A stretch of 64,000 nucleotides of DNA, taken from Octopus vulgaris (taxonomy: Eukaryota). The stretch's first letter is position 1. Each line of letters opens with the position of its first letter. This document shows positions 1 to 64,000 of the stretch, piece by piece. The notes beneath the pieces are model-generated. The model did no database searches and was not told the origin of the DNA. It was given only the letters and a program-made list of their open reading frames with translations. The stretch spans positions 27,404,001-27,468,000 of the forward strand of contig OX597827.1 of the NCBI GenBank assembly GCA_951406725.2, written 5' to 3'. The position numbers and the translations under genes were made by a program.

Positions 1-394
1 TGGTTGGAATGAAACTAAAAACAAAACGACAACATAAAAAAAACTCAAAATGTTGTTTGATAGAATTTTCTATAATAAATGTTGATTCTCTGTCCCATTA
101 TATTTGTAATTTAAAAACAAGGAACTAAACCATAAAGGTATTTGTTATTCATAACGGATGCCAAACTTCTACAATGTATCACAAAGGGGCGCAAGGGGAG
201 AAGAGTGACTTACGGATGAATTACCATGTGTCTGCGGGCTTTCTTGTTCCGGTTAAGGAAGTGTTACCAAAACATGCGAAGTGAAATTTCCTTAAATGGA
301 AATGATGGAGTATAGTATCATGTGTGTAATTCTTTGAACCAAAAGGGTAAAGTACAAGCACAAAATGTACATGATACACTTGTCCTGAAACCGA

Positions 395-630
395 GGACTC
401 ATAGGAATCCTAAGACACGAGCTTAACTCGGTTTCCATGGCGACTAGGTGATTGAGATTACAACACTCCCCCGCACATGAACGAGACGCTGGTCCTTTGC
501 AGGGTTAACTTCCCATCTGTTACTGGAACTCATTTACAACTGAGCGGATCGGAGAATCATGAATTGAAGTTTTTGCTCCAGAACACAAAGTACCGCTCGG
601 TCCGCAAATCAAAAAAATGATCTTACGCTT
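395..630 (-). mobile_element. old degenerate SINE fragment (CORE/Nin-like central domain)
   Basis: Minus strand reads gtgttctggagcaaaaacttcaattc...ccgctcagttgtaaatgagttccag, resembling conserved SINE central domains; heavily decayed. Confidence 0.4.
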
Positions 631-742
631 ATGTTTCATGAGCTGAGAGCATTTTTTATCACGTCTGGTATCCGAACACTATCATCAGTCTCTGTTAAAA
701 AATACTGTATGACATGCCATCACAGAATAGTACACTATATAT

Positions 743-1322
743 ATACAAACTTTAGAGGACTGACCACTAAAAATGGACAGCCTATATGCTAGAAGTCAAA
801 ATCGCCTATATGCTAGAAGTCTATATGCTAGAAGTCAAAATCGCCATTTTCCACGAAGAATGTGTTCTTAAGAAAAAAATTCAGCAAAAAAAGAAACAAA
901 GTGTAAAAATAAGCAAGACAAATGAAAATATACGAAATAAAAAAAACGATTACCTATGTACTAATTAGTTTCATTTGTTAATATTTACGTATATAGATAC
1001 GCAAACATCTGCAAGATCATCAGCATAGTCTATCGCTTACAAAAAATTGTGTTTTGTAAGCGATAGACTATGCTGATGATCTTGCAGATGTTTGCGTATC
1101 CATATACGTAAATATTAACAAATGAAACTAATTAGTACATAGGTAATCGTTTTTTTTATTTCGTATATTTTCATTTGTCTTGCTTATTTTTACACTTTGT
1201 TTCTTTTTTTGCTGAATTTTTTTTCTTAAGAACACATTCTCCGTGGAAAATGGCGATTTTGACGTCTATATCGAGCATATAGACTGTCCATATTTTAGTG
1301 GTCAGTCCTCTAAAGTTTGTAT
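743..1322. repeat. long near-perfect inverted repeat (about 270-300 bp arms, 7-nt loop)
   Basis: 743-1044 is the reverse complement of 1052-1322; loop aattgtg 1045-1051; left arm has an extra cctatatgctagaagt duplication. Confidence 0.95.
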
Positions 1323-1429
1323 GTAAAAAAAATTTTTAAATATGCTAGGCCACTAGTTTTAATTGATTAATATCAGTTTCTACCCTTATTTAATTTTATA
1401 CATATATATATATATATGGTCTTTCAAAA

Positions 1430-1629
1430 TGTGACATCGTGTGTACCGTTGGCGATTTTTTTCCCTCTGTCTTCCCTTCTCTGGATCTTTTCTTCTCCTA
1501 TGTTTCCGACGAAGAGCTCCGCTCGAAACGTTAAACCCTCCTTCTTTCCTTCTTTCCTGAGAGTCCAATAATACTATATTTGTTCCACTTCCTCGCGTTG
1601 TTGTGTTTTTTGTGCTTTCTTGTTTGGAT

Positions 1630-1633
<4 letters not shown>
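1430..1633 (+). mobile_element. Penelope-like pseudo-LTR remnant with minimal hammerhead
   Basis: gttt-CCGACGA-a-gagc-tcc-gctc-GAAA-cg-tt-aaac at about 1502-1536; ends in (TA)n; related copy at 33464-33630. Confidence 0.7.
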
Positions 1634-1683
<50 letters not shown>

Positions 1684-1728
1684 AATGAAAGAATGGAGTC
1701 GAACGAAGATGTTAACAAAATTCCTTTA

Positions 1729-1810
1729 CTCTCGACATATGTTTCGAAGACAACATGTTTTCATTCCAAAGGAATAAAGGGTGCATTATGCAATCTTCTC
1801 ATCAGGAAAG
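1729..1810 (-). ncRNA. type I hammerhead ribozyme motif with long stem II insertion (Penelope pLTR type)
   Basis: Minus strand ctttc-CTGATGA-gaaga...tcttc-GAAA-catat-GTC-gagag; palindromic stem III acatatgt; downstream flank homologous to that of the HHR at 62712. Confidence 0.8.
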
Positions 1811-1854
1811 AAAGGGAGCCTCTCTCAACAACAAGAGAGAGAGGGTCCCTTTCT

Positions 1855-2130
1855 TGTGTGGCTATGCGGTAAGAATTTTGCTGCTCAGCCACATGGCTCC
1901 GGGTTCAGTCCCACTGCGTGGTATCTCGGATGTCTTCTACTATAGCTTCGAACAGACCAAAGCCTTGTTGGTGGATTTGGTGGACGGAAAAATAAAAGAA
2001 GCCTGTCGTAGATACATGTATGTTTCTCTGTGTGTGTGTGTGTTAGTCCGTCACCACCGCTTGGCGACTGCTGTTGGCGTATTTAAGTTCTCGTAAAGCG
2101 ACCGAAAGAATAAATATCAGGCTTAACAAA
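1855..2130 (+). mobile_element. tRNA-derived SINE (octopus-type family 1)
   Basis: gtggctatgcggtaag...ccgggttcagtcccactgcgtgg tRNA-like A/B boxes; many copies in window. Confidence 0.8.
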
Positions 2131-2823
2131 AATATTAGTTCAAAACTTAGTCCTGCAATACCAAGATCAACAGAAAATGTATTCCATCTGGTGAGTGATA
2201 AATATTATTGAATAAACGCAAAGTATGTTTTATGTACTACTACTAGTTTCATGCACTGAGAGCATGCCAGACAATATTTTTTGACAGAACCTGATTATAG
2301 TGCTAGGGCGCCAGACATGTTAAAAATGCTCTCTGCATGCTCTCAGCACAAAAAAGCATATTGTGTTTATTAAACTATACACACACACACACTCACACTC
2401 ACACACATACAATCGAGTGAGTGGACAAACGAAAGAAGGGCACCCAAAAAAATTATGTACGCATGAAGACAGTTTGATTCAAATTCATGGAAGAGCGATG
2501 CTAGCATGTCACTTGAAACCCATCGGTAACAAGCAAGAGAAAGCAACGTCGGTTCCTTCAGTATCCTTCAAACAGCAAGCGTGATTGCTCATATATGTAT
2601 GCCAGAAGGTTTGCAAATCCAACAGAATCCCCAAAAAGATATTTTAAGATCTACAAGGAGCAGAACTTATCTGCAGCTCTTGGTGGTCCAAATCGGAGAT
2701 GCAGTCTATGTGGGTGTCTTTTCAGAATATTGTCTTGTTCAAAAAGCCACATTAGATGTCATGATTATTCTAAGTTGGAGGTACAGGAGGAGATTAAACT
2801 CTGCATAAGGAGTAGACAACCAC

Positions 2824-2857
<34 letters not shown>

Positions 2858-2890
2858 CACACAAACACACACATACACACGCGCACACAC

Positions 2891-2977
<87 letters not shown>

Positions 2978-3316
2978 AGTATCTTCACTGGCTGTTTACC
3001 TATCAAAGACCATCAGCTCGTAAAATGTGATGAACGAACAACGAAACAAATCTTTTTTCTAAAGAACCATCATGCCTTCTCATCCATTTTGTGTCATCTT
3101 TCATCATCATCATTATCGCCGTCGTCGACATCCTCCTCTTCATGATGATGATGATCATCATCAATAACAAGCTTCTTAAAATGATTTTCTTTGTATTTTT
3201 CATTTCTGTATGTACGTTATTTTACAGATATTTTTCTTACGAGTAATTTTATGCTGAAAAAATTTCTTATCTAACTTATGTTTTAATTTTTGTTTTCTTT
3301 GACTTCATATTATTGC

Positions 3317-3401
<85 letters not shown>

Positions 3402-3420
3402 CATCATCATTATTATCATT

Positions 3421-3470
<50 letters not shown>

Positions 3471-3610
3471 TATTATTATTATTATTATTATTTTTATCGC
3501 AGAATGTCGATGAATTCTCTCTAGCATCGGTCGAAAACCTACATCTGCCATTTCTTCAAATTTCAACAGTAGTCATTGACAATGTTATATTGCGGCATTT
3601 CAGATTAAAC

Positions 3611-3645
<35 letters not shown>

Positions 3646-3811
3646 CACACAAACACACACATACACACACACGGTACACGCTCACGCACACTCATACAAT
3701 ACAAACACACACAAAGACACATATTCATATACATGCATGCATCAATATTTACATATATTCATTTACGTACGCAAGTATATACACATACATGCCTACATAC
3801 ATACATACATA

Positions 3812-3884
<73 letters not shown>

Positions 3885-4058
3885 ATGTATGTATGTACGT
3901 ACTGCGTACGTAAGTATGCATGTATGAATGTATGTGTGTATATATGTATGATATGTATGTACTAACGTACGTATATATGTATGTAAGGGCATATACTCAA
4001 TAAAACAAAATCGAATAGCTAAACATTTTATTCCTCAAGAGCTGCCATAAATCCGCGC

Positions 4059-4118
<60 letters not shown>

Positions 4119-4504
4119 GTGTGTGTGTGAGAGAGAGAGAAAGAAAGAGATGTATATTTGTATATCTTGTAATACTTTTTGCCGTGTTTCAATTTCTTAT
4201 CAGTGGAAAAAATGAAATTTATGATGGGGAAAGAATACTTATAGATACATACATACATACATACATACATACATACATACATACATACATACATACATAC
4301 ATACATACATACGCACATTAATAGATAGTAAATCATACATACATTCATACATACGTAGAATCATACGTACGTACAATCATACATACATACACACATTCAT
4401 ACATACATATATACACTCACGCAAACACTCACACACAAACACACACACACATACGCACATATACATGCACTTACAGACATACTCATATACCGCAATACAT
4501 AGTT

Positions 4505-4880
4505 ACGTTTACTCTTTTACAGGTTTCAGTCCTTTAACTGCGGCCATGCTGGAGCAACGCCTTTAGTCGAACAAATTGAATCCAGGACTTATTCTTTGTA
4601 AGCCTAGTACTTATTCCATTGGGTACTTCTGTCGAGCCGCTAAGTTATGGGGACGTAAATACATCAACATCGGTTGTCAAGTAATGTTGGGAGAACCAAC
4701 ACAGACACACAAACACACACATACATATATAAGCATATACATATATACGACGGGTTTCTTTCAGTTTCCATCTACCCAATCCCCTCACAAGGCTTTGGTC
4801 GGCCCGAGGCTATAGTAGAAGACACTTGCCCAAGGTGCCACGCAGTGGGACTGAACCCAGAACCATGTAGTTGGTAAGCG
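4505..4880 (-). mobile_element. tRNA-derived SINE family 1
   Basis: Reverse complement of ggttcagtcccactgcgtggcaccttgggcaagtgtcttctactatagcc...cagcatggccgcag. Confidence 0.85.
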
Positions 4881-5051
4881 ATGATAATGATGCATAAAAA
4901 CGTAAAAACATGAAAAGAGAATGATAAAAATATATAAATAAATAGCAATAATAATGATGATAGCAACAGCAAAATGCTTGTCCCAGATATTTAATTTCAT
5001 TTGCTGTCATTTACAAAATGTATCTTAGATGAAACAATATTCCTTTTAGAA

Positions 5052-5266
5052 AGACGGCGAGCTGGCAGAAACGTTAGCACGCTGGGCGAAATGCTTAGCG
5101 GGATTTCGTCTGCCGCTACGTTCTGAGTTCAAATTCCGCCGAGGTCGACTTTGCCTTTCATCCTTTCGGGGTCGATAAATTAAGTACCAGTTACGAACTG
5201 GGGTCGATCTAATCGACTGGCCTCCTCCCCCAAAATTTCGACCCTTGTGCCTAGAGTAGCAAAGAG
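5052..5266 (+). mobile_element. tRNA-derived SINE family 2 (Nin/Deu-like domain)
   Basis: ggcgagctggcagaaacgttagc...gagttcaaattccgccgaggtcgactttgcctttcatcctttcggggtcgataaa; further copies near 11575-12045, 16152-16370, 44215-44605, 46490-46680, 48360-48650, 56160-56340. Confidence 0.85.
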
Positions 5267-5536
5267 TATTACATGCGAGTGCCAAACTGTAAAGCAGCAG
5301 TTAAGAATTCCTTCGAGAGTCACAGCCAAATTGGTACAGTGCTGCGTCGTTACAGCTCCATTTCTTTGGTGGAGGTCATATTTTCTGGCTGGGTTCATTT
5401 GCTTCACTTTGTTATTTTTTCCTCTTTCTTTTTTCTCTTTTAATTTTTTCTTCTTCGCGGCACTGCGTTGTGTCTGCAGAAATAACATTTACTTAAGACT
5501 CGTTATTACTGTTTCCCCTTGCTGCTGCTGCTGCTG

Positions 5537-5591
<55 letters not shown>

Positions 5592-6417
5592 TACTACTAC
5601 TTCTGCTAGTGCTACTGCTGCTGTTCCTGTTGCTGCTTTTGTTGTTCTTTAACCCAGATTAGTTTTATTGGAAAGCATTCTAGGTATAGTGTTTATTTTC
5701 TTTCACTTTTTCAGTATGTCTTGCAATCATTCTTTCTTTCTTTCTTTCTTTCTTTCCTTTGGTTTTTTTTTTCAGTATGTCTTTCAATCACTCCTTTTTT
5801 CTTTCTTCCTTCCTTTCTTTCTTTTTCTGTTTTTCTTCCTTCGATCCTTTCTTTCTTTCGTTCCTTTGATGTTTTTCAGTATGTTCTTCAATCATTCTTT
5901 CTTTCTTTCTTTCTTTTCCTTTTTTCTTTCTTTCATTCTCTCAGTCGTTCAAAGTCTCGTTCTTCCATTCACTCAAGCCGACAAATATTTGGCCTCACCA
6001 GAAAACATTCACGTCGTATGTTGCTGCTTAACGCTGCTACTTCCGACTGAAACCTCGCTTTCGCTCTCTCATCCTTCTCTAACTACAACCTACGCGCGCA
6101 CGCACACCCAAATATCTCAGATTTTTGCACCAACAGCAAATATTGAGATTACGAACCCGGGCACAGTCTATTTCTGTACCGTCTCAGGTTTTAGTTGATT
6201 CACCAAAGCCTATCCAGTCTTAATTATCGAATTTAATATTAAAATATCCAATAGTCGCCGCCATTTCCCCTTGTTAGCTTCTTCAGATCTTTCTTTATAA
6301 GCGAAGCTGGACTCACACAAACGCACGTGTGCACTCACATACGTACACACACATTCATACACATGAACACAAACGTATATCTATTGTATTCATATATGTA
6401 CCTATACATACATGCAT

Positions 6418-6497
<80 letters not shown>

Positions 6498-6542
6498 ATA
6501 TATGTACGAGGGTGTATACACGCAAGCACGCACACACACACT

Positions 6543-6590
<48 letters not shown>

Positions 6591-7027
6591 GATGTATGTA
6601 TCTATAAATGCATATGTATGTATACGCATCTTTAGAGAGAGTGTGATATATAGATTAATATATACATATCACTATATGTATATGTGAGTCTATGTATGCA
6701 TGAGTGTGTGTGTAAGCGTATGCATTTTATTTCAGGACCTTACATTTTGTTTCTTCTGCTCACCTCGTACCTCCCCCTTTTTTCTTTCTTTTTTTTTTAT
6801 CTATTACTTTGTCTTTAGTATTTTCGTTCATAAACTGCGTCTGTTTCCACAATGCTCACAACTTTCTCCAACTATTTCTGTAACACCAAAGTGTGAGGTC
6901 GTTATTACTTAATTTCCGCCTATTCAAAGACGGCTGTTTCATGAATTAATCAGGCGTTTAACAGGCAAAGTTAACGAGAAAAACTAGGTTTAAATCTGTC
7001 CAGACAGCTTATATTAATTATGTAAAT

Positions 7028-7199
7028 AGGCGCAGGTGTGACTATATGGTAAGAAGTTTGCTTTCCAACTACATGATTCCGGGTTCAGCCCTACTGTGTG
7101 GCATCTTAGGCAAGTGTCTTCTACTATAGCCTCGGACTGATTAAAGTCTTGTGAGCTGATTTGATAGACGGAAACTAAAAGAAGCTCGTCGTATATATG

Positions 7200-7238
<39 letters not shown>

Positions 7239-7440
7239 TTGTGTTTGTCACTCCACCGTCGCTTGACAATCGATGTTGGTGTGCTTACGTCCCCGTAACT
7301 TACCGGTTCGGCAAAAGTGTCCAATGGAATAAGTACTAGGTTTACAAAAAATAGTCCTGTGCTCAATTTATTCGACTAAAGGCGGTGTTCCAGCATGGCC
7401 GCAGTCAAATGACTGAAACAAGTAAAAGAGTAAGAGAAAA
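7028..7440 (+). mobile_element. tRNA-derived SINE family 1, full length with internal (TA)/(TG) microsatellite
   Basis: From ggcgcaggtgtgactatatggtaag to cagcatggccgcagtcaaatgactgaaacaagtaaaagag. Confidence 0.85.
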
Positions 7441-7531
7441 TACATATATATATATATATATATATGTATGTATATGTATATATACACACATATGTAAGTA
7501 TGTATGTATGTATATATACACACATATGTAA

Positions 7532-7578
<47 letters not shown>

Positions 7579-8474
7579 TAAGTACATGAATGCATGTGTT
7601 CATATATATTCTTGACGTACTGTAATATCTATATCCACCGATCAGTCAATCTCTCTCTGCTTGTCTTCCTCTCCATCTCTTTCTCTGTAGCAACCTACAT
7701 ACCTACCTATGTACGTACCTGTGTCCCCATCCCCGCCTCTTTCTCTAGCTATCTATCTACTCACCTACCCATCCACCTATCTCTTTATCAATCATTCAGG
7801 CCATCCAGATTATATAGATCACATCGTTTTTGATAGAAGAGTCACACTCCTTCCATGACACACTGCCGAAATGAGTGATTGGTGAAGCTGGAGAAAATAG
7901 AAGTAATACGATTGGTTTCTGCATCACTGGATGCTAATAACTAAATGCAAGGACCAAGTATTCTAGTACGGCCTTATGACACGATCGTATAGAATATGCA
8001 AAACTATTTCTAGGTCTCTTGAGGGTTTATTTATACTGTAGCACAACGATCGAGAAACGGCACTCAAATTGCCCTCACCTTCAGAAAAGATAGGGGCATA
8101 CGTAGGTATACAGGAAGATAATTAGGGAGATTGAAAGGGAGAGAGAGAGAGAGAGAGTGTGTGTGTGGGGGGGGGGGGGGCAAAGGAACAGATAAAGAAA
8201 TCAAGCGATAAACAGATGTACAGCTATACTGGATGTATAAAAGTTCAGGATTGGCACGGTTAGAACGCCTTTCGACTGAATTTTCAAACTTCTGATCTTC
8301 CTTTAGGGTGAATTTACCCTGTTCAAAGCTTACTCACCGTCCCCCCTTCATTATCTCTAAGGGCTTAAATCTTAAAAGAAATGAAAATTGAGTTATCAGC
8401 TGTTGAAGATGTGTTTACGTTATTGCCCCCCCCCACACACACACACGCCATGCACACATATACATATATGTGTA

Positions 8475-9347
8475 TATGTGGTATGATCAACAAGCATCCA
8501 GACTGTTGTCATAGTAACGAAGATAAGCACGCAGAGTAAAGCCGCTTGGCACAGATTGACCTGGAACTATGTTGTGCATGCGCAAGAAGCTTTAACGGTG
8601 TCCCTTGCTTCTGCTGTTTACAGCAATGCTTTGAAGGAACGTATGTAGCATGTGATCGTCGCATTGACCATGACAGAAAACTGAGCAGAGAATCTGCATC
8701 AAAATTTTTTCAAAAGCTTGGTGATATCTGCTCGGAGGCCTATGCAAAGTTTTAAAAAAGCTTTCATCGTTCTCGACACAATCAAGGAGATATTGTGCGA
8801 CTGAAACCCGAGTGTCTTTTTGGTCAGCTGAAAGCAGTTTTGGCACAAACTGGACAGACACGCGACTCATACCTAAATCTTCAGTGATCATGGACTGAAC
8901 TAAACCGTAACTAATCTGCACATCCTCTGATAAAAGGCAGATGTCATTCGATGATTTCCCCTCACAGCTGCATGCACATCTGCAACTCTGCTGGTTGCGG
9001 GTCACACAGAATGTACGTCAATATCGACATTTTTTCGGCCATTTGAACCACTCGTACACTTGTGTGCGGCTCATACACTCTTCTCCATACACTTTCGGCA
9101 AATTTGCATAGGCCTCCGAGTAGGTGTCGCCATGACAACTTTCTCCACCTTGGTCAAGGCGACGATCACAGGCTACACATGTTCCTTCCAAGCACTGCTG
9201 TAAACAGTGGTAGTGAGCTAGGACATCAAAACTTAGTGTACATCCACAGCATAGTTCATTGTCATTCTGTGCCAGGCGGCTTTACTCTGCGTGCTTTACC
9301 TTCGTTTCTATGGCAACAGCCCAGATACTTATAAATCAGACCTCATA
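8475..9347. mobile_element. Tc1/mariner remnant made of two inverted left ends
   Basis: Ends are inverted copies flanked by TA; plus 8670-8755 encodes an EQRICIKFFQKLG-like N-terminus; minus strand encodes ISYGLVQSMITEDLGMSRVSVQFVPKLLS (mariner WVP-like linker). Confidence 0.8.
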
Positions 9348-9379
9348 TATACACTCACACTACATATATACAAACATAT

Positions 9380-9417
<38 letters not shown>

Positions 9418-9529
9418 ATGTATGTGTGTATGTATGTATGTATGTATGTATGTATGTATGTATGTATATTAGACAGAATGAGATCACAAAGTCAAGGGTG
9501 TGAGAAGTTGTCAGGACATTTATAAGGAA

Positions 9530-9609
9530 ATAGCCTTACTGCTGTTTCTGGGATATCCTTTCATCACACCGTCTCCGATGAAGGGATATAAATAATATCC
9601 CAGAAACAG

Positions 9610-9612
<3 letters not shown>
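9530..9612. repeat. short fold-back of a Penelope-type hammerhead fragment
   Basis: CCGATGA-a-gggatat...atatccc-a-GAAAC at 9575-9607, with inverted partial copy ttactgctgtttctgggatat upstream. Confidence 0.55.
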
Positions 9613-9665
<53 letters not shown>

Positions 9666-9670
9666 AAATA

Positions 9671-10703
9671 TTAATAAATAAAACATATGCATATATACAT
9701 ACATATATGTACGTACCTACATCTATATGTATATATACATACATATATGGGTACAGGACACCAAAAAAACGTCGAACACAATGAGAAACGTAAACATAAA
9801 CACAAAACCAAGGAAATGGACATTTTTCTTAAACAACGAAAAAATAGACTACAAGACATACAACACAAGGAAAATTCCCCTTCTTCAGCCGCTTCTGTTT
9901 CATATACTCCGCGTTTCGAAGGTAAAGGTGAGACACGACTTCGGTGAAACATTCCTTCCCGCAAAAAGCAAATTAAATAAAATTTGAGATTTTTTTGCGG
10001 AGGGGTAAAAATGGTAACGAAAACAGGACAGTAAAGACAGTACAAAATATAAACAGTAAAAAACAGGACAGGGAGAATAACAGTAACAGACATTGTGAGC
10101 TGTTAAGCCAAAACGAAAGAAAACATATTATGAACGCTTTTTGGAAACGGTGAGAGAGAGAGAGAGACAGGAAGCCGTCCACACTTGAAGGAAGCCAGGT
10201 CAGAAAGACAGTAGTTTTCTCGTCGCGGGTCAGCGACGGAACGGAGGAGGAGAAGTAAAGGAAAGAGAGAGAAGAAAAGGGAATGGCTGTAGAGAAAACC
10301 AGAAAGAATGAAGAATGAGAGAGAGAGAGAGAGAGGGACAGTAAGGTAGAAGAAAAGGAAACCAGAAAGAATGAAGGCTGAGAGAGGGAGGGGGACAGAA
10401 AGGTTAAGAGTGCGCATCATTATTAATATTAAGATAAAACTTACTTAGAAATGGATGCGTGCGTTCCGTCATATAATAACAAATTAATAAATAAAACATA
10501 CATATATACATACATACATGTATGTACCTACATCTATATGTATATATACATGCATATATGGGTACAGGACACCAAAAAAACGTCGAACACAATGAGAAAC
10601 GAAAACATAAACACAAAACCAAGGAAATGGACACTTTTCTTAAACGACGAAAAAATAGAGTACAAGACATACAACACAAGGAAAATTCCCCTTCTTCAGC
10701 CGC
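9671..10703 (-). mobile_element. Penelope-like 3' region with tandem direct repeat (9671-9892 and 10484-10703)
   Basis: About 220-bp direct repeat, begins at (TA)n; partial-tandem pLTR arrangement typical of PLEs; family assignment inferred. Confidence 0.55.
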
Positions 10704-10838
10704 CTCATGCATGCTAATACGAGACCCACATTCGACTCCTCACTTGTATCATTATCGAACCAAGAGTTTAACTATGGTCTGTCCATAGCACTTACTTAGC
10801 GTTACCCGCCACTCTTTGGGTCTTCTAGATACCAATAA

Positions 10839-10886
<48 letters not shown>

Positions 10887-13339
10887 TGTGTGTATATGCA
10901 TATGTACGTATATATACCTCTAGCGATGGATGATGAGATGATAAAGGTGTGTTAGTGATGCTGATAATGATGATAAGGAGGGGAGAAGGAAGAGAAGGAA
11001 GAAGCGGATGATAGTCATGATGTTGGGATGGTAGTGAAGGTGAAAATCATGATAATTACTGAAATACATATAATATTTTAATGAATGTTTTTAGATTTGT
11101 CTTGGTTCAATTTGAGTTGTAATGACGTCAAGCCAATCAAAACTAAAATGCAAAAAAAAAATAAATCTGCGAATACAAAACTGCAAAGAATGAATGAGCC
11201 TGCTTTGGGCGAGACATACATATTTTGTAAAAGGTAACTGTTTCCCGGAAACTAAAATATCCATAATCCTTTCTACTATAGCCACAAAGCTTGAAATTTT
11301 GGTGGGTTGGGGAGTTAGTTAATTAATGCGACTCCTGTGTTCAACTAATATATATTTTTATCGCTCCGAAAGTCGATTTCGCCAAAATATAAAGACGGAC
11401 GAAATAACTAGTATAATAATAATGGTTTCAAATTTTGTCATAAGGGCAGCAATTTTGGGGAGAGGGGGTGACCACAGTGTTCAACTAGTGCTTTATCAAT
11501 CCCGAAAGGATGAAACGTAAAGTCGACTTCAACGGAATTTAGACTCTGAACGTTGTGTCGGGTGAAATACCTATTTCTTTACTACGCACAAGGGGCTAAA
11601 CACAGAGGACGAACAAGGACAGATAAACGGATTAAGTCGATTATATCGACCTCAGTGCGTAACTGGTATTTATTGAATCGACTCCGGAAGGATGAAAGGT
11701 AAAGTCGACCTCGGCGGAATTTAAAACTCAGAACGTAACGGCAAACGAAATACGGCTACGCATTTCGCCCGGCGTGTTAACGTTTCTGCCAGCTCGCCGC
11801 CTTAACTAATATAATAAATCCTTTCTACTGAAGACAGAAGGCCTTGAAATTTGTGGGTGGGGGGGGGGGGAGACTAGTCGATTACATCGACCCCAGTGTT
11901 TCATTGGTGCTTAATTTATTCGACCCCGAAAGGATGAAAAGTAAAGTTGACCTCAGCAGAGCTTGAACTCGGAACGTAGCGACGTGGCGAATTACGGCTA
12001 AGCATCTCGGCCACGGTGCTAACTATTTTGCCTGCTCACTGCCTTTAATATAATAATAATAGTTTACTGAATAGTTTCAAGAATATGCTTGGTACAATAA
12101 CAACAACAACACCAACAACAACGCCGGCGACGGCGAAGCCGACAAAGATAACGGTAGCAATAACAATGACACACACGCACAGGCAGAAAATTTACTGATC
12201 GAATAATACAGAAATGTAAGCTTGTTTGCCAAAATTCTTTCCAATAATGAATTTTCAAATTTGGAGAGAATCCTGTCTTAAATAAACTATGGAAGAATTG
12301 TATTATAAAGATCCATCTCATGGTGCAAAGAATTTATGCAGCAGCGGACAAGAAAGGAAGTGACATACCTTTGTTTCATGAAGAATGGGAGCTTTCTTTG
12401 TTCCCCCAAAGGATCAGTTGGAGAAAGATATGGCAGACTTAGGGTTTAGCATCATGTACACAAAAAGGACAAAGACTACAGTACCGAATGTATGATCTTT
12501 AAGACCAAGGATTTGGTGCAACGACAGGGAGAGAGAGAGGAGGTGGATTTAGTGTAACCCCATTCATAAGCAGCATTTTTACAAGAATGACAGTGAAGGG
12601 GTATAAGAAGAAGCATTGGCCCTTAGTTCGTTGAGGTTTTTATAAAGCAATATAGACAGGTAATAAATGCTTAAGTAACAAGCAACGATATCGCAATGCA
12701 CTTGTAGGTTCTTGTAAACTACCCAAGATGAGAGAGCCAGGAGAAGAAATTTGAGAGAACAAAAACAACAGATATAGAACAAGGAGTATGCAGCAAAAAA
12801 GCCCAATCGTTGTAGCTGCATTTGCAGAAACCAAAAAGGGACTGGTGCTCTGAAGTGCTGAAGAAGCAGACGAGAAAGGAAGAAGGCAGAGAACAACAAT
12901 ACTCAGTTTAGACATTAGATAAATGGCGGAGCAGACGACATCGGATTTTGATAATATCAAAAGTACATTTGCCAGTCTGTAATGTTCAGAAGCTAAAATT
13001 TACTCTCTTTTGTGTTATTTTCTTCTCATTCACCAAAAGTAAAAGTCACTTCAATGCAATGCCAATGACAGAGTCATTAGCATACCGGACAAAAAGCTTA
13101 GCGGCATTTCGTCCGTTTTTATGGTTTAAGTTCAAATTCCACCCACGTCAACTTTTCCTTTCGTTCTTTTGGGGTCGATAAAACAAGTACCATTTGAACA
13201 CTGAGGTCGATGTAATTGATTAATACCGTCCCACAGAACTGCTAGATTTATACCAAATTTTGGATCAACTATTGTTGTTGTTATTGTTATTATTATCATT
13301 ATTATTATTGTTATTGTTATTGTTGTTGGTGTTATTGTT

Positions 13340-13646
13340 GTTGATTTGACTTGGGTTCGTTCTTATTCCTGGTAGAATTATATGGGTAGTGGGGTTACTA
13401 CCTGTAACCTTAGGTATCCACTAGCTTCCAATAGTCTTTCAAGAGCTTAGAACCCTCCTGATAATCTTTTCTGTCACTAAGTGGCAAACTTTCTGTAGAA
13501 GCTCTACAGAAAATACTATTTCAATCTCCATTAACCATTTGTCTACATCTTTACTCACGGTTCCGAATGCACCAATTATTATAGGCAAAATCTTTACAGT
13601 TTTCATACTCCAAATTCTTGCGAATTCAAAATTTAAGTGACTGTAC

Positions 13647-13650
<4 letters not shown>
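13340..13650 (-). mobile_element. R4/Dong-type non-LTR 3' fragment (REL endonuclease C-terminus)
   Basis: Minus strand translates KYSHLNFEFARIWSMKTVKILPIIIGAFGTV...LQKVCHL; embedded in (TAA)n/(CAA)n. Confidence 0.7.
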
Positions 13651-13682
<32 letters not shown>

Positions 13683-14237
13683 GAGTGAGAGAGCAGTGCA
13701 TGCCATCAAAGTGACACTGGGGTAAAATATACGAAGCCCAATATACCCATCATGACTACCCGTCTGATAAGGGCACACCAGGCGCATGCATCACAACCAT
13801 ATGTGCGCGACATGGTGATCTCATATCAAGATAAACAGCACATGACCTTGCAGGTGGGGCCCAGTTAGAAATTTCTTCAGGTTGAGTAGCTCATCCCGCT
13901 CAAAAGGTCCCTGAATAAGGGTTGTTTAAGGATGTTGAAAGAACCACCCATGTTTCCAGAGGTGAATTATTCAAACTCCAAAGAATCCCTCTCAACACAT
14001 GGCTATGATGCTCCCCCACTACTTCTGCTCGTGATCAGAGATGCACATATCGTCAGCCACTAAGGGACATGCTCAACTGGTTAAGGTCAAACAACTGACA
14101 AGCAAATCTGTGGTATTGAGCAGAATATTTGCTGTAGCCCATCGTTTATACCAAGACAAACCAATGTACATGATAACACTTCCAATCAGTTAAGATCAGA
14201 AGCCATGAGAGCCACTGCCTGGTACTGCATCAGGGCA
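13683..14237. repeat. 555-bp non-coding interspersed repeat in (TAA)n, copy 1
   Basis: Near-identical to 15009-15564; both ends abut (ATT)n. Confidence 0.9.
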
Positions 14238-14309
<72 letters not shown>

Positions 14310-14318
14310 ATTATTATT

Positions 14319-14931
14319 CAGTAGTTTTATTTTTATAGCGTGCTTTCATTTCACTAACGAGCGCTGTGATTTGTTGTGATGCTCTGATGGTTATTGTATG
14401 GAAAGTGTTCTGCGTAGGATGTGTGCAGTGCCTAGTAGTGCAATTTTCTGTATGTTATATGTGTTTGTAAGTCGTGGTGTTTTTGTTATGTATTTGTCTG
14501 AATATTTTTTTTATCATGCCTAATGCACCTACTATAATTGGAATTGTTTCTGTTTTTAGATTCCACATTCTAGTTACCTCTATTTCCAGGTCTTTGTATT
14601 TTGAAAGTGTCTCCATTTCTTTTAGAGACACGCTGTCATCTGCTGGTATTGATACATCAATTAGAAAACATTTTTTCTTCATGATCTCTGACAACTATAT
14701 CTGGTCTGTTGGCCTTAATTTCTCCATCTGTGTGTATCGGCATATACCAGAGTATGGTTGCTTTCTCATTTTCTGTGACCTTTTCTGGTATGTGCCCATA
14801 CCATCTTTTTTCTGTTGCTATTCCATAATGTTGGCATACCTTCCAGTGTATGTAGGTCCCAACTCTGACATGTCTGTGAATATATTCCTTCTTAGCCAGG
14901 ACTGGGTAGAGATAATATGATTTATTGTTTC

Positions 14932-14934
<3 letters not shown>
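14319..14934 (-). mobile_element. R4/Dong-type non-LTR 3' fragment
   Basis: RPDIVV...FLIDVSIP...KYKDLEIEVTRMW REL motif; same family as 39615-40478; flanked by (TAA)n. Confidence 0.85.
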
Positions 14935-15008
<74 letters not shown>

Positions 15009-15564
15009 GAGTGAGAGAGCAGTTCATGCCATCAAAGTGACACAGGGGTAAAATATACGAAGCCCAATATACCCATCATGACTACCCGTCTGATAAGGGT
15101 ACACCAGGCACATGCATCACAACCATATGTGCGCGACATGGTAATCTCATATCAAGATAAACAGCACATGACCTTGCAGGTGGGGCCCAGTTAGAATTTT
15201 CCTCAGGTTGAGTAGCCCATCCCGCTCAAGAGGTCCCTGAATAAGGGTTGTTTAAGGATGTTGAAAGAACCACCCCTGTTTCCAGAGGTGAATTATTCAA
15301 ACCCCAAAGAATCCCTCTCAACACATGGCTATGATGCTCCCCCACTACTTCTGCTCGTGATCAGAGATGAACATATCGTCAGCCACTAAGGGACATGCTC
15401 AACTGGTTAAGGTCAAACAACTGACAAGCAAATCTGTGGTATTGAGCAGAATATTTGTTGTAGCCCATCTTTTATACTAAGACAAAACAATGTACATGAT
15501 AACACTTCCAGTTATCTTCAGTTAAGATCAGAAGCCATGAGAGCCACTGCCTGGTACTGCATCA
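15009..15564. repeat. 555-bp non-coding interspersed repeat in (TAA)n, copy 2
   Basis: Direct copy of 13683-14237. Confidence 0.9.
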
Positions 15565-15618
<54 letters not shown>

Positions 15619-16021
15619 GCATGGCGAGTTAGGAGACTCATTAGACGTTTAAGAAAACATAGCTTTGTGGTGTATCTTCCGACTCTACTTTCTAAGTTCA
15701 AATAGCGCAGTGGTCAATTTTGCCCGTCATTCTTCTTCCTGGGTCGAAAAAGCAAGTAACAATTAAGTTTTAGGATCGATGTAAGCGACTAACCCCGCCT
15801 CACCTGAAACTGATGGCCTTGTGCAAAAAAAAAATTGGTGCATCAGACACAACACCTAACAGTATTTCTTCTGATTCATTACGTTCTGGGTTCAAATTCC
15901 GCCGAAGTTGATTCACCTGGGTTGCCCAAAATTTCGGCTACTGTGCTTTTAGTAGAAAATAACATCATCATCATCATCATCGTCATCCTCCTCCTCCTCC
16001 TCCTCCTCCTCCTCCTCCTCC

Positions 16022-16130
<109 letters not shown>

Positions 16131-16400
16131 CATTATTATTATTATTATTTAAGGCAGTGAGCTAGCAGAATTGTTAGCGCGGCGAACGAAATGCCTAGCG
16201 GTATTTCGCCCGTCGATAATTTCTGAGTTCAAATTGCGCCGAGGTCGACTTTGCCTTTCATCCTTCCGTGGTCGATAAATTAAGTACCAATGAAACAATG
16301 GGGTTAATGTAATCGACTCACATCCTTCCTCACTAAATTTGAGGCCCTGTGCCTTCAGTAGAAAGGATTATGATTACTATTATTATTGTTATTATTGTTG

Positions 16401-16456
<56 letters not shown>

Positions 16457-17168
16457 GTTACTCATGCTTATATGCTTTATTGAATTATCAATCTAACAGG
16501 AAGATTAAATTTACTGGCTAAATGTCTGTTTCGCTTGTTGGCTCAATTGATCAGCGAAGTTCCCGCCGGAACATTCTCTGCCAACCTTTCTGCTGACTGA
16601 TTCTCTTTCGATTGCGTAACGTGTCGGCCATAGTTTAAATAAAGACAGTGTTGGTCGATGTCGTCCATTGGGAGAGGAAAGGGTTAGAGACGCAGAGAGA
16701 GAGAGAGGGGGAGAGAGAGGGAGAGAGAGAAGTAGGGAGAAAGATAGAGAAGGTAGGCAATGTAAGAGAAAATAAGAAAGAGACACAAAAGAAGACAAAT
16801 TTAGAGAAAATACGGGAAGGCAAATGGAGAGAGAAAAAGCGACAGAGAGAAAGAGAGAAAGGGAGGGGGAGAGAATGAGGGAGAGGGGAGAGAGACGAGG
16901 TAGTAGAAGTTGAAATAGAGAGGCAAAAGATGATATTGAGAGAAAGGTGAGATAAGTTTAGAGAAAAATACGGGAAAGAAGAATGAGAAAGAGAGAGAGA
17001 GAGTGTGTGTGGGCGGAGAGGTAGGGAGGGTGTAACGTGAGACACAGTAGAGAGGAAGAAAGTTGTAGAGGAAGGAATGAGGTAAAGGGATGAAGTACTA
17101 TTGATGAAGGGAAAGAGAGAAAAATAAAGGTAAGAGAAGAAATGTAAGAGGAAGAGAAAGAGAAAGAA

Positions 17169-17199
<31 letters not shown>

Positions 17200-17376
17200 A
17201 GCGGAGGGAACAATGGAGAGCGCGACAGAAGGAGATGAAAAAGAAGGATAGAGAAAATGGAGGTAATGCAATAAAGAGAAAGAGAGTGAGAGAGAAAGGG
17301 AAACAGAAAGAAAGAGAGAGAAAAGGAGAGAAAGAGAAAGGGAGAGAGATAGAGAGAGAGAGAGAGAAAGGGAAAG

Positions 17377-17407
<31 letters not shown>

Positions 17408-17814
17408 GGAAGGGAAAGAAAGAGCGAAAGAGCAATAGTGTAATCATGATTTATTTGTGTTGATTCTGTGTCTTAGAGAAATGCTGATGGTTCATATTAA
17501 TGCACACAAACGGACAGAAACGGACTGAAACGGTGACACACACATACACACAAGCATACATACACATGCGGCGCACATAGAGAAACACATTGAAAGTGAG
17601 AGAGATAGAGAGAGACAGAGGGAGAGAGAAATACACACACACACATAAACACACACACACACATACACACACACACACACACAACACACACACACACACA
17701 CACACACAGAGGCTTACAGGTGAAATTCTTTACAATAGTTGATAATATCGCAGCAGGAAGTAACGAACTGTAACACACATCTCTTTCTTTCTTTCATTCT
17801 TCCTTTCTTCCTTC

Positions 17815-17863
<49 letters not shown>

Positions 17864-18141
17864 TTCCTTCCTTCCTCCCTTCCTTTCTTTCTTCCTTTCT
17901 TTCCTCCTTTCATTGTTTCTTCCTCCATTTTCGTTCACGCCAACTCCCACTCTCTAATCCCGTCTCCTTCTCTCGTTTATTTACTCATTCCCATCATTCG
18001 TTCACAAATGTACACACATTGCGTAATTCCTGCGGTGACTAGACTTAATCGATACGTGTGTACGCTTGTGTGTGTGTCTGCATTTATAACTAAACACAGA
18101 GATACACACCTATATACATACATACATATATATATGTGTTA

Positions 18142-18198
<57 letters not shown>

Positions 18199-18205
18199 AT
18201 ATATA

Positions 18206-18436
18206 TGAGGTATACTTGCCATCTCAGTATGGCTAACCACTAAGTGTGGGTGTTACTGTAGCTTGTAGCCCCAGGAGAACATCGTCTCCAGCTGGCTTTA
18301 GGCACACTTTCTGCTCCCTTATGGTATTTGCAAAGGGAGGTCATCCCTCCCTCGTCAACCTAAGTGATACGCACGGACTGCAGTTTCTAGGTATTGACCT
18401 GTCGTCGGCGTACGACAATCACCGGTTTTCGATGAA
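18206..18436 (-). mobile_element. retrozyme-like family B, part downstream of the Tx1 insertion
   Basis: Joins 23923-24102 across the TSD to give a 355-nt unit with 39-nt terminal redundancy (18206-18244 = 24064-24102); carries HHR. Confidence 0.8.
18364..18422 (-). ncRNA. type I hammerhead ribozyme (family B)
   Basis: Minus: gtgat-tgt-cgtacg-CCGACGA-c-aggt-caat-acct-a-GAAA-ctgca-GTC-cgtgcg-t-atcac; predicted cleavage between 18376 and 18375. Confidence 0.75.
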
Positions 18437-18897
18437 TTTATCTTTATTATGATCAAGTGATCTAACATAGAATTGGGACATTACAGGACAAAACAATTAC
18501 AAAAATGCTATGCGAGTTCGAATGAAATTATAAAAATTACCAAAATAAAATTTTATGTAACTTGAACGAAAACTTGGCTTACTTTGCCTTGAAACGAAAC
18601 CTTGGCTTACTTTTGCCATTATCACGAGAACGTTTAGTGCGTATGTTTTCTTTTTTTGTATTATTTCTTTATTTTAAACAGTTATGTACAGTGAAAGGGA
18701 ATGGGAGGTACCAGTTTCAATTTTGAACCCGGCAGCCTATAAATCCCAGCAGCTGATTTTTCCTTTCCTCGATGATTAAGCTGGGTTACTCTCACCCACC
18801 TTTCTCATCACATCCTTCCAACGTTCCATATACTCTTTCTGTGGCAGGCTCCTCTTCTCTAACCCCATCTTGCTCTTCAGATGATATCCGAAGTATT

Positions 18898-19512
18898 TTA
18901 ACAAACCGGGGCAGAGATAAAGGAACCTTTCACAAGACCTTCCAATCTAGTTCTCCATGCACACTCTTTCAATACTGCCACCGTACAGTAAAAACAAGCC
19001 TTACCTTCCTTTGAGAGTTCAGTTGGCGGTATCATCTTAATCATAGATCCAGCCGACAGCTGTACTCGTCCCAGATGCGACAACACGTGTTCCACGTAAC
19101 TTATCAAGCCTGACAGCTCCCGGCATTGTACAAAAGCGTGTTGAACGGTTTCATCGTCCAACCCACATCTTGGACACGTCGGTGGCACTGACATTCCGTG
19201 CCTGGATAACTTCTCGCGAACAGGTAATGCATTCCTATAGCACTGCCAGGTCAGGGATTTTTGATAATTATCCAAATACCCCGACCTGAAAGTCTTCTTA
19301 AACAGGTTGGAGAGTTGATCCTCATCGAACCCCAGAGCCCTTCCTAGGACGTCGTCATTTTTTCCCTCTACCAGCCCTTTATAGAACACCGAGGTGGTAT
19401 TCCCGCTGCCGGCCTTGCCCATCTTGTGGATCAGCCAGAGTGCCTGTCGGCACTCCTTCTGCCATGAAGTCAGGTTACGTCCTTTAATGAGACCGGGTGT
19501 AAATCCCTCCAT
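18898..19512 (-). pseudogene. Tx1 ORF2 C-terminus (zinc-binding zf-RVT), frameshifted from the RT ORF
   Basis: LTWQCYRNALPVREKL...CPRCGLDDETVQHAFVQC. Confidence 0.85.
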
Positions 19513-22153
19513 AGAGGCCGGTCGCGGTTAAGAATTCCTCTGCCAGCGAACTCCACACCTTATCATCCTCCAGGTAACACCAGAGGTGTCTCAGCCTCAA
19601 CGCATGCTTGCGCATCATTAGCCAAGGCATCCCCAGTCCACCCTTTAGCGGTTCCTGGCAACACACGGAGCGTCTCACAAGTGGCTTTCCTCCTTTCCAC
19701 AAAAAGCGGAAAAGGAGTCGTTCCAACTTGTTTAACCACGAATCGGGGCAAGGCACGACGGTCAGGCGGTAGGTGACGACAGAGGCTATAAACATCTGTG
19801 CCACCTCCGCCCTCCCTTTCAAGGAAAGATGCCTTCCGGACCACTTCCGTACTATAGCTTCTACCTCGCTCCAATTCTTCTCCGTCTGGGAGTCTGGACC
19901 AAACCAAACTCCGAGCAATTTTACAGGACCATCTGTACAGTGTCCAACAACACTGGACGGTATCGGCTTGTCCCTCCAGGTGCCGAGGCGCAAACCGATG
20001 GACTTATCCCGGTTAACTTTTGCTCCTGCCACCGCTTCGTATCTATGGAGAGCACCTGCTACCCTAGAGAGCTGTGTTCCGTTGGACACGATGATGGTGA
20101 CGTCATCCGCATAGGCAGAAACAGACTTACCGCATCCGATTTCATTAGGGTTGCCTCCCAAATTCTCCAGCTTCCGCAGCAATGGCTCAAGAGCCAAAAC
20201 ATACAAGAGCGGGGACAAGGGGCACCCTTGACGAACTGAACGCTTGATCGAAAACGGCTCCGTTAGGTAACCGTTTATCTGGACTGTGGACTTGATGCCG
20301 CTGTACATAGCTGAGATCCACCCGCAGAAGCCAGGGCCCAGCCCAGCCGCTTCGAGGACCGCCGCCAAGTACCGATGGTCTACCCTATCAAACGCTTTAC
20401 TTTGGTCTAAATGGACCAATGCCCCTCCTTTGCCGTCTAATTTCCCGACCCTATCTATAGTGTAGCGGAGAAGGTGAAGATTATCCTGGATCGGCCTGCC
20501 TGGGATTGCACATGTCTGTGCCTTCCCGACAAGTTTCTCCACGACAGCCGTCAGCCTTTTTGCTAACACCTTGGCCAAAATCTTAAACTCTACATTAAGT
20601 AGAGTTATGGGCCTATAATTACTAATACTGTCCCCCTTGTTCGGGTCTTTCTGGACAAGCGTCACAACTCCCCGACTCACAGAGCTGGGAATCCTCCCAT
20701 TCTGTTGCCAATTTGCATAGACGCTTGCCAGTATGTCCCCGAACAAGTCCGGCACAAAACAATAAAATTCATAGGGCAGACCATCCAACCCCGGCGACTT
20801 TTCCCCGGCGCACTCGGCCATAACCCTTCTTACCTCCGCGGGAGAGATCGATCCTTCACAGCACTCCGCCTCACCTGCCGAGAGCCGTGGCCCACCAGCT
20901 AGGAAGTCCTTTAAGGTCTCCCCACGCTCGAGCGGACCACCGCCTCCAAACAGCCGTGCGAAATGCTGGTGAAGGACCTTCTGCATCTCCTCCTGTCCAT
21001 AGATCTTGCGGTCCTGCTCGTCAGTTAAGGACATAATACAGGACTTTTTGCCCTTCTGACTCTCCCCACGACGGGCCCATCCGGCAACGTTAATACCTTC
21101 TCGTTTTCCTGCACGTAACTTAGCTCTGACTCTACACCCCTCATGCTTGGCGTTGAGGTGACGGTACAATACCGCTCTCGCTGCCAACACTCCGGATGCA
21201 CAGCCAGATTCCATAGCATCGTCTAAGTTCTTAACTAATTCGCCCTCTATTCTAGTCCTATCTAAACTTAGCTGCTTGCTAAATCTAATGGACTCCAAAC
21301 GGATGGCTCTTTTGAGGGCGATCCACCATCTATTACTAATGATGGCGCCACATAATGCCCTCTGTACTAATTCCTTAATCCGGGTACGGAAAGCTTCACA
21401 AGTCAAAATAGACTTGTTCATTTTCCAGTACCTGGGACCTTGTCTATGGCATTTATCTACATGTACCTCACACGTCACAAGTTTGTGATCGGTGTAAGGC
21501 ACAACAGAGAATTGTGGACAGCTAACACTATTCCTATCTCGTTCCTTAACAAATACTCTATCTATGTACGATCTGCGTGAGCCGTCGTTATTACTCCACG
21601 TCCACTGTGGAACGTTCGGCTCATCCAGTCGAAAACGGTCTACTAGATTAAAGCTCGCTAGTAGAGCCTTGAGGCCAGGATTCCCCTTCCTATCGCTCGA
21701 GCCTACACCATCCACCCGCGCATCGAGAATGGTGTTGAAATCCCCTACCAAGACTACCATTTTGGACGTCACTAGAAAGTGCTCCAGTTCCCTGAAAAGA
21801 ACGGTCTGCCCACGTCCATTAGGAGCGTAGACAGCCACCAACCTGAAGGACTGCTTACTCACGTGCGTCACATCTAGGACATCCAGCCTACCTTCTGGGT
21901 CCAGAAAGACAATACTTACCTGTAAGTCCAAGTTCTTCCTGAAAAGAACTGCCACGCCTGCACCTCCCTCCCGGCTAGGAGAAATAAATTTCTCGTAACC
22001 ATTGAGAAGTGGTGAGAACGCTTGGGGTCCTTTCATCTTGGACTCGGTAACAATAGCTACATCGATTCTATGTGAAATGAGGTCGTCCCGAAAACAAGCC
22101 TGTTTCCATTTCGATCCCATTCCACGCACATTTATACAACCTAACTTAATCAT
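19484..22153 (-). CDS. Tx1 ORF2: APE endonuclease plus reverse transcriptase
   Basis: INVRG, VTES, VYAP, GDFN, IDR, TDH (APE); KSPGLDG, YRPITLLN, DQSKAFD, QGCPLSP, YADD (RT). Confidence 0.93.
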   Translation of the reverse strand: MIKLGCINVRGMGSKWKQACFRDDLISHRIDVAIVTESKMKGPQAFSPLLNGYEKFISPSREGGAGVAVLFRKNLDLQVSIVFLDPEGRLDVLDVTHVSKQSFRLVAVYAPNGRGQTVLFRELEHFLVTSKMVVLVGDFNTILDARVDGVGSSDRKGNPGLKALLASFNLVDRFRLDEPNVPQWTWSNNDGSRRSYIDRVFVKERDRNSVSCPQFSVVPYTDHKLVTCEVHVDKCHRQGPRYWKMNKSILTCEAFRTRIKELVQRALCGAIISNRWWIALKRAIRLESIRFSKQLSLDRTRIEGELVKNLDDAMESGCASGVLAARAVLYRHLNAKHEGCRVRAKLRAGKREGINVAGWARRGESQKGKKSCIMSLTDEQDRKIYGQEEMQKVLHQHFARLFGGGGPLERGETLKDFLAGGPRLSAGEAECCEGSISPAEVRRVMAECAGEKSPGLDGLPYEFYCFVPDLFGDILASVYANWQQNGRIPSSVSRGVVTLVQKDPNKGDSISNYRPITLLNVEFKILAKVLAKRLTAVVEKLVGKAQTCAIPGRPIQDNLHLLRYTIDRVGKLDGKGGALVHLDQSKAFDRVDHRYLAAVLEAAGLGPGFCGWISAMYSGIKSTVQINGYLTEPFSIKRSVRQGCPLSPLLYVLALEPLLRKLENLGGNPNEIGCGKSVSAYADDVTIIVSNGTQLSRVAGALHRYEAVAGAKVNRDKSIGLRLGTWRDKPIPSSVVGHCTDGPVKLLGVWFGPDSQTEKNWSEVEAIVRKWSGRHLSLKGRAEVAQMFIASVVTYRLTVVPCPDSWLNKLERLLFRFLWKGGKPLVRRSVCCQEPLKGGLGMPWLMMRKHALRLRHLWCYLEDDKVWSSLAEEFLTATGLYGGIYTRSH

Positions 22154-22175
22154 CGAAAAGAATAAAATTATTTAC

Positions 22176-23694
22176 TCACGGTTGCGAGAGGGAGCCTGAC
22201 AGATTCCTTCTGCCTGTCTCCCCGCCACTCGCCGTTGCTGCTGGGCGTTTCACCGGCGTTGCCATCGGGCTCTGGGTTGGTGTGGCTGCCGGGCTGACGT
22301 ATAATTTCCCAGTTGTCACCTCCTGGGTGACATCCTTAATGAAGCCGGCTTTTACGAGGTCTTGTAAGATTTTTCCTTTCCATCCTTCTTCGCTGACCCT
22401 TGCATATCGCCACTCCGCTTCCTTCTCGGTCGCTTTGTAGTACCTGATCTGCGTACTTGCTTGCACAAATTTTACTGCTCTCTCGTTCCTTGTGGTGTAT
22501 GCTATAATTTTTTCATTGGGTTTAAACCCTTTTACAGTTGGGGTGGGGTTGTTAAAGTGCTGGCCTATAGATGTAGTACCGCCGGGGTGGGATTGGAGAA
22601 TATTTTTAATTTGTTCGTCTGCGTTGTTTTTTTTTGTTACGGGTGGGGAGTCAGGGGTGATGGATTTTTTCCTTTTGTTCGACACGTTCGTGAATTCCAT
22701 CTCCTTGTATATTTGTTTTTGTTGTATTAATTTCCTCCTCCTTTCCTTTCTCATTTTGCATTTCGTTCTTGTCTTCCTCCTTTTTGGAGTTCGACCTGTT
22801 TTTTTTTCCTCCTTGCTTTCGCCAGTCGTTACTTTGTTCTCCACTTTGCTGCTTTCTGCGTTCTTCACAGCGTTTTTTTTTGTGTGGGGGGCGTTGCCCG
22901 TATTATTTTTCTTTGTGCAAACGGAGCGAACGTGGCCCTTTTGCCCGCATTTAAAACATCTGGGCCTGCGTCCTTCCACCGTAACTCGTATGGAGTGCCC
23001 CTCCCCCACGAAGACTCTGTCTGGTAGGCTTTCCAACGTCGCATTTTCCGCCTGGATTAATCATCTCCAGCTGCTGGCCTCTCCAGGGTTTTGCACTTTT
23101 CCTCTTCATACTCAAAATTCTCAATTTTGATTCAACATCAAAAATGACCGCTGTTGCCGCCCATATCACGTCGTAGCCCCTTGGTATATCTTCTAGGGTC
23201 ACTTTTGCTGTTCTGCACCCTAAATATAAGGGTAGCAGTATTATATTCTCGTTTTTCAACGTTTGCGTCGAAATTTGCTTTGCTTCTTCCGCCGTCTCAA
23301 AATGCGCCTCCACTGTAGCGCTTCTTGCACATAGGTTGACATGACGAACTTTATTCCATATTGGTGCCATACACTTTTCGACCATTTCATTTTTTACGTC
23401 GGTCATTCGTTTTTCTTTTATATTGTACACTTTATAGGTGACCATTTTTTCCCTTATTGCCTGTATAGTCTCAGGGGGCGGTACCAATCGTGTTTCTTCA
23501 CCAATTTTTTGCACTAGCGGTCTGAACTTGAATAGTCTTTCCATTGACACCTCCATTTCTTCCACTTCGCCAACTACGGCGTCTGAAAGACTGGGTTTTG
23601 CCTGTGTTTCCTTTTGTTTAACAGTTGTTATACATTCTCCCATCTCGGGAAAGTCTATTTTTGAACTTAAGTCTAATTCCATATTAGACAACAC
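22176..23694 (-). pseudogene. Tx1 ORF1 (gag-like, CCHC zinc knuckle), split by a frameshift near 23040
   Basis: CFKCGQKGHVRSVC knuckle; two overlapping ORFs 22951-23694 and 22176-23036 directly upstream of ORF2. Confidence 0.8.
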
Positions 23695-23922
23695 AAACTT
23701 GCCACAAATGACAACAGAATTTTTATTTTCAAAAATAACGTATACAGGTTAAGAGTTCACACAGAAATTTTCTACCCCGAAGGGCGAAAATTACTGGGTC
23801 AAAAACAGTTCAACAATTATATTACGTGTAACACAACAAAGTAGACAAACGGAAACGAACTCACACAACGATTTGCAGCAACAGAAAAATATTTGATATA
23901 CTCCGAGGAAAAATTCAAAAAA

Positions 23923-24278
23923 CACCGGTTTTCGATGAAGGGATGTCCCAATGCAAATACTTTTATCGTTTTTCCAGTAACTTTTCGTCACTGATCTCCA
24001 AAAACTGTATGCAAGCAATAATAAATCTCTGAACGAGGTATAAACAGTAACTGCACGGCAATGTGAGGTATACTTGCCATCTCAATATGGCTAACCACTA
24101 AGGAAAAACGATAAAAGTATTTGCATTGGGACATCCCTCCAACGAAAACCGGTGATTGTCGTACGCCGACGACATGTCAATACATAGAAACTGCAGTCCG
24201 TGCGTATCACTTAGGCTGACGAGGGAGGGATGTCCTCTCTTTGCGAATACCATAAGGGCACAGAAAGTGTGCCTAAAG

Positions 24279-24279
<1 letters not shown>
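23923..24279. mobile_element. retrozyme-like family B: remainder of the interrupted unit (23923-24102) plus inverted partial copy (24103-24279)
   Basis: 24103-24279 is the reverse complement of the joined unit and shows the empty insertion site. Confidence 0.8.
24152..24210 (+). ncRNA. type I hammerhead ribozyme (family B, inverted copy)
   Basis: gtgat-tgt-cgtacg-CCGACGA-c-atgt-caat-acat-a-GAAA-ctgca-GTC-cgtgcg-t-atcac; stem II G-C to U-A compensatory change relative to the 18364 copy. Confidence 0.75.
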
Positions 24280-24351
<72 letters not shown>

Positions 24352-27300
24352 GGGGCACCGCCATTTGATGTTGCTACATGATTTTACTTCACGAATGCTT
24401 TTTAGCAAATGCCATCTGGTGGATGAGAGAGTTCGATGCAGCTGCCCTCATCTGCATCTCCTGCCGTGAAGTTGGTTCATCTGGGACACCTGACAAGAAG
24501 AGATCCAGTTTCATTTTAAAGACATCTGCATCCACCCCATGCAGGTCTCTTAGGTTTTTCGGGAGGATATTGAAGAGCTGTGGGCCTCTGAAGCCCAGGC
24601 TATCACAATATCTTGTCCTACATCGTGATGGCAAATTTGGAGTCCTTGACACTATGCAGTGGCGCCCAGTTCTGGCATTTGTGTAACTCTCGATGCCAAA
24701 GTTTGGGACAAGTCCTTCTAGTATAGATGTATAGATGTATAGTATAGATGTATAGATGTATATTATAGATGTATAGATGTATATTATAGATGTATAGATG
24801 TACATTATGGCATATCTTCCTCGCCTACGCTCTAAGGAATAGAGTCTCAATCTCTTGAGTCTTTCCCAATAGCTTATATGCTGCACAGAGGCTATCTTCT
24901 TCGTGTAGTTCGTTGGATCGCCTCAAGTTCTGTGATTAACTTGACACTGGATGGTGACCATAGCTGAGAGCAATAGTCAAAGTGGCTTAGGACAAGTGTC
25001 CTCCTGAGGACCATCATGGTTTCCTGGTCTCTTGCTCTAAAGGTTCTAAGAATACATCCGGTCAGCCGCCTACATTTCATTGCCAATTTAGCAACATGCA
25101 CATGAAATGTTGTATCATCGCTCATGTAAATACCCAGGTCTCGCACTGATTGTGCCTCTGGGATTGCAATCCCTCCAGGTCCAGTGTATTTATTGGGTAT
25201 TGCATTTAGTTTTGCATGCTGATAGTATAAAGCTTGAAACTTTTCAGCATTGAACTGCATGCTATTCTTTTCAGCCCACTTGTATATTTTGTCCAGCTCA
25301 CATTGCAGGTGCTTAGTGTCTTCAGGGTTCTGTATTGCCTGTGAAACTTTTGTATCATCTGCATAACTTGTGATCGTGGCTCTCTGCGTGGCTGAGGGCA
25401 TGTCTGAGAGGGCCATTATGAACAGTAGTGGTCCCAGAACAGTGCCTTGCGGAACACCGCTCACTATTTGCGTGTTAAAGTCAGGCTACTACCACCTGAC
25501 TTCTATCCTTCAGAAAGTCATGAAGCCATTCTCCCAATTTTCCAACTATGCTAAGATCACGCAGTTTGTGACATATCATTCCATGATCGACTTTATCAAA
25601 GGCCTTTGCAAAGTCGAGATATATGACTTCCACATTTGAATGGTTGAGAAGTCGTTTCAGCACCCAGTGTTGTAGAAGCTGAGTTAAGCAGCTTCTTCCT
25701 GGTCGGAATCCATGTTGGGTATCAGGCAGCAAGTCATTTTCTTCAAGGAAGGTGATCAGTTTCCTTCTGACTATTCGTTCCATGACCTTGCTGAAGTGTG
25801 AGGTCAGAGAGATAGGTCTGTAGTTCTTGGCCTCCGCTCTGCTACCTCCTTCAATTTTCGTGGAAGTATGCCAGTTGCAAGGAAGCTCTGAAAGAGGAAC
25901 TGCAGTGGTCTTGCTAGGACTCTCTTACATACTTTTAGAAGGATTGCTGGGAATCCATCGGGGCCAGTAGCTGAGTTTGTTTTCATTTCATCAATAGCCT
26001 TTATTACATCGTCTTCCTTTATATTGATGTAATCAATCATCGCTGCCTCTGATTTTATATCTGCAGTGGTAAAGAAGTCAGTTGGATTGCTGACTTGAAA
26101 ATGCCCTAGGGGTGGAGTGAAAATACTCTTGAATTGCTCATTTAGTATTTCACTTACCCTCATTGGATTTCCTGTGAGTGTGCCATCCTTTTCAGGGAGT
26201 GGCCCTATCCTACAGTGCACCGTAGCTGTTTCTTTGGCATACCTGTAGAAAGCTCTGGGGTTAGATTTTATGTTGTCTATAGCCCAGGCTTCTTTTGTCT
26301 GCTCTTTCCTTTTCATGGGAGGGTTGCAGACATTTTTCAATTTCCAACAGTTTTATTTTCAGGCGGGACTTTTCACTGCTTTCAATTTGTTTGTTTAGGC
26401 GATTTGAAACTTTTGTACGCCGTCTCATTAGAATTTTCCTCTCTCTGGGGATTTTGCTCTTGTGTACAGTGGCTTTTCTCTCTAGGACACATTTGTAGCA
26501 TATGGCTTGCATTACAGACATGAATTGTTGAAGTTTCATGTCGATGTCTGGCGAGGAGAGACATTCAGTCCAGTTTTGTTTGAGGATCTCTTTCTCAATT
26601 TGTTTCCAGTTTGCCTTATGGAAGTTCAAGCTGGAAAGATTCTGAGAGTTTCTTGTAGGCTGCATGTTCATGCTTTCCTTTGGTCCGTACATGGTCAGCT
26701 CTACCATGTTGTGATCCGAGAGTAGTGTCGGCGTCACTTTCACATTATGGATGAGATCCATATTATTTGTGAAGCAGAGATCCAGTATGTTACCTGCCCT
26801 GGTTGGTTGGAGTATTACTTGCTCCATGTACAGAGTGTTGATGAGGTTCAGGAGGGACCTCGCCTGTCCTCGTTCACATCGTGTCATTCCTGGGAGAGAA
26901 AGGCCCTCGGGCCATCTGACATTGGGTAGATTGAAGTCTCCCATAAGAAGTACACTTATGTGTTGTTCTAGTGTGACTAGAACTTCTTCTATTTTTATAA
27001 GGCAGTCTTCAAACTTGCCTACATGGCTTGGGGCATCTGGAGGGCGATATGTAGCACATATAACTACACCAAGTTGCCTTATATGTACAATTAGTGTGTC
27101 ACACACCGAATTTGAGTATGACAAAAGGACCTGGGGTATGAGGCCCTCACGGATGTACATAGCAACTCCTCCATGACTTTTTTCTTTTCTGTCAGTCCGT
27201 AGTACAACATACTGTGGTATGTGTATTTCTGCATCTGCTATGTCCGGTTTCAGGTGTGTTTCCGTAAGTGCTATGCATAAGGCTTGATTGCATGCAACAA

Positions 27301-27990
27301 AGTCTCTCAAGAACGGGATTTTTGTCCTATTACTGAGTGTTAGCAGTCCTCTGATGTTCAGTAGGAGCATCGAGGTGAGGTGCATACTGTTGCCGGCGGT
27401 GTCCACCTTGGGTCTATTTGCTGTGGTGGTCTTGTGTATTGTGGATAGTCCCATCTGCGAGTTTGAGTTTGATGGAGCCAGGTTAGCTGCTGTACAATCT
27501 TTTGTGCCATGCACAAAAAAGATTCTTGTTCAGCAGCTGCCCTTTCAATAACATGTTGGCGGTTTGTAGCATGCACCACATCTGCGTACCTCCGTTTTGG
27601 GGCAGGTGGTGCGTGGTCCATTCCTTTTCCTTTTGGTAGTTGGTTTCTGACCTGTTTCGTGTTTATGTGGCAGGGTCTTTGATGTGCAAAATGGCAGCCT
27701 GCACCTTCCTCTCCATGCCAGCAGACACCTTTCAGGTGGAATTTACACATTCGTGTGCGCTGTCTGTTTCTATCCTTTTTGGTACATGGATAGTCAGGTT
27801 TGCTTCTATCCTTGGCTGTTTCATCTTTTGGTTTTGTTTGAGTTTTAGTTTTTCCTTCTTTGGCTGTTTCGTCTTTTGTTTTTCTTTTAGTTTTGCCTCC
27901 TTTTATTTCTTTTTTGGCTCTTTCATCTCCATGGTTTTGGCTTTGGCTTTTGGTGCTGGTAGGAGCACTTGTACTTGGGTTTACTTCCCA
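24352..27990 (-). mobile_element. decayed CR1-type LINE (ORF1 remnant with CCCH finger, APE, RT; multiple frameshifts)
   Basis: LNIRGL, LTETHL, YRPP, GDFN, SDH; QHGFRPGRSC, YLDFAKAFD, GVPQGTVLGP, YADD; CKFHLKGVC...CHFAH upstream. Confidence 0.9.
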
Positions 27991-28783
27991 ATATATAATA
28001 TAAATATACATATAAACATACACAGATACATATGCATATACACGCACACATACATATAATATATAACTCTGAAACCTGCACTCTAACATCTCTCAAAATG
28101 TTTACTGGTTACTCCGTATGCTCCAAGATCATAATTCTAAGATGTATGACGAGATAACTGAAAGTAACCTCATTAATTTCTTAATTATTGTACGGACCTA
28201 CATAATCTTTTATATGTACAAAACCTAAGCGTAAGTGGAAGAAATGGCTCCACTAGCTATTGAAACGATTGTAACATTTAATAAAGCTGTATAAAGCCAT
28301 GATCTCTGTCTCCGCTGCTGTTTACTTTTATAGTCGACAAAAGTCACCAAGTACCTAGTTAGTGATTTTCCTTGTATTTATGCATAAGATATATATAAAT
28401 ATATTTATACATTGTTTCCCAACTTCATGGTTCCGGGTTCAGTCCCACTGCGTGGCACCATCGGCACGTGTCTATAAATTCGGGCCTTGTGTGTAGATTT
28501 GATAGGCGGTATATATGTCTGCCTTTGTGTCTGTGATTGCCAACCACCACCGCTTGACAACAACCGGTGTTGGTGTGTTTATGTCTCCGTAACATGGCGG
28601 TTTACAAAAAGAGAACGATAGAAAAGTACTCTATTAAAAAAATAAGTTCAATTAAAACCCTACAAGGTGTTGCCTCTGCATGGCCGCAGACATATGACTG
28701 AAATAAGTAAAAATCAAAAGATATATATATATATGCACATAGACACACACACACACGCACACATATATATATATAGAGAGAGT

Positions 28784-28831
<48 letters not shown>

Positions 28832-28996
28832 TATGATATGCAAATAAGAAATAAGAATGATAAAAGAAAATATGTCATGCATTTCATTAGCCTACGGCTG
28901 TTTCTGCTATAAAATGCAATGCACTCATAGTTGAATGCATGTGCGTCCCCTTGTAGCTTCATCGGAGCTTCAAGCATATACAATGTCGTTAATTCG

Positions 28997-29475
28997 TATA
29001 CAATATCATTAAAGGAAGAAATTCAAAATCTTACAGCTGTTTCCGGAATATCCCCGAGTATGGGATATTCCGTCATCAGAGACAAATAGGGAGAATGAGA
29101 ATGGTATATATCAATAAAATGATATGTCCGTGTCTTTTTCTTGGGATATCTTCTATATCAGGACCTTAACCCACATGGATACACGCAGGATTGCACCTAC
29201 AGATTTACACTCATGGATCTCAGCAGGATTGCACCTAAGGACTCATGCTTTGGTGTCTATAACTTCGGAAATTTGAACTATGAAATTTTATGCCTCTTTT
29301 TTCTTCTCTCTTTCCATCACCTTATTCTTTTACTCTCTACCTCTATGCTGTCATCTTAATATATACCATTCTCATTTTCCATATTTTTGCCTGATTACGG
29401 AATATCCCATACTCGAGGACATCCCAGAAACAGCTGTAAGATTTTGGATTTCTGTCTGTAATAATATTGTATATG
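28997..29475. mobile_element. inverted pair of Penelope-like pLTRs
   Basis: About 28997-29113 is the reverse complement of about 29357-29475; each arm holds an HHR. Confidence 0.75.
29028..29083 (-). ncRNA. canonical minimal type I hammerhead
   Basis: gtct-CTGATGA-cggaatatcc...ggatattccg-GAAA-cagct-GTA-agat; palindromic stem III; the partner copy at 29391 is mutated to CTGATTA. Confidence 0.85.
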
Positions 29476-29527
29476 ACTTAGGATGTTTGCCATGCCTTAC
29501 TGTTTGATGTCCTGTTTAACAACTACA

Positions 29528-29569
<42 letters not shown>

Positions 29570-29665
29570 GTAATTATAATAATAATAATAATAATAATAA
29601 TAAGTAGAAGGGATTAAAAGAGCATTACATATATGAATAAATAAATATATATATATATATATATA

Positions 29666-29726
<61 letters not shown>

Positions 29727-29860
29727 TTATATATATATATATATGTATATATATAATATAAAAGTAAATAATATAAAAGTAAATAGATGAAGTACCGTTT
29801 TGGCGTTCAGACGAGTGTACTGGCATAGGTGTGGCAACATTTGAAATTTTGTCTAGGTAT

Positions 29861-29937
29861 ATGCAGCTGATGAGGACAAATCAAATCTACGTTGTCAAAC
29901 GTATTTGAAGAGTAAGAGTCTGAAACCGGCCCTGCGT
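29861..29937 (+). ncRNA. hammerhead motif with mutated cleavage triplet
   Basis: atgcag-CTGATGA-ggac...gtct-GAAA-ccg-GCC-ctgcgt; GUC appears as GCC. Confidence 0.6.
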
Positions 29938-30027
29938 CATCCGTTTCTAGGTTTTTCATTTTTCAGATGTTCTTCCTAGAGGTAAGACAAATTTTTTTCA
30001 TCTTTGTTGCGCACACACGTCTTTGCT

Positions 30028-30135
30028 AGTATATACGCAGTGAAGCTATACAATAGCGTCGTATTTATTACGATCGCTATTTTCCAGTAAATATCGGTAC
30101 TTCGTTGTACCATTTATTTACTTTTATATGTATGT
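30028..30135 (+). repeat. dispersed repeat (pLTR tail), second copy 32867-32972
   Basis: tagtatatacgcagtgaagctatacaatagcgtcg... near identical at both sites. Confidence 0.8.
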
Positions 30136-30156
30136 ATATATATATATATATATGCA

Positions 30157-30376
<220 letters not shown>

Positions 30377-31571
30377 TGTATGTATGTGTGTACGTATTCT
30401 CATATATCATATGCCAATGACGTGATCAGCGACATATACAAAAGTGTGAGAAGTTACCAAGAGTAATTTTAACATGGCACTAAATAAGTATGCACAACTT
30501 CAATATTAAATACTTTTGTTTTTCGCTTGGGCGCACATCTAGATACGCACACATACACACATATATATATTCATACATACATATATATATATACGAACTA
30601 TATGCATATGTATATATATATATATACATACGGATATATGTGTGCATGTCTGTGTGTGTATATATACATATGTATATGTATGTGTGTGTTTATGTATATA
30701 TTTAAATTCATATTGTTATGGAAACATATTTTCTATACATATATATGTATATAGTTATGTATGTATATACGCGTCTATGCGCGTGCGCATGTACACGTCT
30801 GTGCCTGTGTGTGCCTGTGTGTGCCTGTGTGTTTGTGTTTGTCTGTGGTTGTGTGTGTGCATGTAATGTAGGAATATTTAACCAAGATATAGACAACTTC
30901 GCAATCGCTCTCCGAAAACATCAGCCGTTCTGGACGATTAGTCATCTTTCGATTCTTTGCATCAAATACCAAGAGGACAGCGATAACCAATGTGGAGATA
31001 TTTCTTAAAGAGTTACACAACCTTTCCTTATGCAAAACAACAGAGAAACAGGCTTTCCAGTGTTTCTAAAAGCCGAACATATTCATGTATATTGGGACAT
31101 GTGACGTTATCGCTACACTGTTTCGCGAAGACGGATCGTGCATATTGTGACCGCAAGCCCTTTGGCGTTACGGATCGATCGCCTTAAACAAGTGGGAACT
31201 GGATAAAGCCATCGATTTCTCTGGTAATTTATGCTATTCTTTGCTTATTGTATTAAGTAATTCCCGTGATGGGCTGTGTAGTATGTGTGTGCGCGTGTGT
31301 AGATATATGTAGTGTATATATGTATATATATGCGTGTATATATGTGTGTGCTTGTGTTTTTTTATATCTTTTATCTTCTATCTATTAGAGTGTGTCCATG
31401 CTGGGGCACCGCCTTGAAGAATTTTTAGTTGAATGAATCGACGCGAGTATTTACTTTTTTAAAAGCACGGTACTTATTCTAGTGGTCTCTTATGCCGACC
31501 CACAAAGTTACGGGGATGGAAACACACCGGTTGTCAAACCACCGCCCAAAAAATCCAAACACACACACATA

Positions 31572-31607
<36 letters not shown>

Positions 31608-31900
31608 TGTATGTATGTATGTATGTATGTACGTACGTACGTACGGCGGGCTTCTTTCAGTTTCCGTCTACCAAATCTACTCGCAAGGCTTTGGTCTGCC
31701 TGAGGCTATAGTAGAAGACACTTGTCTAAGGACTGAACTCGGAATCATATACTTATATAAATATAGATTTCTTGGAGGAATTGTGGATCTCGAAGCAATT
31801 AAATCTTTAAATAATAACGTGTAAATATTCGTAAAAACCATTTGGATCTAAAAGGTAGAAATCTGGACGCCAACAATATATTTGTGTATATACTAATAAA

Positions 31901-32280
31901 TCGTGGCCAGTGGTTAAGGCAGCGGACTCGTGGTCATAGGATCACGGTTTCGATTCCCAGACCGGGCGTTGTGAGTGTTTATGGAACGCAAACACCTAAA
32001 GCTCCACGAGGCTCCGGCGAGGGGTAGTGAAGAACCCTGCTGTACTGTTTACCCACAACTTTCTCTCACTCTTTCTTCCTGTTTCTGTTGTACCTGTTTT
32101 TCAAAGAACCAGCCTTGTGACACTCTGTGTCACGCTGAATTTCTCCCGAGAACTACGTTAAGGGTATACGAGTCTGTGGAGTGCTCAGCCACTTGCACTT
32201 GAATTTCACGAGCAGGCTGTTCCATTGATCGGATCAACTGGAACCCTCGTCGTCATAACTGACGGAGTGCCACCAATAAA
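31901..32280 (+). mobile_element. tRNA-derived SINE family 3
   Basis: tggccagtggttaaggc...ggtttcgattcccagacc A/B boxes; 3' aataaa then (TA)n. Confidence 0.8.
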
Positions 32281-33117
32281 TATATATATATATATATATA
32301 TATATCACTAGTGTAGTATATCATATTACGGGTGTTTTTAGCACCATGTGTGATATCAGGAATTATGGCGTACATACATTAATTATAATTTAATTTTTAT
32401 CAAACTTCTTAGCGATGATATAAAATGATGAAATGAATATTAATTTTCGCAGAAAATATATTTATTACCTTTAAAATAAAATTTTTAAAATAAAATTTCT
32501 CGCTTCTCTAACTCTTTCTCTCATAACTCCTCTCTTAGTTACTCATCATCCTTCTCTTCAATCACTGTGTAGCGTTCATTTACTCGTTACTACAGGAGAC
32601 CATATAGAGACCGCCATTTTGGTACTTTTCATGACATGTGGTTCACTAAAACTTTTTATGATCAGCAAAATGTATGAGAATCTGTGGATATGTGATAAGG
32701 CGTTAGCTTCCCAACCACATGGTTCTGTGTTCAGTTCCATGCGTGCCACCTTGGGCAAGTATCTTCTGCTATAGCCTCAGGCCGACCCAAACCGAAGCCT
32801 GTCGTATATGTATATATATACATATATATATATATAAATATATATATATATACAAGTATATATATACTAGTATATACGCAGTGAAGCTATACAATAGCGT
32901 CGTATTTATTACTATCCCTATTTTCCAGTAAATATCGGTACTTCGTTGTACCATTTATTTACTTTTATATGTATAATTTACCCTTACGGGCTATCTTTTA
33001 CTGGAAAGCAATACTTTCGTATTGTTAGTTAGTTAAAGAGGCAACACATTCCAGGAATTGTATTACTATTTTCATATATATACTTATATATACATATATA
33101 TATATATATACATATGC

Positions 33118-33152
<35 letters not shown>

Positions 33153-34270
33153 ATATGTATATAAGTGTGTGTGTGTGTGTATGTGTGTATGTATGTATGT
33201 ATGCATGTATGTATGTCTCTATGTATGTGTTTGTGTGTATCTGTTTTTTTAAATATTTTACTTGTTTCTGTCATTAGACTGCGGCCATGCTGGTGCACTG
33301 CCTTCAAGAATTTATAGTAGAATGTATCAACCCCGGTAATTTTTTTAAAACCTGGTACTTATTCAATCGATTTCTTTTGCCGAACCGCTAAGTTAAGGGT
33401 ACATAAACCCGCCAACACCGGTTGTCAAGTGGTGGAGGAGGAGGAAACACAGACACACATAGATATGACCGCGTGTGTACCGTTGACGATTTTTTTTCCT
33501 CTGTCTTTGCTTCTCCTACGTTAAACCCTCCTTCTCTCCTTCTTTCCTGAGCGTCCAATAATACTATATTTGTTCCACGTCCTCGCGTTGTTGTGTTTTC
33601 TCTTTGTGTTTTCATGTTTGGATTAACTATAATATATACACTATGGGCTTCCTTCAGTTTCGTCTACCAAATCCACTCACTCGGCTTTAGTTGGCCCAAG
33701 GCTATAGTAAGAGACACTTATTCGAGATATTACGCAGTAGGACGAAATCCGGGTGGGAGTGTGTGTGTGCCCGCGCATGCGTCTGTGTTTGTTCCCCACA
33801 ACCGCTTGACAACCGGTGATTTAGAGTTCAAGTTCCCGTAACTTAGCAGTTCGGCAAAAGACAATGGATGGAATAAGTACCCGGTTGTATAAAAATGTAC
33901 TTGGATCGATTCATTCCACTAAAAACCTCTCCAAGGCTCTGCCCCAGTAAGGCCGCAGTCTAATGAGTGAAACAAGTAGAAAAGATAAAAAGATATATGA
34001 TTTTAAAAAGGCAATGAAAATCTGGTGAATTACGCGTGATTTGACGCCCCATCAGCAGCTTCATCTTTGGTCTACAAGAAGATAATATGTCTGAAATTTT
34101 TGTTGTCCCAAAAAAGGAAAATGAGACAGCGATAAATATATTCAGGTCTTCGTGCTGTAAAGAATTATTGATCGAGCAAATCATTTAAACAAGATACTTT
34201 CAATTAAACAATTGACAGAAGGGTCAGATAGATTACTCAAACACGAGTAAGTAACGTTCACAAACGGAAG

Positions 34271-34330
<60 letters not shown>

Positions 34331-35317
34331 GGTTGGTACGACTCGGTTGAGATGTTAGATAGCTGATCAATAGACGGCAAGAATACTTTATGAATAATGG
34401 AAGAAGCAGACGACCGCTATCTTGTACGTGGACGTTTGTTAGTTGTTTTACCAACGAGGCCATACATCTATCCTTCGATACAAGGAGATATATTACGATT
34501 ACTTTTGTTATGTTATACAGATCGATATCTCATATTTATACGAGAGATCATAACAAAAGTAAATAGATAAATAAGGCTAATTTTTCTTCCCGCTCGTATG
34601 TCTCTCACTCTCTCTCTCTCTCGCTCTCTCTCTGGGATCTTCACTCTTATCTTATATGTGTGCGTGTGCGTATTTGTGTTTGTGTTTGTGTATGTGTGCG
34701 TATGTAAGCATATAGGCATGCATTAGTATGTATGCATGTATATATGAACATGTGTACACACACACACGCATATATATGTATAGTCATGTATTTATGAGTA
34801 CATATATGTGTATATGTGTGTATGAGTGTTTGTGTATCTATGTATATGTATTTATGTATCAGATTTTTTCTTTCTCTCCCCCCTCTCTCTCTCACTATAT
34901 ATATATATAAATATATACATACACACATACATACAATACACACACACACACACACACATATATATATGTGTACTCACACCCACACACATATTAAATACAT
35001 ACATATAACACTAGTTATACAATTCCATAAATATGCATGAATTGTGCTTAATTAGGTCAACATGTCTTATAAAGACCAAGTATTGTTAATCTTCTCTTAG
35101 TTTTAGTGCCAATCTACTATTTACCATTTTGGTTTTCATGACAACATTTGTCCGTGTTCCTGATTCATTGTTCTTCGCTATTTTTGGTGTCTGAAGATTG
35201 TGGAAACAAAACACGTGATACACTTGACATCATGCCAGGGATTCAGCTAACCGTAATTTATATAATACATACATGCATACATACTTACATACTTACACAC
35301 GTACATACATACATGCA

Positions 35318-35401
<84 letters not shown>

Positions 35402-35685
35402 TATATATATATATAAATAAATATATGTGTGTGTGTGTGTGTATGTATATACGTATGTATGTCATTATTCAGTTTATTTTAAGATTTTTTGCCAATAGAA
35501 AGAACCGTTTTCTAACCTAGATCCAAGGCTCCTTCAATGGAATTTCAATATCAACAAGGTATTTTTGTATGTATGTATGTGTGTATGTATGTATGTATGT
35601 ATGTATGTATGTATGTATGTATGTAGATTATAGATATACATATATATACATACATATGTATATATATATATATATGTTTACGTCA

Positions 35686-36210
35686 GGTCACTTTCGAGTG
35701 CTACTGGTAACATGTAACCCAGTACCTGTTGCATGGTCGAGTCGTCGGCGACTAAACTGGCAACCCCACCAAGCTTGCTTGGTGAGGAGGGTGTTTATTG
35801 GACATCCTGCGGGATGAAAAACAAAACCCGCCAAATGGCGGAGGAACTCTTGAGAGTCAACGGCCGTCCAATAAATGTCTTAAGGCTGTATCATGCGCGG
35901 GGACATAGAAATAATCGGACTGAATACCCGATCGCGCGGTTAAACTATTGGGAGTGAAGGACTCCTAGCATTTGTTAGAAGAGGGTAACTCAGGTAACTG
36001 GGCTAACACCAACATAAAACCTACGGCTCAGCACTTACCGATGATGTTGACTTGTTCTTCTTTTCGGATTATGGCTGCTGTTTCTTAGTGAGTGGGATTG
36101 ACTCAATGCACAGCCTTTCCTCACTTTAAAAAAATCTTCTTGCACAGGCATTGCACGATAACGACATTGATTAAGCTTCGTGCAATGGCCATACTCGATA
36201 ACGAGGGTGC
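35686..36210 (+). mobile_element. non-coding interspersed element, possibly LINE 5'UTR-derived; partial copy at 49885-50090
   Basis: About 200-bp high-identity match to 49885-50090; GC-richer than flanks; possible HDV-like fold at 5' end. Confidence 0.6.
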
Positions 36211-36330
36211 AGCCACCATGTATGTATGTATGTAAGTATGTACGTATGGATAGATGGATGTGCAGGTTTGCGTTTTTTATGTATGTATTCTCATGCACAG
36301 AGTTGCACATCTAGACATGCTCATATATAT

Positions 36331-36512
36331 TTAAATGATAAACTTCTGGAAAGTTTTACAGATATTAACACTTCCACTGATTGATTGGATGTGTAGTCTT
36401 CCAATTAGCTTTCTCCTTTCTGGTTTTGTGAAGCCTAATTTTTCAAGATTGGTATTGAGGCAGTGTTTTACATATCCCAGGGCTCCAATAATTACAGGTA
36501 CAAACCTGAACC
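36331..36512 (-). mobile_element. REL-type non-LTR extreme 3' fragment
   Basis: FVPVIIGALG...LHIQSISGSVNICKTF. Confidence 0.65.
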
Positions 36513-37601
36513 ATGTATGTATGTATGTATGTATGTATGTATGTATGTATGTATGTATGTATGTATGTATGTGTATATATATAATGTGTGTATGCACTGA
36601 AAATATAGAAGATAAATAAAAATTTTAATATAGGTGTAGTCATGACTGTCTGGTAAAAGGCTTGCTTCCGAACCACGTGATTCCGGGTTCAGTCTCACAG
36701 CGTGGCACCTTGTCTTCTACTATAGCCTCGGGTTGACTCAAGCCTTGCGAGTGAATTGAAGACGGAAACTATGTAATTTGTGCGGGCGTGTGTGTGAGTG
36801 TGTTTGTCATTCACCACTGCTTGACAACCGGTGTTGGTGTGTTTATGTCTCCGTAACTAGTGGTTCGTCAAAAGAGACCGATAGAATAAGTATCGGGTAT
36901 AAAAATAAATGCTAAGCTTCTTTCGACACAGATTCTTCCAAGCGGTGCCCCAGCATGGTCGCTGTCTAATGACCGAAACCCATAAAATCCAAATGATAAA
37001 AAAATATGTATGCACAAGTGGCTGCGTGGTAAGTAGCTTGCTAACGAACCACATGGTTCCGGGTTCAGTCCCACTGCGTGGCACCTTGGGCAAGTGTCTT
37101 CTACTATAGCTTCGGGCTGTGGTAGAATTCCATTTTTCTTTTCGGAAGACCAATGTTTTGTTTTAATATTCCTGGCCCAGGGTGTTCAAACTTGGTCTAA
37201 ATTTTTTAATGAAATACAGTTCTTTATTTTGGCGTTGAGTGAAGGTTACGCTGTCACGAAATTTGTAAAGTGGGCAAGTTGTAAATTTCGAATTTTTATT
37301 TGAAGCACATCTATCATAGAAGCACATCTATCATAGATAGACCTACTACCGACAAAACACCACCACATGGATTCTATTGAGACCAGTAAGAAACAATTAT
37401 GAACTTTTCTATTACACTTTACTTTTTAAAATATTTTTGATAAGGTTCGTTTCTTCAAGAACCGAAACTTGTAAAATTCATAAGAAAATTAAAATTGATA
37501 TAATATAGTGGCGTTTTCAAACTTCTTTTTTTACAAATATATACCCACTTGTACACGATCTACTCTTATTTTAAATATATATATATATATATATATAACG
37601 C

Positions 37602-37795
37602 CATGATAGACGGTTAGCTCCTACACGCATTTTTTTTCTCTCCTTGTTTCTTTTCTGTGTATCTTTCTGTCGAAGAGCGTAGGCTCGAAACGTAAAACAC
37701 TTGTTCTATTTCTATTCCTGAGCGCCATACTAATACATTTGTTTGTTTGCACTCCACCTGCCTTCGTCTTTTGTTTATTTTCGTAAACCTTCCCG

Positions 37796-37798
<3 letters not shown>
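37602..37798 (+). mobile_element. Penelope-like pLTR remnant; inverted partial copy at 39011-39111
   Basis: ttt-CTGTCGA-a-gagc-gtag-gctc-GAAA-c-GTA-aaa degenerate HHR; 3' part is the reverse complement of 39011-39111. Confidence 0.65.
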
Positions 37799-37831
<33 letters not shown>

Positions 37832-38036
37832 TAATAAATCTCTGAGCGAGGTATAAACAGTAACTGCTCTATAATATAAGCGGGATCAGCCATCTGAATG
37901 TGGCTAGGGACAGGGCGGGGGTGGGGGTGTTACTGATGCATTTAGCCCCAGGCGACTATCGACGTCACCAGAGAGCCGACACCATCACGGTGTCCTTGCT
38001 AGCCTGCAAAGGGAGATCAGCCCCACCGAAGATACG

Positions 38037-38095
38037 GATGCTACACACGGACCGGTTTCGAGGTATTTGCCTCTTGTCAGCGCATGGCAAGCACC
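38037..38095 (-). ncRNA. type I hammerhead ribozyme (family A, copy 1)
   Basis: Reverse complement of the motif at 38680-38738. Confidence 0.7.
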
Positions 38096-38679
38096 GTTCT
38101 TCGCTGAGGGACTTCCTGTACAGGCCAGATATATATAGATTTTCACAGTAACCACAGTCACTGGCGTAGAAAATCCGTTCGATAACAATAATAAATCTCT
38201 GAGCGAGGTATAAACAGTAACTGCTCTATAATATAAGCGGGATCAGCCATCTGAATGTGGCTAGGGACAGGGCGGGGTGGTGGGGGTGTTACTGATGCAT
38301 TTAGCCCCAGGCGACTATCGACGTCACCAGAAGAGCCGACACCATCACGGTGTCCTTGCTAGCCTGGAAAGGGAGATCAGCCTCACGGACCGGTTTCGAG
38401 GTATTTGCCTCTTGTCAGCGCATGGCAAGCACCGTTCTTCGCTGAGGGACTTCCTAAGGACACCGTGAGGCTAAATGCATCAGTAACACCCCCACCACCC
38501 CGCCCTGTCCCTAGCCACATTCAGATGGCTGATCCCGCTTATATTATAGAGCAGTTACTGTTTATACCTCGCTCAGAGATTTATTATTGTTATCGAACGG
38601 ATTTTCTACGCCAGTGACTGTGGTTACTGTGAAAATCTATATATATCTGGCCTGTACAGGAAGTCCCTCAGCGAAGAAC

Positions 38680-38738
38680 GGTGCTTGCCATGCGCTGACA
38701 AGAGGCAAATACCTCGAAACCGGTCCGTGTGTAGCATC
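38680..38738 (+). ncRNA. type I hammerhead ribozyme (family A, inverted copy)
   Basis: ggtgct-tgc-catgcg-CTGACAA-gagg-caaata-cctc-GAAA-ccg-GTC-cgtgtg-t-agcatc; palindromic stem III accggt. Confidence 0.7.
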
Positions 38739-38907
38739 CGTATCTTCGGTGAGGCTGATCTTCCTTTGCAGGCTAGCAAGGACACCGTGATGGTGTCGGC
38801 TCTTCTGGTGACGTCGATAGTCGCCTGGGGCTAAATGCATCAGTAACACCCCCACCACCCCGCCCTGTCCCTAGCCACATTCAGATGGCTGATCCCGCTT
38901 ATATTAT

Positions 38908-39014
<107 letters not shown>

Positions 39015-39111
39015 CGGGAAGGTTTACGAAAATAAACAAAAAACGAAGGCAGGTGGAGTACAAACAAACAAATGTATTAGTATGGCGCTCAGGAATAGAA
39101 ATAGAACAAGT

Positions 39112-39305
39112 ACCACGAGTTTTACCCGCGTGAGCGGAAAAGACCACCCGGAAGACCTCCACGACGGTGGAGTGACGATTTCAAGAGGACGATTGGGATC
39201 ACGTGGATGAGAAAGGCGCGATCCAGAGAGGAGTGGACAGCGTGTTGTGACCAGCGGTGTCAAATGGACGCCTGACGGACTGGTCGGTCAAAGTGATTAA
39301 AGTGA
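39112..39305 (+). mobile_element. RTE-clade LINE 3' fragment
   Basis: Translates FYPRERKRPPGRPPRRWSDDF...WMRKARSREEW; short tandem tail aaagtgattaaagtga. Confidence 0.75.
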
Positions 39306-39572
39306 TATGTATGTATGTATGTATGCATGTATGGATGTATGTATCTATGCATGTATGTATGTATGTATGTATGTATGTATGTACGTATGCATGCATAACG
39401 ACAGAAGCAGTAGCAGCACCAGCGGAGGCAATAGAAGTTGTTTTTGTTGTTATCCAAATACTGTGAAAACAACAACTCTGAGAATAACAAAGAAGAGTAA
39501 GAATAATGACAACAAGAACAATATAAGAGCAGCAGTGAGAAAGAAGAACGTGAAGTGGTGAAAAGAAAGAAG

Positions 39573-39614
<42 letters not shown>

Positions 39615-39615
<1 letters not shown>

Positions 39616-40474
39616 GATGGCAAGAAAAGCCCCTTCATGGTAAATACTGGACTAAACTAAACGCAAAAGAAATAGACAAAGAAAAATCCCAGCAATGGTT
39701 GAGAAGCTCAGGACGCAAAGCAGAAACAAAGGGATTTTTAATTGCAGCACAAGACCAAAGCCTCCCCACCAGAAATTACCAAAAACATGTAATGAAAAGA
39801 AATATTACAACTGCAGAATATGTGAAGATGGACAAGAAACAATAAATCATATTATCTCTAGCTGCCCAGTCCTGGCTAAGAAGGAATATATTCACAGACA
39901 TGACAGAGTTGGAACCTACATACATTGGAAGCTATGCCAACATTATGGAATAACAACAGACAAAAGATGGTATAGGCACACACCAGAAAAGGTCACAGAA
40001 AACGAGAAAGCAACCATACTCTGGGATATGCCGATACACACAGATAGAGAAATTAAGGCCAACAGACCAGATATAGTTGTCAGAGATCATGAAGAAAAAA
40101 ATGCTTTCTAATTGATGTATCAATACCGGCTGATGACAACGTGTCTCTAAAAGAAATGGAGAAACTCTCAAAATACAAAGACCTGGAAATAGAGGTAACT
40201 AGAATGTGGAATCTGAAAACAGAAACAATTCCTATCATAGTAGGTGCATTAGGCATGATAAAAAAATATTCAGACAAATACATAACAAAAACACCAGGAC
40301 TTACAAACACATATAACATACAGAAAATTGCACTACTAGGCACTGCACACATCATACGCAGAACACTTTCCATACAATAACCATCAGAGCATCACAACAA
40401 ATCACAGCACATACCCAAGGCACACAGAGCTGCGCTCGGTAGTGAAGTGAAAGCACGCTATAAAAATAAAACTA

Positions 40475-40478
<4 letters not shown>
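39615..40478 (+). mobile_element. R4/Dong-type non-LTR 3' fragment
   Basis: AAQDQ, CRIC...ETINHIISSC, RHD, RPDIVV, KYKDL motifs; (TAA)n both sides. Confidence 0.9.
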
Positions 40479-40565
<87 letters not shown>

Positions 40566-41916
40566 GCTACAATGTGTTGAACTGGAATATGAGTGAAGTA
40601 AAGAATATAGATAGGAAAATACGCAAGCTGCTGAGTTGTAATAGGATGCACCACCCAAAGGCAGACGTAGATCGCCTTTACCTTCCCAGAGCCCAAGGAG
40701 GTCGAGGCCTGATCCAATTTGAACTAGCTTACAAAACAACCACAATTGGACTGGCCAAATATCTCGAAATAACGAATGACTGGATGCTAAAGCTCGTGGA
40801 AAATCACGAGAGACGAAAGAAGCTTCATTCTATCATAAAGGAAAGCAAAAAATTTGCTATTGATCTCGTGTAGGATACCCAAACTAAACAACCCGAGGGA
40901 AATACTGCAACTATTGTTGCAAAGAAGGTAAAAATAATGGCAACGAAAAAAGCGCACGAGCAATTAGCTGATAGGTGGGAGGAGAAACCTCTGCACGGCA
41001 AATATGTGGCCCGCAGCAAACAAGCTGATGTTGACCAGAAGCAAACCCATCAGTGGCTACGGAGCTCAGGGCTAAAAGCAGAGACCGAAGGTTTCATCCT
41101 GGCTGCTCAAGATCAAAGCCTATTAACCCGGAACTAACCAGGCCAATGTGATGAAAAATGGAGCAGACCCAAAATGCCGATTCTGCAACGACATGATTGA
41201 AACAGTGGACCACCTAATCTCTGGATGTAAAGTCTTAGCACCGTGGAGTATAAATTAAGACATGACAGAGTTGACCAATATCTACACTGGCTAATAAGTC
41301 GGTATTACAATATCAAAACTGCCGACAAGTGGTTTAATCACCACCCTGAGGCTGTAACTGAAGGAGAAAATGTAACCATTCTGTGGGACTTTCCAGTACA
41401 TATAGACCGAACCATCAAGGCCAATAAACCAGATATTGTTGTGAAAGATCAAAACAATAAAGTTTGCTTATTGATCGACATGAGCATCCCCTGTGATCAT
41501 AATATCTCAGCGAAAGAGTTTGACAAGCTCAGAAAATATAAAGACCTACTCATTGAAATTGAGAAAATGTGGCATCTCAAGGCGGTTACAATACCAGTGA
41601 TCGTAGGAGCACTAGGAATGATCAAGAAGGGAACCGAAAATTATATGAGAATGATCCCTGGCTTACCATCCCTGCAAGAAGTGCAAAAGATTGTCTTAAC
41701 TGGTACATCACACGTATTGAGAAGAGCATTGTCGATGTGAGAACTGTTGCTGCTCATGTATTTTAATTTAACTTAAAAAAAAAAAGAAAAAAAAAAAGAA
41801 CGAACTATTGAGTTTGGTTTAATGGCCTACCAATGTATACTATGAGTTTCTTTGCCCTAGGAGTCGGGAAGACACTCGGCAAGAAATGGAAGCAAATTTG
41901 AAAGAAGAAAAAAAAA

Positions 41917-41917
<1 letters not shown>
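40566..41917 (+). mobile_element. second R4/Dong-type family 3' fragment
   Basis: HPKADVDRLYLPRAQGGRGL, KPLHG, AAQDQ, RHD, KPDIVV, LIDMSIP, KYKDL; (TAA)n both sides. Confidence 0.9.
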
Positions 41918-41965
<48 letters not shown>

Positions 41966-41976
41966 GGATAATGATA

Positions 41977-42009
<33 letters not shown>

Positions 42010-42025
42010 GTGCCAATAATAAAAT

Positions 42026-42078
<53 letters not shown>

Positions 42079-42621
42079 GAAGAAGAAGAAGAAGAAGAAG
42101 AAGTGGAAAAGAACAAGAAGAAATGGAAAGAGAAGAAAAAGAAGAGTATGATGAATATTATGGTGATGCTGATGAAGATGATGATGAAGGAGGAGGAGGA
42201 AGCGGAGGAATTAAAAGAATAGTCACGTGTCTCTGGGGAAGAGTTTCTTATCTGTAAAAAATTGCCGAGTGACTTAGTGTTTGTTGTATGAAATGGGGCG
42301 TGTTTCTTGGTCCCGTCCCTGGAGAAATTTTAACAGTATGGGGAGAAATAATGAAATTATAGTTACGGCAGCCATCATTGATAATAACAGCGTTCGTTTG
42401 TGTGTGTATGTGTGTGTGTGTGTGTGTGCGTGCGCGAACGCGTGTATTTGTGTGGCTGCAGTACGAAAACGTTGGCATGTATATATACATATACAAACAT
42501 ATATGTATATAGTTGCAGGAGTGGCTGTGTGGTAAGAAGCTTACTTCCCCCAACTCCATGTGAATATATTTGCTAGACGGAAACTGAAAGAAGCACGTCG
42601 TGTGTGTATATATATATATAT

Positions 42622-42656
<35 letters not shown>

Positions 42657-42706
42657 CATACATATATATAAATATATATGTATGTATATAGGTGTGTATA
42701 TATATG

Positions 42707-42743
<37 letters not shown>

Positions 42744-43013
42744 GTATATATGTATGTGTGTCTGTGTGTGAGTGTTTGTGTGTCTGTGTTTGTCCCCCCC
42801 CCCAACATCGCTTGACAACCAATGTTGGCGGGCGTGTTTATGTCTCCTTAAAATTGCGGTTCGGCAAAAGAAACCGACAGAATAAGTACTTACAAAGAAA
42901 AGGCCTGGGGTCGATTTGCTCGACTAAAGGTGGTGCTCCAGCATGGCAGTAGCCAAATGACTGAAACAGGTAAAAGAATAAAAGAAAGACGAATAAAAGA
43001 ATATCTATCTTTT

Positions 43014-43140
43014 TGTGGGCACCGTTTGTGACGGACCCTGGCTTTCGTTTGCTGGACTCAAATCTCATTTGCGGACACAAGGTAAACGAGCCTCCACCAA
43101 CCATTCTGCCGATATGTCACAACAATTGTTGGTGCTATTG
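43014..43140 (+). mobile_element. probable RTE-type LINE extreme 3' end
   Basis: VCDGPWLSFAGLKSHLRT resembles the C-terminal C2H2 finger of RTE ORFs; followed by (TTC)n. Confidence 0.45.
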
Positions 43141-43223
43141 TCTTCTTCTTCTTCTTCTTCTTCTTCTTCTTCTTCTTCTTCTTCTTCTTCTTCTTCTTCT
43201 TCTTCTTCTTCTTCTTCTTCTTC

Positions 43224-43698
43224 CAATCGGAACTCGCGCCATTAGCTACAAAGAATAATCTCTAATTCGAGCCTACTCTAAGCTACTAAGAATGCGTGTG
43301 GCAACTTGAAGATCCACCCACCACACGCGATAGACTGGTGGTTGCACGGGCGCGAAAGCTCCGTTGCTATCCTCATTCCGTTAACGGTGACTTTTAACGG
43401 GTGGAGAGCTGAATCATCCTGGGGTACAGAGGATTCGTAATCTAGACTAGGGTCTGAAAGCTTACCACACCATAGTGGGTTACACCATAGTTTCTCTGCT
43501 TTGTGGCTGTAGTAGGAAGAAAGAGTGAGAGAAAGTTGTGGTGAAAGAATACAGCAGGGTTCACCCCACCCCCGCCGGAGCCTCATAGAGCTTAGGTGTT
43601 TTGCTCAATAAACACTCACAATGCCCGGTCTGGGAATCGAAACCGCGTTTTTACGACTGCGAGTCTACTGCCCTAAACACTGGGCCATTGCGCCTCCA
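43224..43698 (-). mobile_element. SINE family 3 head (43513-43698) fused to a different body
   Basis: Head matches 31901-32080 up to tctttcttcct, then unrelated sequence ending at (AAG)n. Confidence 0.7.
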
Positions 43699-44984
43699 CT
43701 GTTGCTGACGTTGTCGCGCTGCTGCTGTCGTTCTGGTTTTAGCTTCAAGTCGACCGTAACGAGTAGATCTGTTATCTGTTATCTCACACTTGTTTCAGTC
43801 GTTAGACTTCGGCTATGCTGGGACACCACCTTGAAGAATTTTCACCGAACGTGTTGACCCTCAGTGATTATTAAATAATTTTTTAATGCTTCGTACGTAT
43901 TCTCTCGGTTTCTTTTGCAGAACCATTAAGTTATGGGGGCGTAAACATTCCAACACCGGTTCTCGTGCGGTGGGCGGGGGGTGAGTGACAATCGTAGATA
44001 CTAAGTAAAAGATAAAAAAAATATTGCAGGAATATCTTTCTACACAGAGAATTGTTTTCTGGCAGCGAAAATTCTACGGCGTGTTTCTTCTGACATGCGT
44101 GATATACTTCCGTCATCACAGAAATGTAGATCCTGCTTACTTTTGTCATCATGCGTTTTTAATTAATATATATACAAAAGATTATTCTTCTTGTGTGAAA
44201 TCCCGTAAGAAGCTTTCACACCGGGCGAAATACTTAACGTTGTTTTGCCTGTCTTTACGTTCTGAGTTCAAATTCCGCCGAGGTCGACTTTGCATTTCAT
44301 TCTTTCGGGGTCGATAAATTAAGTACCAGTTGAGTACTGCGGTCGATCTAATCGACTGGCCCCCTCCACCAAAATTTTGGGCCTTGTGTTTAGAGTAGAA
44401 AAGAAGCGTTAGCACACCGGGTGAAATGCTTAGCGGTAGTTCGTCTATCTTTACGTTCTGAGTTCAAATTCCGCCGAGGTCGACTTTACCTTTCATTATT
44501 TCGGAGTCGATAAATTAAGTACCAGTTTCGTACTGGAGTCAATCTAATCGACTGACTAACCCCTCTCCAGAAATTTCGGGCTTCGTGCCTAGAATAGAAA
44601 AGAAGCCTACTTCCTGACAACATGGTTCCGAGTTCAGTCCCAATGCGTGGCACCTTGCGCAAGTGTCTTCTACTAAAGCCTCGGACCTACCAAAGCATTG
44701 TGAGCGGATTTGGTAGACGGAAACTGAACGAAGACCGTCGCATATGTATATGTGAGTGTGTTTGTGTGTTTGTGTGTCTTTTTGTCTGTGTAAACGTATC
44801 ATCGCTTGGCAACTGTTGTTAGTGTGTTTACGTCCTCGTAACCTAGCGGTTCGACTGAGACAATAAATACTAGGCTTAAAAAATAGGTCCTGGGGCCGAA
44901 TTGTTCGACAAAACCACTTGAATTTGGTAGACGGATACTGATAGAAGCCTGTCTACTGATAGAAGATGATAGTTCTGTCATACA

Positions 44985-45038
<54 letters not shown>

Positions 45039-45076
45039 CATACACACACACACATACATACATATATATACATACA

Positions 45077-45139
<63 letters not shown>

Positions 45140-46447
45140 ATATATATATATATATATGGAAAATGGGACAAGAACGGAAAATAGACAGTTAGGTGATACA
45201 AAAAGGGACAACAAATCATCCAGAGAGACAATACAAAGAAAACATAATATATATATATATATATACATATATATATACATATAAAGGCACACACTCGCAT
45301 ATATATATATGTGTGTGTGTGTGTGTGTTTGTGTATATATGTATATAAATTGCCGTCTAACTTCTTCACCTGGAGCATATCCAGATATTTCGACAACACT
45401 CGTTACTCCCCCTCCATCCACCTTTTTTTCGCCTTTTCTAATCTGGTGAGATGCTTAATGCGCTAAGATTTTTGGCCAAGTTCTAAGAAATCTCCTTCAG
45501 TCTAGCTGACCGTTAACATTTCAACAACACATTCTATGTTTACAAAAATACAAAAAAGAACGATAAATAAATAAATAAATAAATAAAATTGCTCCGAAAT
45601 AAAGAAAAAATGGAAGAAGGAAACAAACAAGCACAAAAGAAAAAGAAAACAGCAGCAAATTTCTGGTTTTTCCGGTTCAATGATCGAAATGCCAGACCAA
45701 AATGTTTGTTGTGAGGTCAAAAAGAACGGCGATTTTATTTTGGAAGCCAAAGTCGAACTTCAGGAAATCGATTGATCTTAACTCTCGTTCTTTGTTTGTT
45801 TTCTGTTGTTTTTTTGTTTTTTGCCTTCCTTTCTTCTTTTTGTTTTGTTTTCTAAAATAAATCATTATTGATTGTTTAATCATTTTCAGATTTTTCAATC
45901 GCTCTGGAGATCAATTAATGGTGGTATTATATACCGCACCACTACGAATGTTGTTACTCAGCGCTTACGTTCACATCTTCGCATAAAACAGCTTACTGCT
46001 TTGTTCCCGTTTGATTACACGAACCTGTGATCTTTGTATTTGAACAGGTAAACACTTACATCTCGTATTTGGTCATAGTCAAGACTTAACTTTCGGTTTC
46101 CAAAATTGAGCTGAAAATAGCACAGAATAGTTGGTGAGTGAAACATTATATGGTAGAGTTGAGAAACTTATCTTAAAGCCAGCTCAATGCAAACTGGAAA
46201 TAAGTAATACAAACGGAAGTAAGCACTGCAATACGAAAAATAAAACTAAAAGAAAAAGAAACAAAAATTATTAGCAACATTTTCGCCGGCTCTTTATATA
46301 ATGAGTTCAAATTCCTCTGAGATCGATTTTGCCTTCCAAACTTTCGGGGTCGACAAAAAAAAAAGTACCAGTCGAACACCAAGGTCAATGTAACCAACAT
46401 GTCCTTCCCCTCAGATTTACTGGCTTTGGGTCAAAAATTAGAAAGAA

Positions 46448-46487
<40 letters not shown>

Positions 46488-46676
46488 GAAAGCGGCAAGG
46501 TGGCAGAATCGTGTGCACACCGGGCGAAATGCTTAGCGGTATTTCGTCTGCCGTTACGTTCTGAGTTCAAATTCCGTCGGGGTCGATAAATTAAGTACCA
46601 GTTACGTTCTGGAGTCAATATATTTGATTGGCACCCTCCACCAATTTTCAGGGCTTGTGCCTATAGTAGAAAGGGC

Positions 46677-46712
<36 letters not shown>

Positions 46713-47317
46713 GAAGGCAATGGCTCGGCAGAACGTCGTTACTTATATGCATCTGACTTTAACATATGCACCTGTGACCAATTACTAAGATCTTTTAGCT
46801 AAAGAAAGACACATATATATATATACAAGAATAATGCCGGAGGGAAAAAAATAAAATAAGTTTTCTTTCGCTTTGTTAACTCCAAATGTGACAGAATATC
46901 ACATGATCCACGCAGTTCACTTTTCCCACACTTTAATTTCTCGTCGTAGTTTTCATTCCACTCCTTTGCCACCAGTGCATTCCATCTTCTACAATGGTAC
47001 ATTTGTTCTATTAGTATTCAGTATTCATTTTTTTAAACTGCCGTTGCCATATATTATACATTAATATCTGTCCACGGGGACAGATAATCATTGAGTAAAA
47101 GTAATTGCCCCTTGGTTACAAACTGTCTCACTCATATTTCTATTTGTAATTAAATGAATAAAGTCGTTTTATATCTGGCTTTTGTTTGTTTTTTCTTTCT
47201 TTTTAGTCAGGGAATGTTATTACCATATGATAGCATAAAGTAATATGTGCTAATAACTCGGTTTCACTCTAGGCGTGTATAACGGAAAGGAAGTCCATAC
47301 GGAAAATATATACCTTG

Positions 47318-47417
<100 letters not shown>

Positions 47418-48727
47418 CAAGATCAGAATAAAAGTGAAGATTCGGTTATGAAATTAATAAAATTTTTAATTTCAGTCTTTATACGTTTCACTAGCATCCC
47501 TTGATATGCTGTGCGGTAATTGTAGCAAAGATGGTTGCATCGATAACGCCTGATCATCAGAAGAAATCTTCTTATTTTATTTTTTTTCTATTTTTTACTT
47601 ATTTCGGTCTATGTGGCTATGCTGGGGCGCCGCTTTGAAGGGTTTAGTCGAATAACCCGACACTGGGACCCAATTCTTTTAAAGCCTAGTACTTATTCTG
47701 TGGAGTGCAAACATACCATCACCGATTGTTACGTGGTATTAGGAGACACACATAGACACAAAGACACACACACACATATATGTATGTATACATATATGTA
47801 CGTGTATGTGAGTGTGTATACGACGGACTTCTTTCAATTTCCGTCTACAAAATACACTCACAAAGTTTTAGTTGGTCCAAGACTATAGTAGAAGACACGT
47901 GACCAAGGTGTCATGCAGTGCGTCTGAAATTTGGATCGCTTCTGTTAAAAAGTCGAAAACGAATGCCCAGTTTAAAAGAAGACACCCAGTGCTCAAAATA
48001 AAATAAAATGGCCACAGCCTTAGAGCTGAAACGTATTAAAGAATAGAAGAATAAGAACATATATTAACGACAAAAGTACTATCTTTTATAAGACTGAACT
48101 GGTTTCTTTTTCAGTAGAATTAATTAAAAAGTACAATTATTGAAGAAGTTTGGAATCTGTGCTTGAGAGGGCATGCACGCGTACTGAACGCGCTGAAGTG
48201 CTGTGCAGGCTGGGAGATCTAAGCCTAAAGTGGGATGGAATTAAGAATGGATTAAAGAATCTAAGTGTTTATGTAGAGATTGAAAAAGGACTGTCTTGTT
48301 AAAGGCGGGCTGGATAGTATGACTTGGTAAGTAGCGGAAACAAATATGGCTTTCGAATTTTGACACAAGGCCTGCAAAATTTACATCGACCCCAGTGTTC
48401 ATGTAGTACATATTTCATTGACACCGAAAGGATAAAAAGCACAGTCGACTTCGGCGGAATTTGAACTCAGAACGTGCAGACGGACGAAAGCGGAAATACA
48501 TGTTGGTTTCAAAATTTTGACACAAGGCCAGCAATTTGATGGCAGGGATAAGTCGATTGCATCGACCCCCAGTGCTCGACATTACATCTTTTCTCGATCC
48601 TGAAAGGATGAAAGACAAATTCAACCTTGACGGAATTTGATCACAGAACAAAATAAAAGAAAAAAATACGGACGAATGTGGAAGCAAACATTAATTTTGA
48701 AAAAGAAGAGAGAAGAAAGCTCTAAAA

Positions 48728-48825
<98 letters not shown>

Positions 48826-49325
48826 ATTGCATAAATAAATAAGTGGAAGTAGATAAATAAATAGAAGAACGAAGTGAATACTTCAAAGTGAGTGATTATT
48901 ATTATCTCGCGAAAATTTTTGATAACGAAGTCATAGAAATTTAAAATTTAAATTAATGAATAAATAAATTGCCGAGTACATAAATAAATAAATAAATAAT
49001 ATCCATATAAATCAGAGTAAATGTTCTCAAATAATAACTATTCAATATGTGTGCATACACACACACACACATATAGATATGTATATATATATGCATACAC
49101 ACACACCTACGTGTATATGTATGTATATATTATGTAGGCATATATATGCATGTGTGTGTGTGTGTGTATGTATGTCCTCTTGTGTTTTCAATTATTTGAA
49201 TTCCTCTAACAAGGAAGGAAGTGGTTTCTTGCAAAGATGCAAAGCTTCAACTCTGAAATGCAGATGAAGAATATAATGCCGTATGTTGAACTTGAGAAAA
49301 GTCTTGCATATTCTTACTGTTCCGC

Positions 49326-49545
49326 TTACAGAATATATTGTAAAGTGCGTGGAAATATAAGTGATACACCATTAGCTACACGAAGATACAATTATCATTT
49401 GCCTCACGTAAATAGTCCCACAGCCATGGCGGTTTCAACGCCATGGCTGTGGGACTATTTACGTGAGGCAAATGATAATTGTATCTTCGTGTAGCTAATG
49501 GTGTATCACTTATATTTCCACGCACTTTACAAATATATTCTGTAA
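49326..49545. repeat. near-perfect palindrome, about 106-bp arms, 7-nt loop
   Basis: 49326-49431 is the reverse complement of 49439-49545; loop gtttcaa. Confidence 0.95.
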
Positions 49546-50130
49546 TTTTGGGGTAATTTTTCTGTTGCACCCGGTATTTTGTAATTGCATTAAAAGAATT
49601 TCGTATCTCTAGACAGGAAAATTAGTATTTTAAATCACCCGCAAAACAAAAAGAATTCCGTAGAAACTGTAAATGTAAACAAAGTACCTTTCAAAGAAGC
49701 ATGGGCAAGTATCATACCCCGGTATAATCAGCCTATTTTCACCAAGCTTAAAACGCACACAATACACATGTGATAAGCTTATAGAAGCAATGGGAAAACG
49801 TCTATTATTTTGGACAGAAGATAAAACAGATTTCGATTCTGTCTGTCTGTCTATCCGTCTGTCTATCTGACTTTCTGTCTGTCTATGCTTGGTGAGGAGG
49901 GTGTTTATTGGACACCCTGCGGGGTGAAAAACAAAATCCGTCGAAGGGCGGAGGAACTCTTGAGAGTCAACGGCCATCCAATAAATGTCCTGGGGATGTA
50001 TCATGCGCGGGGACATAGAAATAATCGGACTGAATACCCGATCGCGCGGTTAAACCATTGGGAGTGAAGGACTCCTAGCTTTTGTTAGGGCATCCATCGA
50101 CCGTGTAAAACGAGGGACACCTGCATTATT

Positions 50131-50413
50131 CATATGTATGTGTGCACATATGTATGTATACATGTATGTAAGTATGTATGTACATGAATGTACTAGTCTA
50201 TTTTCAAGTATTTGAAATACTCCTCCAGTAAAGAAAGAGGTGGTTCCTAACAAAATACGAAAAGATGTGTGTGTGTGTGTGTGTATGTATACATATATGT
50301 ATATGTTATACATATATATATACATATATATATATATATATGTGTGTGTGTATATGTATATATATATATATATATACATATATATATACATATATATATA
50401 TATATGAATATGC

Positions 50414-50445
<32 letters not shown>

Positions 50446-50457
50446 GTATGCATATTC

Positions 50458-50508
<51 letters not shown>

Positions 50509-50729
50509 TATATATTCGTATATATATATATATATACCTCATATATATATATGTGTGTGTGTGTGTGAGTATGTATACATATAAATATATATACATATAT
50601 ATATATATAATATACCTTTTCGTATTTTGTTAGGAACCACCTCTTTCTTTACTGGAGGAGTATTTAAATACTTGTAGACTAGTACATTCATGTACATACA
50701 TATACATACATGTATACATACATATGTGT

Positions 50730-50735
<6 letters not shown>
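50131..50735. repeat. inverted repeat (about 130-bp arms) around a microsatellite core
   Basis: aatactcctccagtaaagaaagaggtggttcctaacaaaatacgaaaag versus its reverse complement at 50615-50665. Confidence 0.85.
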
Positions 50736-50786
<51 letters not shown>

Positions 50787-51408
50787 TGTCTGTACTATGT
50801 GTGTGGCGAGAGAAAGAGTAAGAAGTACATAGCATGTATTTATAAACAAAATATAACACATTTTTGTCGCCGTTTCTTCTTCTTCTTTTTTTTTCTTCTT
50901 CTTCTTCTTCTTCTTCTTCTTCTTCTTCTTCTTCTTTCTTCTTCTTCTTCTTCTTCTTCTTCTTCTTCTTCTTCTTCTTCCCGCCTCTCTGTTAAGTCTG
51001 CACAATGTCTTATACCTATCTAAACTTCACACCTACCTTCGATATCTTTCAGCTTTTTATATTTTCTCCCTTGCATCTTTTTTGCCGCTCACCTTTTCCC
51101 TATCACAGATACATGTTTACAAAAGCCGTAAGTTCTTACACCTACACGATCCACTCCGTTGTTTCTTTTTTTGTTGTTTTGCTAGCTTTGTTCTTTTTTT
51201 TTCTTCTGTTTCTTATTTTCTCCTCATCAAATTCTAACCACTGACTTAAGAACGTTCTCGATAGAACATACAACATGCCAGATTGTAAACTTCTAAACAG
51301 ACAGCCATCTTTGACATATATTGATTCCACTGGCCACCTGCAGATTGTAAAGATTTTCACACTAACTTCATATACACACAGACACACAGACAGACAGACA
51401 CACACACA

Positions 51409-51452
<44 letters not shown>

Positions 51453-51755
51453 CATATATGCACGCGCATATATACACATCCATATACACACATATACACG
51501 CACGTTTAAAGAATAAGTGTAAGGAGTCCGTCATTGGAAAATCTGTTGGTTGTATTACTCAAAACAATACTCTCAACATTTCTATGGAGTTTTATGTATT
51601 TTTGATAATGCAATCAAACCTCACACACTACATGTGTCCAGTGTGTCTGTGTGTGTATGTACATATCTATATTTAAGCGTTATATGCATTTCTATCTTTC
51701 TATGCACCTAACGATTAGGCAACTGGGTACATATTTGTATACATACATACATACA

Positions 51756-51815
<60 letters not shown>

Positions 51816-52031
51816 TATATCTATATAAATACATATAATTATATAGATAAGATATACATTTACGTATGTATATGAAACTGAAGCAAGCCTTTGAAATGGC
51901 CTCTGCGTTGATGGTTGATAAGGTACGAAGAGCAGTCAAAATCTCCGCCCGGCTCAAATTCTACCCCCACCCCGCAAAAATTACAGGATGATACATTGTA
52001 TAATGTTATATGTCTACCTGTCAGACCTTTC

Positions 52032-52115
<84 letters not shown>

Positions 52116-52124
52116 GTCTATCTA

Positions 52125-52184
<60 letters not shown>

Positions 52185-52260
52185 TCTATATGTCTGTCTG
52201 TCTATGTATCTATCTATCTATCTACCTATCTATCTTTCTTTTGTTATCTTACCGTTTTTA

Positions 52261-52307
<47 letters not shown>

Positions 52308-52851
52308 CTATATCTGTTTACCTACACGCACGCACGTAGGCACACCCTCACACACACTGTTACAAACACACGCACATATATTTACATATATAATATACAC
52401 ATTATATGTATCCCTGTGTGTATGTATTAATGTAAACACACGCACGTGCACACAACACATATAAATAAATCTAATGCCGTAAGAGAAATAATTTGAATGC
52501 CCAGTGACTTTGATAACTAGGAAGAATAAAGTACACTAAATGCCATTGAATATAAATTCTTTATTTACTGTGATCATATTCCCTTCGAGGGAATATAAAC
52601 AAACACCTAGTGGCGTAATAGCAATTGCAGTGAAGCTTTATTGAGTAGGGGAGATAACTTCAGGAACAAAGAATTTTCCGTAATTTACAAATCATTAAAG
52701 AAACAGTGTTTTGTCATTTCATTTGTGGAACACTTCTGTGGAAACGTGTTTCTGTCTAACTAAGCATCATCAGCGGAGCCTTATCAGTCTTGACTTAAGT
52801 CTTATACACCTGAAAACACTAGAGTATTGTTATGGCCTATGACAATTTTTA

Positions 52852-52897
<46 letters not shown>

Positions 52898-52921
52898 CAC
52901 ACACCCACACACATGTACATA

Positions 52922-53260
52922 TAAGTTAAGTTAAGTTAATTTTTTGGCTCAAAAACAAAAGCAAGGCCATGTAGGGCGACATGGAGTTATGTACAGGGAG
53001 GGTGTTCATGCAAATATTTCAGGCCATTTCTGGTCAAAAGAGACTTTGAACCGAGCGGTCGTCGGCATCTTCACTATCTCGTCCGGCAGCTTATTCCACG
53101 GAACCGCAACCCGGGCGGAGAATGCCCCTCTCCTTCGATTGAGATGAAATCGTCGCAGATAGAGCTTTTCGGAGTGACCCCGCAGCCGACGCTCTGGAGC
53201 AGGAGTGAAGAACAGCTCTTTCGAGAGGTTACACTTTCCGCTTATGATGTTGTGAGCGAC
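52922..53260 (-). mobile_element. CR1/L2-type LINE 3' fragment with (TTAAC)n tail
   Basis: RRLRGHSEKL...FSARVAVPWNKLP. Confidence 0.8.
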
Positions 53261-53263
53261 ATA

Positions 53264-53580
53264 TACAACGGCTGAGTAAAAAGTATGCAACGATTTGAAA
53301 CATGAAATTCATCACAATATTTTTCAACAATGCGGTAATTTTATTCCTCTAAGTAAGTACCATTACAATCAACACATTTTTGCCAACGGGTTTCATGTTT
53401 GTTTATTCCGGTAACATAAAAAGCGTGAGTTCTGGAACTGAGGAACTCTTTCAACGTACTTTCAGCATCAGTTTGATTTTTGAAATCCTTCTCTCGCAGG
53501 AACCATAAAGGTGCTTGAAAAAGTGGTAGTCGGGTGGAGAAAAGTCTGGGGAATAAACTGGGTGGTGAAGAACTTCGACT
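53264..53580 (-). mobile_element. mariner transposase 3' fragment with right end
   Basis: YSPD-like region then FYVTGINKHETRWQKCVDCNGTYLEE-stop. Confidence 0.8.
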
Positions 53581-53761
53581 GCAGCCATACTGGAGCACCA
53601 CATTTAGTCAAACAAATCGACTCCAAGACTTATTCTTTGTAAGCCTAGTACTTGTTCTATCGGTATCTTTTGCCCAACCGCTAAGTTACGGGGGCGTAAA
53701 CACACCAACATCAGTTGTCAAGCGATGTTTGGGGGACAAACACAGACACACACGCACACAC

Positions 53762-53800
<39 letters not shown>

Positions 53801-53957
53801 GCTTCTTTCAGTTTCCGTCTACCAAATCTACTCACAAGGTTTGGTCGGCCCGAGGCTATAGTAGAAGAAACGTGCTCAAGGTGCCACACAGTGGGACTGA
53901 ACCCAGAACCATGTGGTTGAGATGCAAGCTTCTTACCACACAGCTACTCCTGCGCCT
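53575..53957 (-). mobile_element. tRNA-derived SINE family 1
   Basis: Full reverse-complement copy ending ...ttaccacacagctactcctgcgcc. Confidence 0.85.
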
Positions 53958-54582
53958 AAATCATCTTGTGGTATATATTAACTTTTACATGGAAAAGGTC
54001 TGAGAGGGGTTTCAGGCTTTTGTTGCTTGCCTTCTTCATCCATTTTGATGAAGGTGAGCTAGCTGAAACGTTGAAGTCACCATGAACTTTTCCTTTATAA
54101 GAATCTCCCAAGCACGCGTTCTAGTGAAAAGCAATAAGTGCTAATAATAAATTGCATGATAATGTTTTATCATATAGCTTAACATAAAAACCAAACGTCA
54201 GTCTACTATCTACCTCGCTGTCTATGTATGTACGCTAGTATGTGTACGTATGTATGTATGGATGTATGTATGTATGTATGTATGTATGTATGTATGTATG
54301 TATGTATGTATGTATGTATGTACGCTAGTATGTGTACGTACGTATGTATGTATGTATGTATGTATGTATGTATGTATGTATGTATGTATGTATGTATGTA
54401 TGTATGTATGTATGTATGTATGTATGCGTGTGTGTGTCTGTGTCTGTGTGTGTGCATGTTCGTGTGTCTGTGTGTGTGTGTAATTTGTGTCATTTCCTTC
54501 AGAGAACAGAGAACCTACTCAACAGGATGAATTTTTTTATGCGATAAACATCAAGATATATCTGGATACTCACATCATCCAT

Positions 54583-54636
<54 letters not shown>

Positions 54637-54683
54637 AACTACTACTACTACTACTGCAGCTGCAGCTCCTGCTCCTGCTGCCG

Positions 54684-54791
<108 letters not shown>

Positions 54792-54810
54792 TAATAATAA
54801 TAATAATAAC

Positions 54811-54864
<54 letters not shown>

Positions 54865-55089
54865 TAATAATAATAATAATGATGATGATGACACTAACAG
54901 CCATAATGATAATAATGACGATCGTCGGTTATTTTTAACTGTCCAGATTCACAAGTTTTTGCCATAATTTCTCTTCTTCCTCTGAAAAGAGAAAATAATT
55001 GAGTCTTTCTCTCTCTTTTTCACCCCCTCTCTCTCTCTCTTTCTGTTCCGCACTGTCTCGCTCTGCCCCACATACTCTCGCAGTCATGA

Positions 55090-55132
<43 letters not shown>

Positions 55133-55953
55133 AATTTACGAAGGCGAAATCTATTTCCAGTGCCGTGAACGTTGTTGTTGTTATTGTTAATGATTCTAAC
55201 TGCTGCCGTTGTTGTTGTATTTCTTGTTGTTTTTGTCGCTAGAATTGGTTTTAAACACGACACTGGCTGCAGTCATCTCTTATGAAAATGTCCTTAATAT
55301 GTCGGCAGACATTTGGAAACTGTCAATTGTGAAAATATACAACTAACCGTTTTCTCCCAGAAGAATTCTTCAATTTGATTTACATATATATTAGATTTCA
55401 ATTACGCTCACATCACAAACGTATATAAATATGTGTGTGTGTGTGTGTGTGTGTCCATGTGTACACTGATTCGCATGTATGTATATCTGTTCGTATGCAT
55501 ATGGGTTCCGTTTTGTTATTTTTTAATTCCCAAACCGAATTTTTTAGGTATCACACTCTTAGATACCGTCACATAAACGCACACGTACGCAATATACCCA
55601 CGCACGCGCACGCGTACACACGCACACACATACACACACGCACACACGGTTACAATCATATACGGATTTCCCATTAAAGCGTTTTTTAAGGTTACACATT
55701 GACCACGCATCCTATAATTTCTCCATAAGTGTCAAAATATGTGCAAAACGTAAATTCTGTGTGTTTGTGTGTGTGTTTCTGTTTATGTGTATGTGTGTGT
55801 GCGTGCGCGCGCGCACGTGCCTGTATGTATACATACACACACATATTTATTATTGTTATTCAAAACATTTTGGTTCGACCCCGCGCAACTTAAGGTTTTG
55901 TAGGTTCTTTAGAAAACATAGCTCGTCGGGATATACATGTATTATTATATATA

Positions 55954-56032
<79 letters not shown>

Positions 56033-56588
56033 TATATAAACATTTTATGTACAAAAATATTTACAAATGTACTTTTGTATATATGCATGCATATATGTAT
56101 CTGGAAACGCACACGCTTATATAAACTCTTACACATGTATATCATGTATACACATAACAAGTTCAAATTTTGGCACAAGGCCAGCAATTTCGGGAGGGGA
56201 TTTAAGTCGATTAGATTGACTCCAGGATTCAACTGGTATTTCTTTTATCTACCCTGGAAGGATGAAAAGCAAAGTCGACCACGGCGGAATTTGAACTCAG
56301 AATGTACAGATGGTCGAAATGCCATTAAGCATTTTGCCAGCTGAACCAACAGCAAAGTTGTTGCAAGACTAACTTTGCAGCAATCATGTATACGCAATAT
56401 GTTACATATATCATACCTCGATACTGTACGAACTGAGATCCCAGCTGATAGACTGCTGATATAAAATAAAATATTCAACACTTGTCACATGGAAATTAGT
56501 GGCTCCAGTTCTGAAGCTACTGGATTACATGTATATATAACCAGTTTGGTTGCTTATTTCTCTGAGATTGGTCAAGTGATGCACATCC

Positions 56589-56745
56589 CTGATGAGACCC
56601 CAAGAAGACCATAAATTCTCTGATGAGACCCCAGTAAGAAACGAAATCTTTCTGATGAGACCCCAATAAGAACCGAAATCTTTATGATGGGACCCCAGTA
56701 AGAACCGAAAGTCTTCTGATGAGACCCCAATAAGACCCGAAAATC
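56589..56745 (+). repeat. 32-bp minisatellite x5 containing CTGATGAG...CGAAA
   Basis: Units start at 56589, 56620, 56652, 56684, 56716; consensus ctgatgagaccccartaagaaccgaaatcttt. Confidence 0.9.
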
Positions 56746-56971
56746 AATTTAGGCTCTCCATACATATTCACTCAACGAAGAAATTGTTAATGACACAAAT
56801 AGGCCTTTATCGATTTCTTTTTAGTCAAACGAATTGGCACCAGTATTTAATTTTAGTTTTTGAAATTAGGTACTAACTTAATTGGCTTCAAGGTCCGAAC
56901 CACTAAGTTATTAAGACGTAAACAAACTAATACCAGTCGTCAAGCAGTAGCGGGGGCACAGAAACACAGAT

Positions 56972-57135
<164 letters not shown>

Positions 57136-59336
57136 TTATACATCATATCATCAATATCTATAAATCTGAAATGCGAAAAATTTGTTTGTCTGGTTTTGGC
57201 ATTGGAACGGGTTAAAGGGCACTAGATCCCGTCGGATTGACTCCAAAATTTACAAAAAACATGTAAAATGAAGTGAGAATGTGAGTGGGATAGGTTAGAA
57301 ATCCCTATCTTAAAAGGTGTTGTTACTAGGGCAAAAAACGCACACTTAGACAAGTCTTCTCTCATTCTCTTATCTGCCAGTCTTCCGCCGTCTCTCTCTC
57401 TTTCCTCCATTCCTTTCACTTTCTCTCTATAACGTCGTTTGACAGTGTCTACTATATTTCCCCCGCCGCCTTCACTCTTTCGCCCACATCCTCACTTTCT
57501 CGCTCTCTCTCTCTCTCTCTACGTCTGTCTGTATTCATAGAGAGAATTATTATCGGCACCACCTTAATGTTAGTGTTTTGCTGTCTGCCTTCAAGAAGAC
57601 TTTTCCGTTGTCACTGCCTGATATTTATGATTGATCTTTCAAAATATTTACTTTCTCAACTTACTCAAGATCTTTTGTTGTTTATAAATGGGAGAGAGAG
57701 AGATAGAGAAAGATAGAGAGTAAGAGAAAGCGAGGGAGAGTCCGAGAGAAAGAGAGAGTAAGAGAGTGGGAAGTGAGAGAGAAGGGAGAGAGAAACAAAG
57801 AGGTAGAATGTGGTGTTAAAAAACAGAAAGGAAGCAACAGAAAGTAACAACCACACTCTTTCCCGCGCGTAGAGCGGGTCACCTTAAGGCAGTATATATA
57901 TATATATATGTACACATATACACATACATATATACATACACTCACTGACTAATATATATATATATATAAAATACAAACATACACACATGTATACATGAAT
58001 ACATATATACGGGCAACTAGGTACATATGTTTTTCTAGCTCTATATATATGCATATGTACAAATGTATGTATGTATATATGTATTCATACATGCATGTAT
58101 GTATATATGTATGTATGTATGCAGTTATCTATGTACTCTTGTATGTGTGTAAAGATGTATATGATACATGTGTGTATAATTCTGTTACAGAGAGGAAGAG
58201 GGAGAAAAATGAGCGAGAGAGAGTGGGGAGCGAGAGAACGCGAGAGAGGAAAGAGCTAGAGGTGGTGGCAGTTATGTATAAGGGGGGGGGGGACACATTT
58301 CTCCCCGCTTTGCATTGAAAGATTGCAAGATTAACTGATTAAACCGTCATGTGGGAAAGTTTGAATTTATTTCCTCTTAGAAGGAAAAACATTCCATATG
58401 TATATATATATACAACTTTGTCACCTACACTTCCATCTATTCGACCCCGACTACACAGTCTCATAATGTGACAGAGAGGGTGTTAGAAGACCAAGTGAGT
58501 AGGAAGGCGGGTGAGGCTAGATTAAATTATAACGTCCAGAGGAACTGGGCCCCATTAAAATGCTTTCCACGCAAACAAAAGTGGCATTCCATTCAGTCAG
58601 TCACTTCATTGCCTCTCTGACGTCATCGCATGTATTATTTTACATCACCACTTGTTTGAATTCTTGTTTGCATCACATCCCAACGATGTGTGTTAATTAT
58701 TCGAGAGTATGTATGCGCGTCTATGCGTGTGTGCGCGGGTATATATATATATGTGTGTATGCCGATAGTAATTAGCATCTAAACCACATGGTTCCGGGTT
58801 CAGTCTCACTGCGTGGCACCTTGGGCAAGTGCCTTCTATTCTACCTTCAGACAGGCACAATCCTTTTGAATGGATGTGGAAGATGGAAACTGAAAGAAGC
58901 CCACCGTATTGTGTTTATATTTATGTGCGCATGTGTGCGCGAGTTTTATCTCCAGCACCATTTCGCAACCCGCGCTGGTTGGTTTACGTCCCCGTAACTT
59001 AGTGGTTTAGCAATAGAATAGAATAAGTTTCTGGCTTAAAAAGAAAATTTAATATTGGGGTCTATTCGTGTGGTTAAAATTCTTCAGAACGGTGCCCCAG
59101 CTTGGCCGCAGTTGAATGGCTGAAACAAGCACAAGAAATATGTATGTATATATCTTTTGTGTTTTATCTTTTACTTGTCTCAATTACTGGACTGCGGCCA
59201 TGCTGCAGCAGATCTTTGAAGGATTTTGTTAAATAAATCATCAGTCTTATTTATTTTTTCCAGCGTGTCCTTCTCTCTAACCGTTAAGTTACCGGCATAA
59301 GAACAAACTAATGTATACACTTATACATATACATAT

Positions 59337-59496
59337 AGAAGTGGCTGTGTGGTATGTAGCTTGCTTGCCAACCACATGGTTCCGGGTTCGGTCCCACGGC
59401 GTGGCACCTTGGACAAGTGTCTTCTTCTATAGCCTCGGACCGACCAAAGCCTTGTGAGTGGATTTGATAGACGGAAACTAAAAGAATCTCGTCGTA

Positions 59497-59580
<84 letters not shown>

Positions 59581-59775
59581 TTTGTCCCACCCCCGAACAT
59601 CGCTTGACAACCGATGCTGGTGTGTTTACGTCCCCGTAGCTTAGCGCTTCGGCAAAAAGATAAGTACTAGGCTTACAAAGAATAAATCCTGGGGGCGATT
59701 TGCTCAACTAAAGGCGGTGCACCAGCATGGCCGCAGTCAAATGACTGAAACAAGTAAAATGAGTAAAAGAGTAAA
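59337..59775 (+). mobile_element. tRNA-derived SINE family 1
   Basis: gtggctgtgtggtatgtagcttgc...ccgggttcggtcccac...cagcatggccgcagtc. Confidence 0.85.
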
Positions 59776-60004
59776 TGAGACATAGAAACATTTGTATTCA
59801 TATATGCATAAACATATATATATACAAACACTCACAAACACACACACATTCATATATATCATTAAAAAGGCGAAATTGTTATGATTTTTGGACGATATCT
59901 GATGATGGGTGAGCATGGTTTTTACTTGTGCGTGGTTTTTTCCTTGAGCTCGTTTGTTGTCCTTCGGTGCAATTTTTAATCTTATACACACACACTAACA
60001 GAGA

Positions 60005-60039
<35 letters not shown>

Positions 60040-60984
60040 AGAGAGAGTAAGAGAGAGAGTAAAAGACAGAGTAAAAGAGCGAGTAAGAGAGAAAGAGATA
60101 GGAGCGATTGTAATCGACATCAACGTCAGAAACCCTACATGGTTTCTAAACCTGCTAGTAATAGCAAGCAACGAACATCTCAGTCACATCTAACGGTTTG
60201 AAATGAAGCACACATCGAACGATGAAATCAAGTGTCTATAAAAATATGAGGGAGACGGCCAAGGCTGGAAGTTCTTAATTACAAGTCTGTTTCCTCAATT
60301 AGGTCTAATCTCGGGCAGAATTTTCTTGAAAAATTCTTTGAAGTTTGGTGAAGAAAGGGTGGAGAAAGGAGACAGAGTGAAAAACAATGAGAGAAGAGGA
60401 GAAAATAGAGATACAGAGGGGTGGGGAGAAGGTCTGTAGAGTACAGTGAGTATATTTTTAATTATGTATGTTAAAATATGTATTAAATTTAATTAGATTT
60501 TATTTAGATTTAAGCTTGGGCCTAAAAGCCACATATTTATCCTTCTTCACAGACGTAATATTACCGGTCGCAGGCATTTTAAAAAAAATTAAGAATGCAA
60601 TTACAATATGTATGACTGAAAAAGTAATTATTCGTCTTTCCCCAACTCACTCTGTCACTGCCTTCTCTCATTCGCTCTCTACAGTATGTATACTCATACA
60701 AATATAAATACATACACACCCATGTATATCCAAACATGCATACAAACATATATACATCTACATTTACACACACACACATAAAAAAATATATATACATATA
60801 TATATACATATATATATATGTATATATATAGAAGGTAGCATATATAGACCCGGCCCTTCCGAAACCAGCATTCTATCATCAGGATAAGTCAAGTTACAAT
60901 AACATAAATAATATAAGTAGTGATGGTAGCCTGAGGAATGTCGATACAAGTACAACTAGCATAAATATAGATAACATAAATAAT

Positions 60985-62120
60985 TTGCGGTTCAGGGGAG
61001 GCCATTGTAGGCCAAAACCCATTATTCAACCCAGAGATGCCCACCTTAATGTTAGAGTTGACTCCCCGAGCCAGTACAAGAACAAGAAGAACTATATTTG
61101 GTTTGTAATTCTCTTTGGTAAACAAATAAGATCTAACCTACCGTTGCAGTTTCGCCAAGCAATTTCCAGAAATTTTCCCAGAAATTCGAGATATTACTCC
61201 ACTATAAATTCACACAAAGTTAGGATAGCCTTCTCCAATACTAAAAATCTTTCACAGATAATTTCCTCCCATAACAATAAGCTGCTAAATAAGACCCTCT
61301 CACCCATGAGCGGAGACTCTGCTCCGTCTAATTCCAACATAACACGCAGTAATAATAATAATGATAATAATAGAACTGGCACAGATATTAGCAACCACCA
61401 TACCAACATTGGAGTTAGTAATAGTAATAAGGATAAGAGCAATGATCTCGTCATTAATGTAAGTAATGGTAATAAGGATAAGAGCACTGATCTAGTCATT
61501 AATGTAGGGAGTCCCAACAATAATATTAGCAGCGGTTTTAACAACAGTAGTATTACGGACATTAGCAATCACAGCATTCACAGTAACAGGGAATATGCAG
61601 GTGATATTGCCTTAAATAGTTAATGATAATGGGGTGAATAATATCGAATCCAGCGGTAGTTCTTACAATCATCATAGTAATAAGAACGCTGTATTAATAT
61701 CGGAAACCAATCCCAATAGAATAAGGTTCTTATCTAGTAACTCCAAGATTAGAAACGCCATTTACCTAGTGCAGAGTTTATACTGATTCAGATGTCTACA
61801 TTTATATCGGAGCTTCATCATCGAAATTGGCTGTTAGAATATCGAATCATTTTTCCACGTTTCGTGATAAGGAAAAGCAACACGCTACGGGACTAAGTAA
61901 ATTAGTCTGGCGTTTGAAGAACGCGAATTCAACTTTTAGACTGGAATGGTCAATTTTATCGGTGTCTTTACCGTTTGATAAGGACAAAAAAATCTGTGCT
62001 CTTTGTAACTCGGAACTCTTTCATATTCTGTTCGCCCGAGGGCACCTTGTTAACTCGATTGTGCAAAATTCTTTCAGATGCCCACACTGGAAACGGCATA
62101 CATTTCTCTCATACCAATGA
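60985..62120 (+). pseudogene. Penelope-like element ORF C-terminus with GIY-YIG endonuclease (frameshifted)
   Basis: IWFVILF...YYSTINSHKVRIAFSNTKNLSQIISSHN linker; NAIY...YIGAS; RISNHFSTFR...LSKLVW...WSIL...CALCNSE. Confidence 0.85.
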
Positions 62121-62711
62121 AGTCTAATATAGTTAACCCCTTGATTTCCTAAGAAAATGAAAAAAATTTGAATTAAATTTGTAAGGGGATATCACTCCCC
62201 TGTTAGTGTAAGAACTGCTAGTTGTCTAAAACTGCTGACATTCCTGTCAGCAGCACTGTATCCTGCCATGACCATTGTTGACACCCCCCTCTCTCTATCA
62301 ACTGGTTACAGACGAACACACAGACAGTCTTTTCTGTTGCTTGACCATTAATACCAACTATATCTCTCTCCCTTGCTGCCTTCTAAACACACTGCCCCAC
62401 ATACATAGACGCACACACACATACATGAAAGCAATTTCTCACACTCAAACACTCTAGCACTCATTCTTAAAACAATTCAAATATTAACACCAGTCATACA
62501 GAATACATTCACACTCTTTGATTTTGCTGTACTCCCCTTCTGTTAACCGGATTTTGACCTTGAATTATCTTAACGGACTTTCTCGTCGGCTTTCACCCAG
62601 CCTGGCGTCAACGCATATTGATAGACAGTTTGTGCCATTTATTCCATGGGCTCCTCGTGAGCGTTTGTCGAAAAGCTTGCTGTGCATTTTGTTGGAGAAT
62701 TAAGTTCCTGG

Positions 62712-62797
62712 ATTTTCCTGAAGAGAAGGCTGCAAAATGGACTCCTTATTCAATCCGAATTAGAGACTTTGCAGCCTTTGAAACATATGTAGAAAAT
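62712..62797 (+). ncRNA. type I hammerhead in the 3' pLTR of the Penelope element
   Basis: attttc-CTGAAGA-gaaggctgcaaa...tttgcagccttt-GAAA-catat-GTA-gaaaat. Confidence 0.88.
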
Positions 62798-63001
62798 AAT
62801 AAAAAGGAATTTTGTTAAATCTTCGTTCAGCTCCATTTCTTCCTACACTAAATATATAAAACTTCAAATTTCCGCACTAAGGCACGGATTTTAGGTCTCA
62901 TGGTCGTAACCTCAACCGTGCTTTTTCTGTTGTGATTTTTGCTACCCAGGTGTCGGTTATCATTTGAATAATCCGTAATAAGATAATTCATTTATCTACT
63001 T

Positions 63002-63060
<59 letters not shown>

Positions 63061-63063
<3 letters not shown>

Positions 63064-63245
63064 TTTATTTAAAGCAGCAGAAAATTCAACAAAACCTGTT
63101 ACTCTGAGAAAAAACTGTCCGACGAACAGAAACGTGAAACTCAGAGTAACAGGTTTTGTTGAATTTTCTGCTGCTTTAAATAAAGCATATTACTCTACCA
63201 CTGGTATTTGAGTACTCTTTTTCCACCTTGTTTCACATTTATGTG
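63061..63245. mobile_element. fold-back Penelope-type pLTR remnant with hammerhead at 63115-63152
   Basis: 63063-63108 inverted at 63140-63185; ctgt-CCGACGA-ac-agaaac-gt-GAAA-ctcaga-GTA-acag. Confidence 0.7.
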
Positions 63246-63360
63246 TTTACTCCGGTATATATATACATATACATATACATATACACATACAAATACATAT
63301 ATAAGCACAGGTACATACATATATATATACATACATATATGCATACATACATACACACAC

Positions 63361-63509
<149 letters not shown>

Positions 63510-63568
63510 GTAGATAGATGAGTGTATTTTCCCCTTGTTAACGGAAATATATACAATTAGTTACACCA

Positions 63569-63660
63569 TTTTATTCCTTTGGAATAATATCAGTGATATC
63601 TTCGAAACATGTGTCGGAAGTAAAAGAATTTGAATAACATCTGCGTTTAACTCCATTTAT
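63569..63660 (+). mobile_element. truncated pLTR fragment with the 3' half of a hammerhead
   Basis: ttattcctttggaat...tcttc-GAAA-catgt-GTC-ggaag, homologous to the 1690-1790 minus strand. Confidence 0.55.
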
Positions 63661-64000
63661 ATATATATATAATTGAAGTTGCAGAAATGACGTACACGGA
63701 ATGAATAATGTGACGTAATCCAATGGTAGAAATAGATCCATGAATCGGGTGCTCTTCCGAAACAAGAAAAACTGGAGAGTCCAAGATGAAGGAGGCAAAA
63801 AAGTTGCCAACAATCACGTGTGGTTTACATTTTTGAAATGACTGGAAGTCAGTGCTTTCTGGGATAAGATGTACACACGCGTATCAACGAATTTAGAAGT
63901 CCAAAAGAGCCTTGAACGTGGGTAGTGTCCGTCTCGAATTCTCCGAAAGAAAAAAAAACATGGAAAAGAAATCCAAAAGAAATCGCTTACGTAGATATGT

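Follow-up and report, generated by a model that had tools for sequence, protein, structure and literature searches.

A near-invariant 39-nt block in octopus hammerhead repeats is likely a Penelope-like 'tail' and probably the signal at which a partner reverse transcriptase starts copying

The window analysed here is a 64,000-nt stretch of Octopus vulgaris DNA (contig OX597827.1, positions 27,404,001 to 27,468,000), which is AT-rich and microsatellite-rich and contains two insertions of a hammerhead repeat, A and B. Element A (37830-38908) is composed of ~357-nt tandem monomers and an inverted arm, with its 3' ends facing outward into (TA)n. Element B is interrupted by an L1/Tx1-like LINE of 5.5 kb, flanked by a 17-bp target duplication. 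Its left half (18207-18436, minus strand) comprises a tail-less end at (TA)n, the upstream conserved blocks, the body and a hammerhead, and its right half (23923-24279) contains an inversion at 24102/24103 and ends in (AC)n(AT)n. The LINE (18437-23922, minus strand) has endonuclease, reverse transcriptase (RT) and zf-RVT matches and a weak CCHC match; it enters B just 5' of B's hammerhead, with the target duplication at 18420-18436 and 23923-23939. Monomers measure 357 and 356 nt. Read along the hammerhead strand, each runs from the cleavage site through the body and the conserved blocks to the 21-nt spacer, the 39-mer and a bulged hairpin, after which comes the next hammerhead. The outer ends of each insertion are both 3' ends on this strand, and no ORF of 120 aa or more was found in A. 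Tandem monomers in the 150-400 nt range, one type I hammerhead in each and no coding capacity are the features of a non-LTR retrozyme or non-autonomous Penelope-like element (PLE), and the partial tandem with an inverted arm inserted in (TA)n, seen in both A and B, is likewise that of a non-autonomous PLE. An earlier reading, made from the sequence only, had treated A and B as two retrozyme families. The two are in fact homologous along the whole ~357-nt monomer and can be aligned end to end (241/370, 65% identity), and are therefore diverged subfamilies of one element.

Each monomer carries one minimal type I hammerhead whose helix III is palindromic, and these hammerheads lie on the minus strand, opposite to the strand previously given. 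The A hammerhead at 38045-38085 (minus) was recognised by sequence and fold. In B, a variant with the core CCGACGA is found at 18371-18413 (minus, fold z -2.5) and again in the inverted arm at 24161-24203 (plus), where the fold (z -0.5) does not stand out from shuffles. Between these two B copies, helix II shows a compensatory change. The A hammerhead copies in the window, including that at 38045-38085, carry a C3.A8 mismatch, and the family also includes U3 and G8 variants: in the sequencing runs described below, C3 is changed to U at 61-85% of depth and A8 to G at up to 38%. If phased as expected, these variants would restore U3-A8 and C3-G8 pairs. Two further run variants in stem I change G.U to A-U. 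Since it is on the minus strand that these variants preserve the hammerhead fold, minus is taken as the sense strand, and the variant pattern supports maintenance of a minus-strand ribozyme. The CCGACGA core recurs in several unrelated repeats of the window (18371-18413, 24161-24203, ~1507 and ~63119).

The block itself is a 39-mer for which the plus-strand copies at 24016-24054 (B) and 38186-38224 (A) are 38/39 identical, the sole difference being at position 18; direct comparison thus reproduced the identity reported in the sequence-only reading. On the hammerhead strand, both are internal tandem copies on the minus strand. Two further copies bring the total in the window to four: one in the inverted arm of A (38551-38589, a minus-strand match and therefore in plus-strand hammerhead orientation) and one starting at 37829 (plus-strand match, 2 mismatches), which marks the left end of A. 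No 39-mer match was found in 100 shuffled controls. The 39-mer is the best-kept part of the A/B element. In the monomer alignment it is kept better than the hammerhead, as had been claimed (36/37 versus 35/45), and the next-best 37-column window reaches 30/37. Identity in the other segments is 8/21 for the adjacent spacer, 16/18 for GCCAT..GGCTA, 7/20 for the loop, 22/27 for GGGT..CCAGG, 54/92 for the body and 63/97 for the linker. The conservation of the block has a binomial P of ~1e-4 after window correction at a background identity of 62%, and loses significance if the background is 75% or more; this letter-by-letter alignment rests on two independent insertions, A and B.

Protein-coding and polyadenylation roles were considered for the block and set aside. 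All three plus-strand frames meet stops inside it, and an open frame on the minus strand runs into a stop within the spacer of A and that of one further subfamily type. An AATAAA sits on the strand without the ribozyme, and the polyadenylation reading was therefore rejected.

Upstream of the block on the hammerhead strand lies the first spacer (24055-24075 in B, minus), inside which the tail-less insertion ends fall. Spacers had been described as variable, which for the first spacer holds in sequence (8/21) and not in length: it measures 21 nt in both A and B, and equally in the three additional subfamily types that loose ends reveal. It is followed by a conserved block containing the UAGCC and UGGC strands (24076-24093, minus, 16/18 to A). 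The motifs gggtgttactg and tagccccagg, which had been placed inside 24016-24102, are absent there, as the inversion cuts B's copy; they lie in B's other half at 18248-18258 and 18266-18275, and in A at 38284-38294 and 38302-38311. Read on the minus strand, the B interval (18248-18275) supplies the CAGUAAC and CCUGGGGCUA blocks, the 5' strands of a long helix and of the proposed pseudoknot. The corresponding conserved upstream blocks of A (38246-38311, minus) read GCCAT..GGCTA, GGGTGTTACTG and TAGCCCCAGG on the plus strand.

Copies of the repeat outside the window were analysed in contigs of 4 out of 24 public sequencing runs (X1, X2, X3 and X5, with three organism labels), mapped to 37975-38335 at 80% likeness; X1 is RNA by guess only and has no strand information. 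Summed depth in the bin 38196-38208 was 562141 (X2), 886398 (X3), 59818 (X5) and 1628 (X1), against a mean over three hammerhead bins of ~8800, 52300, 1720 and 84, respectively. Peak block depth relative to A's hammerhead was therefore 64x (X2), 17x (X3), 35x (X5) and 19x (X1), where contig depth is not copy number and 5' truncation also raises depth at 3' ends. The profile falls across the spacer, recovers to high values over 38248-38312 and drops after 38313. Among the 40 variants listed, none falls in 38186-38221 and nine fall in 38046-38091. The block is not wholly invariant, as one subfamily alters positions 35 and 37 (28-37 contigs, X2 and X3). B-type and other bodies are attached to the same block (59-102 contigs behind 38224, three runs), and the flanks before 38186 are heterogeneous (48-71 contigs, agreement ~0.5, three runs). 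No other part of the repeat family is shared as widely as the block. The sequence-only reading had allowed that, over many copies, the block might turn out to be conserved no better than the remainder; given the depth and variant patterns in the four runs, this is not the case.

Insertion ends were found at either edge of the 39-mer. A's left end (37831-37867, minus) has 37 nt of the block directly against (TA)16, as established by sequence match, profile and alignment. The right end of A (38870-38908, plus) and the left end of B are tail-less, stopping ~3 and ~11 nt short of the 39-mer by eye and alignment. With a 78-nt profile in which the 39-mer occupies positions 1-39, the match at the left end of A starts at 3, and those at A right and B left start at 44 and 46. 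The two ends of A thus differ by ~40 nt, so that an extension of 30-40 bp is present at one end only, as is typical of a PLE tail; strand and end mapping also place the block at the 3' end of the hammerhead strand, where such a tail would lie. Three of the four ends in the window fit this arrangement. B's right end (24279, which corresponds to 18295) does not, being ~240 nt away from the block within the monomer. Among the loose ends listed from the runs, X2 had (TA)n at the inner as well as the outer site and X5 at the inner one: the outer edge of the block gave an (AT)n loose end (24 contigs, X2) and the inner joints at ~38227-38230 were joined to (TA)n in 3 contigs (X5) and 11 contigs (X2). 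The listed loose ends of X1 and X3 at 38245 showed no (TA)n. The tail-less joints coincide with AT-rich microhomologies, and because of this later slippage could mimic them. Moreover, A's right arm sits in a larger inverted repeat that takes in 131 nt of flank, so the arm may be a fold-back copy instead of an independent priming event.

Other hammerhead-like repeats were seen in the window. One of them flanks A as a 98%-identical inverted pair (37660-37829 and 38981-39111), both 3' ends of which face the (TA)n that holds A, and has a relative at 1499-1668; double insertion, duplication during A's insertion and an assembly fold-back were considered as its origin. A different inverted hammerhead element (28990-29525) has a canonical core at 29079 on the minus strand, and one of its arms is ~45 nt longer before (AT)n, a possible tail that shares 9 nt (TTACTGTTT) with the tail described here. 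At 56589-56742, about five tandem 32-nt units starting with CTGATGA and ending near GAAA resemble stacked minimal hammerhead cores. Long near-perfect palindromes at 947-1149, 49326-49545 and 63060-63200 are probably inverted arms of other insertions.

Crossing helices had been proposed for the module. The pairing is possible, and no two-sided compensatory change was seen in either helix. On the hammerhead strand, a helix is predicted between CAGUAAC and the GUUACUG of the tail (probability 0.45-0.8 in A), and CUGGG can pair with YUCAG in the tail, where the single A/B difference turns G-C into G.U. A GGCUA/UAGCC helix could cross the former; in B its UAGCC strand falls within an 8-nt loop closed by a 7-bp stem, and in A it competes with an equally conserved 6-bp hairpin. 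A RUGGCWR helix has all 7 of its pairs in B, 6-7 of them in B-like loose ends, 5 in a third type and 3 in A (counted partly by hand), and no single interior structure common to all subfamilies was found. The module folds no better than its shuffles (z -0.2 and +0.6, the former for A). RNAalifold on the two sequences was uninformative and chose to pair the tail-helix strand with the hairpin strand.

A bulged hairpin that was absent from the sequence-only reading lies ~10 nt 3' of the tail and repeats a near-identical 7-bp helix. Its lower stem is separated by a 5-nt bulge from an upper stem of CAGUGAC/GUUACUG, and the same architecture is found in B (23968-24005, minus) and A (38137-38176, minus). 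The z-scores, for stretches chosen after they had been seen, are -3.2 (A) and -3.4 (B), versus -1.5 and -1.2 on the other strand; energies are -12.9/-11.2 kcal/mol on the minus and -7.3/-4.2 kcal/mol on the plus strand. The upper stem is 14/14 identical between A and B around unrelated loops of 4 and 5 nt, and the lower stem differs by one A-U to U-A change. The run variants that fall in the upper stem alter its wobble pair and its closing pair. Against the hairpin stands a common change at 38174, for which no partner change was among the variants listed. Three small hairpins with G.U pairs on the plus strand had suggested a fold on that strand, which was set aside. The minus-strand fold is favoured because of the bulged-hairpin energies, the outer CUGGG/YUCAG helix and the hammerhead variants.

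None of the Rfam covariance models reached its gathering score, and at E<=10 there were only generic hairpin and microsatellite matches, in scans that also missed the CCGACGA variant hammerheads. Exact-pattern scans of viral contigs and GTDB genomes returned no hits, and 65 metagenome loci with the pattern were dropped as none extends beyond chance (best 12/22 flanking letters). An autonomous element with RT and GIY-YIG domains that carries the block was found neither by motif searches of the PMC8557442 supplement (Octopus Naiad and Hydra consensuses, where line breaks could hide a match) nor elsewhere in the 64-kb window. A decayed PLE-like ORF at 60832-62100 (plus), beside (TA)n, resembles by eye the linker and GIY-YIG region of the Hydra clade; its first part had no Pfam match and it does not carry the module. 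The 39-mer was not found in a search of paper full texts or in the supplements of PMC8557442, PMC13282606 and PMC8967140, the literature listings searched included no description of octopus retrozymes, and the available portion of the O. vulgaris repeat paper makes no mention of ribozymes (PMC13282606). The element may already be catalogued in repeat libraries (Repbase, Dfam or the O. vulgaris library). It is a very abundant repeat in these genomes and has apparently no described boundary logic.

Published work on PLEs, in the portions available to us, offers a close match. PLE tails are 30-40 bp long and often present at one end only, and tandem and inverted insertions are described, in an arrangement (Fig. 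2 legend) that is matched by A's tandem monomers and inverted arm with outward 3' ends in (TA)n (PMC8557442). Octopus Naiad and Hydra elements target (TA)n, and non-autonomous elements resemble autonomous ones at their 3' ends (PMC8557442). The tail corresponds to the stretch bounded by two RT start sites and, in D. virilis Penelope, was required for recognition by the endonuclease (EN); the minimal template reaches +172, past the main start at +111-118 (PMC11167929). Non-LTR animal retrozymes derive from PLE pLTRs (10.64898/2026.07.22.740005). Judged by its testable features, the octopus block is the PLE tail of a retrozyme that is PLE-derived and non-autonomous. The sequence-only reading had suggested an undescribed functional motif such as an RT recruitment signal. 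An RT signal fits; the block is not of an undescribed kind, because it coincides with a published optional 3' extension that is tied to RT initiation and endonuclease recognition. The 39-mer is therefore likely to be the known Penelope-like tail and is probably the signal by which a partner RT starts copying. With reasonable though far from complete confidence, we regard it as the optional 3' end of these (TA)n hammerhead repeats, kept near-invariant probably through recognition and initiation by the RT-endonuclease of a partner. Multimeric or hammerhead-released RNA would be bound in trans by the protein of an autonomous PLE, which would nick (TA)n and prime at an internal site. A start at the block's 3' edge would yield a tailed end and one ~40-50 nt further 5' a tail-less end, and the 7-bp CAGUAAC/GUUACUG helix, whose 3' strand lies in the tail, could form a structural part of the binding site together with the downstream hairpin.

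The tail might instead have been kept uniform by swapping or homogenisation among subfamilies, through template switching or conversion, and not through reading by a protein. The sharp step from 36/37 in the block to 8/21 in the adjacent spacer and the presence of at least five spacer types on one block are what such exchange would leave. We nevertheless hold it improbable, as the other blocks are kept as a patchwork of stems and loops (16/18, 22/27 and 14/14 in the upper stem), which points to selection, and as the block is present in internal tandem copies too. A simpler proposal is that the block is a functionless, slowly evolving patch of one repeat family that stands out by chance. Two independent insertions aligned letter by letter, and a P value that depends on the assumed background identity, leave some room for this, and we would give it little weight given the depth, variant and junction patterns across four runs and the coincidence of the block with insertion ends.

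The block's plus strand could also be read as a promoter, with TATAAA (at 24039 and 38209) at a fixed 21-nt spacing from the GCCAT block and transcription running antisense to the hammerhead. The invariant spacer equals two turns of DNA and pLTRs are thought to hold promoters (PMC11167929), yet this promoter would transcribe the strand without the ribozyme and would leave the insertion ends at both block edges unexplained, making it very unlikely. Also proposed was a second ribozyme, which here would be a pseudoknotted self-cleaving RNA of HDV-like topology on the hammerhead strand. The HDV consensus is a nested double pseudoknot with a 7-bp P1, P1.1 (CC/GG), the P3-L3 consensus and C-N-A-A in J4/2. 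The octopus strand order GGGGCUA..CAGUAAC..UAGCCAY..GUUACUG corresponds to that of HDV P1 and P2, and in B stems resembling P3 and P4 are present, as is a conserved C just ahead of the last strand. However, both A and B have a G.A mismatch at P1 position 2, and there is no GG for P1.1, no L3 consensus and no AA in J4/2; P3 and P4 are absent from A, and no Rfam ribozyme family matched the complete A copy at E<=10. With these core features absent, a second ribozyme is very unlikely.

The preferred reading, a PLE tail recognised by a partner protein, bears on how PLE RTs, the sister group of telomerase, select their templates and produce optional tails. Non-coding passengers are free of protein-coding constraint, and their conserved parts should therefore be the cis signal itself; here the candidate is narrowed to ~39 nt and two short helices. 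The block isolates a candidate RT recognition signal, and this is where its usefulness lies: it is a probe for finding the autonomous partner and links animal retrozymes directly to PLE machinery. The PLE protein is a predicted dimer, hammerhead cleavage is dispensable in vitro, and in vitro reconstitution has been achieved for one PLE (PMC11167929). More speculatively, and with the balance against it, the tail, the CAGUAAC/GUUACUG helix and the hairpin could together form the structured RNA docking site of a dimeric, telomerase-related PLE RT, with the GGCUA/UAGCC pseudoknot switching between start sites. If true, this would provide a natural, conservation-mapped footprint of PLE RT template choice and a portable mobilisation tag.

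In SINE-LINE pairs, the non-autonomous element keeps the 3' end of its partner as a mobilisation signal. The octopus block resembles this and the non-autonomous Chlamys PLEs, in which the partner's 3' end is likewise kept (PMC8557442), whereas initiation in octopus would be internal and at two sites. With HDV-like ribozymes the module shares the order of two crossing helices; it does not have the catalytic-core features and is not a member. As in non-LTR animal retrozymes, the octopus elements have tandem monomers of ~350 nt, one type I hammerhead and no ORF, the mussel monomers being 350-390 bp (PMC7229834; 10.64898/2026.07.22.740005). They differ from animal retrozymes in that their variant cores are minimal (U3/A8, C4) and that they carry inverted arms and optional PLE-like tails; the words 'tail' and 'octopus' are absent from the accessible text of PMC7229834. 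They also resemble PLEs, with which they share the partial tandem and inverted architecture and AT-rich or (TA)n targets, and their block matches the tail of D. virilis Penelope and of Poseidon from Anolis in length, in its 3' position downstream of the hammerhead and in its presence at one end only (PMC11167929; PMC8557442). The anole element initiates at an AC-rich site without target homology, and its main start is ~90 nt from the hammerhead cut, whereas the octopus joints are AU-rich with microhomology and the block lies ~180-220 nt from the cut. No such conservation or structure of the tail is reported in the available parts of PMC11167929 or PMC8557442. Unlike the Penelope and Poseidon tails, the octopus block resides in non-coding elements, is near-invariant across subfamilies that are ~65% alike, and is flanked by predicted twin 7-bp helices.
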